From assembly GCA_038245295.1 (NCBI GenBank), contig JBBRSP010000001.1, forward strand, positions 288,001-352,000: 64,000 nt of DNA, written 5' to 3'. Both the position numbers and the translations under genes were made by a program. This stretch comes from Candidatus Binatia bacterium. Lineage in GTDB: Bacteria > Desulfobacterota > Binatia > HRBIN30. The notes beneath the pieces are model-generated. The model worked only from the letters and a program-made list of their open reading frames with translations, was not told the origin of the DNA and searched no databases. This document shows, piece by piece, positions 1 through 64,000 of this stretch. How positions within the stretch are numbered: the stretch's first letter is position 1; every line of letters starts with the position of its first letter.

Positions 1-1107
1 GACGGCGTTGAGCGCGTCGCGCTTCCAGTCGCGTTCGTGGGCGAGGAGCACTTCCGCAATGGCCCAGGCCCTGCGTTCGTCGTCGCACGCCAAGAGCTCC
101 TTCATCAGGGGTTGGCGCGCCGCCGGCAGCTTCTTGAGTGAGGCCGTGGCCTGATCGCGTCGGGCGAAACTGTCGTCGGTGAGATAACCGATGAGGGTTT
201 TGACGACTGCTCCGGAGTCAAAAACGCCGAGTTTTTGGACGGCAAAGCGTTTGACAGACGGCTGTGTGCTGTCGGCGAGGCGATTCAGGAGCGGCATGTA
301 GTCGCGGTCGAGTCTTTGCTCGTCGAGCAGCGCGATGGCCGGCCGCAAGACTCCGTTCTCGTCGTCCGAGTCGAGCTGCGCGAGTAGGCTGTCGACCTCG
401 GCGGCACTGAGTTGTTCGCCGCGCATGCACTGCCGCAGGGCGCCGAGCGCGTGGGTCAGTACGGCGTGTGATTGCCCCTTGCCGAGCAGTGCGGCAAGAC
501 GCTTGCGGGCCTTCGGATCGCCGAGGGCGCCGAAAAGCTTTGCCGCGGCAATGGAAGCGGATCGTTGCTCCTTGGCTTTGGCGGCCAGGTCCTCGGCTCG
601 GGCAAACAAATCGGCGCGTGCCTTGGCCTCGAGCTGTGGCACGCCGGCGATGAGCGCATCGCAAGCGAGCCTGTTCAGGTCGAAGTCATCGCCCGCCATG
701 AGCTCGAACAAGATATCGAGTGCGGCGTTCGACCGGACCTGAGCCGATAGATCGAGGATCGCGTGGATACGTCGTCGCGGCGCATCCTTGAGCAGCTTGC
801 GCGCGGCAAGGACAGCGCTAGCGCCGGCCGCGGCGAGCATCGCGGTGGCGCGTTTGCGTAGTCCTTCCTCGTCGCTGTCCAGCATGGGCAGGGCATATTC
901 AACCGTTGCTTTTGGATTTACTGATTCAAAGTAGCCGACGGCGAAGTCGGCTACGATAGCATTCTTGGCGCCGATCAGTTGGCCGATGGCACGCACAACT
1001 TTGTCATCGTTCGCTTTAATGCGCGTCAGCACGACGAGTGCGGCGCAGCGGCCTTCGACGTCGGTAGCTTCTAACAAACCGACGACAGCCTTGAGTGTGT
1101 TATCCAC
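1..1107 (-). CDS. HEAT/armadillo-like repeat protein (partial, runs off left edge)
   Basis: Hand-translated open frame from GTG at 1107 to base 1 (MDNTLKAVVGLLEATDVEGRCAALVVL...), absent from the ORF track because its stop is outside the window; repeated HEAT-like helices such as LPMLDSDEEGLRKRATAML and LIGYLTDDSFARRDQATASL. Confidence 0.7.
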   Translation of the reverse strand, partial: MDNTLKAVVGLLEATDVEGRCAALVVLTRIKANDDKVVRAIGQLIGAKNAIVADFAVGYFESVNPKATVEYALPMLDSDEEGLRKRATAMLAAAGASAVLAARKLLKDAPRRRIHAILDLSAQVRSNAALDILFELMAGDDFDLNRLACDALIAGVPQLEAKARADLFARAEDLAAKAKEQRSASIAAAKLFGALGDPKARKRLAALLGKGQSHAVLTHALGALRQCMRGEQLSAAEVDSLLAQLDSDDENGVLRPAIALLDEQRLDRDYMPLLNRLADSTQPSVKRFAVQKLGVFDSGAVVKTLIGYLTDDSFARRDQATASLKKLPAARQPLMKELLACDDERRAWAIAEVLLAHERDWKRDALNAV

Positions 1108-1382
1108 TCCTTCCCCGTACCAGACCCGGCATCAGGGGAAAAGCGCAACCAGGCGACGTGATCCTCTGTTTTTGTGCTGCGGCGACCGCGCCGTTGACGG
1201 TCGCTTTCTTGGGACTCTATACGCTACGCCGTGCTCCATACGATTTCGCCCAGAGCGATTCTCATCTCGCCGGCGCAATCGGATCGGCCGGGTACCGACG
1301 CGGTGGCGCAAAGATCTGCGGAGTCGGAAACTTCTATCACGATTGGTCGAGCATCACACGCGTGCCGTGGTGGAGAATATTC

Positions 1383-3152
1383 ATGGGGGCCATGCCGGTC
1401 GAGTATCGGTTAGCGCTTAAGGGACGGCGCGCACGGTTTCTCGTGCTCACCGCCCTGTTGGCAGCGCTGCCGTATTTGAACAGTCTCTCGGCTGGGTTTA
1501 CGTTCGATGACGCGGCCGTTGTCCGCGACAACCCCGCCGTGATGCATCCGGATGCACCACTGCGCCCGCTTGTCCTCGGCGTCATCGATCGTCTGGTCTG
1601 GTATCGGCCGCTGACCATGCTCTCATACCGAGCCAACGCGGCGGCTACTCGGACGCCATTCGGTTTCCACCTGGTCAACGTCCTCTTGCATGTGGTGATC
1701 TCGATGCTCGTGTTCGAGCTCGCCGCCCTTTGGGTCGGTCATGGTTTTGCAGCCTTCGCCACGGCTGCGTTGTTCGCCGTTCATCCGATTCATACCGAAG
1801 CGGTTAGTAGTATCGTGGGCCGAGCCGAACTGATGGCTGCCTTGTTCGTCTTCGGTTCTCTCCTGGCGATTGGTCGGGTCCGCGAGTGCGGCTCCGTTGG
1901 ATGGATCGTTGCGTCAGTCGGATGCTTTCTCCTCGGGCTTCTCTCCAAGGAGAGCGCGGTAGTGGGACTCCCCTTGGCCGTCGTGGTCTGTCGGCGTTCG
2001 GCGCAACAGCTGTCCTGGCCAAGAGTGGGCGTCCTCATCGCCCTGCTGCTGGTTGCCGCAATGCCGTACCTCTATCTGCGCGGGATTGTCGTCGGTGCAC
2101 TGACCCTCCCGGCGATGCCCGACTTCCTTTCGAACCCAGTTGCCTATAGCCCCTGGCCAGTCAGGCTTGCGATGTTTCTAGTCATCGCCTCCAAGTACAG
2201 CCTGCTGATGTTCGCCCCGATCAGACTCTATGCCGACTATTCCTTCAATCACCTGCCGGTCGTTTCCGACCCGACAGACCCCCGTCTCGTGGGGGCCGTG
2301 ATCGGCCTGGCGTTCGTCGCCGTCGTCCTGTTCTTGGTTCGTCGCAGAGAGCCTCTCCTCCTTGTCGCATCGATCTTTTTCTTCCTGCCTCTCGGGTTGA
2401 CGTCCAACATAGGCTTCGCAATCGGCACTATCATGGCCGAACGATTGCTTTATTTGCCGTCGTTCGGATTCTGTTTTGGCCTCGGCGTTGTGCTGGCTCG
2501 CTGGGCAAAGAGTCGGGGTCCGTTAGTGGTGACGGTGCTGATCCTGTGCGTGGCGGTGCTGTCGCTTCGCACCGTTCTCCGAAACGAAGATTGGCAGGAC
2601 GACTGCTCGTTGTTTTTGTCGGCCATCCGCAGCGGCACGGGCAGCGCAAAGTCATATCTCAACCTCGCAGTCTGCTATCAGGATCACGGAGAACTCGATA
2701 CTGCACTTACCTACTTCGGGCGTGCGTTGGATATCTATGCGGATTTCCCTGACGCTGCATTTGGCATTGGATTTGTGCACGAACTAAAAGGGGATGAGGA
2801 TCTGGCCTTGGAATGGTATCGTCGCACGCTTGGCATGGCGGGCGGTTATGCCAAGGCGCATCTCAACACTGGATCGATTCTCTATCAACGAGGTGATGCC
2901 GTGGCTGCCGAGCGTGAATTCCGTTCCGGCTTGGAGGCTGAGCCGGAGAATCCTCGGCTGTTGCTCGGACTAGCGCTTGCCCGGCTTGTGCAAAACGATC
3001 GCGACTCGGCAACTGTATTGCTTCAGCGCGCAACCGCGCTGGCTGGAGACAACCCTCGGCTTGCCGGTATGGTACGCGACGCTGCAGGCATGTTGAAGAA
3101 CGGTGCGCCGAATGCCGTTGGCGTACCGGACTCGCAAGCCATGACTCCTTGA
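1383..3152 (+). CDS. TMTC-like GT-C membrane glycosyltransferase with C-terminal TPR repeats
   Basis: Motifs FTFDD, YRPL, HPIHTEAVSSIVGRAE, SKE, AERLLYLPS, RNEDW; many TM helices then TPRs; start moved to ATG 1383 behind GGAG. Confidence 0.85.
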   Translation: MGAMPVEYRLALKGRRARFLVLTALLAALPYLNSLSAGFTFDDAAVVRDNPAVMHPDAPLRPLVLGVIDRLVWYRPLTMLSYRANAAATRTPFGFHLVNVLLHVVISMLVFELAALWVGHGFAAFATAALFAVHPIHTEAVSSIVGRAELMAALFVFGSLLAIGRVRECGSVGWIVASVGCFLLGLLSKESAVVGLPLAVVVCRRSAQQLSWPRVGVLIALLLVAAMPYLYLRGIVVGALTLPAMPDFLSNPVAYSPWPVRLAMFLVIASKYSLLMFAPIRLYADYSFNHLPVVSDPTDPRLVGAVIGLAFVAVVLFLVRRREPLLLVASIFFFLPLGLTSNIGFAIGTIMAERLLYLPSFGFCFGLGVVLARWAKSRGPLVVTVLILCVAVLSLRTVLRNEDWQDDCSLFLSAIRSGTGSAKSYLNLAVCYQDHGELDTALTYFGRALDIYADFPDAAFGIGFVHELKGDEDLALEWYRRTLGMAGGYAKAHLNTGSILYQRGDAVAAEREFRSGLEAEPENPRLLLGLALARLVQNDRDSATVLLQRATALAGDNPRLAGMVRDAAGMLKNGAPNAVGVPDSQAMTP

Positions 3153-3209
3153 TCCTTCGTCGCGATAGGAACTCTTGCGACCGACGAACGCCCAACGTAC
3201 GGTGCCAGG

Positions 3210-3674
3210 ATGAACCAACTCCTCGAACTCGTTTTCGGCCCGTTGCTCACCGTCCACCAATGGCTCTACGAGCAAAGCGACGGACGCATTGGTGCGAGTC
3301 TCGGAGGCCGGCCGATGCTTCTTCTGCGCACGGTCGGACGCCGCACCAAGCAGCCCCGTACCGCCGCCCTGCTCTATGTGCCGGATAGCGGCGCGTATGT
3401 TGTGATCGCCTCTAAGGGCGGCGCTCCGCAGCATCCCGGGTGGTTCCACAACCTGCGAGCCACACCCGACGTGGAAATCCAGGTGGGGCGGGAGCGCCTC
3501 CCCGTGCGTGCCCGTATCGCCGAAGGCAAAGAGCGCGCCCGACTCTGGGCCAAAGCCGATGCGATCAATCAGGGCCAGTATGCCGTGTACCAATCGCGCA
3601 CCGACCGCGAGATTCCGGTTGTCGTGCTCGATCGAAGGTCTTCGAAGAGATCTAAGCGCACCGCGGATGCGTGA
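3210..3674 (+). CDS. Deazaflavin (F420)-dependent nitroreductase family protein (Ddn-like)
   Basis: LLLRTVGRRTKQPR, ASKGGAPQHPGWFHNL, YQSRTDREIPVVVL motifs. Confidence 0.9.
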   Translation: MNQLLELVFGPLLTVHQWLYEQSDGRIGASLGGRPMLLLRTVGRRTKQPRTAALLYVPDSGAYVVIASKGGAPQHPGWFHNLRATPDVEIQVGRERLPVRARIAEGKERARLWAKADAINQGQYAVYQSRTDREIPVVVLDRRSSKRSKRTADA

Positions 3675-3759
3675 GGGGCGTTGCAAATCGCTGCGATAGG
3701 GAAGGTCCCGCCGCAGCGCTGACGGCCTTTGGATTTCTTGCTGGGCTGCGGAGGCCGGG

Positions 3760-4983
3760 TCAGGTGCGATAGTCGGAGTTGAATTTGACGTACTCGACGG
3801 TGAGGTCCGACGCCATTCGATAGGCCACGGCGTGGCCGGCGTGCAGGTTAAGCGTCAGCTTGAACTCGGGGCGCGCGGTGATCGCCGACGCCTTCTTTTC
3901 AACCTTGCCGACGATCTCTTCGCCACGCCGCACAACCTGCACGTCTTCGAAATAGACGTCGAGTTTCTGCGGATCGAAGACGGCGCCGCTGTAGCCGGCG
4001 GCACAGACCAGGCGTCCGGTGTAAGGATCGCCGCCGTAGAAGGCGGACTTGCACAGCGGCGAGCGGGCTATGGCATCGGCGACACGTTGGGCGTCACGCA
4101 CATTGCGTGCACCGGTGACGTGAATGTCGACGACTTTGGTGGCGCCCTCGCCATCCTTGACGATCATCCGTGCCAGCTTGGTCATCAGGCGCGCCACGGC
4201 GCCGCAGAAGGCGTTGAAGTCACGCGATCGGGCCGTCAGGGTGCGATTGGCGGCGACGCCATTGGCCAACAGCACGGCCGTGTCGTTGGTGCTGGTGTCG
4301 CCATCAACGACGATGGCATTGAACGACTGCGGCAACGCGATGCGCAGTGCGGTACGCAGTGCCGCCGGTGCCACGGCGGCATTGGTCATGATGTAGGTCA
4401 GGTTGGTCGCATGCGGTACCAGACGCATCTGCGGCGCGATCATGCCGGCGCCTTTGGTCATGCCGGCGATGATGATCTCCTGCCCGTCGATCAACAGGCC
4501 CTCGGTGCCGAATTTCGGGAAGGCATCGGTGGTCATGATGCCTTCCAACGCTTCGTGGAAGCCTCGGGCGTTGGCGCTTCGGCAGACGTCGCGAACGCCG
4601 GTCTCGATCGCCTTGCGCGGCAACTGCACGCCAATACGTCCGGTCGACGATGGGATCACCAGCTTTTCGGGGATGCCGAGTTCACGAGCGGCGATGCGAC
4701 ACATGTCGCGCGCCATCGATAGACCTTGCCGGCCGGTATAGGCGTTGGCATTGCCGCTGTTGATGATGATCGCTTGCAGCTTGCCGGCGCCAGATCGTTG
4801 CAGACCCACCACGACGGGTGCTGCCTTGACGCGGTTATTGGTGAACGCCGCCGCTGCCGTCGCCGGAGTGTCGGAGACGATGACTGCGACGTCGCGTTTG
4901 CCGCTCTGCTTCAGGCCGCAGCGCACGCCGCCAAAGCGGAAGCCGGGAACCTCGATGGGCGCCTGCTTGGTTTCAACCTTCAT
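3760..4983 (-). CDS. argJ: Bifunctional glutamate N-acetyltransferase/amino-acid acetyltransferase
   Basis: NSGNANA, STGRIG, IMTTD, KGAGMIAP, DGDTSTND, DGEGATK motifs; 407 aa. Confidence 0.96.
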   Translation of the reverse strand: MKVETKQAPIEVPGFRFGGVRCGLKQSGKRDVAVIVSDTPATAAAAFTNNRVKAAPVVVGLQRSGAGKLQAIIINSGNANAYTGRQGLSMARDMCRIAARELGIPEKLVIPSSTGRIGVQLPRKAIETGVRDVCRSANARGFHEALEGIMTTDAFPKFGTEGLLIDGQEIIIAGMTKGAGMIAPQMRLVPHATNLTYIMTNAAVAPAALRTALRIALPQSFNAIVVDGDTSTNDTAVLLANGVAANRTLTARSRDFNAFCGAVARLMTKLARMIVKDGEGATKVVDIHVTGARNVRDAQRVADAIARSPLCKSAFYGGDPYTGRLVCAAGYSGAVFDPQKLDVYFEDVQVVRRGEEIVGKVEKKASAITARPEFKLTLNLHAGHAVAYRMASDLTVEYVKFNSDYRT

Positions 4984-4992
4984 CGCCGAATC

Positions 4993-8610
<3,618 letters not shown>

Positions 8611-8695
8611 AGGAGAATCCAGAGTCCGTTATTTGGGGGTCTCGACGAGCCTAGCAGCTTGAAATGTATGATTCATCTTCGCAGCGACTCGTAGC

Positions 8696-9568
8696 TCAGC
8701 GCTCGAGACGAACGGCTGACTCGACACTCCGGCCGATGAAATGCGCGCCGACGCGAATGAAGCGATCGGGCACGTCGGTGACAAAGAAACTGACCGAGCC
8801 GGGGCCGGTGCGGCGGAGCAATCCCTGCTGCTGGAGCGTGTGGCGGACGACCGCGGCCGTGGTGCGGGCCGAGTCGACGATTGCGACATCGGGCCCCATT
8901 ACCTCAGCGATGACCGTTTCGAGCAGGGGATAGTGGGTGCAGCCAAGGACGAGGGTGTCGATGCCGCTGCGTTTGAGGCTAGTGAGATACAGCGTCGCCG
9001 TGCGTTGGGCGACGTCGTTGTTGATCCAGCCCTCTTCGGCCAGCGGCACGAAGAGCGGGCACGCGCGCGTGTAGATCTCCAGATCGGGGTCGATGTCGCG
9101 CAAGGCTTGCGTGTATGCGCCGCTGCTGATGGTGGCTTCGGTGCCGATGACACCGATCTTGCGGTTGCGCGTTTCGTCGACCGCCGCTTGAGCTCCCGGT
9201 TCGATGACGCCGATGATCGGTACGGAGAATTGCTCCTGGAGAGCTTCCAGGGCGACGGCGGACGACGTGTTGCAGGCGACGACGAGAACCTTGATGTCCT
9301 TATCGACGAGGAACTGGGCGTTCTCGATCGAGAAGCGACGAACGGTATCGGCTGACTTTGTGCCGTATGGTGTGCGCGCCGTGTCACCGAGGTAGATGAT
9401 GTTCTCGCGCGGCAGTTCTTGAAGAAGTTCGTGGACGACGGTCAGGCCGCCGATACCCGAGTCGAACACGCCGATCGCTCCGGTGCTGGCGGCGAGGGCG
9501 CGTTTCGGCGCGACGCGACTCGGTTTGCCATTGATCTTACCGCGCGCAGCTTTCGGGCGCCCGGTCAT
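8696..9568 (-). CDS. murI: Glutamate racemase
   Basis: FDSGIGGLTV, PYG, VACNT and LGCTHYP catalytic motifs. Confidence 0.96.
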   Translation of the reverse strand: MTGRPKAARGKINGKPSRVAPKRALAASTGAIGVFDSGIGGLTVVHELLQELPRENIIYLGDTARTPYGTKSADTVRRFSIENAQFLVDKDIKVLVVACNTSSAVALEALQEQFSVPIIGVIEPGAQAAVDETRNRKIGVIGTEATISSGAYTQALRDIDPDLEIYTRACPLFVPLAEEGWINNDVAQRTATLYLTSLKRSGIDTLVLGCTHYPLLETVIAEVMGPDVAIVDSARTTAAVVRHTLQQQGLLRRTGPGSVSFFVTDVPDRFIRVGAHFIGRSVESAVRLER

Positions 9569-10644
9569 GCCAGAGCTCCAACCAGGTGATCCGCCAGTTG
9601 GCGATCACTCGGGATGTTGCCGAATACTTTCTCCCACACGCCCGCCGGTTCCATACAAACGTAGAGTGGTAGGCACGAATCCACCGAACGCAACTCATCG
9701 AGCAATCTTCGATACATTTTGATCCGTACTCCGCGCCAGACGCGATCCTTGCCGTCGGGCGACGGGACGAGCTCGCCATCGAGAATCGTCGTCGCCGTCG
9801 GACGTGACCGGATGGCGGCTTTGAGCCCTGAACCGAGGCGCAGGCTGCCGAGGCTGATCCAGGCCACTGCCTTCGGATCAATGGCGCGAAAGATATCGCG
9901 GATGGCTTCCCGATAGGCGGATTCCCACCCCGGTTGGTCGATCAACGGATCGAAGTGGATGCCGACCTTGTACCCGGCGGCCTGGACGCGCCGTGCCGCC
10001 GCCAGCCGCGCATCAAACGACGCGGTGCCGGCCTCGTCGTTGGCGGTTACCGCCCGCGTGTTCATCGACCAGGAGACGACGACTCGACCTTTCGGATCGA
10101 GGTGCAAAAGCGACTCGATGCAGTCGCGTTTGGTCTTGAGCTCGAGCATCGCGTTGGCGTGTGCGGCAAAGAACGGTACGAGCAGCTCGCTGAGCCCGCT
10201 GATCGGATCGAGCGCCAGGCTGTCGGCCAGCTCACCGGTGCCGATGCGGAAGGTGCGCTCCGGGTGGGCTCGCAACACGGCCGCCGCTTCCGCCAGCCCA
10301 TCCTCCGGGTTGCTGAAGATCTTGATCGCCGAGTTGTTGCGCAAATAATCCTGCAAAAAGCAGTATGTGCAGTCGAACGGGCAGTTCGAGGCGAAGTTCA
10401 TGACGAGGTAGTTGCAGCACACGAGACCGCTGGTGCCGGCCGGGCAGGCTTGCAGAAATGTCCCGCGATGACGTTGAACGACGAGGCGCCGCTTGCCGGC
10501 GGCGAACTCATACGGGTTGGCCGAGCTCGGGTCGTCGACGACGTGGGTTGGGAGGTCTGGCAACCGCTCACGGACCCGTCGCGCCACGGCCGAGTCGGCC
10601 TCGCTGCGCTCAATCCAGACTTCGTCTGGCGTCCAGGCGGTCAT
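9565..10644 (-). CDS. Spore photoproduct lyase-like radical SAM protein
   Basis: CPFDCTYC cluster motif, GELADSLAL, ELKTK, HFDP, YVCME; stop overlaps murI start. Confidence 0.8.
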   Translation of the reverse strand: MTAWTPDEVWIERSEADSAVARRVRERLPDLPTHVVDDPSSANPYEFAAGKRRLVVQRHRGTFLQACPAGTSGLVCCNYLVMNFASNCPFDCTYCFLQDYLRNNSAIKIFSNPEDGLAEAAAVLRAHPERTFRIGTGELADSLALDPISGLSELLVPFFAAHANAMLELKTKRDCIESLLHLDPKGRVVVSWSMNTRAVTANDEAGTASFDARLAAARRVQAAGYKVGIHFDPLIDQPGWESAYREAIRDIFRAIDPKAVAWISLGSLRLGSGLKAAIRSRPTATTILDGELVPSPDGKDRVWRGVRIKMYRRLLDELRSVDSCLPLYVCMEPAGVWEKVFGNIPSDRQLADHLVGALA

Positions 10645-11177
10645 GGAGCTTCATCGAGCAGATGAAACAGTTCGGCGCAAGTCGGCGAGTCGGCCGCCGC
10701 CAGCAGCGCCGCCGCTGCAAGACGCAATGTTTTCGGGTCGCGCACGCCCATATGGATGGTCAATTCGTCGCCTTCGAGGAACTCGGGCAGCTCGACGCGC
10801 ACGCCTGCCGGTAAGTTGAGCTGACGTACGAGAACTCGCATTCGATCCTCGTTCGCACTCAATTGAGGAAAACGCCGGCGCCGCAACGCCGCTTTCACCA
10901 GCTTGAGTTGGTCGTGCCGTCCAACCGGCTGACGCAAGGCGCTGCAAATCTCCGCGCTACCGAGCACTTCGGCGAGTGAGTGCTGATCGCGTGCGGCGAT
11001 CTCCCCGGCCCACGCCCAGAGGTCGCGCAATTGGTTATCGCTCAAACGCAGCGACTGGGCGAGCTGCAACAACGCCGCGCCATCGAATGGGGACAACACC
11101 AGCCATCGTTCGAGTGTCGCTGGCCGATAGTGACGCTGTTCCGCAAAACGCCTGATTTCGTCGATGGTGGAGCTCAT
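10641..11177 (-). CDS. Hypothetical helical protein (possibly related to the C-terminal part of ParB-like proteins)
   Basis: Plausible coding part of ORF 10641..11507 starts at MSSTIDEIRR (ATG 11177); 4-nt overlap with the radical SAM gene. Confidence 0.65.
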   Translation of the reverse strand: MSSTIDEIRRFAEQRHYRPATLERWLVLSPFDGAALLQLAQSLRLSDNQLRDLWAWAGEIAARDQHSLAEVLGSAEICSALRQPVGRHDQLKLVKAALRRRRFPQLSANEDRMRVLVRQLNLPAGVRVELPEFLEGDELTIHMGVRDPKTLRLAAAALLAAADSPTCAELFHLLDEAP

Positions 11178-11184
11178 CCAAATT

Positions 11185-12018
11185 TCACCCTTCACTCTTC
11201 GATCGTGTCCAGTCCGCAATCGCCGCGTAGGCAGCCGCCTCGTCCGTCCGCCCGCGGCGCTGCGCTCCTTGCTCGAGGATAGCGCACTTGTGGCGCAGAA
11301 CATCGATCGTTGCCTGTCGTTGCGTGGTGGAGAGGTCACCGGCCAGCAGCCGCGCCAGGGCAGCGATACGAAAGCGGTCCATGCCCCAGAGCTGCCGTGA
11401 CAATTGATCGGCGTGGCCGCCGCGTTTGATGACCAGCGGCTGATCGACGAGACCGAAGGCCTCGGTGCGGGCCAGGCGCAGCCACAGGTCGTAGTCTTCG
11501 CAGACACTCAGGCCATGGTCGAAGCCGCCTGCGGAAACGAAGAGATCACGCCGCATCACGACGGTCGAGGGACCGACGACCGTGCCGCGCAGGCAGGCCA
11601 TGAACGCATCGCCGTCCGGCTTGCGGTGGTGCTTTGACTGGTTGATGCGAACGCCATCGCGCTCCCAGATCTCGTTGGTGTGACAGATCCGCGTTCCCGG
11701 GTGATGCCGGATATAGTCGGCCTGCGCCCGCAACTTACGAGGCAGCCATAGGTCATCCGAATCCAGGAATGCGATCCAATCGCTGTCGCTCGCCGCCACG
11801 CCGGCGTTGCGTGCCGCGGCAACACCTTGGTTCTCCGTGCGTACGACGCGGATGGCTGAGCCGAAGCGGGTCTCGAGCGCGGCGGCGGTGTCGTCGGTCG
11901 ACCCATCATCGACGACGACGATTCCGGCGATCGGGAACGACTGTTCCAAAACCGACGCGACTGCCTCGAGCACCATGGCCTGGCGATTGTGGGTTGGGAT
12001 TATGACGCTAATGTTCAC
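11185..12018 (-). CDS. Glycosyltransferase family 2
   Basis: ISVIIPTHNR, VVDDGSTD, AARNAG, AFLDSDD, EDYDLWLR; start set at GTG 12018. Confidence 0.92.
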   Translation of the reverse strand: MNISVIIPTHNRQAMVLEAVASVLEQSFPIAGIVVVDDGSTDDTAAALETRFGSAIRVVRTENQGVAAARNAGVAASDSDWIAFLDSDDLWLPRKLRAQADYIRHHPGTRICHTNEIWERDGVRINQSKHHRKPDGDAFMACLRGTVVGPSTVVMRRDLFVSAGGFDHGLSVCEDYDLWLRLARTEAFGLVDQPLVIKRGGHADQLSRQLWGMDRFRIAALARLLAGDLSTTQRQATIDVLRHKCAILEQGAQRRGRTDEAAAYAAIADWTRSKSEG

Positions 12019-12231
12019 TTCCCTCTTGTATCGCCATCGTGTCGCTACACCAACCTTGCTGACCGTAACGACGGCAATGCTCGATGTATGGGCGCGGTGG
12101 ATGCGAATCGATTGGGCCCGATCCTCGACATAAGGGCGCTGCTTCGAGGCGGCGTGAGGATTGCATGATGTAGTGGTGGCGTTGGAAGGTAACCGATCGA
12201 GGTCGCCGTCTAACGCGGGAGGGTGAGATCG

Positions 12232-13479
12232 ATGCAGGGTCTGGTTCTGACGGCGGGTGGCGCCCGTGGGGCGTATCAAGCGGGTGTTCTGAAGCGGATC
12301 GGCGAGTTGCCGCAGTTCCGGCGCGGTGCGTCGCCCTTTCGAATTGTTGCGGGAGCGTCCGCCGGCGCCATCAACGGTGCGACCGTCGCCGGGATGAGCG
12401 GTAATTTCTATGAGTCGACCCGCCTGCTTGCCGAGCTGTGGTCGAACCTGCAAGTCACCGACGTGTTTCACTCGGATGCGCTTTCCCTATCCCTGAGCGG
12501 GCTACGCCTGCTGCGCGACATGGCGTTCGGCGGGATGCTTGGCAATGCCGGTGTGCTGTCGCTGCTCGATGCGTCGCCGCTGCGGGCGTTCTTGTCGGAC
12601 AAGGTGCCGATCGCCGGCATCAATGAGTCGATCCGCCGCGGGCAGCTTTATGCGCTGGCGATCACAGCCACCAGCTACCACTCCGGCAAGTCGTTCACCT
12701 TCGTTCAGGGGCAGGCGGGTCACCCGCTATGGCGCAAGGCGCGTCGTGTCACCTTGCCCGTGCGCATGACCCTCGACCACGTCCTGGCCTCCGCCGCCAT
12801 TCCGCTGGTGTTCCAACCGGTGCGTTTGAAGACGGCGGCGGGTGAGTTCTGGTTCGGTGATGGCGGCTTGCGCCTCGTCACGCCGCTCAGCCCGGCGATC
12901 CGACTCGGCGCTTCGAAGATCTTTGCCGTCGGCATTCGCTGCCAGCGCTCGGCCGATGATTTGTCGGTGACCGAGCTGCACGGTGTCGGCGAAGGCAAGC
13001 CAGTAATGCCGCAACCGCCGTTGGCGCAGATCTGCGGCGTCTTCATGAACGCCATCTTCCTCGACCATCTCGATGCCGATCTCGATCACCTCAAGCGCAT
13101 GAACGAACTGATCCGCGCCAACCATTCCACCGCGGTGAACGACAGCACGACGGCGCCGAGTGAGCCGATGCGTACGGTCGAGACCATGGTGGTCAATCCG
13201 TCCGAGGACCTCGCCATCGTCGCCAGTCACCTATCGCATCGCATGCCGCGCCTGGTGCGTTACCTCTTGGATGGCCTCGGTACACCCGACGCGCAGAGTG
13301 CCGACCTGATGAGTTATCTCCTGTTCGATTCGGCCTACACGCGTTCGCTGCTCGACTGCGGATATCGTGACGCCGGGGGGCGCATTGATGAGATCGAAGC
13401 GTTCCTGACTACAACAGCACCAACACGTCGCCGATCATTGCGCGCGGTGCGGTCGTTGCGCTCCGCGGCTTCGGCGTAA
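12232..13479 (+). CDS. Patatin-like phospholipase
   Basis: AGGARGAYQAG glycine loop, GASAG nucleophile, DGG motif. Confidence 0.9.
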   Translation: MQGLVLTAGGARGAYQAGVLKRIGELPQFRRGASPFRIVAGASAGAINGATVAGMSGNFYESTRLLAELWSNLQVTDVFHSDALSLSLSGLRLLRDMAFGGMLGNAGVLSLLDASPLRAFLSDKVPIAGINESIRRGQLYALAITATSYHSGKSFTFVQGQAGHPLWRKARRVTLPVRMTLDHVLASAAIPLVFQPVRLKTAAGEFWFGDGGLRLVTPLSPAIRLGASKIFAVGIRCQRSADDLSVTELHGVGEGKPVMPQPPLAQICGVFMNAIFLDHLDADLDHLKRMNELIRANHSTAVNDSTTAPSEPMRTVETMVVNPSEDLAIVASHLSHRMPRLVRYLLDGLGTPDAQSADLMSYLLFDSAYTRSLLDCGYRDAGGRIDEIEAFLTTTAPTRRRSLRAVRSLRSAASA

Positions 13480-13516
13480 TGAGCCAATGCCGGCGCCAGT
13501 GGAATGTCGGCAAACC

Positions 13517-14140
13517 TCAACCGGCGTCTGTGGTAGGTCCGGCAGGAAGGATCTCGCTCACGCGGATCGAATAGCTGAGAACCGACGAGGCGAGCGACTC
13601 CGCCGCCGTGTAGGTTGTGATCTGCCGGTAGGTTCCGCGCTCCGGCCGAGGGAATACCTCAACCTCACCCCGGCGCAGGTTCACAATCCAGTACTCGCCG
13701 ATGCCGCGCGCGGCATAGAGGCGTGCTTTTGTTAGTCGATCCTGTGGCAACGATGAATCGGCAACCTCGATGACGAGGCGCGCCGTGGTTGGGTGCTGGG
13801 CGACGTAGTCGCTCGGCGTACGGTCGACGACCGCGAGGTCCGGCTCAGGAACCTGCTTGTCGTTCAAGACAAGGTCCATCTGACAACGCACATGCATTGT
13901 CGTCGGTAACCGCTGCTCGGGAAGGTGCTGAAGAATCGAAATGACGGCGGCATGGCGTGGCGACTGCGGTGACATGCTCACCACGACGCCGTTGAGCAAT
14001 TCAACCCGATCGTCTTCGCTGAGCAACCCGCGCTCGAGCAAGCCGAAGTACGCTTCCACCGTGTACAGCGGTTCCGTTTGGCTGTTGCGGCGCATGGGTG
14101 AGTGCATACCATCTCGTCCCATCAATCCAACCGTAGGCAA
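13517..14140 (-). CDS. Uma2 family (DUF820) restriction-endonuclease-like protein
   Basis: RVELLNG, MSP, PEPDLAVV, LVIEVADSS, K..LYA..GI.EYWIV; true start may be ~35-45 nt downstream. Confidence 0.9.
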   Translation of the reverse strand: MPTVGLMGRDGMHSPMRRNSQTEPLYTVEAYFGLLERGLLSEDDRVELLNGVVVSMSPQSPRHAAVISILQHLPEQRLPTTMHVRCQMDLVLNDKQVPEPDLAVVDRTPSDYVAQHPTTARLVIEVADSSLPQDRLTKARLYAARGIGEYWIVNLRRGEVEVFPRPERGTYRQITTYTAAESLASSVLSYSIRVSEILPAGPTTDAG

Positions 14141-14305
14141 GGCAAATGGCGTACCAGCCGAACTTGGTGCCCCAGTGCGGACGCGTGTGGCTCGCCCTGG
14201 AGGGTTCGGTACTCAGTGTGAGTCCATCGATTTTGTCGCGGCGATCGCTCCAGTGTCGACAGGGGCTAGTCGCTTCTGCGTCGATGGACTACATCTCGGC
14301 ATTCC

Positions 14306-14983
14306 ATGCGCGCGCTGATTGCCTTTGATCTCGATGGAGTTTTGTATTCGGCCGAGGCGTTTCTCGGCGAGGCGTATCGCGATGCCATCGCCAACGTGAA
14401 CGAGCGGCGCCCCGGATCTTTCCCGCGTGTGCCGACGACGCGCGAGATCCTCGATCACGTCGGTTGGCCGGTGCCGGTCATTTTGCAGCGCCTGTTCCCG
14501 GCGATTGAGCCGGCCGCCGTCGAGTTGCTCTATGACGAGACGCTGCGAGTCATCGCCGCATATGTGCGCCAGAAGCGCGGCGAGCTGTTTCCCGACGTGG
14601 TCGCGACGTTGCAGCGCCTGCGCGCCGGGGGCTTCACTTTGGTGGTTGCCTCAAACGGCCGACGCCCGTACATCGAAGCGGTGTTGGAGACGTACGATCT
14701 GGTGCCACTGTTCGATCGGCTGATCACCGTCGACCGTGGCCGCCTTGATGACAAGGCGTCGGTGCTGCGGGCCTACCTGGCGCACCACGCTATCGCCGCA
14801 GCCCAGATGACCATGGTGGGTGATCGCACCAGCGATGTGGAGGCGGCGCAGGCGGTGGGCGCGCCGTTCATTGGTTGCGACTACGGCCATGGCTACCGTG
14901 ACGAGCTCGAAGGCGCCGGGCCCATCGTCGCGTCGTTTGCCGCTGTGGCCGACGTCGTCGAATCGCAAAGGGTGACGCCATGA
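14306..14983 (+). CDS. HAD-family hydrolase (phosphoglycolate phosphatase-like)
   Basis: FDLDGVL, ASNG, K, GDRTSD motifs. Confidence 0.9.
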   Translation: MRALIAFDLDGVLYSAEAFLGEAYRDAIANVNERRPGSFPRVPTTREILDHVGWPVPVILQRLFPAIEPAAVELLYDETLRVIAAYVRQKRGELFPDVVATLQRLRAGGFTLVVASNGRRPYIEAVLETYDLVPLFDRLITVDRGRLDDKASVLRAYLAHHAIAAAQMTMVGDRTSDVEAAQAVGAPFIGCDYGHGYRDELEGAGPIVASFAAVADVVESQRVTP

Positions 14984-15171
14984 GCTTCTGGTCGGATTGG
15001 TTTGCGCGCGCCAAGTTGGAGCCTCCGCAGCGCGCCGCCGAGAACGTGACCCCACAGGCGAATGAGCCGGACGTGTTCGAATGCCGTGACTGTGGCAAAG
15101 TGTTCGAATCGCCCCGCTTGCCGGTGGCCTGTCCGGAATGCGACAGCACCAACGTCGAACGAATGACCTGA
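14980..15171 (+). CDS. Small zinc-ribbon/rubredoxin-like protein
   Basis: CRDC...CPEC; ATGA overlap with HAD gene. Confidence 0.65.
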   Translation: MSFWSDWFARAKLEPPQRAAENVTPQANEPDVFECRDCGKVFESPRLPVACPECDSTNVERMT

Positions 15172-15185
15172 CCAGAGGAGAAGCC

Positions 15186-16412
15186 ATGGCCATCGATTTC
15201 AGTTTTCCGCCCGAGATCAACGAGATCCGCGACAAGGTGCGGCAGTTCATCGCCGAAATCGTGCGGCCGCGCGAGGCGCTCATTGCCGAACGCCCGAAGG
15301 ATCGTGGCTTCATGATCTCGCAGATCATCGAGATGCGACAGGCCGCAAAAGACTGGGGTTTATGGCTGCCGCATATGGGGAAAGAATACGGCGGCATGGG
15401 CCTTGGGCACGTCGCCATGGCGAGTGTTTCCGCCGAGGCGGCGAAGTCGGGTTTTGGTCCGTTCGCTCTCAACGCCCAGGCTCCCGACGAAGGCAATATG
15501 CACACCCTGCATCATTGGGCGACACCGGAGCAGAAGCAGAAGTACCTCAAGCCGCTGTGTGATGGGTATGCGCGATCGTGTTTCGCCATGACCGAGCCCG
15601 ACGTGGCCGGCTCCGATCCGACGCTGATCCAGACGCGCGCCGTCCTCGACGGCGACGACTGGGTGATCAATGGCCACAAATGGTTCATCTCCGGCGCCCA
15701 CGGCGCCCAGTTCGCCATCCTCATCGCCCGCACCGAAGATAATCCGGAAATTCCCCAGGCCGCCAACTCGGCGTTCATCATTGATCTGCCCTCCGAGGGT
15801 TGGAGTGTCGTGCGCGACGTCGAGACCATGAGCGGCAGCCACAACCACTGCGAGATTCGGATTGAGAATCTGCGCGTGCCGCTCTCGGCGATGTTGGGTG
15901 GCAGAGGGCAGGGGCATCTGCTCGGGCAGGCGCGGCTCGGGCCGGCACGTCTAGCGCACTGCATGCGTTGGATCGGCCAGGCCGAGGTGGCGCTCGATAT
16001 GATGGTCGACCGTGCTACCAAACGTTTCGCGCACGGCTCCTACCTTTCGGAGAAGCAGGGCATCCAGTGGATGATCGCCGATTCGACTATGGAGCTTTAC
16101 CAGTGCAAGCTCATGGTGTTGCATGCCGCCTACAAGGTCGATCGGGGCGAGGACTTCCGCAGCGAGGTGTCGATGGCCAAACACTTCGTCGCCAACTCGC
16201 TCAACCGCATCGTTGATCGCGCCATCCAGGTGCACGGCGCGCTCGGCTACTCGAAGGACACGCCTCTTGCCAGCATGGCGCAACACGCCCGCTGGGCTCG
16301 TTTTGCCGACGGCGCCGATGAGGTGCATCAGTGGCGCATCGCCCAGCGCGCCATCGATGCCCACAAGAAGGACGGCACGACCCGCGCGGCGACCGGAAAC
16401 CTACCACTCTGA
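15186..16412 (+). CDS. Acyl-CoA dehydrogenase family protein
   Basis: APDEGNM, FAMTEP, GSDP, NGHKWFISG, RLGPARLAHCMR, DGADEVH; start at ATG 15186 after GAGGAG. Confidence 0.95.
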   Translation: MAIDFSFPPEINEIRDKVRQFIAEIVRPREALIAERPKDRGFMISQIIEMRQAAKDWGLWLPHMGKEYGGMGLGHVAMASVSAEAAKSGFGPFALNAQAPDEGNMHTLHHWATPEQKQKYLKPLCDGYARSCFAMTEPDVAGSDPTLIQTRAVLDGDDWVINGHKWFISGAHGAQFAILIARTEDNPEIPQAANSAFIIDLPSEGWSVVRDVETMSGSHNHCEIRIENLRVPLSAMLGGRGQGHLLGQARLGPARLAHCMRWIGQAEVALDMMVDRATKRFAHGSYLSEKQGIQWMIADSTMELYQCKLMVLHAAYKVDRGEDFRSEVSMAKHFVANSLNRIVDRAIQVHGALGYSKDTPLASMAQHARWARFADGADEVHQWRIAQRAIDAHKKDGTTRAATGNLPL

Positions 16413-16496
16413 TCGTCATTGAAGAGCCAAGAGTGAAATGACGGCGTGTGCAAAGGCCGCCTCTTTCCAACCTTGCCTCGGCCGGGATGAGAGTCG

Positions 16497-18524
16497 TTAA
16501 GGGCACATGGTGTGCGTGAACATCGGAACGGGCACCGGCGCCAGGGCCCAATTCGGCCGGAAGATGTCGGGTAGGCTGCTTGGCCAACAAAAGAAGCCGG
16601 CGGTGTTTGCCGTGTACTCGGTCGGTGTCCAATTGAGGCCAATCTGAGGCGTTTGCAGCCCGTAGGTGTCGATCTGGGGCATGGGGCCCTGTGCGAAACC
16701 TACCGGGGAGATCTCTCCTACGACATCGGCAATCGCCGAGTCGGAACTGAAGGTGCCGTTTGTGCTGCCGCCCTCGCCGACCGACACGAGGGCCGTCATG
16801 TTGGTACCGCGGATACCCGAGACGTTGACGTAGCCGTTGTGCTGGCAGTGGGGTGAGAGGGTGACGACGACGTTGCCGTAGGCACCCTCGATGTCGGTTC
16901 CGGTGAGATTGTCGACGCGCGCGTAGGTACCGAAGCCGACACCTTGCTCGTCGGTCGGAGGCACAACCATGTTGTTGCGGATACATCCGCCGTCGCACTG
17001 GTCATGACCGCAGAGTGGCGCGGCGTGGTCCGTCTCCATGCGCAAAGCAACCCCGCCGTGACTGAACACATGGGAGACGGTGCATCCGAGGCACGACTGC
17101 ACCTGGATTGGTCCCCAGCCCGACGGCGACAGCACGTTGTAGACCCACTCCATTTTAAATCCTTGCGGCATCCTTGGGGCGGCGAACGTCGAGCCGGCGA
17201 TGGCTCGCGGCTTCACTACTGGGTTGCGGGCGTAGTAGATCGTCGGTCCGGTCGGATCGCCGGTGAGCGGATCGAGAACCCGCTCGGGGTTTTGGATCGA
17301 GAAGAAGCGCGACAGTTCGACGCTGTTCGACCAGCCGACGAGCGCGGCAAAGGAGTTCGACGGGATGTTGCGAAAGCGGGCGTCGAGATCGACGACGAAC
17401 ATGGTCTCAATCGGCCAACGCGGATTGTGTGGCAGCGAGTCGATGTTCGACATGCCGTTGGCTTCCGAGTTGCCGCGCTCGGCGGTCGAGTGCAACTTGT
17501 TCTCTCGGGTTGGACTGCCGGGCCCCCCACAGCCGTCGCCGGCAGTGATCGTGATGTTCGATACCTCAGTGGTCGCGCCGATTATGAAGAGTGGATTCTC
17601 GCCTTTGGCGCCGGTGCTCGGACTCAGCGGCGCAGTGAGGGTGGCTGCGGGGGAGACCTCGATGCGAACGTTCGACGGTACGACAACCGCCGCAAAGCGG
17701 TGAAGGCCGGGCCCGATGAAGACGCGACCCTGCGGCGCAATGTCGACGGCAGGATTCGCCGCCGCCGCTGCCAGTAGCGCGGTGAGTTCAGCGCTCTGAT
17801 CCGTGTCTGGATCTTGCACTGCCAGCAAAGCGTAGGGCGGGTTCGTGCACGTCGAGAGGCAATTCCGCGGGGGATCGCTGTTGCGGGTGGCGCGGAAGAT
17901 ATCGATCTGGTCGTTACGCAGCGTGATCGCTGGATCTCCGTAGGCGTGCGCCAGGGCATCGGCGCACCAAGCGGTCTCCCCGAGTTGGAATTGCAGAGCG
18001 ATCCGTACCTGCGTCGTCTCGTCGAGAGTGTAGGCCCAACCGGCGCCGCCGGCCTTGACGGTCAGGCGGTCCTTCTTGAGGACGACCTTGGCGATCGGAG
18101 CATCCGGGGCGACGTCGATGAACTCGAAGCCGCTCGGTCGGGCCGTCGTGCCGAGAGCCTTCCAGCCGGAGGGCGGCAAGACGACCTCGACGCGTTCGCC
18201 GCTGCCGGCCGTGTTGGCCACCACCACGGTACCACCGTTCAACGTTGGATCGTCGCCGCTGCCCCGCACCGGTGGAACGATGCGATTCTCCGAAGCGCTG
18301 CGACCGGTACGTGCACTGAAGCGCAGCGTCCTATGCTTGAGATCGATCGGTGACGTATGGTCGTCGTGCAGAGTCAGTCGACTGGTCTTGATGCGCACGG
18401 AGTTGATGACGCTACCGGCGTCGGCCCGGGTGGGGAGCGTCGCCGATCCGAGTCCCGACAGGAGGCAAACGATACCTACCATGGGCGCCCATGGACCCCG
18501 AACCTTCATTTGCTGAAAACGCAT
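16497..18524 (-). CDS. Secreted protein with C-terminal GH82 iota-carrageenase-like beta-helix domain
   Basis: Signal peptide; VPSNVRIEV, WGPIQ, GGVALRMETD, TLSPH...NGYVNV match the recalled GH82 core. Confidence 0.6.
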   Translation of the reverse strand: MRFQQMKVRGPWAPMVGIVCLLSGLGSATLPTRADAGSVINSVRIKTSRLTLHDDHTSPIDLKHRTLRFSARTGRSASENRIVPPVRGSGDDPTLNGGTVVVANTAGSGERVEVVLPPSGWKALGTTARPSGFEFIDVAPDAPIAKVVLKKDRLTVKAGGAGWAYTLDETTQVRIALQFQLGETAWCADALAHAYGDPAITLRNDQIDIFRATRNSDPPRNCLSTCTNPPYALLAVQDPDTDQSAELTALLAAAAANPAVDIAPQGRVFIGPGLHRFAAVVVPSNVRIEVSPAATLTAPLSPSTGAKGENPLFIIGATTEVSNITITAGDGCGGPGSPTRENKLHSTAERGNSEANGMSNIDSLPHNPRWPIETMFVVDLDARFRNIPSNSFAALVGWSNSVELSRFFSIQNPERVLDPLTGDPTGPTIYYARNPVVKPRAIAGSTFAAPRMPQGFKMEWVYNVLSPSGWGPIQVQSCLGCTVSHVFSHGGVALRMETDHAAPLCGHDQCDGGCIRNNMVVPPTDEQGVGFGTYARVDNLTGTDIEGAYGNVVVTLSPHCQHNGYVNVSGIRGTNMTALVSVGEGGSTNGTFSSDSAIADVVGEISPVGFAQGPMPQIDTYGLQTPQIGLNWTPTEYTANTAGFFCWPSSLPDIFRPNWALAPVPVPMFTHTMCP

Positions 18525-18708
18525 GCGAGTCCCCGATCCACTGCTCGGCTACCGGTGCTCGGCGCCGCGCGTAAAACCGCCATTTGGGAGCGGAGTCTGC
18601 GGCGACTGTATGACCTTTGTCCAGTGCGCACTTCGCGTTCACCCCTGTGTCGCCGGCTCTTCCTCACGTGCGCGCTTCGGTCCGCGTGAATAGTTTCCTT
18701 CCTCGGAG

Positions 18709-18978
18709 TCAGGAGGCCCGCCGGGTGCTCCGCTTGGACCACGTCTCGGCCCAACTGGTGAGCGGCGCCAGGGCCGCCAGCAGGCTCTCGCCGGTGGGCG
18801 TAAGCAGGTAGCCGCCCTCGTCGCGCAGCATGACGAGGTTGCGTTCGCGCAACTCTGCCAAGCGTTGATTGAGCACGCTGGGCGACATGTCGGCACATCG
18901 TGCGCGCAGGGCGGCGAAGGTGAACGGGCCGTCACGTAGCTCCCAGAGGATGCGCAAGGTCCACCGCCTTGGACTCAC
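18709..18978 (-). pseudogene. N-terminally truncated HxlR-family winged-helix regulator
   Basis: RRWTLRILWELRDGP...SPSVLNQRLAEL...GYLLTPTGESL; similarity begins abruptly at RRW, only 15 nt from the divergent gene's start, with no RBS. Confidence 0.65.
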
Positions 18979-18993
18979 AAAAGGAGAGATCTC

Positions 18994-19563
18994 ATGACCA
19001 CGCCCACGGACGTCGTTCCGCGTATCGTCCCATTGGCTCCGCGACATCCACCGGAAGTCGCTGCCGAGCTCGAGCGCTGGATGCCACCCAGCTCGTCGAT
19101 GGAACCTCTGACGCTGTCTCGTTTGTTGTGCCGCAACCTGCCGCTGGCGCAGGCGATGCTTCCCCTCGGCGCCTTCCAGTTGTCCAAGCGCTCAGGGCTG
19201 CCGCGTCGCGTGCGCGAGTTGGTGATCAACCGCACCTGCGCCCGCCTCGGTGCGGAGTATGAATGGGGCGTCCACGCCGTCGCGTTCGGCGCGGCGGTTG
19301 GACTGAGCGAAGCCGACCTCGTCGCGACGACAACCCCTGGGATGGCTCACTGGCAGGGTAGCGACGCCCTGGTGATCCGCATGGTCGACGAGCTGATCGT
19401 CTCACACACCATGGCAGCGGCGACCTGGGCCGAGTTGAGCGCCCTGTTCGACACAACCCAGTTACTCGAGCTGGTGGTGTTATGCGGCTGGTACCACCTG
19501 ATCAGTTTCGTCATCAACGCGACCGCCCTGCCGCCGGAGCCGTGGGCGAGTCGATTTCCCTGA
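18994..19563 (+). CDS. Carboxymuconolactone decarboxylase/AhpD-like protein
   Basis: RELVINRTCAR..AEYEWGVH, QLLELVVLCGWY; AAGGAG RBS. Confidence 0.85.
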   Translation: MTTPTDVVPRIVPLAPRHPPEVAAELERWMPPSSSMEPLTLSRLLCRNLPLAQAMLPLGAFQLSKRSGLPRRVRELVINRTCARLGAEYEWGVHAVAFGAAVGLSEADLVATTTPGMAHWQGSDALVIRMVDELIVSHTMAAATWAELSALFDTTQLLELVVLCGWYHLISFVINATALPPEPWASRFP

Positions 19564-19637
19564 GATTAAGCGGCGCCCGTGTCGAGACGGGTCTGCCCTG
19601 GGTGGCAAGCCGCCGCATCGACGCTAGAGCTAAGCGG

Positions 19638-20249
19638 GTGAATCCGGATGAATGGCAACGGGCGCTCCTCGATCCCTCGGCACCGATTCCCGCATCGTGG
19701 CCAGCGGGAGCGTGGGGCGTGCTGCTGCTTTTCCTCATTCCGGTCGGCGGTGGCATTCCGGCGGGTGTGCTCATGGCACACGCTCGGGGCATCGGCTGGC
19801 CGGTCATGATGGGCCTATACTTTGTGTCGGATGTTGTGCTGGCCTGCATCTTCGAGCCTCTGTTGCTTGGTCTCATCGCGCTCGCGCGGGTCGCGCCGTT
19901 TTTGGGACGGATGGCTGACGCCGTGCGTGCATCGGTGCGGCGAACAGCCGCGCTCTATGGCACAGCCGGCGGGCCACTCGCCCTTGTATTGGTGAGCTTC
20001 GGAGTCGACCCGATGACGGGGCGTGCTGCGGCGGCTGCCGCAGGCCACGGTTTCCTTCCAGGGTGGGCCATCGCCATTACCGGCGACATGTTTTACTTCG
20101 CCCTACTGATGATCTCGACGCTATGGCTGAGCGACACACTCGGCAGCGACCGGCTGACGATCGGTGTGATGCTGTTTGTGATGCTCGTCTTGCCGGCGAT
20201 CCTGCGTCGATGGCGCTCCAGCGGAGCGCATGAGGCCGGTGGGCGATGA
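19638..20249 (+). CDS. Hypothetical membrane protein
   Basis: Several hydrophobic segments (FLIPVGGGIPAGV, SFGVDPMTGR); start uncertain, GTG 19638 chosen. Confidence 0.65.
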   Translation: MNPDEWQRALLDPSAPIPASWPAGAWGVLLLFLIPVGGGIPAGVLMAHARGIGWPVMMGLYFVSDVVLACIFEPLLLGLIALARVAPFLGRMADAVRASVRRTAALYGTAGGPLALVLVSFGVDPMTGRAAAAAAGHGFLPGWAIAITGDMFYFALLMISTLWLSDTLGSDRLTIGVMLFVMLVLPAILRRWRSSGAHEAGGR

Positions 20250-20306
20250 GGGTGGGTGGGCATCGCGGAGCGACGCGCTCCAATGTTCTGTGATAGGCAG
20301 CGCCGC

Positions 20307-20672
20307 ATGATCCATCTGATCTTTTGCCTGCGGCGGCTACCGGCACTGACCCGCGAGCAGTTCCAAACCTACTGGCGCGATCAGCACGCGCCCCTGGTCC
20401 AAACGCACGCTTCGACTCTCGGGATCCGACGCTACGTTCAGGCGCACACCCTCGACCCGACGGCTTCGCGGGCCCTTGCCGAGTCGCGAGCGGCCCCTGT
20501 CGAATTCGACGGGGTCGCCGAGATCTGGCTCGATGAGGACTATTTGGCGGGCGACGCCGCAACCGCAGAGATGATCGCTGCGGGTCGAGCTTTGCTCGAC
20601 GACGAGCGCAAATTCATCGACCTGGCGAACTCACCGATCTTCCTCACCCGCGATCACGTCATCATCGGCTAG
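20307..20672 (+). CDS. EthD-domain protein
   Basis: LTREQFQTYWRDQHAPL, RRYVQAH, FDGVAEIW, DERKFID. Confidence 0.88.
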   Translation: MIHLIFCLRRLPALTREQFQTYWRDQHAPLVQTHASTLGIRRYVQAHTLDPTASRALAESRAAPVEFDGVAEIWLDEDYLAGDAATAEMIAAGRALLDDERKFIDLANSPIFLTRDHVIIG

Positions 20673-20719
20673 TCTTGCGGGCGTCTGGAGCTTGCTCCGG
20701 CCTCCGCCGTCGAGCGACG

Positions 20720-21676
20720 TCACACGCGCGCAAGCGGATCGATGAGCACCTTCAGAACGCCGGGCTCCGACGCGCGGCGCAAGGCAGCGACGGCGTTGTT
20801 TAGGGCGAAACGATCGGAGATTAACGAAACAACATCGATGCCGCGGGCCAACCCTTCGACGGCGGGCGGGAAGCTGCCACAGCGCGAGCCGACGATGCTG
20901 ATCTCATTGATGACAACCGGTGCCAGGTTGAGGGACATGTTCCCGGCAACTGTGCTCTTCAACACCAGGGTGCCGCGTGGACGGGTGGCGGCGAGTGCCA
21001 TGGCGAAGCCCTCAGCGCTGCCGGTCGCCTCGACCACGAGATTGTTGGCGGCGCGGTTCCAGTCGTCAAATCTCACGGCGCAGATGCCGTGACGGCGCAG
21101 CAACGCCAGCTTGTTGTTGTGTTTACCAACCGCTGTGACCTTCGCTCCCGCCTGGTGCAGTACCTGGGCGATCAGCAGCCCGAGTTTGCCGTCGCCGAGA
21201 ACCGTGCACTCTATGCCGGGCTCGATGGCCACCTGTTCGAGGACTTCAAAGGCCGCCGCCAACGGCTCGGCGAATACCGCGACGTCGTCGCTGATGGAAT
21301 CCGGCACGGTGTGCAGGTTAGCCACCGGGACGGCGACGTATTCGGCGATGGCCCCGTCGGCCCCGAGGATACCCATCACCGTGCGCGTCGGGCAGTGACG
21401 TCCGAGGCCGCGGCGGCAGTAATCACATGTCTGACACGCAAAATTAATCTCGCCGACGACGCGCCGGCCGAGCCATCCGGCGGGACCACTCTCGACGACG
21501 CCGACGAACTCGTGCCCGAGGATGCCGCGGAAGCCCATATAGCCCTTGGCAATCTCCAGGTCGGTATTGCAGATCCCGGCAAGAGTCACGCGCACGACGG
21601 CCAGGTCGTCCGTCGCTGTAGGAACCGGCCGATCAACGACGGCCAGACGTGAACCATCCCATTCGAGCCCATGCAT
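20720..21676 (-). CDS. Zinc-binding (MDR) alcohol dehydrogenase family
   Basis: GICNTD, GHEFVG, CQTCDYC...C, GDGKLG; start may extend to 21712. Confidence 0.92.
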   Translation of the reverse strand: MHGLEWDGSRLAVVDRPVPTATDDLAVVRVTLAGICNTDLEIAKGYMGFRGILGHEFVGVVESGPAGWLGRRVVGEINFACQTCDYCRRGLGRHCPTRTVMGILGADGAIAEYVAVPVANLHTVPDSISDDVAVFAEPLAAAFEVLEQVAIEPGIECTVLGDGKLGLLIAQVLHQAGAKVTAVGKHNNKLALLRRHGICAVRFDDWNRAANNLVVEATGSAEGFAMALAATRPRGTLVLKSTVAGNMSLNLAPVVINEISIVGSRCGSFPPAVEGLARGIDVVSLISDRFALNNAVAALRRASEPGVLKVLIDPLARV

Positions 21677-21915
21677 GGTGAGCAGAGTAGGGGGATTTGG
21701 CCGCTTTGTCATTTGGCCGCCTTGTCATTTTGCCGAGTAGCACTGCCGCTGTGGTTCGACCGGTTCACCCAGGGGCACGTCTGATCGATCCCTGAGTCCG
21801 CTAGAGTGGACGCTGCTGACCGCTTTTTCCGCACCGCCAGACAATGCCGCCCTCGAAGTAGGCAGCAGTACACGATCGGCAGTCCCAGATCTCTACAGCA
21901 TGGTTCACTCGAGGT

Positions 21916-21930
21916 TGGCACGGCATTGGC
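21916..21930 (+). promoter_or_regulatory. Putative sigma54 (-24/-12) promoter upstream of the OmpA-family gene
   Basis: TGGCACGGCATTGGC has GG-N10-GC spacing and the TGGCACG consensus half. Confidence 0.6.
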
Positions 21931-21973
21931 AACAGTATCCATCAGCTACAACCCGCCGGTTGTGCTGCTCACC

Positions 21974-22024
21974 GTTCGGCCGGAGGACTTGACCCCCTCC
22001 TTAGTGCGAGTCCTCCGGCCGAAC
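21974..22024 (+). other. 16-bp perfect stem-loop with C-rich loop
   Basis: GTTCGGCCGGAGGACT / AGTCCTCCGGCCGAAC enclosing TGACCCCCTCCTTAGTGCG. Confidence 0.75.
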
Positions 22025-22164
22025 ATCCCACCTGCTCTGACGATTCAGACGTTTCCTTGACTTGATTGGCCACTGTTAGAAGGTTACCCGACGCTCAACG
22101 CGGGCCGGCGTGTCTTCCTTGGAGTCGTTGGTCCGCACAACCGAGCTTCTGAAGGAGGAGAGTC

Positions 22165-23187
22165 ATGGTAAGTCACGGCTTGCGGCGTTGGGTCACACGA
22201 GTGCTCAGCGGGGTGGCGTTGCTCGGGCTGTCCACGGCAGCAATGGCGGTCGACGGGCCGTACCTGGGTGTCGATGTCGGCGCTTCGATCCCAACCAACA
22301 TAAACTATCGGGCTCACGCCGAAGCAGGGGTCACCGGCAATCCCTACGCCGGGTATATGTTCAACGACTATCTCGGTTTGCAGGGCCAGATGCACTTCAC
22401 CACCCAAGACGTAGACAATCACCCGCGTCGCTACTTTCCCGGCGAAAATGAGTGGACGACGCTGGGCGGCCTGACCGCCGGGCCGCGGCTGCAGATTCCC
22501 ATGGGTGATGAGCTCGAGCTTTACACGACCTTCCAGGGCGGTGGATTCACCGGGCTCTCGGGGCGCCTCAACGGTACCGCCCCCGGTTTCTCTCTTGGCG
22601 GCGGCTTTGATTACTACCTGACGGAGCATATCGCCGTTGGCCTGTTCGGTCGCTGGAACCGCGCGTATATGTCGCCCCATCCAACCCAGCTCCAGTACCT
22701 TGCTGCCGACCAGCAGGGCCCATCCGACATCCGTTGGGCAACCGGCGGTATTGGCCTCAAGTATCGCTTCAATGCCCCCGACCACTCGATTGCCAAGGCG
22801 CCGCCGCCGCCGGCCCCGGCTCCGGCCGTGGTGCCGCCGCCGCCGGCCAAGAAGAAGATCATTCTCCGTGGTGTCAACTTCGATACCAACAAGGCGGTAA
22901 TCCGTAAGGACGCGGCGCTCATTCTCGACGAAGCCGCGCTGGTGCTCGGATCTGAAAAGACGGTCGGAGTGCAGGTCGTCGGTCACACCGATAGTCGGGC
23001 CAGTGATGCGTACAACCTGACGCTCTCGGAACGCCGCGCCGAGGCCGTGCGCGACTACCTGGTGAAGAGGAAGATCGGCGCCGCGCGTCTGACAACCAAG
23101 GGTATGGGCGAATCGCAGCCGGTGGCGAGCAACGATAGCGATGAAGGAATGGCGCAAAACCGACGGGTCGAGCTGCTCGTCGAATAA
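22165..23187 (+). CDS. OmpA-family outer membrane protein
   Basis: Signal peptide, beta-barrel strands, Pro-rich linker, GHTD, YNLTLSERRA, NRRVE. Confidence 0.95.
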   Translation: MVSHGLRRWVTRVLSGVALLGLSTAAMAVDGPYLGVDVGASIPTNINYRAHAEAGVTGNPYAGYMFNDYLGLQGQMHFTTQDVDNHPRRYFPGENEWTTLGGLTAGPRLQIPMGDELELYTTFQGGGFTGLSGRLNGTAPGFSLGGGFDYYLTEHIAVGLFGRWNRAYMSPHPTQLQYLAADQQGPSDIRWATGGIGLKYRFNAPDHSIAKAPPPPAPAPAVVPPPPAKKKIILRGVNFDTNKAVIRKDAALILDEAALVLGSEKTVGVQVVGHTDSRASDAYNLTLSERRAEAVRDYLVKRKIGAARLTTKGMGESQPVASNDSDEGMAQNRRVELLVE

Positions 23188-23264
23188 ATCTGTGGTGGGG
23201 CGCGACCTTCGATCCATCCGCAGCGCCGGCGCCTGCGTGACAGATTGGAGATCGCGTCCCAGCC

Positions 23265-25034
23265 TTACTTACCCGCCATCGCCGTCAGCAAACGGCGCAC
23301 CGCCCCCGCGGTTGGCTCCGCTAATCCGTCCGCCAACGCCATTTCGAACTGCTTTCGCGCCGCCTCGCGCTGCCCGAGAGCCTGCAGCGATTGTCCCAGG
23401 CCGACGCGGATTTCCGGCCCGTGTGGATTGAGATCGAGAGCGCTCTGGAAGCGGCGGCGAGCGCTTTCTCCCAGACGTTGTTGCTCCTCGTCGGTGGTTG
23501 CCGCCAGGGCGCGCTGCAAGGCGATGATGCCGAGGTTGTAGAGCACTTCGGATTCGGGCTGAATCGCCGCGGCCTGTTCGTAGAGCTTCTGTGCCTCGTC
23601 GAGATTCTGCTCCTGCAAGGCCAGACTGCCGAGGTTGTTGAACAGGACGTAGCGACCGCGCGCGTCGTTGCGGCGAGTCAGTGCCTGCTTGAACAGCTCG
23701 GTGGCGCGTCGGCGATCGCCTTGGTCGATGTAGGCACTGGCCAGACTGCGCAGCGGTAAGGCGTCGGTCTGATTCTTGGCCGCCGTGTCGGTCCACAACG
23801 CCATGTTGCTGGCCCAGACGCGGTTGCGGGCGATCGTCGCCATCGATCCCAGTGCGACGACCAGGGCGATCCCTGTCACGAAGCCGATCTCTGCAGCTCT
23901 GCTCGGCCAGCGCCGCAAGCTCTCGCCGACTCCCCAACCGACGAGCAGGCAGAAGGCGATCGACGGAATGTAGAGATAACGTTCGGCCACCGGCGCGGCG
24001 GGGATCTTGACGACGATGGCCAACGACGGGGCAATCGCCAGAAACAGCCAGGTGAGGAGGAAGGTGACGCGGCGGTCCCGCGACCAACTCCAGGCCGCAG
24101 CGACCAACGCCGCGGCGATGCCCAGGACACACGCCAGCAGGGCAAGAGGCGATGTCTCAAGGTCGGAGATGTAGGCGGATTGCTGAATGGGCAGCATCAG
24201 GTTGCGCAAGTAGAAGCCGACCGCCGCGAGAATCTTCATGGGCGTTTCGCTGTCGATCGCCGCCGGCGTGCCGCCCGCGACGCTGGTCAATACGATCGAG
24301 CGTAGCGTCAGGTAGGCGGCGGCGGCGATGCCGCAGGCCACGGCGTACGGCTGCCAGCGTCGCTCGTCGGGGCCGAGCCAGGCGACGGCCAGGGGAAGCA
24401 GGACAACCGATGGGAACGCCGTCTCCTTGGCGAGCAGACCAAGGAAAACCAGGCTTGCCGCAACCCACGCAACCCATGGTGCTCGCGCCCGCGGATCGAG
24501 GGCTAGATTCAGCGCCGCCAGCGGGCCGAGAGCCGCCAGTACATCCGATCGCCCCGATGCCCAGGCCACCGATTCACTATGGATCGGATGCACGGCGAAC
24601 AGGGCGGCTGCGGCGGTTGCCGCCCACACCCCACGTCGCTCGCGCCCGAACAGCAGCACGCCGAGGCGCCAGACCAGCAGGCTGACAAGGGCGTTGTAGA
24701 AAACGACCGACACGTGGAAGGCGCGTGGCCCCGTTCCCGAGATGGAGCGATCGAGCAGGTACGACAGAGTTGTCAGGGGACGATAGTAGTCGGGGCTGTA
24801 CTGCGGGATGTCGCGCGGCGGAAAGAAGACCGTGCCGACGTTCTTGAAGACGTCGAGCTGACGGTCGAGGACGATCGGGTCGTCCCAGACGTGGCCGTTG
24901 CCGAAGGCGTTTGCATAAACACCAACGGCCAACAGGATGACGCAGGCGGCCGGCCACCACGGAGTGTCCGTGGTGGCCCGGCTCTCTACGATGGGTTGTC
25001 GCTGCTTGGCGGGCTTGCTGTCTCGGCTGCGCAC
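23265..25034 (-). CDS. TMTC-like GT-C membrane glycosyltransferase with TPR repeats (second paralogue)
   Basis: VWDD, YYRPL, HPIHSESVAWASGRSD, AKE, AERYLYIPS, RNRVW, TPRs. Confidence 0.85.
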   Translation of the reverse strand: MRSRDSKPAKQRQPIVESRATTDTPWWPAACVILLAVGVYANAFGNGHVWDDPIVLDRQLDVFKNVGTVFFPPRDIPQYSPDYYRPLTTLSYLLDRSISGTGPRAFHVSVVFYNALVSLLVWRLGVLLFGRERRGVWAATAAAALFAVHPIHSESVAWASGRSDVLAALGPLAALNLALDPRARAPWVAWVAASLVFLGLLAKETAFPSVVLLPLAVAWLGPDERRWQPYAVACGIAAAAYLTLRSIVLTSVAGGTPAAIDSETPMKILAAVGFYLRNLMLPIQQSAYISDLETSPLALLACVLGIAAALVAAAWSWSRDRRVTFLLTWLFLAIAPSLAIVVKIPAAPVAERYLYIPSIAFCLLVGWGVGESLRRWPSRAAEIGFVTGIALVVALGSMATIARNRVWASNMALWTDTAAKNQTDALPLRSLASAYIDQGDRRRATELFKQALTRRNDARGRYVLFNNLGSLALQEQNLDEAQKLYEQAAAIQPESEVLYNLGIIALQRALAATTDEEQQRLGESARRRFQSALDLNPHGPEIRVGLGQSLQALGQREAARKQFEMALADGLAEPTAGAVRRLLTAMAGK

Positions 25035-26356
25035 GCGGCACCCGGGCCGATCTTCGCTTCGTCGAGATTGCCGACCACGACCATCACGAGCTCCTCGGGC
25101 CGCAGATACTGGCGCGCGGCGCGGTGAACGTCCTCTTTCGTGACCGCGTTGACACGTTCGGCGTATCGATCGGTATAGTCGCTTCCGAGCCCGTAGAACT
25201 CCACCTGCCCGAGGAAGCCAGCCACCTTGGAGTTGGTGTCGAGGCGCAGCGGAAAACTACCGGTCAAGTAAAGTTTGGCGTTGGCCAGATCTTCATCCGT
25301 GACCAGCTCGTCGCGCATACGTTGGACTTCGGCGCACGTCTTGCGGATCGCGTCGGCCGCCGAAGCATTCTTGGTCTGCATGACGATCTGAAAGGCACCT
25401 GGAGATTGGTTTACCGAGAATCCGCTGCTCACCGAGTAGGCGAGGCCGCCTTTGACACGCACACTTTCCATCAGCCGCGACGTGAAGCCGCCGCCGCCGA
25501 AGATAAAATTCATCATGTTGGCGGCGAAGTAGTCGGGACTACTGCGCTCGATGCCGCGGTGCCCGAGGATGATGTTTGTCTGCGTTAGCGGCTTGTTGAT
25601 GGTCAACGTCTGCGGCGCGGCGGCGCGTCGTTCCCCATATTGAAAAGGGGCGGTCGTATTCGGCTTCCAGGCGGCGAAGAGGGTTTCGAGACGTGCGGCC
25701 ATCTCGTCCGCGGTTGTATCCCCGGCGACACTGATGATGGCTCCGTTGGGCCGATAGAAATCATGATGGAAGGCGACGACGTCGCGGCGCGTCAGGGCGG
25801 CCACCGACTTCAGCGATCCCTGCCCGGGATGACCGTACGGTTCGCCGGCGAAGACGGTCTCGACAAAGCGGCGCCCCGCCACCTGTCCCGGTTGGTCCTC
25901 TTCCGCGTGCAACCCGGCCAAAGCGGCTTCGCGACGGCGATTTACTTCCGCGTCGGCAAAGGTCGGTCGCAACAAGACGTCGGCAAGCAGGCCCAGGCCG
26001 GTATCGAGATCCTTCTTGAGGACGACGAGTGTGGTGGTGGCGAAGTCTTCGTCGGTTCCCGATGAGATCGCGGCGCCGAGGGAATCGATGGCGTCGTGGA
26101 TCTCGGCGGCTGTGCGTTTACCGGCGCCCTCGGTGAGCAAATCGGCGGTCAGGTTGGCGACGCCGTCCTTGCCGGCGGGGTCGCGGCGTGTGCCCGCTTC
26201 GAGGATCACCTGGGTAACGACCATCGGCAGGCTCGGCTGCGCCGAGACGAGCAGAATGCTGCCGTTCGACAACGTGCGTCGCTCGAAGGGCAGCGCCGAA
26301 GCGATTCGGCTCACGGCCATCAGGGCCAGGGCAAGGATGCAGATGCGACTGCGCAT
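24986..26356 (-). CDS. M16 (pitrilysin) peptidase, non-catalytic subunit
   Basis: Signal peptide; HxxEH replaced by NLTAD; PYGHP, GGGGFTSRL, GLAYSV. Confidence 0.9.
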   Translation of the reverse strand: MRSRICILALALMAVSRIASALPFERRTLSNGSILLVSAQPSLPMVVTQVILEAGTRRDPAGKDGVANLTADLLTEGAGKRTAAEIHDAIDSLGAAISSGTDEDFATTTLVVLKKDLDTGLGLLADVLLRPTFADAEVNRRREAALAGLHAEEDQPGQVAGRRFVETVFAGEPYGHPGQGSLKSVAALTRRDVVAFHHDFYRPNGAIISVAGDTTADEMAARLETLFAAWKPNTTAPFQYGERRAAAPQTLTINKPLTQTNIILGHRGIERSSPDYFAANMMNFIFGGGGFTSRLMESVRVKGGLAYSVSSGFSVNQSPGAFQIVMQTKNASAADAIRKTCAEVQRMRDELVTDEDLANAKLYLTGSFPLRLDTNSKVAGFLGQVEFYGLGSDYTDRYAERVNAVTKEDVHRAARQYLRPEELVMVVVGNLDEAKIGPGAACAAETASPPSSDNPS

Positions 26357-27744
26357 TAGTGTAGCCTCCCCATCGGTGGTGCTGCCGGAGGCAGTGGCCG
26401 GTCCTTGCTCGGTGGAAGTGGATCGAGCACGCCCACCGTGCGGTTTTCCGTCGTCAGATACTTCTGCGCCACGCGCGCGACGTCGTCGGCGGTGACGGCA
26501 CGAACGCGCGGCAGGTACTCATCGATCTGCTTCCAGCCGCCGGCGATCTCGTATTGCGCCAGCATCATCGCTTTGTAGAACTGCGAGTCCTGAGCGAGGA
26601 CGAAGCCCGCCTCGATGCCTTGTTTGGCCTTCTGCAACTCGGCCGCGGTTACCGCGCCTTTGGCAGTCTTAATCAATTCGACTTCCACCAGCAGCGACTT
26701 TTCGACCGCGGCGGCCGTCTTCCCAGGCAGAGGTTGGCCGTGAACGATGAACAGATTGGGATCGGCCGAGGTGTACTGGTAGTCGGTGCCGGCTTCGCGC
26801 GCGATGCGTTGCTCATACACCAGGCGCTTGTGCAGGCGCGTGCTCTCGCCGCCGGCGAGGACGGCGGACAGGACTTCCAGAGCCGGCGCGTCGGCGTCCT
26901 TCAGATTGGGGACGTGATAGGCCATTGCCACGAACGGCAATTGCGCCTCGCGCCGCAAGGAGAGACGCCGTTCGCCTTGCTGCGGCGGTTCGACGGCACG
27001 CACCGCCGGCGCTTGTTGGCCGGCCGGAATGCTGCCGAACTGCGCTTCGATTTCCTTCAAGAGCTCGTCGCTGTTGAAATCACCGACGCTGACGATGAAC
27101 GCATTGGCGGGCGCGTAATACAGGCGGTAATGGGCGAGGGCGTCTTCGCGGGTTGCCTGGCGCAGGTCACCCATCCAGCCGATGACGGGCCATTCATAGG
27201 GATGGGCGGTGAACGCGGTGGCGGACAGGGATTCGAACAGAGCGGCGGTCGGATTATCTTCGGTGCGCAGCCGGCGTTCCTCGATGACCACCTGAAGCTC
27301 CGGACCGAAATGCGCGTCGTCGAAGCTCAGGTTGTGCATGCGGTCGGCTTCGAGCTCGATCAGCACCGGCAAGCGATCACTGGCAATGTTGGCGAAGTAC
27401 GCCGTGTTGTCATTGGCCGTGAAGGCGTTCTCGTTGCCGCCGTTGCGTTGGATGATGCGCGAGTATTCCTCGGGGCCGTGTTTCTCGGTGCCTTTGAACA
27501 TCAAATGTTCGAGCAGATGCGATAGGCCGGTCTTGCCGAGCTCTTCATTGCGCGAGCCGACGCGATACCAGACTTGAAAGGTCGATACCCCGGCTTTGTG
27601 GTCTTCGAGCAACAACACCTTCATTCCGTTGGCGAGCTGATGTTCCTTGACGCGACTGCTGTAGTCGAGATCGGCCGAGGCGATGCGCGCCACAAACAGG
27701 AGCGCCGCGGCGACAACCGCGGCGCATTGGTACGTCTTGTACAT
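26356..27744 (-). CDS. M16 (pitrilysin) zinc peptidase, catalytic subunit
   Basis: VGSRNE, HLLEHLMFKGT, NAFT, EERR, HPYEWPVIGW; start may be 27780. Confidence 0.93.
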   Translation of the reverse strand: MYKTYQCAAVVAAALLFVARIASADLDYSSRVKEHQLANGMKVLLLEDHKAGVSTFQVWYRVGSRNEELGKTGLSHLLEHLMFKGTEKHGPEEYSRIIQRNGGNENAFTANDNTAYFANIASDRLPVLIELEADRMHNLSFDDAHFGPELQVVIEERRLRTEDNPTAALFESLSATAFTAHPYEWPVIGWMGDLRQATREDALAHYRLYYAPANAFIVSVGDFNSDELLKEIEAQFGSIPAGQQAPAVRAVEPPQQGERRLSLRREAQLPFVAMAYHVPNLKDADAPALEVLSAVLAGGESTRLHKRLVYEQRIAREAGTDYQYTSADPNLFIVHGQPLPGKTAAAVEKSLLVEVELIKTAKGAVTAAELQKAKQGIEAGFVLAQDSQFYKAMMLAQYEIAGGWKQIDEYLPRVRAVTADDVARVAQKYLTTENRTVGVLDPLPPSKDRPLPPAAPPMGRLH

Positions 27745-27783
27745 GGGGAGGCGGGTAGCAGCAGCCCGTGGCAAAGACAATTC

Positions 27784-28389
27784 TCAAGGCTGGGACAGAA
27801 CCTGATGCACGTCTTTCTGTAGGGCCTCTGACAGGTGCTGCAGATCGCGACTCAACGCTGCTACCAGCGCGTGGGGCTGGTTACAGGCGATCGACTCTTC
27901 GAAGCGGTAAGGAAGCTCGGCGACGTAGGTGGCGGGTTTCGGTAGCTGCTGACGCACCACACTGACACGGCCTACGAGGACCGCGCTGCAGCCAACAGCC
28001 TGCGATTGTTCCTCTAGGGTGTCGATGTAGACGGCAATCTCGAAATCGGCAGGCACGCTGCCGAGCGTCGCTTGCACACCGCGATAAACATTGGAGGCGA
28101 TCAGATCACGCACCAGGATGTCGTGAACGAGCGCCCCAGGTGCGGCGGACCAGCGGTGGTAATGATACGAGTCGCCGGTGAACGGCCCGGTACGGTAGGC
28201 AATTGGTTCGCGATCGTAGGCGGCGGCGACGTCGACATTGCTGAGGCGGAGCACGAACGGAAGTTTGGCGAGCCCGAGTGCCGGCGCTTCGTAGTCGAAA
28301 CGGTAGCGTTCGACATGCGGCGCCGGCTGCGCCAGTTGAACGCAGCCCGCGAGGCCGAGAGCTGCCAGCGCAACAACGAACCGCTTCAC
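27784..28389 (-). CDS. PqiC-like ABC transport auxiliary lipoprotein
   Basis: Lipobox LAGC; IAYR, YHRWSAAP; follows MCE gene. Confidence 0.8.
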   Translation of the reverse strand: MKRFVVALAALGLAGCVQLAQPAPHVERYRFDYEAPALGLAKLPFVLRLSNVDVAAAYDREPIAYRTGPFTGDSYHYHRWSAAPGALVHDILVRDLIASNVYRGVQATLGSVPADFEIAVYIDTLEEQSQAVGCSAVLVGRVSVVRQQLPKPATYVAELPYRFEESIACNQPHALVAALSRDLQHLSEALQKDVHQVLSQP

Positions 28390-29327
28390 GGCTGTTCTCC
28401 TTCCAGGCGGCGCGGCTCAGGCGGTGAGCCGAACAGCAGGCGCGACGGCTGGCCGCGTAGCTCGTCGGTCAGGCCACGCAGGTTGGCGGTCGTGCGATCC
28501 ACTTGTTGCAGCGTACGTTGCATCTCGACCACAGCATTCTGTGCTGACAGGATGAGTTGTCCGAGCTGCGCTACCGTGTCGGCCATCTTTTGACCATTGA
28601 GATTGCGATGTAGGTCATCGACCACCAAGGACGCCTGTTGGCTTGCGTGAGTGGCACTGGTGATCATCGGCGCGAGATCGATGCCGTGGGTGATGCGTTG
28701 GAGATTCTCCGCCGTGGCGCGTGTGGCGTCGGTCGTCGATTGCAGATTGGTCAGCAGCGCATCGATGCGTTGATCCTGCATGACCTTGGAGGCGGCTTGC
28801 AACGCCTCGCGGGTGTCGTTGGAGATTCCGGCGAAGTCGATCTTCATGATCTTGTCGTAAACATCGGTCAGGGCCGCCTGCACGGCCTTGAAGCTCGACC
28901 GGGCCGACGGGATCATCGCGGTAGGTGGCTTGAAGGTCAGCGGCGGCGCCTGGTTGAGCGCGTCGCCGGTGCGTCGATCAATTTCGATGTAGCGTAAACC
29001 GGTGATACCGCTGAGCTCAAGGGTGGCGCGCAGTGTGTCGTCCCCTTTCAGGGCCTTGGCAGTCTCGACCTTGATATCCATGCGCACCTCGATCAGTTCG
29101 TTGTCGGGCGCGATGGTGATCGTGTCGACGCGGCCCGCCGGTACGCCCCGGTATTTGACCGCTGAGCCGCTGTCGAGACCTTGCACCGACTCGCCGAAGT
29201 AGGTGACGAAATGTACGGTGTCCTCGAAGAATCGCGTCGCGCCGACCCAGATGGTGCCGACGACACCGATGACGACGGCGGCGATGACGAAGATGCCGAC
29301 CTGGAACTTATGCGCTTCGGTGGCCAA
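28386..29327 (-). CDS. mlaD: MCE/MlaD family substrate-binding protein
   Basis: ESVQGLDSGSAVKYRGVPAGRV, GITGLRYIEI, helical tail; TTG start 7 nt after AGGAGA. Confidence 0.85.
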   Translation of the reverse strand: MATEAHKFQVGIFVIAAVVIGVVGTIWVGATRFFEDTVHFVTYFGESVQGLDSGSAVKYRGVPAGRVDTITIAPDNELIEVRMDIKVETAKALKGDDTLRATLELSGITGLRYIEIDRRTGDALNQAPPLTFKPPTAMIPSARSSFKAVQAALTDVYDKIMKIDFAGISNDTREALQAASKVMQDQRIDALLTNLQSTTDATRATAENLQRITHGIDLAPMITSATHASQQASLVVDDLHRNLNGQKMADTVAQLGQLILSAQNAVVEMQRTLQQVDRTTANLRGLTDELRGQPSRLLFGSPPEPRRLEGEQP

Positions 29328-30105
29328 TGGTGGATCTCCTGGCTTGGAAGGACTCGCCCGGCAAGCGGTTGAAAAAAGCATGCACGCGCGGATCGGATGA
29401 GCTGTCGCGCAGCTCCTCCGGCTTCCCCGTGGCGATGATTTTATGTGTCTCTCCGTCGAGCATGATGGCGCGTTCGGCGATGCCGAAAATACTCGCCAGT
29501 TCGTGTGATACCACGACGATCGTCGTGCCCAGGCTGCGGTTGATTTGCAAGATGAGCTCGTCGAGCTCGACCGAGGTGATCGGGTCGAGCCCAGCCGACG
29601 GTTCGTCGAAGAAAAGAATGCCCGGGTCGAGCGCCATGGCGCGAGCCAGGCCGGCACGTTTCTTCATGCCGCCGGACAATTCGGCGATGCGGAATTCCTC
29701 GTAGCCGTCGAGCTTGACCATGCCGAGCTTCAAGCGGACCAGGAGATCGATCATACGGCGTGGCAGGGTTGTGTACTCCTCCAGTGCCAAGGCGATGTTT
29801 TGCCCCAAGCTCAAAGACCCGAATAGGGCCCCGGCCTGAAACAAGACTCCGAATTTGCGCCGGATGCGCAGCAGGTCAGTATCGGTGGCGGCACCGACTT
29901 CGTCGCCGTCGAGCCAAACGTGCCCGGAGATCGGTTTCTGCAAGCCGATGAGATGACGAAGCAGGGTTGTCTTGCCACATCCCGAGCCGCCGACGATGAC
30001 GAATCGTTCACCGCGCTGTACCTCGAAGCTGATGTCGTCGAGGATGGTGCGGGTGTCGTAACCAGCCACCAGGTTTTCAACGCGTATGATCGGTTCGGTT
30101 GGCAT
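29308..30105 (-). CDS. mlaF: MlaF-like ABC transporter ATP-binding protein
   Basis: GGSGCGKT, FQAGALF, LSGGMKKRAGLARA, FFDEPSAGLDP. Confidence 0.9.
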   Translation of the reverse strand: MPTEPIIRVENLVAGYDTRTILDDISFEVQRGERFVIVGGSGCGKTTLLRHLIGLQKPISGHVWLDGDEVGAATDTDLLRIRRKFGVLFQAGALFGSLSLGQNIALALEEYTTLPRRMIDLLVRLKLGMVKLDGYEEFRIAELSGGMKKRAGLARAMALDPGILFFDEPSAGLDPITSVELDELILQINRSLGTTIVVVSHELASIFGIAERAIMLDGETHKIIATGKPEELRDSSSDPRVHAFFNRLPGESFQARRSTIGHRSA

Positions 30106-31223
30106 CAGATGTATCGGAAGATGATCGTGAATATCGCGTCGGCGAGGATGATCAAGAATATCGCCGCGACGATGGCTGAGGTCGTGATGCGCCCAACGCT
30201 CTCGGCCCCGCTGGTCGCTTCGAAGCCGCGCAGGCAGCCGACGCCGGCGATCAAGATGGCGAACACGACGCTTTTGATCAGGCCGGAGATGACGTCCCAA
30301 CTGCTCAGGGCCCACTGTGTCTGTCGCAGATACACGACGGCTGGCATCCTCATGATCGTCGTGGCGACGAAGATGCCGCCCAGGATGCCGACGAAGTCGG
30401 CGATGATCGTCAGACATGGCTGCATGATGAGTAGAGCGAGGACTTTTGGCGTGACCAGAAAACGGGTCCGGTCGAACCCCATCGTCGTCAACGCGTCAAC
30501 TTCCTCGGAGACCTTCATCGTGCCGATCTCGGCGGCGAAGGCGGCTCCGGAGCGACCGGCGCTGATGATGGCTGTCATCAGCGGGCCCAGCTCGCGCACC
30601 ATCGAGAGGCCGACGAGATTGGCGATATAGATGTCAGCGCCGAATTGTTTGAGCTGGGTGGCTGCCTGCAGGCCGGTGATCACACCCATCAGGAAACTGA
30701 TGAGGGACACGATCGGCACACCGTCGAGCCCGGCGCGCTCCATGTAGAGCCAGGTCTCGCGCCAGCGGATACGGTGTGGCTGCTTGATGGCGTCGCGTAA
30801 GCCGAGGATGACTTCGCCGGTGAAAACCATGAGGTGACGTAGGTCGGTGAGTAGCTCGATCGCCGACGAGCCCAACCCGGCGACCAGGCCGTCGGTTTTC
30901 TCGTGTGCCGGCGCCGCCTCCATGGCGGTGTCAGCCACGAGTTTCAGAAATCCGTCGATCGCCGGGGTCGACTTGCTGATTTCCAACTCGACGCCGCGCT
31001 CGTGGAGAAGGCGTTTGATCTCGAGCAGCACCGCACCGCCACCGCTGTCGAAGTAAGTCACTTGCGACAGGTCCAGGGCAACGTTGCGTTTTGCCGGCGT
31101 GCTGAGTTGGCTCAACTCGGATAGGAAATCCTGTGAGCTACCCGTATCGACGCGTCCCGAGATCGCCAGGGCGACGCTGTCGGGGCCCGCGCCGAGCGCA
31201 TGAATTTCGTAACCGGCGGCCAT
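30105..31223 (-). CDS. mlaE: MlaE-like permease with N-terminal STAS domain
   Basis: STAS LDLSQVTYFDSGG; RELGPLMTAI, GRSGAAFAAEIGTMKVSEEVDAL. Confidence 0.9.
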   Translation of the reverse strand: MAAGYEIHALGAGPDSVALAISGRVDTGSSQDFLSELSQLSTPAKRNVALDLSQVTYFDSGGGAVLLEIKRLLHERGVELEISKSTPAIDGFLKLVADTAMEAAPAHEKTDGLVAGLGSSAIELLTDLRHLMVFTGEVILGLRDAIKQPHRIRWRETWLYMERAGLDGVPIVSLISFLMGVITGLQAATQLKQFGADIYIANLVGLSMVRELGPLMTAIISAGRSGAAFAAEIGTMKVSEEVDALTTMGFDRTRFLVTPKVLALLIMQPCLTIIADFVGILGGIFVATTIMRMPAVVYLRQTQWALSSWDVISGLIKSVVFAILIAGVGCLRGFEATSGAESVGRITTSAIVAAIFLIILADAIFTIIFRYI

Positions 31224-31335
31224 TGGACTCGTGTGTAGCACTGAAAGGCGACGTCGCGAATGCGTTGATCGTGGCATGCCGCGACTAGGCCGGCAGGTGT
31301 TGCACCAAAGTTGGCCCTGGGCGAGAGGACGATCC

Positions 31336-32253
31336 ATGAACAAGGCTGCTGTCGATCCGGCAACGGAGATCTCGCATGAGTTTGTCCAGGCCAACGGGCT
31401 GCGCTTCCACGTCGCCAGCTGCGGCGCTGGTGATCGCTTGGCGCTCTTCCTGCACGGATTTCCCGAGTGCTGGTACTCGTGGCGGGCGCAGATGCCGGCC
31501 CTGGCGAGTCTCGGCTATCGCGTCTGGGCTCCCGATCTGCGCGGCTACGGTCAGACTGATCGGCCGCCTCATCGTGAGGACTATGCCATCGAAACGTTGA
31601 TGGAGGATGTGGGCGCCTTGATCGACGCGTCCGGTGCCCGCGAGACGGTGTTGCTGGCGCACGATTGGGGCGGCGTTATCGCCTGGTACTTTGCGACCCG
31701 GAAGGTGCGGCCCTTACAACGGCTGGTGGTGATGAACTTGCCGCATCCGCAGGTGATGCAGGAGCACCTCTTGCCGCGACAGATCTTCCGTTCGTGGTAT
31801 GCCCTGTTCTTCCAGCTTCCGCGCCTACCGGAAATGGCGATGCGGGCGCGAAACTACCATGCGGTGCGTGCGGCCTTCCTTAATATGGCGATCGACAAGA
31901 GTCGCTTTCCGAGGGAGCTGCTTCAGTTCTACTGCGACGAGGCGGCGCGTCCGGGTGCCCTGACGGCGATGTTCAACTACTACCGCGCCCTCATCCGCGG
32001 CGGCGGCGGCGCCCGTCAGCGCGCCCTTGGCTTCGCAAAGATTGATGTGCCGACACTGATGTTGTGGGGCGAGCACGACGCGGCGCTGGGCAAAGAGACG
32101 ACATACGGAACCGAGCGCTACGTCAACGATCTCACCATTCGCTACCTGCCGCGAGTGTCGCATTGGGTGCAACAGGAAGCCCCGGAGAAGGTCAACGCGA
32201 TGGTCACCGCGTGGTTGAGCGGCCAGCGCGTGCCCGAAGCGCACGAGATCTAA
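31336..32253 (+). CDS. Alpha/beta hydrolase (epoxide hydrolase-like)
   Basis: LHGFPE, PDLRGYG, AHDWGG, SHWVQQEAP. Confidence 0.92.
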   Translation: MNKAAVDPATEISHEFVQANGLRFHVASCGAGDRLALFLHGFPECWYSWRAQMPALASLGYRVWAPDLRGYGQTDRPPHREDYAIETLMEDVGALIDASGARETVLLAHDWGGVIAWYFATRKVRPLQRLVVMNLPHPQVMQEHLLPRQIFRSWYALFFQLPRLPEMAMRARNYHAVRAAFLNMAIDKSRFPRELLQFYCDEAARPGALTAMFNYYRALIRGGGGARQRALGFAKIDVPTLMLWGEHDAALGKETTYGTERYVNDLTIRYLPRVSHWVQQEAPEKVNAMVTAWLSGQRVPEAHEI

Positions 32254-32262
32254 GGCCCGGGC

Positions 32263-32349
32263 AAAGGGTCCTGCCCCCGTTTTCGCTAGCGCGACGCTTG
32301 GCTTCCTTGATGATGTCCGCTGGCAGAAAAGGGTCCTGTCCCCTTTTTC
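32263..32349. repeat. Pair of short REP-like imperfect palindromes
   Basis: AAAGGGTCCTGCCCCCGTTTT and AAAAGGGTCCTGTCCCCTTTTT. Confidence 0.55.
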
Positions 32350-32469
32350 AGGAACCCGATCACCGATGCGGCCCGACCGCGGCGGCGCCGAGTGCGCGGC
32401 GTCGAATTACGATTTGAAGAAGGAATTGTTGCGCTTGGATCGCATGAGGATTAGAGGAGCAGAAGAGAC

Positions 32470-32835
32470 ATGACGCACCGACGCTCACTGCGCATCGCGA
32501 TCCTCTTGAGCCTGACGCTGCTCCTCCAGGCGGCGTACGTCGGTCCGGCGCGTGCCACCGCCAGTGTCCGCGCCATTCATTGCTGCGCCACCCGATGCCA
32601 CCATATGCCGTCGCCGGCACGTTCCGCACGATGCTGCGGCGTCGAGCGCGATGAAAGCGGCCTGGCTCCAGCATCAACGATACAACCTCTGCCTGCACCG
32701 GCCTTCGCGGCGCTCCTTCCTGTGATCGCTGTAACTTCGCCTCTGTCGCGCACGGGTCTACACTTCGACCCAACGGCGCGCCTGTCGGCGCGTGCCGCGC
32801 CAATCTTTCTCCTCACTCTGTCCCTGCGTATCTGA
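32470..32835 (+). CDS. Exported Cys/His-rich leader protein (DUF2946/CutF-like) upstream of the cus operon
   Basis: Signal peptide, HCCATRCHH and RCC, C-terminus RAAPIFLLTLSLRI; GAGGAG RBS. Confidence 0.75.
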   Translation: MTHRRSLRIAILLSLTLLLQAAYVGPARATASVRAIHCCATRCHHMPSPARSARCCGVERDESGLAPASTIQPLPAPAFAALLPVIAVTSPLSRTGLHFDPTARLSARAAPIFLLTLSLRI

Positions 32836-32967
32836 GATTCTCCATCCCGGTTCGGGCGTGTCGTTCGTTCGGCACTGCCCGGAGGTGTCTGTTGGCCATC
32901 CAACAGGCGGCTGAACGATCCCGTTCGGTCCACGATCAGGCCAGTTTCGGCGTGGAGAGATGTCATG
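32833..32967 (+). promoter_or_regulatory. Anti-SD:SD pairing sequestering the TolC ribosome-binding site
   Basis: TCTCCAT (32839-32845) can pair with GTGGAGA (32952-32958); internal hairpin GTCTGTTGG/CCAACAGGC. Confidence 0.6.
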
Positions 32968-34224
32968 AAGCGAGTATTGACTGTCGGGTATTTGGCGGCT
33001 GCCAGCTGCTTGTGGGCGACCCATCCTGCCCAGGCCCAAGGCGACGTGTCCCTCACCCTGGCAAGCGTGATCGAAGTTGCGCGCCAACGAAATCCTGAAA
33101 TCGAGGCGGCACGGCAGCGTGCTACCGGGGCGGCGGCGGTGCCGGCTCGCGTCAGCGCGTATGACGATCCGACCTTCGCATGGGAGGCCTACAACGCGCC
33201 GGAGTCGCTGCGCATCGATCGCGCCGACAACAATATCCTCCGTGTTTCGCAACGTATCCCGTTCCCGGGGAAACGCAGCCTGGCCGGCGTTGTGGCTGAG
33301 CACGATGCCGAGGTCATGCAGCAGGATGTTACCAGCGTCGAGTTGGACGTCGTCACCGCGGTTCGCCGCGCCTACTACGATCTGTGGCTGGCGCATCGGA
33401 CACTGGATCTCTTCGAGCGCGAGAAGTTGTTGCTGCAGCGATTCAGCCACATCGCCGAGCAACGCTACGCCACCAGTGAGGTCACGCAGTCCGACGTCTT
33501 GCGGGCGCAGGTCGAACTCACCCGCACGATCAACCGGATCGCGACGCAACAGTTGGTGATCGACGCGGCACGCGCCGAGTTGAACGCGTTGCTGAGCCGA
33601 GAGCCGGATGATCCGTTGGGCGATCCCGATCCACCACCCGTACCGCGACTCGCCGCGACACCGGTAGCGTGGATGGCGCGCGCACTGAAACAGCGCCCGG
33701 AGCTGGCGGCGCAAACCGCTGTCCTTGCCCGCGAAGACAGCAGTGTCCGTCTGGCGGAGATGAACTACCTGCCGGATTTCGAGTTTACGGTCGGCCGTTT
33801 CTTCAACTACGATCGCAACGATGGCTTCGGCGCCATTGCCTCGGTCACCCTGCCGTTCGTCTACCGCTCGAAGTACGCCGCCGGCATCGCCGAAGCCAAC
33901 GCGCGTGTCGCGGCGGCACAAGCCGACCAACGCAAGCTGAGTGATCGAATCCGCCGCGAGGTGACGCAGAGCTTCGTGAGAGCCCGCACCGCACTGCTGC
34001 AGCGCGAGCTGTTCGTCACCACACACATTCCCCAGGCCGAGCAGGCGTTGCGGGTTACGGAGAGCGCGTATCAAACCGGGACGGTCGACTTCCTGGCCCT
34101 CGTCGATACCGCGCGCAGCATCGAGATGGCGCACGTCGAACACCTGCAAGCCGAGGCGGACTTCCAGAAGGCCTATGCTGATTTGGAGCGCGCCGCCGGC
34201 GTGTTCCCATCGAGCCAGCCGTGA
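32965..34224 (+). CDS. TolC/CusC-family outer membrane efflux protein
   Basis: Signal peptide, NPEIEAA, SQRIPFPGK, DVLRAQVEL, AYQTGTVDF. Confidence 0.9.
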   Translation: MKRVLTVGYLAAASCLWATHPAQAQGDVSLTLASVIEVARQRNPEIEAARQRATGAAAVPARVSAYDDPTFAWEAYNAPESLRIDRADNNILRVSQRIPFPGKRSLAGVVAEHDAEVMQQDVTSVELDVVTAVRRAYYDLWLAHRTLDLFEREKLLLQRFSHIAEQRYATSEVTQSDVLRAQVELTRTINRIATQQLVIDAARAELNALLSREPDDPLGDPDPPPVPRLAATPVAWMARALKQRPELAAQTAVLAREDSSVRLAEMNYLPDFEFTVGRFFNYDRNDGFGAIASVTLPFVYRSKYAAGIAEANARVAAAQADQRKLSDRIRREVTQSFVRARTALLQRELFVTTHIPQAEQALRVTESAYQTGTVDFLALVDTARSIEMAHVEHLQAEADFQKAYADLERAAGVFPSSQP

Positions 34225-34241
34225 GGCGAGGAGTCATGATC

Positions 34242-35474
34242 ATGCGCGTACGTCGGTTGTTCGTAAGTATCGTCCTGCTTCTGGTCGCCTTTGGTGCGGG
34301 TGTATTTGTTCCGCGGTCGTGGCTGTCGGTTCCATCAACGCCGGACACTCTCGGGTCGGTCACGAAGAAGGAACGTTACCAGTGTGCCATGCACCCGCAG
34401 ATCGTTCGCGACCACCCGGGTAACTGTCCAATCTGTCAGATGACACTGCAACGCGTCGAGGACGGCGAAGTGCTGCCAACTCCGGCCGCGTCTTCCAACG
34501 GCAAGTCGAAGATCCTCTTCTATCGTCACCCGATGCGGGCGGACGTGACGTCCCCCGTCCCCGCGGTCGACGAGATGGGCATGGCCTACATTCCGGTGCG
34601 CGAGGAAGATGTTGGCGGCGGCACAGGAGGGGACGTTCCGGACCACGCGCCATTCACGCTCTCCGTGCAGCGCCAGCAACTCATCGGTGTAACTCGAACA
34701 AAGCTCGAACGGCGCAACCTCGATGTCGAGATTCGCGCCGTCGGCAAGGTTGCGTATGACCCGCAGCTCTATCAGGCGATCAGCGAATACCGTGAGGCGC
34801 GCAAGGCCAATGCGGGAATCGCCGACAGCACTGTCCCTGAGGCTCACGCCGGGGCGAACGCGATGGTGCGCTCGTCGGCGCTGAAGCTGCGACAGATGGG
34901 GATCTCCGAGCAGCAACTGCGCGAGCTGACCGAGAGCGGCGCCTCACCGACCAACCTGTTGCTGCCGGGCAAAAGTGCTTGGATCTATGCCCAGGTTTAC
35001 GAATACGAAATGGACAGCGTGCACCCGGGACAGACGATCGAAGTCACAACACCAGCTCTCCCGGGTCGTACCTTCACCGCCAAGATTGTGGCCGTTGATG
35101 CAATCCTCAATGCCGCGACGCGCACGGTGCGGGTGCGAGCCCTGGTGCAGACTCCGGATACGGTGCTGCGCCCCGAGACCTTCGTGCACGTGAAGATTCG
35201 CGTCCCGTTGGGGGAGAAACTAGCAGTGCCCGAAGACGCGGTTCTCGATACCGGCGAGCACCAGGTTGTCTTTGTCGTCATGGGCGAAGGACATTTCGAG
35301 CCGCGCTCCGTGCAACTAGGTCGAGAAGCGCAGGGCTATTACGAGGTCTTGTCCGGAATCGAGGTCGGTGAAGAAGTCGTCACTTCGGCCAACTTCCTGA
35401 TTGATTCGGAATCGCGCTTTCGCTCGGCCCTCGCCGCTTTTGCCGCGAAACCGCCGGCTGCCCACGCGCACTGA
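34242..35474 (+). CDS. cusB: CusB-like RND membrane fusion protein with heavy-metal-binding domains
   Basis: YQCAMHPQIV..CPICQM, YRHPM...DEMGM, ANFLIDSES; start 34221/34236/34242 uncertain. Confidence 0.88.
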   Translation: MRVRRLFVSIVLLLVAFGAGVFVPRSWLSVPSTPDTLGSVTKKERYQCAMHPQIVRDHPGNCPICQMTLQRVEDGEVLPTPAASSNGKSKILFYRHPMRADVTSPVPAVDEMGMAYIPVREEDVGGGTGGDVPDHAPFTLSVQRQQLIGVTRTKLERRNLDVEIRAVGKVAYDPQLYQAISEYREARKANAGIADSTVPEAHAGANAMVRSSALKLRQMGISEQQLRELTESGASPTNLLLPGKSAWIYAQVYEYEMDSVHPGQTIEVTTPALPGRTFTAKIVAVDAILNAATRTVRVRALVQTPDTVLRPETFVHVKIRVPLGEKLAVPEDAVLDTGEHQVVFVVMGEGHFEPRSVQLGREAQGYYEVLSGIEVGEEVVTSANFLIDSESRFRSALAAFAAKPPAAHAH

Positions 35475-35485
35475 GGAGAACGGCG

Positions 35486-38400
35486 ATGGTGGAACGAATC
35501 ATCGAGTTCAGCGCGCACAACAAGTTCCTGGTGTTGTTGCTCACCGCCGTGGCGTTGGTTGGAGCGACCTGGACGGTCCGTACGATCCCGCTCGACGCGA
35601 TTCCCGATCTCTCCGATACACAAGTGATTGTCTACTCGCGCTGGGATCGCAGCCCGGATCTGATCGAGGATCAGGTTACATATCCGATCGTCTCGGCGTT
35701 ACTCGGCGCACCCAAGATCAAGGTTGTCCGCGGCTTCTCCGATTTCGGTTACTCTTACGTCTACGTCATCTTCCAGGACGGCACCGACCTTTACTGGGCG
35801 CGTGCCCGGGTGCTCGAATATCTCAGCAAGATCCTGCCGCGTTTGCCCGAGGGGGTGCAGACCGAGCTCGGCCCCGACGCCACCAGCGTCGGCTGGGTGT
35901 ATCAGTACGCTCTCACCGATCATTCCGGGACGCACGATCTCGCCGAGCTGCGCAGCCTGCAAGACTGGTATCTGCGCTACCATCTACAAGCCGTGCCGGG
36001 TGTGGCCGAGGTGGCGGCGGTGGGTGGGTTCGTCAAGCAGTATCAGGTCAATGTCGATCCGCAGCTACTGCTGGCGTACAATATCCCGCTGACCCAGGTG
36101 CTCGACGCGATTCGCCGCGGCAACAAGGAGGTTGGCGGTCGCGTTCTCGAGTTCGCCGGCACCGAATACATGGTGCGCGGGCGCGGCTACATCAAGTCGA
36201 TCGACGACATCGAGAAGATTGTCGTGTCGACCGATCCGTCGTCGGGCACGCCGGTACAGGTCAAACAGGTTGCGAAGGTGGCGCTGGGGCCGGACATGCG
36301 CCGCGGCGTGGCCGACCTGGACGGGCAGGGCGACACCGTCGGTGGCATCGTTGTCATGCGTCACGGCGAGAATGCGCTCCAGGTCATCGAGCGTGTCAAA
36401 GCGAAGCTCGAAGAGCTCAAACCCAGCCTGCCGGAGGGGGTGGAGATCATTCCGACCTACGACCGTTCCGGCCTCATCGAACACTCCATCGATACGTTGC
36501 TCCATTCTCTGCGCGAGGAGATGATCATCGTCAGCTTCGTGATCTTGCTCTTCCTGTGGCACTTCCCCTCGGCGATCATTCCGATCATCACGATTCCTGT
36601 CTCGGTATTCCTGGCGTTCATCCCGCTCTATCTGATGGGCTTGAGCTCGAACATCATGTCGCTGTCCGGCATCGCCATCTCGATCGGTGTGCTCGTCGAT
36701 GGAGCTATCGTCGAGGTCGAGAATGCCTACAAGCGGCTTGAAGAGTGGATCGAGGGTGGCCGGCAGGGCGACTTCCATCTCGTCCGACTGCAGGCCCTCA
36801 AAGAAGTCGGACCGTCGGTCTTCTTCTCACTGCTGGTGATTGCGATCGCCTTCTTGCCGGTGTTCACGCTGGTCGATCAGGAAGGCCGTCTCTTCAAGCC
36901 ACTCGCCTACTCGAAGAACCTGGCGATGGCGCTCGCGGCTGTCCTCGCGATCACCCTCGATCCCGCATTGCGCATGATGTTCACGCGCATGGACTACGCA
37001 CACTTTCGACCGCGTTGGCTCGCATCGATTGTCAACACGGTGACGGTCGGGCGCTACTACACCGAGGAACGCCACCCGATCAGTCGCGTCTTGTTTGCCG
37101 TCTATGAGCCCGTGTGTCGGTTTGTGTTGCGGCATCGTGTTCTAACGCTGGTGCTTGCGCTGGGCTTGGTGGCATCCACCGTCCCCGTCTATTTCAAGCT
37201 CGGTTCGGAGTTCATGCCGCCGCTCAACGAAGGTGCCTTTCTCTACATGCCGACGGCGTTGCCGGGCATGTCGGTCACTGAGGCGCAGCGCATCCTGCAA
37301 ATCCAGGACAAGATCATCCGCAGCTTCCCGGAAGTGGAGACGGTGTTCGGCAAGGCGGGTAGAGCGACGTCGCCCACCGACCCGGCGCCGTTCTCGATGG
37401 TCGAGACGACGATCATGCTGAAGCCCGAGTCGACGTGGCGGCCGATGCGGCGCTGGTACTCCGACTGGCCGGCTCCGCTGCGCTGGTTGTTTTCGTCGGT
37501 GACGCCGGAGCACATGACGTTTACCGAGCTGCAAGACGACATGGACGCCAAGCTGCGCTTCCCCGGCATCCCGAACATCTGGACCATGCCGATCAAGAAC
37601 CGCATCGACATGCTGTCGACCGGCGTGCGCACGCCGATCGGCATCAAGATCCTCGGCGCCGACCTCAAAGTGATCCAGAAAGTCGGCGAGGATCTCGAAG
37701 GGATCATTCGCGAGATTCCGGGCACGCGAAATGTCATCGCCGAGCGCACCGCCGGTGGGTACTACGTCGACTTCACGCTGAATCGCGACGAGCTGGCACG
37801 CTACGGCCTGTCGATTGAAGACGGACAGACGGTGATCATGTCGGCGATCGGCGGCGAGAACATCACCAATACGATCGAGGGGCGCGAGCGTTACCCGGTG
37901 AACGTCCGCTACGGTCGCGAATTCCGTGACAACATCGATGAGCTGCGGCGCGTCCTGGTGCCGACGGCGTCGGGGGCGCAGGTGCCGCTGGCCCAACTGG
38001 CCGACATCAAATTCTCGGAAGGCCCGTCGATGATTCGCAGCGAGAACGGCCACCTCGCCGGCTACGTGTACGTCGATATGGACAGCACCCGTGATCTTGG
38101 CGGGTATGTGCACGAAGCGAAGAAGCGTGTCGCCAAAGCCCTGCAGCTGCCCAAGGGCTACAGCCTGGTGTGGAGCGGCCAATACGAGAATCTGGCGCGG
38201 GTGCGCGAGCGCTTGAAGATGGTGATCCCGTTGACGCTCTTCCTGATCGCGCTGCTGCTGTACATGAACACCAAATCGGTAGTGAAGGCCGGTATCGTCA
38301 TGCTCGCCGTGCCGTTCTCGCTGATCGGCGCCATCTGGTTGCTCTACGTGCTCGGATACAACACGTCGATTGCCGTCTGGGTCGGCATGATCGCCCTCAT

Positions 38401-38776
38401 GGGTCTTGATGCCGAGACCGGCGTCTTCATGCTGCTGTTTCTGGATCTCGCCTACGACGAACGTGTCCGCAAAGGCACGATGCGAACCTGGACGGATCTC
38501 GAGGAAGCGATCCTGCACGGCGCCGTGAAGCGTGTGCGCCCGAAGATGATGACCGTGATGGCGTCCTTCTTCGGCCTGCTGCCGATCATGTGGTCGATCG
38601 GCGCCGGGTCGGACGTAATGAAACGCATCGCCGCGCCGATGGTAGGTGGGCTTTTCACCTCGTTCCTTCTCGAGCTGCTCGTCTACCCGGTCATCTACTC
38701 GATCTGGAAGTGGCGTTTCGAAATGAAAGGCGGCAGCGTAATCCCACAGCCGGCCTTGATCGGCACGCCCCGCTAG
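35486..38776 (+). CDS. cusA: CusA-type Cu(I)/Ag(I) RND efflux permease
   Basis: LDAIPDLSDTQVI, LGPDATSVGW; Met triad context SEFMP, APFSMVET, WTMPIKNRIDM; AVKRVRPKMMT. Confidence 0.95.
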   Translation: MVERIIEFSAHNKFLVLLLTAVALVGATWTVRTIPLDAIPDLSDTQVIVYSRWDRSPDLIEDQVTYPIVSALLGAPKIKVVRGFSDFGYSYVYVIFQDGTDLYWARARVLEYLSKILPRLPEGVQTELGPDATSVGWVYQYALTDHSGTHDLAELRSLQDWYLRYHLQAVPGVAEVAAVGGFVKQYQVNVDPQLLLAYNIPLTQVLDAIRRGNKEVGGRVLEFAGTEYMVRGRGYIKSIDDIEKIVVSTDPSSGTPVQVKQVAKVALGPDMRRGVADLDGQGDTVGGIVVMRHGENALQVIERVKAKLEELKPSLPEGVEIIPTYDRSGLIEHSIDTLLHSLREEMIIVSFVILLFLWHFPSAIIPIITIPVSVFLAFIPLYLMGLSSNIMSLSGIAISIGVLVDGAIVEVENAYKRLEEWIEGGRQGDFHLVRLQALKEVGPSVFFSLLVIAIAFLPVFTLVDQEGRLFKPLAYSKNLAMALAAVLAITLDPALRMMFTRMDYAHFRPRWLASIVNTVTVGRYYTEERHPISRVLFAVYEPVCRFVLRHRVLTLVLALGLVASTVPVYFKLGSEFMPPLNEGAFLYMPTALPGMSVTEAQRILQIQDKIIRSFPEVETVFGKAGRATSPTDPAPFSMVETTIMLKPESTWRPMRRWYSDWPAPLRWLFSSVTPEHMTFTELQDDMDAKLRFPGIPNIWTMPIKNRIDMLSTGVRTPIGIKILGADLKVIQKVGEDLEGIIREIPGTRNVIAERTAGGYYVDFTLNRDELARYGLSIEDGQTVIMSAIGGENITNTIEGRERYPVNVRYGREFRDNIDELRRVLVPTASGAQVPLAQLADIKFSEGPSMIRSENGHLAGYVYVDMDSTRDLGGYVHEAKKRVAKALQLPKGYSLVWSGQYENLARVRERLKMVIPLTLFLIALLLYMNTKSVVKAGIVMLAVPFSLIGAIWLLYVLGYNTSIAVWVGMIALMGLDAETGVFMLLFLDLAYDERVRKGTMRTWTDLEEAILHGAVKRVRPKMMTVMASFFGLLPIMWSIGAGSDVMKRIAAPMVGGLFTSFLLELLVYPVIYSIWKWRFEMKGGSVIPQPALIGTPR

Positions 38777-38845
38777 CACTGCTCGTTTCTATGCCCCGGC
38801 GCGGAACAACAATTTGGGAATTGTTGGCCGGCGTGTGGACGGCGT

Positions 38846-41260
38846 ATGGCTTGCGGCCTGACGTGCCCGGTGGCTGGCGATGCCCGCGCGAGTAGCTGGA
38901 GCCTCGTCTCCTTGACGGCTCGAGAACGCTCTCGTATGGCTCCTTCGGTGTCGGAGAGAGCGCCTGAAGTCTATCCAGAACCTCCGACGACGCTGACGCC
39001 GCCGCATTCGCCCTTGGCGGACGAGAATCCACTCGAGGCAGCCTTGAGCATCGGCCTGGCGACGTTCATGTCCACGAGTGCGCTCATTCTGCTGAAGCTG
39101 CTCGTAACAAAGACGTTTTCTGTTCCCACGTTGAACTTCGGTGGTCGCGGTCCGCAGCTCCTTTCGCTTGCCCAGGGTGTGCTCGTCACACCAGGGGTTG
39201 TAGCCTTGATCACCGTGGGCGCAGTCCTCCTCGGGCGATTCTATGCACGATTGGTTGGAGAGGGGTCGCTGGGATCCATCCTGACCGCCTCACTCGCCGG
39301 CATCGCCGGCGCGATCGCCATGGTTCCGGTGCTCGGACGAGAGGCCGACAGCACGCGGATGCCGTTGGTTATCCTGATCCCGATCCTGCTGGGCATTGCC
39401 GCACTGGTTTGTCATCAGAGTCGACTGGTCACGCGCGGGGTCCTCTTCAGCGCCTGTTTGCCCGGGGCACTGTTCGCGTACAGTCTTGCGTCGCTGTTGG
39501 ACAGTGAAGGAATCACCGCCGCCTTTCCGCTGAACTCGGAGCTGGCGCGACAAGGAGTTGCTGCCCTGGGCGGGCTCCTCATCGGGCACCTTGTTGCCTT
39601 CCTTCTTCCGACGGTCATTGGGGTGCTCTTGCTGTCCGGCTGGGGGCAGCAGTGGGCATGGCGCAGCCTTCTTGCTTTTGGCCTCATGGGTGCGGCCGCG
39701 TGGATGGTATTGATCCTGGACAATATCCTCGAGCCGCTGCTCGCTTTCCCTGGCCTCTTCGATTTTCGTTTCGCCATCGAGCTGCTGGCGATCCTCATGG
39801 GCGCGGCGGGTGTCGGCCTGTTGTTGAGTCGCGGCCGGGCGCAAGCAGGGGCCGCTGGCGTTGCCATCGCACTGGCGCTAGCCGCCGTCCCACTTCCGAT
39901 CACCCCAAAGGCAGCAATGTATTCTTCGGGAATGGCCATCGACGTGTGGGTTCGGCGTTCCTACTCGGAAGTCTTCGACCGCGACGGGGATGGAGCATCG
40001 ACCTTGTTCGGGGAGGGGGATTGCGATGATCACAATGCCGCCATCCGTCCCGGCCGCCCCGACGTCCCGTTCAACGGCATCGATGAAAACTGTTTGGCGG
40101 GCGACCTGCAGCAGGCGGATGTACCCCCGAATCGGTGGCAGATCACCCATCCGGCATCAGCCAACCACAGCATTCTTCTGGTCACGGTCGATACGCTACG
40201 CTCCGACATCGTGTTCGGAGCAAATGGGACAATGCCGCGTTTGCGCAGCTTCGCCCAACGCCACGGTGGATTCGACAATGCTCACGCTCTCGGCGGCGCC
40301 ACCGCTTTTGGCCTTCTCAATCTCTTCTACACGGAAGAGATCTCACCCTACGCTCTGCCGCGTCATCGCAACCTTCCGAGTTATATGAAGGAGGCGGGCT
40401 ATCGAACACTGTGCATCTACCCGACCTACCGCGCCGCATCCGTGGATGTGCCTACGACGATCTTTCAGGAATGCGATCTGGCCGAGGTTGTTGCCGGCGA
40501 CGACAAGGCGCGCATCCCTTCCGGGCAGGAAGTGATCGAGCGGGCGCTCTTGCGCATGAATCAAATTGCTGGGAACAAGTTCGTCTGGATACAGCTCGAC
40601 GACCTTCACGACTACGTCGTGTACCGTCCCGGTAAAGGCTACAAAAGCTACTACTTGTTCGATGGCCTTTCGTCGCTGGGCTCGTATCAGACCCTACGAT
40701 CCTACTTGCTCGCCAAGTATCGCGAGCGCGCTGCCTATCTCGACCGAGTCTTGGATGAACAGATCCTGTCTCGCTTCGAGAACGACCCCGCATTCGCCGA
40801 CACTCTTCTGATCTTGACCGGTGATCACGGCGAGGAGTTCCTGGAGCACGGCGGCATCTTTCATGGCTCAACTCTTTACGAAGAGCTGACGCGTGTCCCG
40901 ATCGTCTTCTCGGATGGCCAGGCCGGAGAGATCTACCATCACCCAATGGCTCATCAGGACGCCGTCAAGAGCATGATGGCGTACGCCGGCTTCGAGCGTT
41001 TTCCCGAGCCGGCAACAACCTTGCGCACACCGCCCAGCGACGACCGTGTCCTCGTCGGATTGATGGTCAGCAACGGCCTCTTCTCTGTACGCCGCGGCAG
41101 GTACAAACTCATTCTGAACTTCTTCACCGGCGCTGAGATGTTGTTCGACCTCGTCGACGATCCAGGGGAGACACGCGACCGGAGCGGTGATCTTCCGCAG
41201 GTTGCGGCTGAGTTTAGGACGCTGGCCGACATCGAAGAGCGCCGGATCATCAAGCGCTAG
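38846..41260 (+). CDS. Membrane-anchored sulfatase-like/alkaline-phosphatase superfamily protein
   Basis: N-terminal TM helices; DRDGDG..GDCDD..NGIDENC motif; VTVDTLRSD, TGDHGEEF; start uncertain. Confidence 0.75.
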   Translation: MACGLTCPVAGDARASSWSLVSLTARERSRMAPSVSERAPEVYPEPPTTLTPPHSPLADENPLEAALSIGLATFMSTSALILLKLLVTKTFSVPTLNFGGRGPQLLSLAQGVLVTPGVVALITVGAVLLGRFYARLVGEGSLGSILTASLAGIAGAIAMVPVLGREADSTRMPLVILIPILLGIAALVCHQSRLVTRGVLFSACLPGALFAYSLASLLDSEGITAAFPLNSELARQGVAALGGLLIGHLVAFLLPTVIGVLLLSGWGQQWAWRSLLAFGLMGAAAWMVLILDNILEPLLAFPGLFDFRFAIELLAILMGAAGVGLLLSRGRAQAGAAGVAIALALAAVPLPITPKAAMYSSGMAIDVWVRRSYSEVFDRDGDGASTLFGEGDCDDHNAAIRPGRPDVPFNGIDENCLAGDLQQADVPPNRWQITHPASANHSILLVTVDTLRSDIVFGANGTMPRLRSFAQRHGGFDNAHALGGATAFGLLNLFYTEEISPYALPRHRNLPSYMKEAGYRTLCIYPTYRAASVDVPTTIFQECDLAEVVAGDDKARIPSGQEVIERALLRMNQIAGNKFVWIQLDDLHDYVVYRPGKGYKSYYLFDGLSSLGSYQTLRSYLLAKYRERAAYLDRVLDEQILSRFENDPAFADTLLILTGDHGEEFLEHGGIFHGSTLYEELTRVPIVFSDGQAGEIYHHPMAHQDAVKSMMAYAGFERFPEPATTLRTPPSDDRVLVGLMVSNGLFSVRRGRYKLILNFFTGAEMLFDLVDDPGETRDRSGDLPQVAAEFRTLADIEERRIIKR

Positions 41261-41559
41261 GTATAACCCGGCTGTGGGCATCGTGGCGACGATCCGCCAG
41301 CGTCTGGGCGTGGGAACCGCGACCAACCTCAAGGCTCGTCGCTCAAGTCGAGCTCGGCGCCGGGAAACGCCGGTGGCATGGCGAGGCGTGCAAGCCAGGC
41401 CTGAAACTCGGTAAGCAGAAGGGACGACCTGGCCATCTCCCCGGCCAGTTGGTTGGCGCGTTTCTGCAAGGTCGCGAGCTCATCCGGATTGTCGGCGGCA
41501 ACGTTGTTGTTCATTGGGCGCGAAGGCCAAGACGACCGCTATCCACGCAAGGTTGCGAT

Positions 41560-41585
41560 GCGCCTTCCTAGTCTATGGAAGGCGC
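41560..41585. promoter_or_regulatory. Inverted repeat resembling a CueR-type operator
   Basis: GCGCCTTCC-N8-GGAAGGCGC about 95 nt upstream of the oxidase start. Confidence 0.3.
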
Positions 41586-41680
41586 CCCGCCGCCATCGTT
41601 GAAGCGTGCCTTCCCTGACACCCGCAGCGGTTGGCGTCTCCCTTGCAGTACTCTTAAGTAGAGCCACAGGAGGGCCTACC

Positions 41681-43132
41681 ATGACGCGCCTCAGTCGTCG
41701 CGATGTTCTCAAGCTCGGCGGGTTGGCGCTGACAGCACCATACCTCGGAAGTCCTCGTTGGGCGCGCGGGTTGACCGCCGTCGGGTCGTTTCCTGTTCCG
41801 CCTCGTTTGCCTCTGATCCGCCCCGAGCCCGGATTGGTCGAGGCTGAGTTGAGCGCGGCATGGACGCAGTCTGCCGTCGCCGGCACGACGGCGCGGCTGC
41901 AGACCTACAACGGTAGTTTCCCGGGCCCGATCCTGCGCCTGCGCGAAGGCGAACGGGTTCGCCTCTGGTTCACCAACAACCTGGGTGAGCCGAGCAACTT
42001 GCACATGCATGGACTGCATGTGCCGCCGAGCATCGATAATCCATTTCTCTCGGTCTCACCGGGCGAGACCACCGTCTACGAATTCGACGTTCCGGCGAAT
42101 TCGGCGGGCACGTACTGGTATCATCCGCATCTGCACATGCGCGTCGCCCGCCAGCTCTTTGGTGGGCTTGCTGGCGTCATCGTCGTCGAGGGCCGCATGG
42201 ACCGGCAGTTGCGCCGGCGCGGTGCCGACGAATACGTCGTCGTGCTCAAGGACCTTTCCCTGGTCAACGGCGCGCCGGAAGCCCATAACCCGTTCGATTG
42301 GATGAGCGGCAAGGAAGGCAATCTCCTGCTGGTGAACGGTGCCGTGCAGCCCGTGCTGGTGCCGCGCACGAGCCTGCTGCGCCTGCGGTTGCTAAACGCC
42401 AGCAACGCGCGTTACTACCGCCTCGCCCTGGAAGGCCATCCGCTGTTTCTGATCGCCACCGACGGCGGCTTCATCGACCAGCCGATCGAGCTCAATGAGT
42501 TGCTTCTCGCTCCGGGCGAACGGGCCGACGTGCTGGTACAGCTCAATACGGCCGGAAACTTCCGTCTCCTCAATCTTCCCTATGATCGCGGCAGTGGTCA
42601 CGGGATGGGTGGAATGCACGGCGGCGGTCACATGGGTGGCATGCATGGAGGTAGCACGGGAAGCACGGCGGCCCCGGATGTCCTCATGACCATCGCGGCT
42701 GGTGAAAACCCACCACGATCGCTTCCCTCACGTGTAGGCCTGGTCGAGCCTCTGGCCCCGGCACCAGGCGACGTCCACCGTCGCCTGGTGCTCGGCGAGG
42801 CGATGATGGGATTCCAGTTCTACCTCAACGGGCGGACCTTCGACGAGGCACGCATCGACTTCCAGGGACGGCTAGGAGATCTCGAGGTGTGGGAGATCGA
42901 CAATCGCACCGGCATGGATCACCCGATGCATCTCCATACATATCCCTTCCAGGTTTTGTCTCGGAATGGCGTCCCCGAGGCCCTGCGCGCCTGGAAAGAT
43001 GTGGTCAACGTGAGGGCAGGGGAGGTTGTTCGCATCGCCGTGCCGCTTCGGGATTTCACCGGCAAGACGGTCTACCACTGCCACATCGTCGAACACGAAG
43101 ATCGCGGCATGATGGGCGTTCTTGCGGTGTAG
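41681..43132 (+). CDS. Three-domain multicopper oxidase (CueO/McoA-like), Tat-exported
   Basis: SRRDVLK; HMHG, WYHPH, HPMHLH, YHCHIVEHEDRGMM; GHGMGGMHGGGHMGGMHGG insert. Confidence 0.95.
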   Translation: MTRLSRRDVLKLGGLALTAPYLGSPRWARGLTAVGSFPVPPRLPLIRPEPGLVEAELSAAWTQSAVAGTTARLQTYNGSFPGPILRLREGERVRLWFTNNLGEPSNLHMHGLHVPPSIDNPFLSVSPGETTVYEFDVPANSAGTYWYHPHLHMRVARQLFGGLAGVIVVEGRMDRQLRRRGADEYVVVLKDLSLVNGAPEAHNPFDWMSGKEGNLLLVNGAVQPVLVPRTSLLRLRLLNASNARYYRLALEGHPLFLIATDGGFIDQPIELNELLLAPGERADVLVQLNTAGNFRLLNLPYDRGSGHGMGGMHGGGHMGGMHGGSTGSTAAPDVLMTIAAGENPPRSLPSRVGLVEPLAPAPGDVHRRLVLGEAMMGFQFYLNGRTFDEARIDFQGRLGDLEVWEIDNRTGMDHPMHLHTYPFQVLSRNGVPEALRAWKDVVNVRAGEVVRIAVPLRDFTGKTVYHCHIVEHEDRGMMGVLAV

Positions 43133-43152
43133 TCGGCAAGGAGAACGAACAA

Positions 43153-43536
43153 GTGAGCGACCATAGGGCGCAAGACAGGCTCTTCGCTGTCGGCGACTAC
43201 TTTGGGGGAGGACTCATCGGCGGCACGACTGCGGCGGCTGTGCGAGCCCTGATCGTGCCGGAAACCGACATGGTGTTGGCAATGCTCATCGGGATGACGG
43301 TCGGTATGATCCTGCACCTGGGGATCGGGCTGTTGCTGACGCCGTTGCTGGGCATGTTTCACGCGATGATTCCGGGCAGTCTGATCGGGATGTACGGCGG
43401 GATGATGTTCGCGATGCGCGACAGTATGCAGGGGCCTGCGATGTCCAAAAGCCACGCCGTCGGCGTGGGTGTTGTCTTTGGGCTCCTGATGATTGTCGTC
43501 GTGCGACTCTACGATCGCGGCCTCCGCGGCGCCTAA
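43153..43536 (+). CDS. Small Met-rich membrane protein
   Basis: GTG after AAGGAG; about four hydrophobic segments with many Met. Confidence 0.7.
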   Translation: MSDHRAQDRLFAVGDYFGGGLIGGTTAAAVRALIVPETDMVLAMLIGMTVGMILHLGIGLLLTPLLGMFHAMIPGSLIGMYGGMMFAMRDSMQGPAMSKSHAVGVGVVFGLLMIVVVRLYDRGLRGA

Positions 43537-44052
43537 GCAACGGCTGTTCGCGGAGATGGACGGACATTGCCTCATGCTCGCGGCCGGTACGGGTGCCGAC
43601 TTCGCGCACTTCCCCGCCGGGCTGACGATCAAGACGATCGACATCAGCCCAGGCATGATCGCGCGCGGCGGGGCACGGGCCGCGATGTATGATGGCTCAC
43701 TCACGCTGCAGGTCATTGACGCGCAAGCCCTGCAGTTTGCCGACGCGAGCTTCGATTCGGTGGTCACCTCCTGCACATTTTGTTCGGTCCCCGATCCACT
43801 ACGCCGGTTGCGTGAGCTCTATCGCTGCTTGAAGCCAGGCGGCCGGTTGCTGATGTTCGAGCACGTGCGCAGCCGGGTCGGGCCGATCGCGTTGATGCAG
43901 GATGTCATGACGTTCATCACCCGTCGCGTCGTTGGTCCAGATATGAACCGTGATAGGTCAGCAACGTTGTGCGCGCCGGATTCGAGCTCTGCCGAGAGGA
44001 CAACGTCTACCTCGACGTGGTGAACTCCATTCGCGCCCGACGGCCAAACTAG
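43530..44052 (+). pseudogene. Class I SAM methyltransferase, N-truncated and frameshifted
   Basis: AAGTG, IDIS, FDSVV..CTFCSVPDP, LKPGGRLLMFEH; 1-nt loss near 43955 with continuation VSNVVRAGFEL... to TAG 44052. Confidence 0.75.
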
Positions 44053-44147
44053 GGCTGCCGGGCTTCGTCGCCTTGTCCTCCCGCGCCCGAACTTAGCCAC
44101 TTGTTGGAATGACATTTGCGCGTAGGGTTGGGCAAAGGAGCCGAAAA

Positions 44148-44540
44148 ATGTCCATCTCACACAAATGTCGTACGGCGATCGGGTATAGCCTCGGGGTTGT
44201 CGGCCTCGTAGCTCTCACGAGTATCGGTTCGGGGAGCGCCGCGTTGGCGCAGGGTGCGGGGCCGGTGACCGACGCCAACGTGGTCGAGCGCGTAGTCAAT
44301 ATGAAAACCCCCGCCGATCACACGGCCATTGCCGACTACTATCAGGCGAAGGCCGCGACCGCTGCCACCGAGGTGACGCGGCACGAGGCGATGGTGAAGT
44401 CGTACGAGAACATGGGCAACCCGGCCAAGCAGATGGCGGCCCACTGCGGGCGTCTCCTCGACGCTGCCAAGAAGGAACATGCCGAGTATGAGTCCTTGGC
44501 CAAGGACCATGCCGCCATGGCGGCGGCCGCGAAGAAGTAG
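44148..44540 (+). CDS. Periplasmic helical His/Met-containing putative metal-binding protein
   Basis: AAGGAG RBS, signal peptide, DH..IA.YY, RHEAM, MAAHC, DHAAM. Confidence 0.75.
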   Translation: MSISHKCRTAIGYSLGVVGLVALTSIGSGSAALAQGAGPVTDANVVERVVNMKTPADHTAIADYYQAKAATAATEVTRHEAMVKSYENMGNPAKQMAAHCGRLLDAAKKEHAEYESLAKDHAAMAAAAKK

Positions 44541-44565
44541 CTGAGTCAAGCGACGCACACGATGG

Positions 44566-44594
44566 GGCACGGCTCACGAAGAGCGAGCCGTGCC
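44566..44594 (+). terminator. GC-rich hairpin after 44540 stop (no clear U-tract)
   Basis: GGCACGGCTC / GAGCCGTGCC. Confidence 0.35.
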
Positions 44595-44808
44595 GGTCGT
44601 CGCCCCGGGCTGCGTAACTCCACGCGCGTAGTAGTGCGTTCTTACTATCCATTCTGACACTTGCAATAAGGGGGCATGGCTGACGTCGGTCTCGGGAACT
44701 GTGATGAACAGCGATCGCTGGCCCTCTTCACCTCCTGCCAGGCGCTCAACCGCAGCGACGCTGGTGGAACGAATCGCGCGCGGTAGACATCAACAACGGA
44801 GGTAGACC

Positions 44809-45192
44809 ATGAGACGACCACTTCAGAGAATAGCTCTCTACGCCATGGGAGGACTCCTCTTCGGCGCAACCGCGCATGCCGCGCCGGTCGCTCCACAATT
44901 GAGCGCGCACCTTGTCGATCCGGCCGCCAAGGCGCAGAAGCAGGCGGCGACCGTCGAGGTGAAGGTCAGCGGCGTGAAGATCATCGACCCGGCATCGGCC
45001 AAGGAGAAGCCACGCCCTGGGCAAGGTCATCTGCACTACCAGGTTGACGACGGTCCGATCATTGCCACGACGGCAACCAAGTTGAGTTTTCACGGCCTCA
45101 AGACCGGCAAGCATTCGATCAAGGTCATGCTCGCCGGCAACGATCATCAGGCGCTCGGGCCGGAAGCGACCCTGAACGTCGACATCCCCTGA
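44809..45192 (+). CDS. Small secreted beta-sandwich protein with GHLHY motif
   Basis: GGAGGT RBS, signal peptide ending AHA, GQGHLHYQVD, GKHSI, NDH. Confidence 0.75.
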   Translation: MRRPLQRIALYAMGGLLFGATAHAAPVAPQLSAHLVDPAAKAQKQAATVEVKVSGVKIIDPASAKEKPRPGQGHLHYQVDDGPIIATTATKLSFHGLKTGKHSIKVMLAGNDHQALGPEATLNVDIP

Positions 45193-45210
45193 GCAAGGAG
45201 GAACTGCCAA

Positions 45211-45576
45211 ATGGGACGATCTGAGATCGCTGAAAGGTCGGCAAGCCTCGAGCACGGAAGCCGCGCGGCAGGCCTCGAAAGTCGGCGTGTTTGGCCGGAC
45301 CCGAACACGCCGCGATGCAGCCTCCACAGTCCGTTGCCGGGCCGTGAGCTGGCCTCCATCATTCATTTCATCAGCTGCCCGTACTGCCAGCGTACCTTCG
45401 ATGTGTTTGCCGCGCTGTGGTGCGCCCACCAGGAGGATCAGCCGTCGAAGGTTTGTCCGCACTGCGACCGTTGCCTCTGTGCGCACCCCGCCTACGCAGA
45501 ACCTCACTTTTGGAGGGACTCGCCGGCGGTTTTTCATGACCGCGGATTCACACGTTTGTTCCTGTTCTATCTCTGA
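45211..45576 (+). CDS. Small Cys-rich zinc-finger-like protein
   Basis: AAGGAGG RBS; CPYC, WCAH, CPHC, CLC. Confidence 0.6.
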   Translation: MGRSEIAERSASLEHGSRAAGLESRRVWPDPNTPRCSLHSPLPGRELASIIHFISCPYCQRTFDVFAALWCAHQEDQPSKVCPHCDRCLCAHPAYAEPHFWRDSPAVFHDRGFTRLFLFYL

Positions 45577-45655
45577 GTCCGCGACTCCACGGTCGTGTCA
45601 TTTGAACCGGCACCGTGCTTGACGATCTCCCGAGCAGCGCTTAAGGGAGCCCGCA

Positions 45656-46048
45656 GTGAAGCGTACTATCACCAGTCTCCTGTTGCTGGCGTTGTTCGCG
45701 GCCGACCTGCTGCTTTGTCCTTGTGTCGGGACGGCGACGGCATCGACGCCGCAATCACGACGCAAGGCAGACGCCCACGAGTGCTGCCCCGCCGCCGACG
45801 AATCCGGACGAGGGCACGGGGCGGTCCCCCAGCATCATCCTGGCTGCGATCATTGCGATCATGGCGGTGCCTCGCTCACCGCCGCGAGCAACGCCGCCTC
45901 GTTCCAGGCGCCGCAATTGTGGGCGATGTCACCTGTGATATCGGCTGTCCCGTTTCTACCTGCTTCCGTCCCTTCGGCCTTCGGAGATCGAATCCCGAAG
46001 CCTCCCCCGTTGCCACTGACGCACCGCACGTGCGTCTTGCTGATTTGA
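45656..46048 (+). CDS. Exported Cys/His-rich leader protein (DUF2946/CutF-like) upstream of the TolC-oxidase-ATPase operon
   Basis: Signal-like N-terminus, CPC, HECC, HHPGCDHCDH, C-terminus PKPPPLPLTHRTCVLLI. Confidence 0.8.
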   Translation: MKRTITSLLLLALFAADLLLCPCVGTATASTPQSRRKADAHECCPAADESGRGHGAVPQHHPGCDHCDHGGASLTAASNAASFQAPQLWAMSPVISAVPFLPASVPSAFGDRIPKPPPLPLTHRTCVLLI

Positions 46049-46051
46049 CCA

Positions 46052-46160
46052 CCTCTTCCATCTGACCCGTCTCTCTTAATTGAGACGTGCGGGATTTCTC
46101 GCGTTTGATCGGCCATACCGCCGCGGCGCGAGCGGTCTGTTTGGAAGAGGAGCGTCCATG
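46052..46160 (+). promoter_or_regulatory. Anti-SD:SD pairing sequestering the TolC ribosome-binding site
   Basis: CCTCTTCCA (46052-46060) is the exact reverse complement of TGGAAGAGG (46142-46150), overlapping SD GAGGAG before ATG 46158. Confidence 0.72.
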
Positions 46161-47612
46161 TTCGGAAAAGCTAGATTGGGCTCGACGACCCGCGGCGGCT
46201 GGTGGCTGTGCCTCGTGACACTCGCTGGGTGTGCGAACATCCAACCCCAGGGCGGATTCAGCGATGTGCAACAACTGATCGCCGAGCGCATGCAGGAACC
46301 CATCTATTGGAGCCAGGGAACGGCCGCCGACGCCGAAGTGCAGCAACGTATCGGCGCCATGCTTGGGGAGGCTCTCACGTCCGACACGGCGGTGCAGATC
46401 GCGTTGCTCAACAACCGCGGCCTCCAGGCCACCTACGAGGACCTTGGCGTGGCGCAGGCCGACCTGGTCCAGGCTGGCCTGCTGAAGAATCCGGTGTTCA
46501 GTGTGGAACGCCGCTTCAGCGGCCAAGCGGCGGAATTTCACATCATCCAGGATTTCCTCGATGCGTTCCTGATCCCGCTGCGCAAGCGGGCGGCGCAAGC
46601 TGCGTTTGATGCGGAGAAGGCGCGCGTCGCCGAGGCCATCCTGAACCTGGCCACCGAGGTGCGCGCCACGTTCTACACCCTTCAAGGAGCGCAGCAGCTG
46701 GTCGAGATGCGGCGCTCGGTGGTGCGCAGCACCGAGGCATCGGCTGAGGCGGCTGACGCGCTGCATACGGCCGGTAACATCAGTGAGCTAGACTGGCGCA
46801 TTGAGCAGAAGGCGGGGACGCAGGCGCGACTCGATCTTGCGACGGCCGAGGACAGTGTCGTTCAGCATCGCGAACGCCTGAATGCGCTCCTCGGTCTTTG
46901 GGGTGAGCAAACGCAATGGAAGGTCAGCGTGCATCTGCCCGAGTTGCCAGCGGGAGAGATCCAACCGCAAGGGCTGGAGGCCCTCGCTGTTGAGCAGCGA
47001 CTTGATCTGGCCGCCGGTCGTCAGGGCATCGTGCTGGCAGCCGAGAGTCTCGGGCTGACGAGCGTGACGCGCTTCGTGCCGGATGTGAACATCGGCCTGC
47101 ACTCCGAACGCGAGGCGGACGGCTTCGACTCGCTCGGCCCAAGCTTGGATCTCGCCATCCCGATCTTCGATCAGGGTCAGGCCAAGATGGCGCGCAGCGC
47201 TGCGTTGCTGCGCCAGCGCCAGGAGCGTTATGTGGCGTTGGGCATCGAGGTTCGTTCGCAGGTGCGTGCCGCCTACGCCCGAATGTCGGCTGCCGGCAGG
47301 CGCGCCAACTTCTACCGCCGCACCGTTCTGCCGCTGCATGCGGAGATCCTCCATCACACCCAGCTGCACTACAACGCCATGCAAGCCGGCGTCTTCCAGT
47401 TGCTGCTGGCGCGGCAGGCCGAGATCGATGCCGGGCGCGAGTACATTGAGACCCTGCGCGACTATTGGATTGCGCGCGCCGAGTTGGAACGCGCCGTTGG
47501 CGGCCGACTTGCCGGGTTGACGATGAGTCCAGCGGAGCCGCCTGCAGGGGCTGAGACGCCCCCGGTGCCAAGTCCGCCGCACGAACATCAGCACCATGGA
47601 GATCAATCATGA
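46158..47612 (+). CDS. TolC-family outer membrane lipoprotein (copper-resistance associated)
   Basis: Lipobox LAGC; AVQIALLNNRGLQA, ADLVQAGLLKNP, YNAMQAGVFQLL; His-rich tail. Confidence 0.9.
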   Translation: MFGKARLGSTTRGGWWLCLVTLAGCANIQPQGGFSDVQQLIAERMQEPIYWSQGTAADAEVQQRIGAMLGEALTSDTAVQIALLNNRGLQATYEDLGVAQADLVQAGLLKNPVFSVERRFSGQAAEFHIIQDFLDAFLIPLRKRAAQAAFDAEKARVAEAILNLATEVRATFYTLQGAQQLVEMRRSVVRSTEASAEAADALHTAGNISELDWRIEQKAGTQARLDLATAEDSVVQHRERLNALLGLWGEQTQWKVSVHLPELPAGEIQPQGLEALAVEQRLDLAAGRQGIVLAAESLGLTSVTRFVPDVNIGLHSEREADGFDSLGPSLDLAIPIFDQGQAKMARSAALLRQRQERYVALGIEVRSQVRAAYARMSAAGRRANFYRRTVLPLHAEILHHTQLHYNAMQAGVFQLLLARQAEIDAGREYIETLRDYWIARAELERAVGGRLAGLTMSPAEPPAGAETPPVPSPPHEHQHHGDQS

Positions 47613-48955
47613 AGTCGAACAAGCAGGGCATGCCACGTAGAGACTTCCTCGTTTCAGGAGCCGCGGCCATGGCTGGTGGAGCTCTTCTTCTCGGCGGCGT
47701 TGGTCAAACGGCGATAGCTCAGGCGACGCCGGAACCCCCAAAGGATCCTGAAGCGGCGCGGCAAGCATCAGGCATGGCCGGGCAAGACTATGCCCCCGTC
47801 ATTGTACCCAACGGTGCCAAATTGCCGTGGAAGATGATCGACGGCGTCAAAGTGTTCCACTTGATCGCGGAGGAGGTTGATCACGAGTTCGCCCCGGGCC
47901 TGAAGGCAACGTGTTGGGGCTACAACGGTGCCGTGCACGGTCCGCTAATCGAAGCGGTCGAAGGTGATCGCGTGCGGATCTATGTGACGAACCGCCTGTC
48001 CGCGTCGACCACGGTTCACTGGCATGGTCTCCTCGTGCCCAGCGGTATGGACGGCGTCGGCGGTCTCAATCAGCGCGCGATCAGACCGGGCGAGACCTTC
48101 AAATACGAGTTCACCCTTATCCAGCACGGGACGCTGATGTACCACTCGCATCACGACGAGATGACACAGATCGCCCTAGGCATGACTGGCATGTTTGTCG
48201 TGCATCCGCGTCAGCGGCCGGACCCCAAAATCGATCGCGACTTCGCGATCATGTTGCACGAGTGGCGTATCGACGCCGGAGCGACTCGCCCAAATCCGAA
48301 TGAGATGACGGAGTTCAACATCCTGACGATGAACGGACGAGTGTTCCCAGGCACCTCGCCTCTGGTGGCCCGCAAGGGGGATCGCGTGCGCATCCGTCTC
48401 GGCAATCTGGGGCCGATGGATCATCATCCGATCCACCTGCACGGACATGTGTTCACCCTGGTGGCGACGGATGGCGGAGAAGTTCCGGCATCGGCGCGGC
48501 ACCCCGAAACAACGGTACTCGTGCCGGTAGGCAGTACTCGCACGGTGGAGCTCGTGGCGACCGAGGGTGACTGGGCGATGCACTGTCACATGACCCATCA
48601 CGTCATGAACCAGATGGGTCACAAGTTTCCCAACATGATCGGTGTGAAGCCGGGTAGCCTCGACGCGAAGGTTGGTCAGGTCCTGCCGAGCTACATGACC
48701 ATGGGGCAGGACGGCATGGGTGATATGGGCGGGATGAAGATGGCGGTGCCGAAGAACAGCATCGCAATGGTCGGTGGTCGTGGGCCGTTCGACAACATTA
48801 CGATGGGCGGGATGTTTACGATTCTCAAGGTGCGCGGCAGCCTTGCCGACTACAACAGCGCGACCGAGTGGTACCCGAACCCGCCCGGGACCGTTGCTAA
48901 CCTGGCGACGGCCGAGCAACTGCGGGCCGACGGCATCGTCACCGATCGAAAATGA
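47609..48955 (+). CDS. Multicopper oxidase, probably two-domain type with Met-rich tail, Tat-exported
   Basis: [46 protein letters not shown] tail. Confidence 0.9.
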
Positions 48956-48986
48956 CAGGACTAGGCAAAGCACGGAGAAAACGACG

Positions 48987-51449
<2,463 letters not shown>

Positions 51450-51532
51450 TCATTCCGTTGATGAGCTCACGTCGAGACGTAAAAAGACAGCCCGGATTGG
51501 CCGGAACCAACTCAGGCCAACCATCCCTATTT

Positions 51533-51660
51533 CCGTCATCCCGGCGAAAGAGACTGTCGTAAAACCAAAGTGGAGCAACGTCATCCCGGTGAAAACCGGG
51601 ATCTCCTCCTGCTGGAAGCTTCGGAAGCTCGCGAGATACCGGCTTTCGCCGGTATGACGG
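51533..51660. repeat. Cluster of three REP-like palindromic units
   Basis: CCGTCATCCCGGCGAAAG, CGTCATCCCGGTGAAAACCGGGATCTC and inverted GAGATACCGGCTTTCGCCGGTATGACGG. Confidence 0.75.
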
Positions 51661-51771
51661 CAAGGTCTGCTCGGTTTCAAATTTGGTTTCCGAGAGAACA
51701 CCAGAAGCGCATTCCCCATTCTCTTTGCGTCCTAGCGGCTCTGCGTGAGCCAACACGACAGGTGGAAGCGA

Positions 51772-53724
51772 TCAACGAGTCGTCGCCGTTGCCGGCCGCG
51801 CCTCAATCTTCGCGCTCAGAGTCAACGGCTTGCCGTCGCGCTGTAAGGACAACTCAACCGACGAGTCGATGCCCAACACGTAGAGCCACTTCTGGAAATC
51901 GCCGACGGCGCCGAGCTTGTGGCCGTTGAGGGCGAGCAGGAAGTCGCCTTTCTGCACGCCGGCCTGTGTCGCCGGACTCGGCTCGAACACGTTGTCGATG
52001 TAGACGCCGCTCTCCGGAATTGTGACGCTGTCGGCCTTGGCTCCGAGTTGTTGCCGCAGCAGCAGGAGCTCGAGCACCGAGACGCCGATCCACGGCGACC
52101 GATCACTTTGGGCCACCTTGAGGGCTTCGGTGAGGTTCAGCACGAGATTGATGGGTAGGATTGGTGTCGTCAGCGGCCCGATGGGCAGTCCATTGGCGGA
52201 TGGGTTCTGACGCAGGCCGATGCTGAGGCCGACGACGCGTCCGAAGATGTCGACGATCGGTCCACCCAGACCACCAGGCGGCACGATCAGCGAGCTTTGC
52301 ACCAACGTCGCCGACATTTGTTCCTGGTAACACTGCCGCTGCGCCCCGGCGGAGACGACACCGACCGTGAATACCGCTTCCGGTCCAGGCGGATCCCCGA
52401 GGGCGATCAGCCAATGCCCGGCCTGTAATCGGTCGCTGTCCGCGAACGTCGGCTCTGGCTCGGCGAAGGTCCACGCCGGATCGGCAATGTGTAGGATCGC
52501 CAAATCGAGACTTGGCTCGGCGCCGATGATCTTGGCGACAAAGCGTCGTTGATCGTGCAGCTCGACGCTGACGAACTCGGCGAGTGTGCCGTTCTCGTCG
52601 CGCACGAGATGATCACACGACAAAATGTAGCCTTGATCATCGACAAGAAATCCACTGCCCGAACGCAGTCGACGAAAACCCGGGAAGAGGGGCTCGTCTT
52701 CGGTGGTGTGCGACCAGCCGCTCGCTGGCGTGCCGCCGCCGGCCGACGGATTCGGTGCGGTGACGGCACGAGCATAACTCGACACGCCGACGACGCGCGG
52801 AAACAGCCGATCGGCCACCGCCGCAAAACTATCCTGCAGTTCTATCGCCGTCGTCAGCCCGGCCGTTGTGGCAGTGCCTTGACCGGCCAGGGGCGCGACC
52901 CCTTCGCCGGTCGAGAAATTGAGTCGGAAATAGTCGATCCAATTCGGCGTGGCGTCCGGGTGGGCCGGACGCAGGCGTGCCAACAGCTCCTCATTCGAGG
53001 ATGTGGCAAGATCCTCCAAGCCGAACTTGATACTTGCGGGCGGGCGTTTGGGCTCGAACTCGACGCGTAACGTCATCAGGAAAAAGGCGACGTCCCACAA
53101 CTCCTGTTCCGTATAGGCGTCGGAGTAAGACGGCATCGCCGTGCTGGCGACACCCAGAGCGACAGCGCGATACGCCTGGCGCGGCGACAGCCGCTCGAGA
53201 AACAAGCCACGAAACGCCGTTGAGGCTGGCTGCAAGCCGCCGGAGGAAGGTCCATCGCCGCCACCGGTGGGCCCATGGCAGCTGGCGCAGTCGTTCGTGT
53301 AGCGGCGTCGCCCGTTGGCAATATTGGGTGGGACAATCGGCAGAGCGGTGGCGCCGAGGGCTTGCGATAACAGCGGGACGACGGCGCGACTGGCAAGCCA
53401 AACCGCTTGGCTCGAGGCGCGGTCGGTGATGAGTGTCTCCAGATCGGCGAGGCTTTTGGCGACGGCGTCGGGCTTTGGATGGTTCGCATGGTACTCGTGC
53501 ACGACCTGTCGCGTCAGCCTCAGGGCCTCGCCGTACTCGGCCTGGTCGACAATGTTACCGTCACGCACGGCGCGATCGTAATCCGTGCCCACATACTCGA
53601 TCAGGTAGACGAGGCGGTGTGAGTCGGCTTTGGGCGGCGCGGCCGATTGGGTGGCGTGCGCCGCCGTGATGGAAAGCAGCAGGCCGGCGACGACAGACGC
53701 GATGCGGTTCAGGGCGATGAACAT
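51772..53724 (-). CDS. Fusion of PbrT/FTR1-type N-terminal domain, cytochrome c, HtrA-like trypsin domain (catalytic Ser absent) and PDZ
   Basis: EYVGTDY..AV.DG....EY.E; CASCH and TAMPSY; SGSGFLVD..GYILS.DH, DLAIL, PGGLGGP; PWIGV, SPATQAGVQKGD. Confidence 0.8.
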   Translation of the reverse strand: MFIALNRIASVVAGLLLSITAAHATQSAAPPKADSHRLVYLIEYVGTDYDRAVRDGNIVDQAEYGEALRLTRQVVHEYHANHPKPDAVAKSLADLETLITDRASSQAVWLASRAVVPLLSQALGATALPIVPPNIANGRRRYTNDCASCHGPTGGGDGPSSGGLQPASTAFRGLFLERLSPRQAYRAVALGVASTAMPSYSDAYTEQELWDVAFFLMTLRVEFEPKRPPASIKFGLEDLATSSNEELLARLRPAHPDATPNWIDYFRLNFSTGEGVAPLAGQGTATTAGLTTAIELQDSFAAVADRLFPRVVGVSSYARAVTAPNPSAGGGTPASGWSHTTEDEPLFPGFRRLRSGSGFLVDDQGYILSCDHLVRDENGTLAEFVSVELHDQRRFVAKIIGAEPSLDLAILHIADPAWTFAEPEPTFADSDRLQAGHWLIALGDPPGPEAVFTVGVVSAGAQRQCYQEQMSATLVQSSLIVPPGGLGGPIVDIFGRVVGLSIGLRQNPSANGLPIGPLTTPILPINLVLNLTEALKVAQSDRSPWIGVSVLELLLLRQQLGAKADSVTIPESGVYIDNVFEPSPATQAGVQKGDFLLALNGHKLGAVGDFQKWLYVLGIDSSVELSLQRDGKPLTLSAKIEARPATATTR

Positions 53725-53927
53725 ATGTCGGCGACGGTATCACGCGTTGCGTATCGTACGCGAGATTCCCGGCGCGCCTCCAAATCTGCCGCAAGCGGAA
53801 ACTTGCGCCTACCGAGGCCGGAAGGGTAGGCGCGGGCTTCAGCCTGCGCTGGACGCCAGACAGTGGCGCGTCCCCACTTGTGGAGCTAGTTTCGCCGGGC
53901 CGAATTGACCACGAACTGGAGGCGCAC

Positions 53928-55346
53928 ATGTCGGAAGGACCTTTGGGCAAACTCTACCCCTACGCCGAGCGTTACGGCGTCAACGACAAGCTCCCGGCCA
54001 AGGGACGCAGCCGTGAGGATGTTCTGCGCGAGCTGCAGGAGATGGCCAAAGCCGAAGACGGCTTCTGGCAGACCGGTAAGTGCTCCGGAACGATGTACTG
54101 CGGCGACATGTCGCACTACGAGTTTCTCAACGAGGCATTCTCGTTGTATTCCCACGTCAACGCCTTGCAGCGCGATATGTGCCCCAGCGCGACTCGCTTC
54201 GAAGGCGAGATCGCCGCAATGGCCCTCGACTTGATGCACGGCGACGCTGTGAAGTCGCATCATCCCGACGACAATCCCTGCGGCTCGGTAACCAGCGGCG
54301 GCACCGAGAGCATCATGAGTGCGGTGCTCGCCTATCGCGAACGCGGCCGCACGCGCGGCATCACTCAGCCGGAAATGATCATGCCGGTGACGGCGCACCC
54401 GGCGTTCGAAAAGGGCGCGCACCTTTTCAATGTGAAGTTGCTGTTGGCGCCGGTCGATCCGCAGACGACACTCGTCGATGTCGATTGGGTGAAGCAGAAC
54501 ATCAATGAGAACACGGTGATGTTGGTCGGCTCGGCCGGCAACTATCCGTATGGGACGATCGATCCGATCAGCGAGCTCTCCGAGTTGGCCGTGAAACACG
54601 ACGTCGGGCTCCACGTCGACGGTTGCCTCGGCGGCTTCATCCTGCCGTTCGGTCAGGAGCTGGGGTACGACATCCCGGTATTCGACTTCCGCCTGCCGGG
54701 TGTGACGTCGATCTCGGCCGACACGCACAAGTATGGCTACGGCCTCAAGGGTACGTCGACCCTGTTGTTCCGCGATCAGTCGATTCGCCAGCATCTGTAT
54801 TTCATGAGCCTCGAATGGCCCGGCGGTAAATACTTCTCGCCCGGTTTGGCGGGCAGCCGCTCCGGTGGCATGTTGGCCACGGCGTGGGCCTCGATGGTCA
54901 GCCTGGGTAGGGAAGGGTATCTCAAGTACGCCAAGCAGATCTTTGAAGCCGCGTTTGCGATGCAGAAGGCGGTGCTCAGCCACAAAGAGCTGCGCATGAT
55001 GGGCAAGCCGACGTTCTGCTTCTCGTTCACCTCGGAGGTGTTCGACATCTACCACATCAATGATTTCATGAAGACGCGCGGCTGGCGCTTCAACGGGCAG
55101 CAGTACCCGAATGCCATGCACATGTGCACGACGCGGCCGCAAACCCAGCCCGGCGTCGTCGAGTCCTTCACCAAAGATCTTGCCGACGCGGTGCAGTACG
55201 CGCTGAAGCCGGATCGTGACATGCCGGCAACCGGCGCCGTCTACGGCGGTGTGCCCAAAGGTGTGCCGGAGATCCAGAAGTACGTCACCGATTTCATGGT
55301 CGGTTTCCTCGACGCGTCGCAGGCGGTGCCGCCGAAGCAGGGCTGA
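53928..55346 (+). CDS. Sphingosine-1-phosphate lyase-like PLP enzyme (group II decarboxylase fold)
   Basis: TSGGTESI, AHPAFEKG, PYGTIDPI, HVDGCLGGF, SISADTHKYGY, GSRSG. Confidence 0.88.
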   Translation: MSEGPLGKLYPYAERYGVNDKLPAKGRSREDVLRELQEMAKAEDGFWQTGKCSGTMYCGDMSHYEFLNEAFSLYSHVNALQRDMCPSATRFEGEIAAMALDLMHGDAVKSHHPDDNPCGSVTSGGTESIMSAVLAYRERGRTRGITQPEMIMPVTAHPAFEKGAHLFNVKLLLAPVDPQTTLVDVDWVKQNINENTVMLVGSAGNYPYGTIDPISELSELAVKHDVGLHVDGCLGGFILPFGQELGYDIPVFDFRLPGVTSISADTHKYGYGLKGTSTLLFRDQSIRQHLYFMSLEWPGGKYFSPGLAGSRSGGMLATAWASMVSLGREGYLKYAKQIFEAAFAMQKAVLSHKELRMMGKPTFCFSFTSEVFDIYHINDFMKTRGWRFNGQQYPNAMHMCTTRPQTQPGVVESFTKDLADAVQYALKPDRDMPATGAVYGGVPKGVPEIQKYVTDFMVGFLDASQAVPPKQG

Positions 55347-55357
55347 GAGATCGGTAC

Positions 55358-55501
55358 CCTTACCCCAACCCTCTCCCGCGAGTGAGAAAACCACGCGGGA
55401 GAGGGGGGCGTCTGTTTAGCCAGAGTCTGGCACCCAAGAACTCCCTCGCCCCGCTCGAGCGGGACCTTTATGCGCGGGGAGAGAGTCAGGGGGGGGGGGG
55501 G
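55358..55501. repeat. REP-like palindromic pair ending in a G13 run
   Basis: CCCTTACCCCAACCCTCTCCCGCG...CGCGGGAGAGGG and inverted partner ...GGGGGAGAGAGTCAG-Gn. Confidence 0.65.
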
Positions 55502-55504
55502 ATT

Positions 55505-55541
55505 AAGCAGGCTTGACTGATTTATTCTAATCGGATATCTC
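55505..55541 (+). promoter_or_regulatory. Putative tetR promoter with overlapping imperfect palindromic operator
   Basis: AAGCAGGCTTGACTGATT overlaps TTGACT; TATCTC 17 nt downstream; ATG follows with no SD (possibly leaderless). Confidence 0.45.
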
Positions 55542-55549
55542 GGCCGGGC

Positions 55550-56149
55550 ATGCGTAGCGGGGCGACTCCGAAACAGGAACGCAGCACGGCGATGCGCCAA
55601 CGCCTTTTGGCATCGGCCATCGCGTGTCTGTGCACGGAAGGGTATGCCGGGACGACGACGCTCGAAGTCGGTGCTCGTGCCGGTGTATCGCGCGGTGCGT
55701 TGCTGTACCACTTCCCAACCCGCGAACAGCTCGTCGCCGGAGCGGTCGAACATCTCTTTGCCGAGCTGCGCGAGGACTTCGCCAAACGGTTCGCCCGCCT
55801 GGCGCCTGGCGCGGATCGCCTGGATGCGGCGATCAATCTGCTGTGGAAGGTGTTTCAGGATGTACGTCTCGCCGCCGTGCTCGATCTGTACGTTGCCGCG
55901 CGCACCGATAAGGGCTTGCATGCGACGCTGCTCCCTGTAGCGCAGGCGCATCACGATCACGTTCTTGGCCTGGCGCGGGCGTTTTTCCCCGAAGCGGCGG
56001 CGAGCCAGGATCTGCGCGACACCACGAACCTGCTGCTCGATACGCTGCAAGGGATGGCCATTCGCAAGCTGATCCGCCCCGCCGATCGGTCGCCGAGCCG
56101 AACCCTTGCCATGCTCAAGCAATTGGCCGCTGCCGTGGCCGCGACCTGA
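55550..56149 (+). CDS. TetR-family transcriptional regulator
   Basis: GYAGTTTLEVGARAGVSRGALLYHFPTREQL. Confidence 0.93.
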   Translation: MRSGATPKQERSTAMRQRLLASAIACLCTEGYAGTTTLEVGARAGVSRGALLYHFPTREQLVAGAVEHLFAELREDFAKRFARLAPGADRLDAAINLLWKVFQDVRLAAVLDLYVAARTDKGLHATLLPVAQAHHDHVLGLARAFFPEAAASQDLRDTTNLLLDTLQGMAIRKLIRPADRSPSRTLAMLKQLAAAVAAT

Positions 56150-56158
56150 AGGAGTCGG

Positions 56159-57055
56159 ATGATGTTGGTCATGTATGCCATTCCCGCATTCGTCGTCCTG
56201 ATGATCGTCGAGGCGCTGGTTCTCTCGCCTTGGGGCGGCACGGCGCCGCGTGCTCGGCGGCGAGGCTATGAGGGGCGCGATACGGCGGCGAGTCTGGCAA
56301 TGGGCCTGGGCAACGTCGTGATCGGCGTTGCGACACAGGCGTCGCGCATCGCGCTGATGATCTGGATCTATCAGTTTCGCCTTTTCGATATGGGCACCGG
56401 CGTTGTTGCCTGGGCCATCGTGCTGATCGGCGAAGATTTTACCTATTACTGGTGGCATCGGGCGTCGCACGAGATCCGTTTCATGTGGGCGGCGCACGAG
56501 AACCATCACTCTAGCCAGCACTACAACTTGTCGACGGCACTGCGGCAGTCGTGGACCACGCCGTTTACGACCTTGCTCTTCTATGCGCCGTTACCGCTGC
56601 TTGGTTTCAATCCGGCAATGCTGGCCGTCGCCAGCACGATCAGCTTGCTTTATCAGTTCTGGATCCACACCGAAGTCATCGATCGCCTCGGGCCTCTCGA
56701 ACAGGTCTTCAACACGCCGTCGCACCACCGCGTGCATCACGGTTCCAACATCGAGTACCTCGACCGCAATCACGCCGGCATCCTGATCATCTGGGATCGC
56801 CTGTTCGGCACCTTCGAGCCTGAAGTCGCGGCGGTTCGCTACGGGCTCACCAAGAACATCGACACGTTCAACCCCGTGCGAATCGCCTTCCTTGAATGGG
56901 CTCAGCTGGTTCGCGACGTCCGTTGCGCTACCACCTGGCGCGCCCGTCTCGGCTACATCTTCTGCGCGCCGGGATGGAAGCCGGACGGCGCCTCGACGAC
57001 GTCGCGCCTGCTGCGCGAGCGTCGCACGCAGCTTTCAGGCGTCGGGGAGTTTTAA
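56159..57055 (+). CDS. Sterol desaturase/fatty acid hydroxylase family (alkylglycerol monooxygenase-like)
   Basis: YYWWHRASHE, HENHHSS, YNLSTALRQ, QFWIHTE, NTPSHHRVHH, WDRLFGTF. Confidence 0.9.
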   Translation: MMLVMYAIPAFVVLMIVEALVLSPWGGTAPRARRRGYEGRDTAASLAMGLGNVVIGVATQASRIALMIWIYQFRLFDMGTGVVAWAIVLIGEDFTYYWWHRASHEIRFMWAAHENHHSSQHYNLSTALRQSWTTPFTTLLFYAPLPLLGFNPAMLAVASTISLLYQFWIHTEVIDRLGPLEQVFNTPSHHRVHHGSNIEYLDRNHAGILIIWDRLFGTFEPEVAAVRYGLTKNIDTFNPVRIAFLEWAQLVRDVRCATTWRARLGYIFCAPGWKPDGASTTSRLLRERRTQLSGVGEF

Positions 57056-57192
57056 CAGGATGGACAGGATAGACAGGATACCCGCACAACCCGCGCCTAG
57101 GCCGGAACCGAATTCGGCTGTAGGGGCGGTTCGGGAACCGCCGGGTTCTGCCATCCGTAGCTTCAGCGTCGGACGGGCCTGTTGAAAAGTCC
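57052..57192. repeat. Patch of short repeat fragments
   Basis: ACAGGAT x3, GTAGGGGCGGTTCGGGAACCGCC palindrome, GGGCCTGTTGAAAAGTCC IS-end-like motif. Confidence 0.5.
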
Positions 57193-57248
57193 GACGCTCG
57201 TTGAGCTGCCCTCGACACGCTATCCGAAATCCGACATCGTACGTCAAC

Positions 57249-59507
57249 GTGTATTGGCCTTCCTGTAATCGAGTCCTGTCTTTCGTTCTGGCGCTGCCGT
57301 TCGTCGCCCTGACGGCGTGGGGGGCGGAGACGCCCACCGGTATAGCCGGCGGCGCTCTCGCCGACCTGAAGGGGCGAGCGGCGCAAGTACGTGCGGATCG
57401 GGTCCAGCTGCAAGTGCAGATGGATGAACTGCGCCGCGCCATCAAATCCGCCGGCGGCGATGTTCCCGAGTCGCTGAGTCAGGAAGCGGCGCTGTTGCAG
57501 CGCATCGACCTCCTGCTGTCGCAGGAGACGTCGGCCCTCCACCAGGCCGAGGAAATGGCACAACGGCAGGAACAGCTGCAGGACGAGCTTTCGCACATGC
57601 GCGCGGCGGGTGTGCCCGAGACGCCACCGTACTCGATTGTCTTCCTCGACGAGATTCAAGACGAGATCGACCTGGCGCAGACCCAAGTGCGCAGCGACGA
57701 AGCCAGCGTCACGGCGGCGACGGAAGCTGTCGATCAGGCACGCCAGGAACAAGACGTGCGCGAGCGCGCTCGTCGTGCCGCCAAAGAGGGGCTCGAGACC
57801 AATACCGATCTGGCTCGATCCGCCGCCCTCGACGCCGCCCTGCGGGCCGCGCAACTCGAGGCGCGCGCTTCGAACGAGACGCTGCGTTTGCGTGAGGTCG
57901 AGCTGTCGAACGAAACGGCGCTGCGCGACATTGATCGCCAGCGGCTGGTTGTCATGCAGGAGAAGGCTGCCTTCGTCGGCAAAGACGCTTGTCTGGTGAA
58001 AGACGACCTCGACAAGCAGGTGAGCGCCGTCGACAAGGACGAAACCGAACTGCAGCGCACCCTCGCGGCGGCCAGGCGTGAGTTGGACACTGCCGAGCGG
58101 CGCATGATGATGGCTCAGCAGCGGGTCGATCAGGACGGTAGCTCCGATCCCGTCCGCGCCGCCGAGGTCGCGGCGCGCCGTACCGCCTTGGAGACGCTGC
58201 AACTCGAAGTTCGCAGCCTGACCCAGCGTCTGCAGCGCTCCGCTGAGATCCGCCAGGTGTGGGAGCGGCGCTACCAGGTGTCGGAGGATCCACCGGCGCA
58301 GGCGCAACTCAACGGCTGGCTGCGCGAAGCCGAGGCGGCGGTCGAACAACTCGGTCGCGAGGAACGCGTGCAGCGGAGCCGGCTCACGCAGCTGCACCAG
58401 ACCGCAAAAACCCTCCAGCAACAGATCGATGACACCGCGCAACCAGCGCCCGAAGTGGCACGCTGGCTGATCGATCAGCAGGGCCGTTTCCAAGAACAGA
58501 CGACGACGTATGAGTCGCTCCTGACGAGTATCGAGACGGCGCGCCATCTGCAGGAGAAGCTCGTCAAACAGATCGAGCAACATTCGACGCGCCTGTCGCT
58601 GCGCGAAAGGTTGCGCGATCTTCGCGACGTTGGCCGAGCCGCGTGGAACTACGAGCTGACCTCCGTCGAGGATCGGCCGATTACGGTTGGTAAGATTGCT
58701 CTCGGCGCGTTGCTGGTCAGCCTCGGATTCTGGTTTGCGAGCTTCTTTTCGACGCTACTGGGTCGACGGCTGCTGCCTCGACTGGGACTCGATGCGCGTG
58801 CTGCCTCGATACTGCAATCGGTGGTCTTCTACGTCCTGCTCTCGGGCCTGTTCCTGATCGTCCTCAACGTGATCAACGTTCCACTGACGGTGTTTACCTT
58901 CGTCGGCGGCGCCGTCGCCATCGGCGTCGGCTTTGGAAGCCAGAACATCGTCAACAACTTCATCAGCGGGCTCATTCTGATGGCCGAACGGCCCATCAAG
59001 CTGGGCGACGTCGTGACGGTTGACGGTACCAAAGGGACGGTGGAACACATCGGGCCACGCAGCACACGTGTGCTCGGCGAAGGCAACATCGACATCATCA
59101 TCCCGAACAGCGTCTTTCTCGAGCGCAACGTCGTCAACTGGACCCTGTCGACCGACTCGATTCGGACGCACGTGTCGGTGGGAGTTGCGTGCGGATCGGA
59201 CGTCCAATTGGTCAGCTCACTGCTGCGCCTGGCCGTGGCCGAGAACGAAAAGATCCTCAAGCAACCCGAGCCGTTCGTGTTGTTTACGGACTTCGCGGAG
59301 AGCGCTCTGCAGTTGGAAATTCAGTTCTGGATTCGTGTGCGCTCGCCGCTCGACGAAAAACTGGCGCAGAGTGAGGTGCGCTTCGCGGTCGATCGCCTAT
59401 TCAGACAGGAGAAGATCGAGGTCGCTTTTCCGCAGCGCGACCTTCATTTGCGCGCCGCGACCCCGATCGCCGTTCACCTGGTTGAGAAGGAGGAGGGCGA
59501 GAAATGA
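57249..59507 (+). CDS. MscS-family (MscK-like) mechanosensitive channel with long periplasmic coiled coil
   Basis: GVGFGSQNIVNNFISGLILMAERPIKLGD, IPNS, NWTL, FPQRDLH; start uncertain. Confidence 0.92.
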   Translation: MYWPSCNRVLSFVLALPFVALTAWGAETPTGIAGGALADLKGRAAQVRADRVQLQVQMDELRRAIKSAGGDVPESLSQEAALLQRIDLLLSQETSALHQAEEMAQRQEQLQDELSHMRAAGVPETPPYSIVFLDEIQDEIDLAQTQVRSDEASVTAATEAVDQARQEQDVRERARRAAKEGLETNTDLARSAALDAALRAAQLEARASNETLRLREVELSNETALRDIDRQRLVVMQEKAAFVGKDACLVKDDLDKQVSAVDKDETELQRTLAAARRELDTAERRMMMAQQRVDQDGSSDPVRAAEVAARRTALETLQLEVRSLTQRLQRSAEIRQVWERRYQVSEDPPAQAQLNGWLREAEAAVEQLGREERVQRSRLTQLHQTAKTLQQQIDDTAQPAPEVARWLIDQQGRFQEQTTTYESLLTSIETARHLQEKLVKQIEQHSTRLSLRERLRDLRDVGRAAWNYELTSVEDRPITVGKIALGALLVSLGFWFASFFSTLLGRRLLPRLGLDARAASILQSVVFYVLLSGLFLIVLNVINVPLTVFTFVGGAVAIGVGFGSQNIVNNFISGLILMAERPIKLGDVVTVDGTKGTVEHIGPRSTRVLGEGNIDIIIPNSVFLERNVVNWTLSTDSIRTHVSVGVACGSDVQLVSSLLRLAVAENEKILKQPEPFVLFTDFAESALQLEIQFWIRVRSPLDEKLAQSEVRFAVDRLFRQEKIEVAFPQRDLHLRAATPIAVHLVEKEEGEK

Positions 59508-59875
59508 CTGAACATCGAGGCGGCTGCCACTGCGGCCGCGTGCGTTTCGTTGTGCGGCGCGAGATCGAGCGCGTCAGCGAGTGCAACTGCTCGGTCTGTA
59601 CCAAAAAGGGCATCCTGCATTGGCTTGTCGAGAAAGGCGAATTCACCCTGGAGAGCGGTGCCGACGCGTTGTCGACCTACACGTTCAACACCGGCGTCGC
59701 CAAACATCACTTCTGCAAGTTCTGCGGCATCGCCGCCTTCTACATTCCGCGCTCCGACCCGGACCGCATCGACGTCAACGTGCGCTGCCTCGATAACGTC
59801 GACCTCAGCGGCTATCCGACGACGCGCTTCGACGGGCGGAACTGGGAGAAGTCGATTCACTCCTTCGAACGTTAG
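59504..59875 (+). CDS. GFA/CENP-V family protein
   Basis: GGCHCG, CNCSVC, FCKFCG, VNVRCLD. Confidence 0.92.
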   Translation: MTEHRGGCHCGRVRFVVRREIERVSECNCSVCTKKGILHWLVEKGEFTLESGADALSTYTFNTGVAKHHFCKFCGIAAFYIPRSDPDRIDVNVRCLDNVDLSGYPTTRFDGRNWEKSIHSFER

Positions 59876-59968
59876 GGGCGGGTCACGAGCCGCCGCCGCG
59901 ATGTCCCCACCGGCGGCTAAGAAGCAACCGGTTGCCGCTGCCGCGCATCGTCGCTACCTTCGACGGCC

Positions 59969-61894
59969 GTGCTGACAGTTACCGGATTACAGAAACGCTT
60001 CGGCGGCCAGATCGTTCTCGATTCGGTCAATTGGTTTGTTCCGTCCAACGGACGTGTCGCTCTGGTCGGCGCCAATGGATCTGGGAAGTCGACGTTCCTG
60101 CGCATGATCGCGCGGCATGCCGAGCCCGACGCTGGTTCGATCAACCTGCCGAAGGGCGCTACCATTGGTTACCTGCAGCAGGAGGTCTTTGGACTCTCAG
60201 AGCGGTCCGTAATGGAAGAGACGCTGAGCGCCTTTGCGCATCTGCACGAGATCGAAGACACCTGCCGGCGTCTCGAGCACGAGATGTCGGACCTTCCGGC
60301 CGATGATCCGCGCCACGACGAAGTGATGCAGGCCTATTCCGAAGCGCGTGAGGCCTGGGACGCGCACGGCAGTTACGATCTCGACAGCCGTACGGAAAAT
60401 GTTCTGACCGGTCTCGGCTTCAGCAGCGCCGACTTCACGCGCTCGTGCACGACGTTCTCCGGTGGTTGGCAGATGCGTATCGCCCTCGCCAAGTTGCTGT
60501 TACAGCAACCAAGCCTCTTGCTGCTCGATGAGCCGACCAACCACCTCGACCTCGAAGCGCGCAATTGGCTCGAGGACTTCCTGCGGACGTATCCGGGAAG
60601 CGTCATCCTGGTTGCGCATGATCGCTATTTCCTCGATCAGACCGTCAACCACGTTTCCGAGCTGTCGCGTGGCAAGCTCACCGACTTCGACTGCAACTAC
60701 AGCCGCTATCTCGAAGAGAAGGTCGAGCGCCAGCAGCTGCAGGAGCAGGCCTACCGGCTGCAGCAGGAAGAGATCGAGCGCATCGAAGCCTTCGTCAGTC
60801 GCTTCCGGGCGCAGGCATCAAAAGCGGCGTTGGTGCAGAGCCGCATCAAGCAACTCGAGAAGATCGAGCGCCTAAGCCCGCCGGAAGGCATGCGCACCGT
60901 GCACTTCCGCTTTCCACAGCCGGAGCGCAGTGGGCGCATGGTGCTCGAGATGCAGGGCGCCGCCAAGAGTTATGGCGACATCTGTGTCTATCGTGATGCC
61001 ACTTTGGCGATCGAGCGTGGCAAGAAGGTGGCACTGGTCGGACCCAACGGCGCCGGCAAATCGACGCTGATGCGCATGATGGCCGGAACCGAACCGCTCG
61101 ATTCCGGTGAGCGGCGTGCCGGTCACAATGTGCAGATCAGTTACTTCGCCCAGGATCGCGGCGCCAGTCTGGATCCGGATCGCTCGGTGCTGGAAACGGT
61201 GACGTCAGCCGCCCCGATGGATCTCGTCCCCTACGTACGCGGCTTGCTCGGGTCGTTTCTGTTCAGCGGCGATGCTGTACACAAGAAGGTGCGCGTGCTG
61301 AGCGGTGGCGAGCGCAGTCGCCTCGCCCTGGCGTTGCTGCTGTTGCGGCCGACCAACTGTCTGCTGCTCGACGAGCCCACCAATCACCTCGACCTGGCGG
61401 CCAAGGAAGTGCTGCTCGGCGCCTTGCAGGGGTACAACGGCACCCTCATCTTCGTCGCCCACGATCGCTACTTCCTCGATCATCTGCCGAGCGAGGTGCT
61501 CGAGGCCGGGCATGGGACGACGACGAGTTATCTGGGCGACTACCACTCGTACCTTGCCAAGAAAGAAGCCGAATTGGTGACGCCCGCCGCGCCGGTTGTC
61601 GCAACACGTCCGACCGTTGCCGCTCCGCCACCTTCGAGCAATGGCGCCGCACGCGACCGTGAGGCCGAGAAGAAAGTCGCCAAAGAGAAGCAAAAGCGCG
61701 AACGGGAGCTGGCCGCGTTGATGCAGGAGATCGAAGGCAAGGAGACGACGCTCGGCGAGATGACGCAGCTGATCAACGATCCAAACTTCTACATGCAGAG
61801 CAAGAATCCACAGGCCACCTACAGTGAGTTCGCCAAGCTCAAGGACGAGATCGCCAAGCTGTACACCAGGATGGAACGGCTTGGGGAAGAGTGA
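59969..61894 (+). CDS. ABC-F family ATPase
   Basis: Two NBDs: GANGSGKST/FSGGWQMR/DEPTNHLD and GPNGAGKST/LSGGERSR/DEPTNHLD; no TM segments. Confidence 0.95.
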   Translation: MLTVTGLQKRFGGQIVLDSVNWFVPSNGRVALVGANGSGKSTFLRMIARHAEPDAGSINLPKGATIGYLQQEVFGLSERSVMEETLSAFAHLHEIEDTCRRLEHEMSDLPADDPRHDEVMQAYSEAREAWDAHGSYDLDSRTENVLTGLGFSSADFTRSCTTFSGGWQMRIALAKLLLQQPSLLLLDEPTNHLDLEARNWLEDFLRTYPGSVILVAHDRYFLDQTVNHVSELSRGKLTDFDCNYSRYLEEKVERQQLQEQAYRLQQEEIERIEAFVSRFRAQASKAALVQSRIKQLEKIERLSPPEGMRTVHFRFPQPERSGRMVLEMQGAAKSYGDICVYRDATLAIERGKKVALVGPNGAGKSTLMRMMAGTEPLDSGERRAGHNVQISYFAQDRGASLDPDRSVLETVTSAAPMDLVPYVRGLLGSFLFSGDAVHKKVRVLSGGERSRLALALLLLRPTNCLLLDEPTNHLDLAAKEVLLGALQGYNGTLIFVAHDRYFLDHLPSEVLEAGHGTTTSYLGDYHSYLAKKEAELVTPAAPVVATRPTVAAPPPSSNGAARDREAEKKVAKEKQKRERELAALMQEIEGKETTLGEMTQLINDPNFYMQSKNPQATYSEFAKLKDEIAKLYTRMERLGEE

Positions 61895-61905
61895 AGAGTG
61901 AAACG

Positions 61906-63888
61906 CTAGTTGCAGCCACTGCGGTTCGACGTGCTGCCGGTCCAGATCGTCAGCGCGCTGCAGTCGGTGACGCCTGCCGCCGCGGGTGACGGCGGCTGCT
62001 GAGTTACCTTCGGCAAGCTGCGTACAAACGTCAGGAGCGCTTGGCGATCTTCCTCGGTAAAGTGTGAATGTGCTGTCCACAGGGTCAACGCTGGCACCAT
62101 GGGCCGTCCACGGCGGGTGATGCCGCTGCGAAGGCCACGCAGGAACGAAACATCGTCGAGCGTCGTCAGATTGCTGCTCCACACGGTTCCGAACGTCGCG
62201 GCGTTTAGTTTGACATTGCCGCTGCCGTTCGGCGCGTGGCACAAGACACAGCCGCTGCCGCGATAGAGATACCGTCCCTGTTCCCACAGGATCTTCTGGC
62301 GCGGTGTCGCCTTGTCCGGCTCCGCTGTCGGCACTGCCGAGGCGAAGGCCTGCACGACGGCTTCTGCCGGCACGACGTTGAGCTCCGGATAACGTGACAG
62401 CATGGCGGCGAGTGCCAGTAAGACCGCCGACACCATTCCGACGGCGAGGGTGACCCCGATCAAATTGTCCGCGCCGGGCACCGAAAAGGCCAGCAAGCCG
62501 CCGAAGATCACCAGCACCACCTGAAGCCATGCGATGCGATCGGCCCACGAACTCGCTGACGACTCGGCGTGTCCGTAATTCCCCAGGCCTAGTTCGAGTC
62601 GTTCCGGTGTCATCACCGGCCAGCCGGCGGCGAGCTTACGCACGACCGTCTCGATCACACCGAAATGAATCGCCGGTGGTACCAGGTTGCGAACCGGCGG
62701 CACGGTCTTGAGGTAAGCACCGATCGCTACCGCATCGTCCTGCGTCAACGCTCCACTCAGCATCCAGGGCATCGCCCAGAAGTTGAGCCGACGGTCGCGT
62801 GTATGGCCACTGCGGATAGCGACGGCAATCTCGTTCTCCGACCAATGGCCGATTCCGGTCTCGGGATCGGGCGTTAAATTGGACGCGAAGAAGATACCGT
62901 GCGGGCCGGCGTCGATACGTCGTCCGCCCGCGAGTTGCAATGCGGTGACGGGGCTCCCGACGGCATCCACCGAGCTGTGACACCAGGCGCAATTGCCTGT
63001 CTGTACGAGGTACTCTCCACGCCGCAGTCGATTGCTTTGCTTCTCCAGCAACTCGGCAGGTGCATTCGGATCGCCGGGGGCAGGGTGGGCGAGCGAATTG
63101 ATATAGGCAACGACGGCAGCCAGCTCGTTTGGTGATGCGACTTCAAGGTACCCGGGCATCGGTGTACCACCGATGCCGAATGCCAATCTTGCGTAGAGAG
63201 CTTGCGGCGATGCGCCACCGCGAAAGGTCCACGGTTGCGTCAGATTGCGCGGCACGGCCGGTTGATTCCAGGTGTCGCGCAGGTCTTTTGCCGACGAGCC
63301 GTCCCCCAAGCCTTCCTTGCCATGGCAGGCCGGACAACCAAGCTCCTTATACTTCTGCCTGCCCAGATCAGTCGAGGCTTGGTCGAAAACACTTTGCGGC
63401 GGTATCGCGTCGCGTGGGTCACCGGAGTCTTGCGGGTCATCCTCCCAGGTGAGCGTCGGATCAAAGCGCCGTACCCGATCGGCAACGTCATTGATCTCCG
63501 CATCGCTCAGGAGTCCTTCCCACCCCGGCATGGATGATCCCGGCATGCCGCGGCGGATGGTACCCTCGATGTCGCCCCGCCGCGGGCCCTGACCGGTCGG
63601 TGTCGATTTCAGCTTGTACGTGCCGCGCGTAAAATCACGCGGTCGTGGCGTGAGAAGCGCGGCGACTGGCGCCTCGCCGTTTCCTTGCACTCCGTGACAA
63701 GTGGCGCAGTGTTGATTGTAGACATGATCCCCCGGAGTTGCGTCGACCGGAGTCGGTGTTGCTATGACGATTGGTGTGACGTCGATTGTCGGTGCGGTAA
63801 TCCAGTAATGGGCGGCAACAGAACGTGCTCCATCGAGAACGAGGAGCAGCACAACGACCGACCGGTAGACGCGAGCTCGTGGCGACAT
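61906..63888 (-). CDS. Membrane-bound multi-domain cytochrome c (four CxxCH)
   Basis: CATCH, CPACH, CAWCH, CVLCH; two hydrophobic segments between hemes 3 and 4. Confidence 0.85.
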   Translation of the reverse strand: MSPRARVYRSVVVLLLVLDGARSVAAHYWITAPTIDVTPIVIATPTPVDATPGDHVYNQHCATCHGVQGNGEAPVAALLTPRPRDFTRGTYKLKSTPTGQGPRRGDIEGTIRRGMPGSSMPGWEGLLSDAEINDVADRVRRFDPTLTWEDDPQDSGDPRDAIPPQSVFDQASTDLGRQKYKELGCPACHGKEGLGDGSSAKDLRDTWNQPAVPRNLTQPWTFRGGASPQALYARLAFGIGGTPMPGYLEVASPNELAAVVAYINSLAHPAPGDPNAPAELLEKQSNRLRRGEYLVQTGNCAWCHSSVDAVGSPVTALQLAGGRRIDAGPHGIFFASNLTPDPETGIGHWSENEIAVAIRSGHTRDRRLNFWAMPWMLSGALTQDDAVAIGAYLKTVPPVRNLVPPAIHFGVIETVVRKLAAGWPVMTPERLELGLGNYGHAESSASSWADRIAWLQVVLVIFGGLLAFSVPGADNLIGVTLAVGMVSAVLLALAAMLSRYPELNVVPAEAVVQAFASAVPTAEPDKATPRQKILWEQGRYLYRGSGCVLCHAPNGSGNVKLNAATFGTVWSSNLTTLDDVSFLRGLRSGITRRGRPMVPALTLWTAHSHFTEEDRQALLTFVRSLPKVTQQPPSPAAAGVTDCSALTIWTGSTSNRSGCN

Positions 63889-64000
63889 GAAATCAACGTG
63901 CAGAGGATCGAGGCAACAATCGGCGCGAGGCTACGGGTCCTAAGCTGCGGACGACGTCGTGACCTTGGTGGTGCGCGGTCTGCGCTTTGGCACCGCGTGT

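Follow-up and report, generated by a model that had tools for sequence, protein, structure and literature searches.

The question raised by this locus is whether a predicted secreted protein with the catalytic motifs of glycoside hydrolase family GH82, encoded in the window (the whole stretch of 64,000 nucleotides that was analysed), is a carrageenase or an enzyme for some other polymer. The initial annotation had proposed a divergent GH82 enzyme with intact Q, E, D and H that may act on another anionic polysaccharide. The gene (P0001; Table 1) occurs in one copy in the genome, and its third-position GC of 0.775 is similar to that of six neighbours (0.748-0.799). A contig assembled from the likely source run, a sediment metagenome of a single study, covers positions 16859-19478 with zero differences, and the same fusion of an N-terminal module to a GH82-like region is found in P0002 and L007; an assembly artefact is therefore ruled out as the origin of the fusion.

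P0001 is a GH82-like beta-helix, by detectable sequence homology to the carrageenase CgiA of Alteromonas fortis (GH82; PDB 1h80, 1ktw and 3lmw) and by its predicted fold. A profile of 11 relatives (A1) searched against PDB found CgiA (1h80) with an E-value of 4.4e-16, while P0001 as a single sequence reached CgiA with an E-value of 0.19 only. Moreover, P0001 scored 40.5 bits under a profile built on five CgiA-like proteins, and hhalign of A3 against P0125 gave 98.1%. The predicted model of the core shows a parallel, right-handed beta-helix with CgiA as the closest structure. All four GH82 motifs noted at the outset are present, including GGVALRMETD at 17028-17057, and the spaced four-motif set matches only one of 42,933 six-frame ORFs genome-wide, namely P0001; together with the profile match to CgiA, this rules out chance as the source of the motifs. 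Pfam and NCBIfam yielded zero matches for P0001, and the CgiA-like controls likewise receive no GH82 model there. We assign P0001 to a GH82-like branch rather than to the iota-carrageenases (EC 3.2.1.157), which hydrolyse beta-1,4 bonds of iota-carrageenan with inversion, because two tested substrate-recognition features are lacking.

The position of this branch was deduced from a search in which 1.84 billion representatives were compared with the profile, giving 455 proteins at E 0.001, the best 150 of the 455 being used. The tree includes 136 of 159 proteins, those covering 60% of the profile, and is rooted at the midpoint only. Among the matches listed, a 69-member branch with five CgiA-like proteins is separated from a 67-member branch (support 1.0), and a 17-member clade containing P0001 is nested within the latter (support 0.996). 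P0125 and P0083 match CgiA with E-values of 1e-125 and 1e-115, respectively. In a quick IQ-TREE of 53 rows the 17-member clade received an SH-aLRT of 99, but the 67-member branch was less stable there, a pair of its small groups shifting about the root. The listings covered by our literature search included no publication on this clade or on the N-terminal module.

In CgiA, Glu245 is the acid and Asp247 the base of an inverting mechanism, with His281 and Gln222 as helpers (excerpts of PMC13514251). Alignments to the 1h80 chain, with a derived numbering offset of 27, place E497, D499, Q474 and H559 of P0001 at E245, D247, Q222 and H281, respectively. In this ungapped local alignment the ETD motif coincides with the GH82 active site. 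R495 likewise aligns with R243, which binds the A2S sulfate at subsite +1 of CgiA. Among the matches listed, Q, R, E, D and H are each kept in 17/17 members of the clade, at about 35% pairwise identity. Such invariance argues against P0001 being a non-catalytic glycan-binding beta-helix, either an adhesin or the partner of a sensor, as might be suggested by beta-helix adhesins such as PfbA among the weaker fold matches of the predicted model. A sensory link could also be seen in nine related loci (five from named genomes and four from metagenomes; 61 of 112 called ORFs scanned), where a divergent OmpR-type response regulator and a HAMP sensor kinase lie directly upstream in four (L004, L008, L009 and L010), but we consider a purely binding role very improbable. 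In L010, a pair of integrases accompanied by a TrwC relaxase suggests a mobile element.

Table 1. Features of the P0001 gene, with their positions in the window
Feature	Positions	Strand	Basis or remark
Whole gene P0001, 675 aa	16497..18524	-	signal peptide, terminal beta-module and GH82-like beta-helix
Predicted Sec signal peptide, residues 1-36	18417..18524	-	sequence and hydrophobicity scan
All-beta module of ~186 aa, residues 37-222, uncatalogued	17859..18416	-	conserved cysteines C187 and C222
GH82-like right-handed parallel beta-helix without lid domain A, residues 223-675	16500..17858	-	profile, predicted fold
Motif, residues 273-290	17655..17708	-	
Motif, residues 468-474	17103..17123	-	
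Motif, residues 490-499	17028..17057	-	
Motif, residues 554-571	16812..16865	-	
G469-W470-G471-P-I-Q474	17103..17120	-	W470 at the position of CgiA Tyr218, Q474 at Q222
C478-L-G-C481, clade-specific CxxC	17082..17093	-	17/17 clade members, among the matches listed
R495-M-E497-T-D499	17028..17042	-	aligned with CgiA R243, E245 (acid) and D247 (base)
Cysteine-bearing insert after ETD, residues 501-534	16923..17024	-	alignment
H559 (CgiA H281), followed by clade-specific C560	16845..16850	-	alignment
S581, where CgiA has the sulfate-binding R303	16782..16784	-	alignment; count from His; CgiA continues with E310 and domain A, both missing here

The substrate contacts differ from those of CgiA. According to the alignment, W470 replaces Tyr218, which contacts the G4S sulfate at subsite -1 in CgiA; among the matches listed, the clade has Q in 11, W in four, Y in one and A in one of its 17 members at this position. 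S581 appears to replace Arg303, the second A2S sulfate contact (a position reached by a count of 22 residues starting at the His), and Arg is found there in 0/17 clade members, among the matches listed. The corresponding residues of CgiA_Ce, Y229, R254 and R314 (CgiA Y218, R243 and R303 via an offset of 11 inferred from Q233/H292), contact the sulfates of the substrate, and exchanging them for Ala leaves almost no activity (PMC3669377, in extract). These two apparent changes lend further weight to the earlier proposal of another substrate. Within the 69-member branch, the five CgiA-like proteins keep the Tyr, the Arg and the lid, while the other 64, among the matches listed, have Tyr in 57/64, Arg303 in 38 of the 61 scored and Gly instead of D247 in 51/64. 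This lidless group beside the CgiA-like proteins is thus mainly E-x-G, in contrast to E-x-D in 17/17 members of the P0001 clade, among the matches listed. When E-x-H is counted with E-x-G, the lidless neighbours (P0067-P0160) reach 57/64, among the matches listed, and such proteins are left without the accepted general base.

P0001 also lacks the lid domain A and Glu310 of processive carrageenases of the CgiA type, features seen in 0/17 clade members among the matches listed, whereas 5/5 CgiA-like proteins have the lid; the distance from the His to the next conserved Phe is 33 residues in P0001 versus 88-106 in CgiA-like proteins. The absence of domain A is shared with the lidless GH82 carrageenases (CgiA of Microbulbifer thermotolerans, Pseudoalteromonas atlantica T6c, Paenibacillus CgiB and Cg82Mf), which we compared by published description, the tree being built without their sequences. 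These enzymes are about 20% identical to CgiA and domain A is not needed for carrageenase activity (PMC9788395, excerpt), while Cg82Mf is a random endo-enzyme acting on both iota- and kappa-carrageenan (PMC13514251, excerpt). Since true iota-carrageenases can be both lidless and this divergent, we read the loss of the lid as an open groove, and neither it nor the overall divergence shows a new substrate.

Further differences from CgiA are inserts ahead of the catalytic coils and after ETD, the latter confirmed at about 34 residues versus about nine in CgiA, as well as the CxxC and PHC cysteines, the additional N-terminal module and an acidic core. P0001 had been described as Cys-rich, and its 13 Cys (1.9%) make this true to a modest degree. 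However, the count is not distinctive, with ten Cys in the core compared to 7-10 in CgiA-like cores. It is the placement that sets them apart: C478, C481 and C560 occur in 17/17 clade members, and C478 and C481 are nowhere else the majority residue, among the matches listed. The supposed anionic nature of the substrate agrees with the retention of R495 but less well with the charge of the core (21 K+R against 36 D+E, pI 4.9), although the CgiA-like P0135 is equally acidic.

These features have to be weighed against the possibility of a genuine, if lidless, iota- (or iota/kappa-) carrageenase, or of a sulfated-galactan hydrolase, freeing oligosaccharides from red-algal detritus. The fold and five active-site residues of P0001 match those of CgiA, lidless carrageenases with about 20% identity to CgiA are known, and a genome-wide search gave one GH127 and 18 sulfatase matches that exceed the cut-off. 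On the other hand, the equivalents of Tyr218 and Arg303 are changed across the clade, no GH16 was found in the genome, and the KDPG-type aldolase PF01081, presumably the 2-keto-3-deoxy-galactonate aldolase DauD, gave 0 matches in this 96.6% complete genome, where a control search was positive in 9/14. The carrageenan core pathway, which would require such an aldolase, consists in Zobellia of dauABCD, dagA and cgsB, and carrageenase genes may sit outside the carrageenan locus (both from excerpts of PMC5698469). The GH127 gene is surrounded by polysaccharide-synthesis and efflux genes and not by a catabolic cluster; a GH129 search gave no match in any control. The named genomes with clade members are two Acidimicrobiales, one Actinomycetes bacterium, one labelled Gordonia and one Polyangiaceae, that is, actinomycetes and a myxobacterium, and no sulfatase, GH127 or SusC/D was seen among the 61 scanned ORFs of the nine related loci. 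Taken together, we regard a true carrageenase as unlikely.

We rather lean, with chances a little better than even, towards P0001 being an exported, surface-tethered, inverting and randomly cutting endo-glycanase which has kept one anion-binding Arg and lost two sulfate contacts, and whose substrate is less sulfated than iota-carrageenan and probably microbial. Once the protein had been exported by Sec and its disulfides had formed, the glycosidic oxygen would receive a proton from E497, and D499 would activate a water molecule positioned by Q474 and H559, so that inversion would take place in one step, as it does in CgiA. At subsite +1, a single anionic group, either a sulfate or a uronate carboxylate, would still be bound by R495. 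Without the lid the groove would be open, giving random endo cutting and not processive cleavage. The substrate is likely to be less sulfated because the Tyr of subsite -1 and the second Arg of +1 are gone, and would most likely be the capsule or an exopolysaccharide of microbes living in the sediment. It is possibly O-acylated, since secreted esterase-family genes adjoin in three of the nine related loci (a pectin acetylesterase family member in L003 and BD-FAE/alpha-beta hydrolases in L006 and L010). However, two of these three loci are related, the hits are generic alpha/beta-hydrolases and the P0001 window has no such link. Other points speak against a non-carrageenan substrate: W470 is still aromatic, and the Y229F mutant of CgiA_Ce retains about 15% of kcat/Km (0.59 versus 3.86; PMC3669377, in extract); the sulfatases and GH127 are present; the sediment could be marine; and P0135 matches the acidity of the P0001 core.

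Alternatively, the enzyme might remodel or release the host's own exopolysaccharide or capsule, in biofilm dispersal or chain-length control, instead of foraging on a foreign polymer. The genome encodes four sulfotransferases over the cut-off and a Wzx/Wzy polysaccharide-synthesis cluster (G000:C4:184600-198500, L027) with an asparagine-synthase-like amidotransferase and three GT4, followed by an S1/P1 nuclease, the GH127 and a radical SAM/SPASM gene. At the myxobacterial locus (L003), the next genes are a methyltransferase, a DUF2079 membrane protein and two F5/8 sugar-binding proteins. As noted at the outset, no polysaccharide-utilisation genes occur near P0001 among the 11 neighbours scanned (12.2 to 25.0 kb), and no uptake genes either. 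These encode an acyl-CoA dehydrogenase, an HxlR regulator, a CMD protein, a HAD hydrolase, a Uma2 nuclease, a patatin, EthD, an alcohol dehydrogenase, OmpA, a TPR membrane protein and one protein without a match. Nevertheless, the P0001 gene is a lone insertion amid unrelated genes and is found in 0/60 relatives, so it does not belong permanently to any conserved envelope pathway, and eight of the nine related loci lack biosynthesis genes among the scanned ORFs; a role in own-polysaccharide remodelling accordingly seems doubtful. Several of the nine loci are related to each other and do not count as independent cases. The catalytic region had no match in 400 genomes of the class, where few candidates were scored, nor in the class to which G401 belongs (400 genomes) or the phylum of G402 (300 genomes), with few candidates scored in each. 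This rare and patchy occurrence suggests lateral spread. At L007, GH31 and GH29 genes are found at a distance of 5-10 kb. Homologous lipoproteins of 384 aa adjoin the GH82-like gene in L004 (754-1905, -) and L010 (11748-12899, +); they have no Pfam or PDB match, and we take their ENE and NEIG motifs to recall the acid/base and nucleophile of clan GH-A.

Returning to the endo-glycanase with a microbial substrate, the N-terminal part of P0001 bears on its localization. The signal peptide already noticed at the outset is predicted from a basic start, a hydrophobic stretch at residues 15-26 and A-D-A at 34-36. In the clade, 16/17 N-termini have a hydrophobic stretch and 4/17 a lipobox pattern, among the matches listed. 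The following region had been described as an unrelated N-terminal domain; this needs amending, as the region is one copy of a module that has been shuffled widely in this uncultured bacterial class, present in about half of its genomes and in many copies, mostly at the C-terminus of exported proteins. It is a confidently predicted all-beta domain with no solved structure close to it. In the 29 top loci it is always terminal (C-terminal in 27 and N-terminal in two, as in P0001), usually basic, often on Thr-rich linkers, and attached to unrelated exported proteins. These properties resemble those of carbohydrate-binding modules and of domains for sorting or anchoring at the C-terminus, for example the T9SS CTD (PF18962). 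The strictly C-terminal position of a sorting signal is not seen, given the N-terminal copies in two loci and P0001. The module likely fixes the enzyme at the cell surface or on a surface glycan, much as a lipid anchor would do in lipoprotein-like relatives.

We see about an even chance that P0001 represents an unstudied GH82 subfamily, within a large branch (67 of 136 tree members) separate from the CgiA-like carrageenases, and that this subfamily cuts a non-algal polymer (for instance a bacterial exopolysaccharide) with carrageenase machinery, and that the module is an undescribed beta-sandwich tagging exported proteins of the class from either end. If the substrate is non-algal, GH82 would no longer be a carrageenan-only family. 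Every characterised enzyme in the GH82 literature we found cuts carrageenan, and GH82 matches serve as markers of red-algal degradation; the clade, whose proteins escape Pfam and NCBIfam, thus cautions against equating GH82 annotation with carrageenan use. With catalytic residues kept and sulfate contacts changed, it offers a direct test of the specificity determinants of GH82 and may supply a new glycanase activity.

Several other proteins with the module or with related fusions were observed. A broken fusion of module and GH82-like region (L007:9347-10756) has a TAG stop inside the module, ends just short of the catalytic Gln and has as its immediate upstream neighbour a 1140-aa beta-propeller protein which itself terminates in the module. 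Beta-propeller proteins of about 1100-1250 aa with CxxCH motifs form a large family, multicopy in the class (L013-L020, L028-L057), with the module at the end and often a GSPSGAFL-like tail. A large exported protein (G000:C38:32787-37034, +) has a weak, divergent N-terminal copy followed by an apparent glycosidase domain. Other members of the 67-member branch (P0032, P0034, P0044, P0049, P0053 and P0068) carry dockerin, Ig/TIG, CBM4/9-like or fn3 fusions, in line with surface-tethered glycanases. Elsewhere in the window, a sulfatase-domain match (40172-40990, +; E 6e-15) lies some 22 kb away from the P0001 gene in a frame of 827 aa, and the SecA at 4993-8610 (-), with 1205 aa against the usual length of about 900 aa, has a long helical insertion past the second motor domain region.

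What the first reader, a model, noticed from the sequence alone, without database searches (positions are those of the whole stretch)
32470..32967. Second, independent leader ORF plus anti-SD gate on the CusCBA-type operon
Seen: a 121-aa ORF with signal peptide, HCCATRCHH and RCC, ending RAAPIFLLTLSLRI-TGA. Again four nt after the stop, TCTCCAT (32839-32845) can pair with GTGGAGA (32952-32958, the tolC SD), and pairing extends imperfectly so the TGA pairs with TCA at the start codon; inner hairpins CGGGC/GCCCG and GTCTGTTGG/CCAACAGGC fill the 130-nt spacer. Known: RAPP-like motifs cause ribosome arrest; cus operons are normally under CusRS. Inference: translational attenuation controls this RND pump.
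Basis: partly seen in the sequence, partly recalled or inferred. Interest (0 to 1): 0.85.

Follow-up and report, generated by a model that had tools for sequence, protein, structure and literature searches.

The report
Leader peptide gate on metal-efflux operon
A small exported cysteine-rich peptide gene sits in front of a copper/silver-type efflux pump operon, and the RNA just after its stop codon folds back to hide the pump's ribosome-binding site, an arrangement conserved across many relatives and resembling the recently described CutF/CruR copper-sensing leader peptides.

Summary
The 121-aa ORF (32470-32835) is a real gene. Exhaustive search finds 118 cluster representatives, nearly all 102-157 aa and matched to their own last residues. 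69 of 401 sampled genomes of the class (Candidatus Binatia by record titles) carry it. Conserved parts: signal peptide, CCxxxCHH and RCC motifs, a sequence-variable linker of fixed length, and a C-terminal RA[AG]PxFLLTRSLRL-stop.

The 20 nt after the stop pair with the Shine-Dalgarno (SD) region of the next gene. In the window the ensemble probability is 0.96. It is >=0.5 in 32 of 47 related loci against 8 of 207 ordinary gene pairs of this genome. Native arm pairs beat cross-locus pairs in 10000 of 10000 permutations.

The gate is therefore real and selected. Modelling says it opens when a ribosome reaches the stop codon, not when one sits at RAAP ten codons earlier.

The kind is already published: CutF, CruR/DUF2946 and RAPP-type arrest peptides, with RND outer-membrane genes named as the commonest CutF-like neighbours. 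This family matches no Pfam or NCBIfam model and mostly lacks the PP motif. I call it a new variant of a known kind. Metal sensing and arrest are untested.

The parts
32470..32835 (+). Leader gene: 121-aa exported Cys-rich peptide, first cistron of the operon
   Evidence: ORF and translation. 118 relatives at E<=1e-3, nearly all 102-157 aa and matched to their own C-termini. Open frame without stops in relatives.
32470..32556 (+). Predicted Sec-type signal peptide (residues 1-29, ending ARA)
   Evidence: By eye. Conserved pattern in alignment A2. AF2 helix at 2-24 with pLDDT about 90. No predictor was run.
32578..32637 (+). Putative metal-binding motifs HCCATRCHH (res 37-45) and RCC (res 54-56)
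   Evidence: C55 and C56 are invariant; C38, C39 and C43 are kept in >=90% of 71 sequences. The spacing between the CCxxxC motif and the second CC is 17 residues in 86 of 109.
32791..32832 (+). Conserved C-terminal peptide RAAPIFLLTLSLRI (family consensus RAAPxFLLTRSLRL), always directly before the stop
   Evidence: P at -11 in 105 of 109 representatives and 38 of 48 loci. L at -3 in 45 of 48. Synonymous codons are mixed, about equal CTC and CTG, so selection is on the peptide.
32833..32835 (+). Leader stop codon TGA, at the base of the gate helix
32836..32851 (+). 5' arm of the gate (anti-SD; core TCTCCAT at 32839-32845)
   Evidence: Duplex of -17.0 kcal/mol with the SD region. MFE helix. In relatives the arm centre lies 7.8 +/- 2.3 nt after the stop.
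32852..32946 (+). Spacer with four local hairpins that form the multiloop closed by the gate helix
   Evidence: MFE and centroid structures. No Rfam family at E<=1.
32947..32967 (+). 3' arm of the gate: SD (GGAGA at 32954-32958) and the start codon ATG at 32965-32967 of the OEP gene
32965..34224 (+). Outer-membrane efflux protein (CusC/TolC type), the gated cistron
   Evidence: PF02321, E = 1.5e-43.
34221..35474 (+). Membrane-fusion protein, CusB type, with a heavy-metal-binding domain
   Evidence: PF16576 and PF19335. Its start overlaps the OEP stop.
35486..38776 (+). RND transporter (AcrB/CusA/CzcA family)
   Evidence: PF00873, E = 9.6e-213.
45656..46157 (+). The other leader of the window (130 aa, ends PKPPPLPLTHRTCVLLI) and its gate to the OEP start at 46158. 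Same architecture, no demonstrable homology.
   Evidence: P(SD pairs with post-stop nt) = 0.72; duplex -15.9 kcal/mol.

Best explanation
The 121-aa ORF is the first cistron of a cusCBA-type heavy-metal efflux operon. It acts in cis as a translated leader.

In the free mRNA, the 16-20 nt right after its stop codon pair with the SD and start-codon region of the next cistron, about 130 nt downstream. The stop and start codons end up side by side at the base of a long-range helix, and initiation on the outer-membrane gene is blocked. A ribosome that translates the leader to its stop codon covers and unwinds the 5' arm, whose centre lies about 8 nt after the stop. That frees the SD.

Synthesis of the pump's first protein, or of a small secreted protein placed before it in some relatives, therefore depends on how often and for how long ribosomes occupy the leader's stop codon.

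The leader has a Sec-type signal peptide, CC/CHH/CC motifs, a linker of fixed length and a conserved C-terminal RA[AG]PxFLLTRSLRL. By analogy with CutF and CruR, these parts most likely make that arrival or dwell time depend on metal bound by the nascent, partly exported chain.

Shown here: the gene is real, the helix is conserved and covaries, and the modelled opening is by a terminating ribosome. Inferred: translation of the leader in vivo, any pausing or arrest, metal dependence, and which metal.
For: Gene reality:
- 118 relatives at E<=1e-3, nearly all 102-157 aa and nearly all matched through their own last residues.
- 69 of 401 genomes of the class carry it, 25 of 25 in family f12.
- Codons of the conserved tail vary synonymously.

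Synteny:
- The next gene is an OEP in 36 of 50 loci. In 11 of the other 14 it is an 84-103-aa ORF; in the two such loci read further (L013, L014) the OEP, fusion-protein and RND genes follow.

Gate:
- The duplex between the post-stop 20 nt and the SD region is <= -13 kcal/mol in 43 of 47 loci.
- The native mean is -18.14 against -14.17 for cross-locus pairs. 0 of 10000 permutations reach it. The same holds for 43 non-redundant loci.
- Other 20-nt windows of the same spacers give -11.2 and shuffled arms -12.35.
- The SD pairs with the post-stop arm at P>=0.5 in 32 of 47 loci, against 8 of 207 background gene pairs.

Modelled SD accessibility (mean of 47 loci; window in brackets):
- free RNA 0.22 (0.03)
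- ribosome at codon -12: 0.24 (0.03)
- stop codon in the A site: 0.44 (0.74)

Sensor-like anatomy:
- The distance from the second CC to the C-terminus is 67 residues, within +/-3 in 104 of 109, although the linker sequence is not conserved.
- AF2 gives no globular fold: pTM 0.32, residues 60-121 coil.

Precedent:
- CutF: Sec signal peptide, CxxxC, C-terminal Pro motif, stem-loop over the cutO SD, with OEP/RND genes the commonest neighbours of CutF-like genes (PMC9973294, sections 3, 6, 10-13).
- CruR/DUF2946: CXXC plus RAPP with fixed spacing (PMC9426467, passages).
- B. subtilis YwcI: RAGP at residues 88-91 of 100 arrests translation (PMC10987492, passages).

Context:
- No response regulator, histidine kinase or MerR-type gene among the 28 neighbouring ORFs scanned.
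Against: - There are no expression, probing or ribosome data. No RNA run holds this stretch.
- All structure evidence is thermodynamic prediction plus comparison.
- 15 of 47 loci have P<0.5 for the proposed pairing. In a few the SD pairs with the ORF tail instead: L040, L043, L065.
- The count of pairs outside the SD core is only modestly above cross-locus pairs: 6.13 against 5.47, with 128 of 10000 permutations reaching it.
- The window's own duplex energy is matched by 8% of ordinary gene pairs.
- The background sets rest on my rough ORF-based gene calls.
- The window's motif RAAP is not among the tested arrest motifs listed in PMC10987492. Most RAPP-like sequences tested there did not stall.
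- The Pro motif of CutF sits 2-4 residues from its end; here it is 10 residues away.
- The conserved tail could serve the mature protein rather than the ribosome.
- Kin are not independent, so permutation counts overstate significance.
Confidence: 0.6

Rival explanations
1. Plain translational coupling with no sensing. The small protein is a working periplasmic component, a metal chaperone or pump accessory in the manner of CusF or CzcI. The gate only ties OEP synthesis to its synthesis in a fixed ratio, and the conserved C-terminal tail is a docking or sorting motif of the mature protein.
For: - The gate opens in the model with any terminating ribosome, without arrest.
- The tail is conserved at the peptide level, as a binding motif would be.
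- Cys/His motifs suit a metal chaperone.
- The Discussion of PMC9973294 cites CzcI, upstream of czcCBA, as a CutF-like protein without a Pro motif that is suggested to be a metal-sensing regulator.
Against: - AF2 finds no fold beyond two short helices. Residues 60-121 are coil at pLDDT 54-68.
- The roughly 50-residue linker keeps its length but not its sequence. That fits a ruler between tunnel and translocon better than a domain.
- Secreted CutF is degraded rapidly and acts only in cis (PMC9973294, sections 3, 8, 13).
Confidence: 0.25
2. The helix serves the RNA rather than initiation. It would act as a transcription pause or Rho-dependent termination switch (as proposed for CruR), or as an RNase processing or stability element. 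SD masking would then be incidental.
For: - CruR acts through Rho-dependent termination in a 162-nt spacer (PMC9426467, passages).
- Spacers here are long, 63-140 nt in 46 of the 47 loci modelled (the 47th, L022, has an aberrant C-terminus and a doubtful 44-nt spacer), and contain GC-rich hairpins.
Against: - In 43 of 47 loci the 3' arm is the SD region itself, whichever gene follows.
- In 38 of those 43 the main stack places stop and start within a few nt of each other.
- Only two weak terminator-like hits lie in 32150-33050, against 0.6 expected, and neither is the gate.
Confidence: 0.1
3. Chance complementarity in a GC-rich spacer next to a spurious ORF.
For: The window's duplex energy alone is reached by 22 of 267 background pairs. 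Word-based homology search found nothing.
Against: - Exhaustive search finds 118 relatives.
- The arrangement recurs in 43 of 47 loci with locus-specific complementarity.
- 0 of 207 background pairs reach P>=0.9.
Confidence: 0.02

Closest known systems
CutF of Rhodobacter capsulatus (cutFOG operon). Ozturk et al., mBio 2023, PMC9973294; bioRxiv 10.1101/2025.02.05.636593
   Same: - About 120-aa leader (CutF is 118 aa) with a Sec signal peptide, a Cys metal motif in the early mature part and a Pro-containing C-terminal motif.
- It acts in cis.
- An RNA structure between the leader and the next gene shields that gene's SD.
- The paper names OEP/RND genes as the commonest neighbours of CutF-like genes.
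   Different: - CutF ends PEPEGPPPRL, with an EF-P-dependent PPP 2-4 residues from the end. Here the end is RA[AG]P plus a conserved 10-residue tail. PP lies within the last 15 residues in only 12 of 109, so most members would fail the paper's own filter.
- The Cys motif is CCxxxCHH...RCC rather than CxxxC.
- The gate is a long-range helix spanning about 63-140 nt and closing at the stop and start codons. In CutF it is described only as a stem-loop between cutF and cutO.
- The gated gene is a pump component, not a multicopper oxidase.
- I could not see the paper's protein list (File S1), so I cannot say whether any member of this family is in it.
CruR / Pfam DUF2946 (PF11162), Bordetella pertussis bp2923. 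Roy et al., mBio 2022, PMC9426467
   Same: - First gene of metal-related operons.
- Export signal, Cys motif, C-terminal R-A-x-P motif.
- Fixed spacing between the two motifs and a long spacer.
- The nascent chain is proposed to sense copper.
   Different: - The DUF2946 HMM does not match: 0 of 71, and not at this locus in the genome search.
- DUF2946 has CXXC and RAPP three residues from the end with 45-residue spacing. A true member in this genome ends ...PRAPPARA.
- CruR works through Rho-dependent termination and copper represses a TonB-dependent importer.
RAPP-type ('RQH family') arrest peptides: SecM, ApdA/ApdP, ApcA, YwcI. Fujiwara et al., Nat Commun 2024, PMC10987492
   Same: - Small ORF with an N-terminal export signal and a C-proximal (R/Q/H)-(A/G/D)-(P/G/S)-(P/G) motif.
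- RAGP (17 of 109) and RASP (4 of 109) variants occur in this family.
- YwcI carries RAGP nine residues before its end.
- In the text passages, downstream-gene control through an SD-covering stem-loop is stated for SecM, VemP and MifM (PMC9973294, Discussion).
   Different: - The commonest form here, RAAP (35 of 109, and the window's own), has Ala at the third position, which is not in the published motif set.
- The downstream gene is not a Sec/YidC component.
- The stall site that motif would give is about 30 nt short of the gate arm.
- No arrest has been shown.
CzcI, CusD and SilD of Cupriavidus metallidurans: small ORFs upstream of czcCBA, cusCBA and silCBA (named as CutF-like in PMC9973294)
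   Same: A small ORF directly upstream of the outer-membrane gene of a heavy-metal RND operon. CzcI lacks the Pro-rich motif.
   Different: I had none of their sequences, so similarity was not tested. Their mechanism is also unknown according to the paper.
Translational coupling by SD masking in polycistronic mRNAs (recalled textbook cases: MS2 coat-replicase, rpmI-rplT)
   Same: The SD of the downstream cistron is base-paired with upstream RNA and is opened by ribosomes translating the upstream cistron.
   Different: In those cases the masking segment lies inside the upstream coding region. Here it lies just after the stop, inside the footprint of a terminating ribosome. These cases are recalled and were not checked in a call.

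Membership tests
Pfam DUF2946 (PF11162) | Match to the family HMM above its cut-off | tested here: not met
   0 of 71 family members match at E<=1. A six-frame search of the own genome at E<=10 hits C4:132115-132450 and two weak places, not this locus nor the second leader. Pfam scans of P0001 and P0003 give 0 families.
Pfam DUF2946 (PF11162) | CXXC motif plus RAPP about 3 residues from the C-terminus, about 45 residues apart (PMC9426467) | tested here: not met
   Here the motifs are CCxxxCHH and RCC. RA[AG]P lies 10 residues before the end, about 55 residues after the second CC.
CutF-like proteins (rule set of PMC9973294) | Under 150 aa with an N-terminal signal peptide | tested here: met
   121 aa. 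The signal peptide is judged by eye and from the AF2 helix at 2-24. No predictor was run.
CutF-like proteins (rule set of PMC9973294) | [quoted passage not shown] | tested here: not met
   The window's protein ends RAAPIFLLTLSLRI, with a single Pro. PP is present in 12 of 109 representatives, and P stands at both -12 and -11 in about half of the 48 loci.
CutF-like proteins (rule set of PMC9973294) | [quoted passage not shown] | tested here: met
   129-nt spacer. P(SD paired with the post-stop arm) = 0.96. This is prediction only.
CutF-like proteins (rule set of PMC9973294) | Metal-dependent control of the downstream gene that needs leader translation, export and both motifs | not testable with these tools
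   Needs reporter and labelling experiments.
RAPP-type (RQH) arrest peptides | (R/Q/H)-(A/G/D)-(P/G/S)-(P/G) near the C-terminus | tested here: inconclusive
   The window has RAAP, and Ala at the third position is outside the published set. In the family: RAGP 17, RASP 4, RAAP 35, RGAP 10, RPAP 9 of 109.
RAPP-type (RQH) arrest peptides | Demonstrated ribosome stalling with the third motif residue in the P site | not testable with these tools
   Needs toeprinting or in vitro translation.
RAPP-type (RQH) arrest peptides | A stalled ribosome reaches and melts the SD-masking structure | tested here: not met
   With the P site at codon -12 the modelled SD accessibility is unchanged: 0.24 against 0.22 (mean of 47); window 0.03 against 0.03.
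HME-RND CusCBA-type efflux operon | OEP, then a CusB-type fusion protein with a metal-binding domain, then an AcrB-family RND pump, in one direction | tested here: met
   PF02321; PF16576 and PF19335; PF00873. Metal specificity was not tested.

The most novel reading that the evidence does not exclude
This family is a distinct class of metal-sensing arrest peptide with logic inverted relative to SecM and CutF.

- OFF state: the nascent chain arrests at RA[AG]P, ten codons before the stop. That is deliberately out of reach of the gate, so the stalled ribosome keeps the pump off and blocks following ribosomes.
- ON state: metal binding to the CC/CHH/CC motifs, which have just emerged from the translocon (fixed 55-residue ruler), generates or changes the pulling force that releases the arrest. 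The ribosome then runs to the stop codon and unwinds the arm, freeing the SD next to the juxtaposed start codon.

RND pump synthesis would then answer periplasmic metal directly, without any transcription factor.
Probability: 0.2. Interest if true: 0.7.

Novelty: new variant of a known kind. Interest (0 to 1): 0.5.

Why it matters
Heavy-metal RND pumps are usually thought of as controlled by two-component systems. The CutF and CruR work of 2022-2025 showed that small exported leader peptides can sense copper as nascent chains. It predicted, without testing, that many pump operons use this.

This locus adds three things:
- A well-populated family outside Pfam and NCBIfam, in Binatia and, by Atlas lead only, perhaps Acidobacteriota.
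- A different C-terminal motif.
- Unusually clear comparative support for the RNA gate, including the geometry in which the stop and start codons are juxtaposed.

It gives a defined construct, the leader-spacer-OEP start of about 520 nt, on which the arrest site, the metal and the logic of the switch can be tested. It also shows that the PP filter used to catalogue CutF-like genes misses whole families.

Tried and rejected
- Word-based homology search of the leader: 116 candidates, none scored. Exhaustive HMMER was needed.
- The search for related loci with alignment A2 failed for lack of a conserved stretch. With A1 it gave only 3 loci, useful for organism names.
- Pfam and NCBIfam scans of 71 members: no shared family. 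The commonest was nec1, 2 of 71, best E = 0.21.
- ESM Atlas: nearest clusters are unnamed hypothetical proteins of 116-128 aa. The DUF8199 and DUF2946 clusters are only leads at 0.93-0.94.
- Homology between the two leaders of the window: BLASTP E = 24; hhalign probability 1%; an HMM of 11 divergent members against P0003 scored -0.3 bits. Not shown, although the divergent C-termini (PPLYTLHCTLLI) look like P0003's PPLPLTHRTCVLLI.
- P0003 relatives: 7 of 401 genomes at E<=1e-3, all weak. Not pursued.
- Rfam: no family at E<=1 in 32200-33100.
- Sigma-70 promoter scan of 32150-33050: 0 sites anywhere, including upstream of the leader, so it says nothing about a promoter in the spacer.
- Public runs: no RNA holder listed.
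- RNA-level selection on the FLL codons (CTCCTC as a second anti-SD): codon counts show about equal CTC and CTG at -8, -7 and -3, so this is rejected as the main cause of tail conservation. The last codon is biased (CTC 20 against CTG 4).
- Supplement search of PMC9973294 for Binatia, CusD and SilD: the 3 files held as text contain none of these terms, and the protein list was not available.
- No formal covariance model or R-scape-type test was built, because the loop length varies and joined sequences could not be submitted. I used energy permutations instead.
Full report
WHAT IS THERE

The ORF at 32470-32835 (+) has an ATG start, encodes 121 aa and ends in TGA. Its product is MTHRRSLRIAILLSLTLLLQAAYVGPARA..., then HCCATRCHH, RCC, and the C-terminus RAAPIFLLTLSLRI. 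After a 129-nt spacer come three genes:
- an outer-membrane efflux protein (32965-34224, PF02321);
- a CusB-type fusion protein with a heavy-metal-binding domain (34221-35474);
- an AcrB-family RND pump (35486-38776).

Upstream lies an alpha/beta hydrolase gene that ends at 32253. It is followed by two copies of a hairpin-plus-T-run element (see 'In passing'), so the leader most likely starts a new transcription unit.

THE FOLD IN THE WINDOW

The minimum-free-energy and centroid structures of 32810-32985 both close a helix between the nucleotides just after the stop and the SD/start region. Four local hairpins lie inside it. Energy is -71.7 kcal/mol, z = -2.59, and 2 of 200 shuffles fold as well. 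In the Boltzmann ensemble of the RNA from 90 nt before the stop to 30 nt past the start, the SD core pairs with nt +1..+22 after the stop with probability 0.96.

THE ORF IS A REAL GENE

The word-based search found nothing. HMMER against 1.84 billion representatives found 118 proteins at E<=1e-3, 20 of them at E<=1e-10. Nearly all are 102-157 aa, and nearly all alignments run to the last residue of the hit.

I aligned the query with 70 of the 118 hits. I chose by eye those of similar length with full-length matches and left out 48. In that alignment:
- C55 and C56 are invariant.
- P26, A35, C38, C39, C43, P111, L114 and L119 are kept in >=90%.
- The middle of the protein is not conserved.

In whole genomes the family profile matches 69 of 401 sampled genomes of the class, and 25 of 25 in one family of that class. 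This tally includes the unpublished genome G228. In the window's own family, the single query P0001 matches 5 of 26 genomes at E<=0.01 (own genome included), one of them doubtful; the profile matches 3 of its 25 other genomes. Record titles name the organisms as Candidatus Binatia or 'Deltaproteobacteria bacterium' MAGs.

None of the 71 aligned sequences matches a shared Pfam or NCBIfam family, DUF2946 included. AlphaFold2 on the alignment gives mean pLDDT 69 and pTM 0.32. It shows a signal-peptide helix, two short helices over the Cys motifs, and coil for residues 60-121.

THE GATE IS CONSERVED

I took the 30 loci returned and fetched 20 more distant ones. For each I located the leader's stop and chose the next start codon by SD strength. 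One start (L035) was corrected by hand from the sequence.

The next gene is an OEP in 36 of 50 loci. It has no Pfam match in 14 of 50, and 11 of those are 84-103-aa ORFs. In the two such loci read further, L013 and L014, the OEP, fusion-protein and RND genes follow. Three loci with apparent spacers over 160 nt were dropped, leaving 47.

Results on these loci:
- The duplex between the 20 nt after the stop and the 25 nt ending at the start codon is <= -13 kcal/mol in 43 of 47.
- Its mean is -18.14 kcal/mol, against -14.17 when arms of different loci are combined. 0 of 10000 permutations reach the native mean. The same holds for 43 loci whose arms are under 70% identical (-17.95 against -13.92).
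- In the first 30 loci, other 20-nt windows of the same spacers give -11.2, the last 20 nt of the ORF -11.9, and shuffled arms -12.35.

So there is a generic anti-SD just after the stop and, on top of it, locus-specific complementarity in the flanks. Examples are CGGTCCTCCG/CGGAGGACCG, GACTCCTC/GAGGAGTC and TCGCGTCTCCC/GGGAGACAGCGA. A weaker measure, pairs outside the SD core, is 6.13 against 5.47, with 128 of 10000 permutations reaching it.

In the ensemble, the SD pairs with the post-stop arm at P>=0.5 in 32 of 47 loci, median 0.69. As background I called genes roughly in this genome (long ORFs, greedy, best-SD start) and took same-strand neighbours:
- With spacers of 60-200 nt, the duplex mean is -11.1 and 22 of 267 pairs are <= -17.
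- With spacers of 60-160 nt, P>=0.5 holds in 8 of 207 pairs and P>=0.9 in 0 of 207.

Kin are not independent, and the background gene calls are approximate.

GEOMETRY

The centre of the 5' arm lies 7.8 +/- 2.3 nt after the stop. In 38 of 43 loci the main stack puts the stop and start codons within a few nt of each other at the helix base.

I modelled a ribosome by removing all RNA up to 13 nt past the first P-site nucleotide. Mean SD accessibility over the 47 loci, with the window in brackets:

| State | Mean of 47 | Window |
|---|---|---|
| Free RNA | 0.22 | 0.03 |
| P site at codon -12 (the RAAP position) | 0.24 | 0.03 |
| Stop codon in the A site | 0.44 | 0.74 |
| Whole arm removed | 0.49 | 0.76 |

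The gate therefore responds to ribosomes at the stop codon, not to a ribosome held at RAAP.

THE PEPTIDE LOOKS LIKE A SENSOR

- Among the query and the 118 hits, 109 carry both Cys motifs by my regular expression; 10 do not and were dropped.
- The distance from the second CC to the C-terminus is 67 residues at the median and within +/-3 in 104 of 109. The linker sequence is nevertheless not conserved.
- P stands at -11 in 105 of 109.
- The four residues at -14..-11 are RAAP in 35, RAGP in 17, RGAP in 10, RPAP in 9 and RASP in 4.
- PP occurs in the last 15 residues in only 12 of 109.
- In 48 loci (two with aberrant C-termini left out) the conserved Leu positions use CTC and CTG about equally, so the tail is selected as a peptide. 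Stops are TGA 32, TAG 12, TAA 4.

WHAT IS KNOWN

CutF of Rhodobacter capsulatus (PMC9973294; I read the abstract, sections 3, 6, 8 and 10-12, and part 1 of the Discussion):
- It is a 118-aa leader with a Sec signal peptide, a CxxxC motif and a C-terminal Pro-rich motif.
- Its co-translational export is slowed by copper, which lets a stem-loop over the cutO SD unfold.
- They report OEP genes of RND systems as the commonest neighbour and name CusD, SilD, CopL, CruR and CzcI as members.
- The 2025 preprint (10.1101/2025.02.05.636593; abstract and the first part of the Results) gives the motif P109EPEGPPPRL118 and shows EF-P dependence.

CruR of Bordetella (PMC9426467; passages):
- It defines DUF2946 by CXXC plus a C-terminal RAPP, 45 residues apart.
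- Copper is proposed to relieve stalling and trigger Rho-dependent termination.

Fujiwara et al. (PMC10987492; passages):
- They describe the (R/Q/H)-(A/G/D)-(P/G/S)-(P/G) arrest family, which stalls with the third residue in the P site.
- They show that YwcI, with RAGP at residues 88-91 of 100, arrests translation.
- They also found that most RAPP-like sequences they tested do not stall.

My full-text searches found no paper on this Binatia family or on an RA[AG]PxFLLTRSLRL motif. The protein list of PMC9973294 was not among the supplements held as text, so members may already be listed there.

MEMBERSHIP

This is not DUF2946 by HMM. A true DUF2946 gene elsewhere in this genome ends ...PRAPPARA. 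The window's protein fails the CutF-like PP rule but meets the other rules. It works like CutF/CruR in architecture, but is not shown to be their homologue.

THE OTHER LEADER

The ORF at 45656-46048 (130 aa, ending PKPPPLPLTHRTCVLLI) precedes a second OEP gene (ATG at 46158), then a multicopper oxidase and a P-type ATPase. Its post-stop arm pairs with that SD: duplex -15.9 kcal/mol, P = 0.72. No similarity to the first family is demonstrable. It has few detectable relatives: 7 of 401 genomes, a tally that includes the unpublished genome G343.

VERDICT

- The translational gate is supported by comparison and covariation of energy.
- Coupling to leader translation is the most economical mechanism.
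- Metal sensing through the nascent chain is likely by analogy but unproven.
- Arrest at RAAP does not fit the geometry as the opener.
- The kind is known. This is a new, unannotated variant with a distinctive tail and a long-range helix that juxtaposes the stop and start codons.

IN PASSING

- The element AAAGGGTCCTGNCCCCTTTT occurs 36 times in the genome, often in pairs about 65 nt apart. It occurs twice just upstream of the leader.
- The last leader codon is biased to CTC/ATC.
- An 84-103-aa secreted protein is inserted between the leader and the OEP gene in 11 of 50 loci. It takes over the gated position.

Noticed in passing
window 32264-32283 and 32329-32348 (+): Two copies of a hairpin-plus-T-run element (AAAGGG TCCTGN CCCCTTTT) lie between the upstream hydrolase gene and the leader. 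The core pattern occurs 36 times in the genome, often as pairs about 65 nt apart. It looks like a REP-like or intrinsic-terminator element of this organism.
   Followed up: partly
window 45656-46157 (+): A second leader-type ORF (130 aa, HECCP and GCDHCDH motifs, PPP near the end) has its own post-stop anti-SD pairing with the SD of a second OEP gene (ATG at 46158). That gene is followed by a multicopper oxidase and a Cu-type P-ATPase. By the PP rule it is more CutF-like than the first leader.
   Followed up: partly
L013:7027-7304 (-), L014:2482-2760 (+) and 9 further loci: In 11 of 50 loci an 84-103-aa ORF sits between the leader and the OEP gene and is the gene whose SD is gated. The two copies read (L013, L014) have a secretion-like N-terminus; the L014 copy has only a weak Pfam hint (Metal_resist, E = 0.23). 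The window lacks it.
   Followed up: partly
window 32830-32835 and the same position in 48 loci: The last sense codon of the leader is CTC (20) or ATC (15) in 35 of 48 loci, while CTG is rare (4). At the other conserved Leu positions CTC and CTG are about equal. This suggests a nucleotide-level constraint next to the stop codon.
   Followed up: no
window 38846-41260 (+): The gene after the RND pump encodes an 804-aa protein that combines a MopE-type putative copper-binding motif with a sulfatase domain. This is an unusual partner for a cus-type operon.
   Followed up: no
G000:C4:132115-132450 (-), locus L067 1489-1947: A bona fide DUF2946 gene (152 aa, CPIC motif, ending PRAPPARA) lies elsewhere in the same genome. 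The organism therefore carries at least three different leader-peptide types.
   Followed up: partly
window 32806-32815 (+): The FLL codons of the leader tail spell a second TCTCC anti-SD-like run inside the ORF. In a few relatives (L040, L043, L065) the SD is predicted to pair with the ORF tail rather than with the post-stop arm.
   Followed up: partly

What the first reader, a model, noticed from the sequence alone, without database searches (positions are those of the whole stretch)
45656..46160. Cys/His-rich exported leader ORF plus perfect anti-Shine-Dalgarno gate on the TolC-oxidase-CopA operon
Seen: a 130-aa ORF with signal-like N-terminus, CPC/CC/CDHC and His cluster, and Pro-rich end (PKPPPLPLTHRTCVLLI-TGA). 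Four nt after its stop, CCTCTTCCA (46052-46060) is the exact 9-nt complement of TGGAAGAGG (46142-46150), which overlaps the SD of tolC (ATG 46158); the enclosed spacer has its own hairpins (CGTCTC/GAGACG, ACCGC/GCGGT). Known: Rhodobacter CutF and Bordetella CruR (DUF2946) are exported Cys-motif, Pro-rich arrest peptides that control downstream copper genes post-transcriptionally. Inference: a ribosome paused at the leader's end covers the anti-SD and switches on the operon in response to periplasmic copper.
Basis: partly seen in the sequence, partly recalled or inferred. Interest (0 to 1): 0.9.

Follow-up and report, generated by a model that had tools for sequence, protein, structure and literature searches.

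The report
Copper-operon leader peptide with RNA gate
A small exported, cysteine- and histidine-rich leader gene ends exactly where an RNA helix hides the ribosome-binding site of a copper-export operon, making it an unannotated, structurally distinct branch of the known CutF/CruR copper-sensing leader switches.

Summary
ORF 45656-46048 (130 aa) has an N-terminal hydrophobic helix, CxC, CC and CxHC motifs and PPP. Three bases after its TGA, CCTCTTCCA (46052-46060) is the exact complement of TGGAAGAGG (46142-46150), which overlaps the Shine-Dalgarno of a TolC-like gene heading an oxidase and CopA operon.

The ORF belongs to an unannotated family: 441 representatives at 50% identity, found patchily in its own class (one related record is titled Candidatus Binatia). 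In 16 loci with DNA, the 25 bases starting at the leader stop pair with the next gene's SD/start region. Cognate pairs are much stronger than non-cognate ones (-19.5 vs -13.6 kcal/mol, permutation p<5e-5). Proline codons and the last codons show no such covariation.

A ribosome placed at the stop codon lowers the RBS opening energy in 16 of 16 loci. One placed at the prolines does not.

The design matches published CutF (Rhodobacter) and CruR (Bordetella). Differences: the window protein fails Pfam DUF2946, and the prolines lie about 12 residues before the end, followed by a better conserved tail (…C-V-L-L-I-UGA).

Copper response and the arrest site are inferred, not shown. The scan has noted similar leaders in other genomes. 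Verdict: new variant of a known kind.

The parts
45643..45649 (+). Shine-Dalgarno-like AAGGGAG of the leader, 6 nt before GTG 45656
   Evidence: Read from the sequence.
45656..46048 (+). Leader ORF, 130 aa, GTG start, TGA stop. It belongs to an unannotated CutF-like family.
   Evidence: ORF. (homologues in related genomes). (441 representatives at E<=1e-3). (synonymous variation in the tail codons).
45656..45742 (+). N-terminal export signal or signal-anchor (residues 1-29). It includes the nearly invariant C21-x-C23 at its periplasmic end.
   Evidence: AF2 helix at residues 2-20 with pLDDT 86-89. C21 and C23 are conserved in at least 90% of 149 sequences. No signal-peptide predictor was available, so cleavage is not established.
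45782..45862 (+). Candidate metal-binding stretch: C43-C44, H54, H60-H61, C64-D-H-C67-D-H69
   Evidence: C67 is invariant; C64 and H66 are conserved in at least 90% of 149 sequences. Metal binding itself is inferred.
46001..46009 (+). PPP codons (P116-P118), 12 codons before the stop. In the fold with a ribosome at the stop they are the fallback partner of the SD.
   Evidence: There is no SD covariation for this segment across loci (p 0.09).
46010..46045 (+). Conserved C-terminal tail LPLTHRTCVLLI. Family motif: [LVI]-L-R-x-[KT]-C-[VA]-L-x-[IL]-stop.
   Evidence: C at -5 in 123 of 149, L at -3 in 136 of 149, L at -9 in 113 of 149; the codons vary synonymously.
46046..46048 (+). TGA stop of the leader. 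Its G and A pair with U46155 and C46156.
   Evidence: The stop is TGA in 16 of 16 loci, against 18 of 30 long ORFs of the window.
46047..46060 (+). 5' strand of the gate helix (anti-SD; core CCTCTTCCA 46052-46060)
46068..46132 (+). Internal hairpins enclosed by the gate helix (CGTCTC/GAGACG and CTCGCG/CGCGAG)
   Evidence: They are not conserved in sequence between loci.
46142..46156 (+). 3' strand of the gate helix. It covers the SD GGAAGAGGAG (46143-46152) and runs to 2 nt before the AUG.
46158..47612 (+). TolC/NodT-like outer-membrane efflux lipoprotein gene (OEP, PF02321). This is the gated gene.
   Evidence: (E 4.8e-27). The LAGC lipobox is read.
47609..48955 (+). Multicopper oxidase with a Tat-like signal. 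Its start overlaps the tolC stop by 4 nt.
48984..51449 (+). CopA-type P1B ATPase with a YHS domain and two HMBD domains

Best explanation
The ORF is a cis-acting, exported, metal-sensing leader peptide of the CutF/CruR kind. It controls translation initiation of the tolC-like gene and, through coupling, of the oxidase-CopA operon.

In the resting mRNA, a helix running from the leader's own stop codon (46047-46060) to the SD and the bases just before the AUG (46142-46156) shuts the tolC ribosome-binding site. Only a ribosome sitting on the last codons or the UGA of the leader unwinds that strand. How long ribosomes dwell there therefore sets how often a 30S subunit can load on tolC.

Preferred sub-model:
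- The conserved last ~14 residues (PP…L-L-R-x-K-C-V-L-L-I) act inside the exit tunnel as an arrest or slow-termination peptide at the UGA.
- The dwell is lengthened when copper binds the Cys/His motifs (CxC at the end of the signal-anchor, CC, CxHC) that have already emerged on the periplasmic side.
- Copper therefore switches the efflux and detoxification operon on, as published for CutF.

Shown here: the gene family, the helix, its covariation, and the position dependence of gate opening.
Inferred: export, copper binding, pausing, and the sign of regulation.
For: 1. The gene is real and the family conserved.
- A profile of 10 members finds 441 representatives at E<=1e-3 and 56 at E<=1e-10 among 1.84 billion.
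- C21, C23, C64, H66, C67, P116, P117 and L128 are conserved in at least 90% of 149 sequences.
- The tail codons vary synonymously.

2. The architecture meets the published rule-based definition of CutF-like proteins (PMC9973294, section 10 read): under 150 aa, PP within the last 15 residues, an N-terminal signal, and a same-strand gene within 1000 nt. The commonest published neighbour class is OEP (section 11 read), as here.

3. Covariation of the helix in 16 loci.
- The duplex between stop..+22 and start-22..+2 averages -19.5 kcal/mol for cognate pairs against -13.6 for non-cognate pairs; 0 of 20,000 permutations reach the cognate mean.
- 7 of 16 loci rank first both ways; the window ranks 2nd and 1st.
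- The sequences differ between loci: CCUCUUCCA/UGGAAGAGG, UCCUUUUUC/GGAAAAGGA, GUCCUCUCG/CGAGAGGAC, CCCCUC/GAGGGG.
- Controls on 13 loci: proline-codon window p 0.09, last 25 nt of the ORF p 0.37, post-stop window p<5e-5.

4. In partition-function folds, the SD pairs with the first 25 nt from the stop with P>=0.5 in 12 of 16 loci.

5. Position dependence.
- Mean RBS opening energy is 13.7 kcal/mol free, 9.0 with a ribosome at the stop, and 13.6 with a ribosome 13 codons upstream.
- It is lower with a ribosome at the stop in 16 of 16 loci (Wilcoxon p 3e-5).
- Window: 13.8, 8.1 and 14.8.

6. The tail is better conserved than the prolines.
- C at -5 in 123 of 149 and L at -3 in 136 of 149.
- 21 of 148 proteins and 3 of 16 loci lack PP in the last 25 residues yet keep the tail.
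- 16 of 16 leader stops are TGA, against 18 of 30 in the window's long ORFs.

7. AF2 with 149 sequences predicts only the N-terminal helix and no globular domain (pTM 0.27). This fits a nascent-chain sensor better than a folded chaperone.

8. The mechanism has a published precedent. A CutF stall melts a stem-loop shielding the cutO SD, works only in cis, and needs translation, the signal peptide, the Cys motif and PPP (PMC9973294, section 5 read; bioRxiv 10.1101/2025.02.05.636593, abstract, introduction and discussion read).
Against: - No experiment and no expression data exist for this locus (one search listed no RNA holder).
- At equilibrium, the window's SD stays mostly paired even with a ribosome at the stop (P paired 0.77 free against 0.80). 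It falls back on the PPP codons 46001-46009 and on bases after the AUG. Gate opening is therefore a 5-6 kcal/mol and kinetic effect, not an all-or-none one.
- The post-stop anti-SD is weak or absent in some loci. The z-score is weaker than -2 in 7 of 16 (L002, L025, L027, L029, L046, L048, L054). In L054 the best partner of the SD lies in the last codons.
- No known arrest motif ends in Leu-Leu-Ile-stop (recalled knowledge).
- In both characterised relatives the arrest is at the prolines, 2-3 codons before the stop.
- The CxxC-to-PP spacing here (45-58 residues, mode 50; window 48) resembles the 45-residue ruler of DUF2946 (PMC9426467 passages). This argues that sensing happens while the ribosome is at PP, as in rival 1.
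- Homology to DUF2946 is weak. The window protein gives no hit. 4 of 10 members and 12 of 149 give sub-threshold or marginal hits. hhalign against two true DUF2946 ORFs is not significant.
- RNAalifold on a MAFFT alignment found no consensus pairs, because the alignment does not keep the helices in register.
Confidence: 0.6

Rival explanations
1. Same gate, inverted logic. The ribosome arrests at the prolines, the homologous site in CruR and CutF, 12 codons before the stop and out of reach of the gate, so arrest keeps tolC shut. Copper binding to the nascent chain relieves the arrest, as published for CruR. Ribosomes then run to the stop, open the helix and switch the operon on. The tail would serve as a spacer, and perhaps as a degradation signal.
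For: - The CxxC-to-PP spacing of 45-58 residues (mode 50; window 48) is close to the 45-residue ruler that matters for CruR (PMC9426467 passages). CutF's PPP lies 2 residues, and CruR's RAPP 3 residues, before the end (bioRxiv 10.1101/2025.02.05.636593 and PMC9426467 passages).
- A ribosome at the proline position leaves the RBS as closed as in free RNA (13.6 against 13.7 kcal/mol).
- The motifs around PP are of kinds I recall as EF-P-dependent pause motifs: PPP, PPG, PPD, PPN (sequences; the motif classification is recalled).
Against: - A spacer need not be conserved, yet the tail is the best conserved C-terminal element.
- 21 of 148 family proteins and 3 of 16 loci have no PP in the last 25 residues.
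- The R-A/G of the robust RAPP/RGPP arrest core (PMC12992588, abstract only) is missing.
Confidence: 0.2
2. Plain translational coupling without sensing. The leader is an ordinary periplasmic Cys/His copper-binding protein (CopL, CzcI or CusD-like). The helix merely ties tolC translation to leader translation, while copper regulation is transcriptional.
For: - Six Cys and several His are conserved.
- Any terminating ribosome would open the helix.
- Published CutF-like lists include members thought to act differently (PMC9973294, section 12 read).
Against: - AF2 finds no fold beyond the N-terminal helix.
- The exact C-terminal register of the tail and the universal TGA are hard to explain for a mature protein.
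- No copper-responsive regulator gene or promoter was identified next to the leader. The promoter scan covers only sigma-70 consensus sites.
Confidence: 0.12
3. Rho-dependent attenuation as in CruR. Ribosome position on the leader decides whether Rho terminates transcription in the 109-nt spacer. The helix would be incidental to that.
For: CruR works this way, with a 162-nt intergenic region (PMC9426467 abstract and passages).
Against: - The spacer is predicted to be almost fully structured.
- The covarying element is specifically an SD-sequestering helix.
Confidence: 0.05
4. Chance complementarity beside a spurious ORF in GC-rich DNA.
For: GC-rich DNA carries many open frames, and pyrimidine tracts pair with any SD.
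Against: - The family has 441 representatives.
- The cognate against non-cognate test is significant, with negative controls.
- The 9-mer is unique in the window.
Confidence: 0.02

Closest known systems
CutF of Rhodobacter capsulatus (cutFOG operon; PMC9973294, bioRxiv 10.1101/2025.02.05.636593)
   Same: - Small Sec-exported leader with Cys motifs and C-terminal prolines.
- Heads a copper-detoxification operon that includes a multicopper oxidase.
- A stem-loop shields the SD of the next gene.
- Expected sign of regulation: copper switches the operon on.
   Different: - CutF ends …GPPPRL, with PPP 2 residues before the stop. Here PPP is followed by a conserved 12-residue tail ending C-V-L-L-I.
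- The metal motif is CxHC plus CxC plus CC, not CxxxC.
- The gated gene is a TolC-like OEP, with the oxidase second.
- The helix starts at the stop codon and closes an ~80-nt multi-hairpin spacer.
CruR (Bp2923) of Bordetella pertussis, prototype of Pfam DUF2946 (PMC9426467)
   Same: - Exported uORF with CXXC and a Pro-Pro motif about 45-50 residues later.
- Heads a copper operon.
- The only Pfam family that recurs, weakly, among relatives is DUF2946 (12 of 149).
   Different: - No RAPP motif.
- The window protein fails PF11162.
- CruR acts through Rho termination and switches an uptake system off with copper. Here the covarying element is an SD-sequestering helix in front of efflux genes.
- The same genome carries a separate canonical DUF2946 ORF ending RAPPARA.
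SecM-secA and related monitoring substrates (recalled; summarised in the introduction of bioRxiv 10.1101/2025.02.05.636593)
   Same: An exported leader whose arrested ribosome melts a helix hiding the SD of the downstream gene. The arrest peptide spans roughly the last 15-17 residues.
   Different: It senses secretion activity, not metal. It arrests at a Pro a few codons before the stop and belongs to an unrelated sequence family.
CopL (Xanthomonas/Stenotrophomonas) and CusD, SilD, CzcI (Cupriavidus), named as CutF-like in PMC9973294 (sections 10-11 and discussion passage)
   Same: Small Cys/His-rich ORFs directly upstream of copper oxidase or OEP/RND efflux genes. CopL is reported to act only in cis.
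   Different: tblastn of the window protein against 72,556 plasmids at E<=1 gave no match, so no detectable similarity to any protein encoded on those plasmids. Whether those records include the named genes was not checked. CzcI lacks the proline motif (paper passage).

Membership tests
Pfam DUF2946 (PF11162; CruR family) | HMM match above the gathering score (23.7 bits) | tested here: not met
   - The window protein gives no hit at E<=10.
- A six-frame PF11162 search of the own genome at E<=1 hits three other places and not this ORF.
- Relatives give weak hits: 4 of 10 at E<=10 (best 9.2e-4) and 12 of 149 at E<=0.01 (best 4.7e-5).
Pfam DUF2946 (PF11162; CruR family) | Conserved CXXC motif | tested here: met
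   C64-D-H-C67. C67 is invariant, and C64 and H66 are conserved in at least 90% of 149 sequences.
Pfam DUF2946 (PF11162; CruR family) | C-terminal RAPP motif about 3 residues before the end (PMC9426467) | tested here: not met
   The window has K-P-P-P followed by 12 residues. In the family, the last PP lies 9-20 residues (modes 11 and 13) before the end, and there is no conserved R-A.
Pfam DUF2946 (PF11162; CruR family) | About 45 residues between CXXC and the proline motif | tested here: inconclusive
   The window has 48 intervening residues. The family has 45-58, mode 50. This is similar to, but looser and longer than, the published 45 +/- 1-2.
CutF-like proteins (rule-based definition of PMC9973294) | [quoted passage not shown] | tested here: met
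   The protein is 130 aa, and P116-P118 occupy positions -15 to -13.
CutF-like proteins (rule-based definition of PMC9973294) | N-terminal Sec signal peptide | tested here: inconclusive
   A basic n-region followed by a ~17-residue hydrophobic stretch. AF2 predicts a helix at residues 2-20 with pLDDT 86-89. No signal-peptide predictor was available, so cleaved signal and signal-anchor cannot be told apart.
CutF-like proteins (rule-based definition of PMC9973294) | [quoted passage not shown] | tested here: met
   109 nt to an OEP gene, followed by a multicopper oxidase and CopA. In relatives the next gene is an OEP (4 of 16) or an HMBD lipoprotein (5 of 16) by Pfam; 7 of 16 gave no Pfam hit.
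CutF-type translational gate (mechanism) | Stem-loop that sequesters the SD of the next gene | tested here: met
   Covariation is shown by the cognate against non-cognate test, with negative controls.
CutF-type translational gate (mechanism) | Arrest site close enough to the stem-loop for the stalled ribosome to melt it | tested here: not met
   This holds for the proline site. A ribosome there leaves the opening energy unchanged (13.6 against 13.7 kcal/mol; window 14.8). The feature is met only if the pause is at the stop (9.0; window 8.1).
CutF-type translational gate (mechanism) | Acts only in cis, needs leader translation, and responds to copper | not testable with these tools
   These need reporter genetics and toeprinting.

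The most novel reading that the evidence does not exclude
The conserved non-proline tail (…L-L-R-x-K-C-V-L-L-I-UGA) would be a new kind of arrest module. It would hold the ribosome at the termination step, on a UGA that is itself the first base pair of the gate helix. The leader's stop and the next gene's start are brought side by side by RNA pairing. The prolines, about 12 residues back near the tunnel constriction, would be only an auxiliary element.

This clade would then be a termination-stage, copper-tuned variant of the CutF switch. It could also explain the tail length as roughly one ribosome footprint.
Probability: 0.3. Interest if true: 0.7.

Novelty: new variant of a known kind. Interest (0 to 1): 0.45.

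Why it matters
Copper-sensing leader peptides (CutF, CruR) are a recently described way for bacteria to read an extracytoplasmic metal through a nascent chain. How general the mechanism is, and how the opposite signs of regulation arise, remain open questions in those papers.

This clade offers a natural experiment. The proline motif and the RNA gate are separated by a conserved 12-codon tail, so the position of arrest and the opening of the gate can be told apart by simple mutants and toeprints.

The clade also extends the switch to an uncultured lineage (one related record is titled Candidatus Binatia) and to proteins that current family models leave unannotated. All cluster members looked up are unnamed or called 'hypothetical protein'. 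The family signature and the rule that the anti-SD begins at the leader's stop could be used to annotate such switches.

Tried and rejected
- Word-based homologue search with the single protein: no hit.
- NCBIfam: nothing for the leader.
- Rfam on 44000-47000: only a chance snoRNA match at E 0.33.
With the 3-sequence alignment it gave 2 loci in genome contigs and none in metagenome contigs.
- A phylum-wide sample of 401 genomes gave only the own genome. Only 10 candidates per genome were scored, so sensitivity was low.
- Class-wide matches L031-L034 were dropped after inspection as not family.
- L026 was dropped from the RNA tests because its C-terminus is replaced close to a contig end.
- RNAalifold on a MAFFT alignment of 9 of the 16 spacers (those of 101-116 nt) gave 0 pairs, because the helices were not in register. 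I therefore used duplex energies, cognate against non-cognate.
- hhalign of the family profile against two true DUF2946 ORFs: E 0.012 and 0.6, not significant.
- ESM Atlas: the nearest clusters are unnamed. The nearest with any Pfam family carries DUF2946 in 23% of members at score 0.94. This is a lead only.
- AF2: low confidence outside the N-terminal helix, so no fold search was made.
- Sigma-70 promoter scan of 44500-46300: no site.
- Sequencing runs: no RNA holder listed.
- tblastn against plasmids: no match.
- Supplements of PMC9973294: the 3 files held as text contain none of the terms searched. I could not see whether this clade is one of that paper's 29 sequence clusters (Figs S5-S6, File S1).
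- Proline codons or the last codons as the specific anti-SD: rejected by the controls.
Full report
**1. The observation**

The ORF 45656-46048 (+; GTG start preceded by AAGGGAG; TGA stop) encodes 130 residues. Its features are a basic, hydrophobic N-terminus, C21-P-C23, C43-C44, H60-H61, C64-D-H-C67-D-H69, P116-P118, and the tail LPLTHRTCVLLI.

CCTCTTCCA (46052-46060) begins 3 nt after the TGA. It is the exact complement of TGGAAGAGG (46142-46150), which overlaps the SD GGAAGAGGAG of a gene starting at ATG 46158. The 9-mer occurs nowhere else in the 64-kb window (expected 0.31). It is the longest inverted repeat of the spacer.

The RNA minimum-free-energy structure contains the helix and extends it. 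G46047 and A46048 of the stop codon pair with U46155 and C46156, two bases before the AUG. The fold z-score is -2.55. The duplex z-score against dinucleotide shuffles is -2.97.

The downstream genes are:
- a TolC/NodT-like OEP lipoprotein (46158-47612);
- a Tat-type multicopper oxidase that overlaps it by 4 nt (47609-48955);
- a CopA-type ATPase with YHS and HMBD domains (48984-51449).

**2. The leader is a real gene of an unannotated family**

A word-based search with the single protein found nothing, and neither Pfam nor NCBIfam matched. Six-frame searches of related genomes then found homologues. The yields were:
- 4 of 52 genomes of the own order;
- 8 of 20 and 3 of 25 genomes in two other orders of the same class;
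- only the own genome in a 401-genome sample of the phylum, a low-sensitivity search.

One of the two related public records found is titled uncultured Candidatus Binatia bacterium.

A profile of 10 members scored against 1.84 billion representatives gave 441 hits at E<=1e-3 and 56 at E<=1e-10. Nearly all alignments run to the very C-terminus. The nine hits whose clusters I looked up are unnamed or called 'hypothetical protein'.

In an alignment of the window protein with the 148 best hits, C67 is invariant. C21, C23, C64, H66, P116, P117 and L128 are at least 90% conserved.

The C-terminal logo is PP-x-x-[LVI]-L-R-x-[KT]-C-[VA]-L-x-[IL]-stop. C is at -5 in 123 of 149, L at -3 in 136 of 149, and L at -9 in 113 of 149. 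In the 16 loci with DNA the tail codons vary synonymously (for example CTT, CTC, TTG and CTG for the Leu at -3), so selection acts on the peptide.

AF2 with this alignment predicts only the N-terminal helix (residues 2-20) and no globular fold (pTM 0.27).

**3. The RNA gate is conserved and covaries**

For the 16 loci I took the 25 nt beginning at the leader's stop and the 25 nt ending at the downstream AUG.

- Cognate duplexes average -19.5 kcal/mol against -13.6 for the 240 non-cognate combinations. None of 20,000 permutations reached the cognate mean.
- 7 of 16 loci rank first in both directions. The window ranks second and first.
- The paired sequences differ between loci, for example UCCUUUUUC/GGAAAAGGA, GUCCUCUCG/CGAGAGGAC and CCCCUC/GAGGGG. 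This is compensatory change and not a shared pyrimidine tract.
- In most strong cases the helix starts at the U or G of the stop codon itself.

Negative controls on the 13 loci that have PP:
- proline-codon window against the SD window: -13.6 against -12.6, p 0.09;
- last 25 nt of the ORF: -12.1 against -11.9, p 0.37;
- post-stop window: -20.6 against -13.5, p<5e-5.

In partition-function folds the SD pairs with the first 25 nt from the stop with probability at least 0.5 in 12 of 16 loci.

The signal is not universal. Against shuffles, 9 of 16 loci have z<=-2.2 and 7 are weaker (L002, L025, L027, L029, L046, L048, L054). In L054 the best partner of the SD lies in the last codons. RNAalifold on a MAFFT alignment found nothing, because the helices are not in register.

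**4. Where must the ribosome be?**

I computed the free energy needed to open start-15..start+5 under three conditions:
- free RNA: mean 13.7 kcal/mol;
- a footprint with the last sense codon in the P site: mean 9.0, lower in 16 of 16 loci (Wilcoxon p 3e-5);
- a footprint 13 codons upstream, the proline position: mean 13.6 (p 0.74).

For the window the values are 13.8, 8.1 and 14.8.

One caveat applies. At equilibrium the window's SD remains mostly paired even then (0.77 against 0.80). It falls back on the PPP codons 46001-46009 and on bases after the AUG. The effect is therefore 5-6 kcal/mol and presumably kinetic.

**5. Comparison with what is known**

Two papers on Rhodobacter CutF describe the following (PMC9973294: outline and sections 5, 10, 11, 12 read, plus passages; bioRxiv 10.1101/2025.02.05.636593: abstract, introduction, discussion and passages read):
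- CutF is an exported Cu-sensing leader.
- Its stall at a C-terminal PPP (…GPPPRL, 2 residues before the end) melts a stem-loop shielding the cutO SD.
- It acts only in cis.
- The authors list 5,334 'CutF-like' proteins whose commonest downstream neighbour is an OEP gene.

Bordetella CruR (PMC9426467: abstract and passages) defines DUF2946 by CXXC and a RAPP motif 3 residues before the end, 45 residues apart. There copper relieves arrest and triggers Rho termination.

The window ORF meets the rule-based CutF-like definition (membership table). It fails PF11162, and only 12 of 149 relatives give weak DUF2946 hits. Profile comparison with two true DUF2946 ORFs is not significant. The same genome carries a separate canonical DUF2946 ORF ending RAPPARA-TAA. 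Its last codons pair next to the following SD.

The clade here therefore differs in four ways:
- a conserved 9-20-residue (modes 11 and 13) post-proline tail;
- a universal TGA stop (16 of 16, against 18 of 30 long ORFs in the window);
- an anti-SD that begins at the stop codon and not within the proline codons;
- PP that is dispensable in 21 of 148 members.

Searches of the paper library for CutF and for DUF2946 returned no title or abstract describing such a tail.

Earlier notes of this scan report comparable leader-plus-anti-SD designs in other genomes. I treated them as leads only.

**6. Mechanism**

Best reading (0.6): a CutF-type gate opened by a ribosome dwelling on the last codons or the UGA. 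The conserved tail acts as an arrest or slow-termination peptide, and copper bound to the exposed Cys/His motifs prolongs the dwell.

Main rival (0.2): arrest at the prolines, as in the characterised relatives, supported by the ~50-residue CxxC-PP ruler. Copper relieves it, so terminating ribosomes open the gate.

Both readings give copper-induced efflux. Toeprinting would separate them. Lesser rivals are plain translational coupling with a mature copper-binding protein (0.12), Rho attenuation (0.05) and chance (0.02).

**7. Verdict**

Two corrections apply: the protein is not a DUF2946 member by model, and the prolines are too far from the gate to open it.

It is a new variant of a known, recently published kind of switch. 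Interest is moderate.

Noticed in passing
window 46063-46065; loci L002, L025, L027, L028, L049, L054 (nt 18-20 from the stop) and L023, L030 (nt 17-19): A second stop triplet follows the leader's TGA at an almost fixed distance in 9 of 16 loci: 7 in the -1 frame and 2 in the +1 frame. In the window it also closes the -1-frame ORF 45595-46065. It may be a motif at the end of the helix or a back-up stop. Unexplained.
   Followed up: partly
L035 = G000:C4:130615-133950 (ORF at C4:132115-132450, minus strand): The same genome holds a canonical DUF2946/CruR-type leader (CPIC … RAPPARA-TAA; 25.8 bits). It lies 94 nt upstream of a 464-aa exported protein. Its last 25 nt pair at -29.4 kcal/mol with the stretch just before that gene's SD.
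   Followed up: partly
L027 (G129:C5), 86 nt after the leader stop: Here the gated SD and ATG open only a ~24-codon mini-ORF. That mini-ORF overlaps the start of the TolC-like lipoprotein gene, which has a weak SD of its own. This may be a relay of translational coupling or an assembly frame error.
   Followed up: no
L026 = G095:C243, leader copy: This copy keeps the N-terminal two thirds, but its C-terminus is replaced by unrelated sequence about 150 nt from the contig end. It is probably disrupted. The same genome has a second, intact copy (L049).
   Followed up: no
loci L002, L021, L023, L024, L025, L028, L030, L046, L054, first gene after the leader: In most relatives the gated gene is not tolC. 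It is a small lipoprotein with a shared …THPASP.A.EAP… motif, and several end in an HMBD (YTCPMHPEV…CPKCGM) domain (5 of 16 by Pfam). The window lacks this gene, and the leader gates tolC directly.
   Followed up: partly
window 45211-45576 (+): An ORF of up to 121 aa directly upstream of the leader is rich in Cys pairs (CPYC … CPHCDRCLC). It has no Pfam or NCBIfam family. It is not seen upstream of the leader in L002.
   Followed up: no
window 41606-43132 and 44809-45192 (+): The neighbourhood carries a second multicopper oxidase. It also carries a small exported protein with weak DUF4399/DUF6130 matches. The region looks like a copper island.
   Followed up: no
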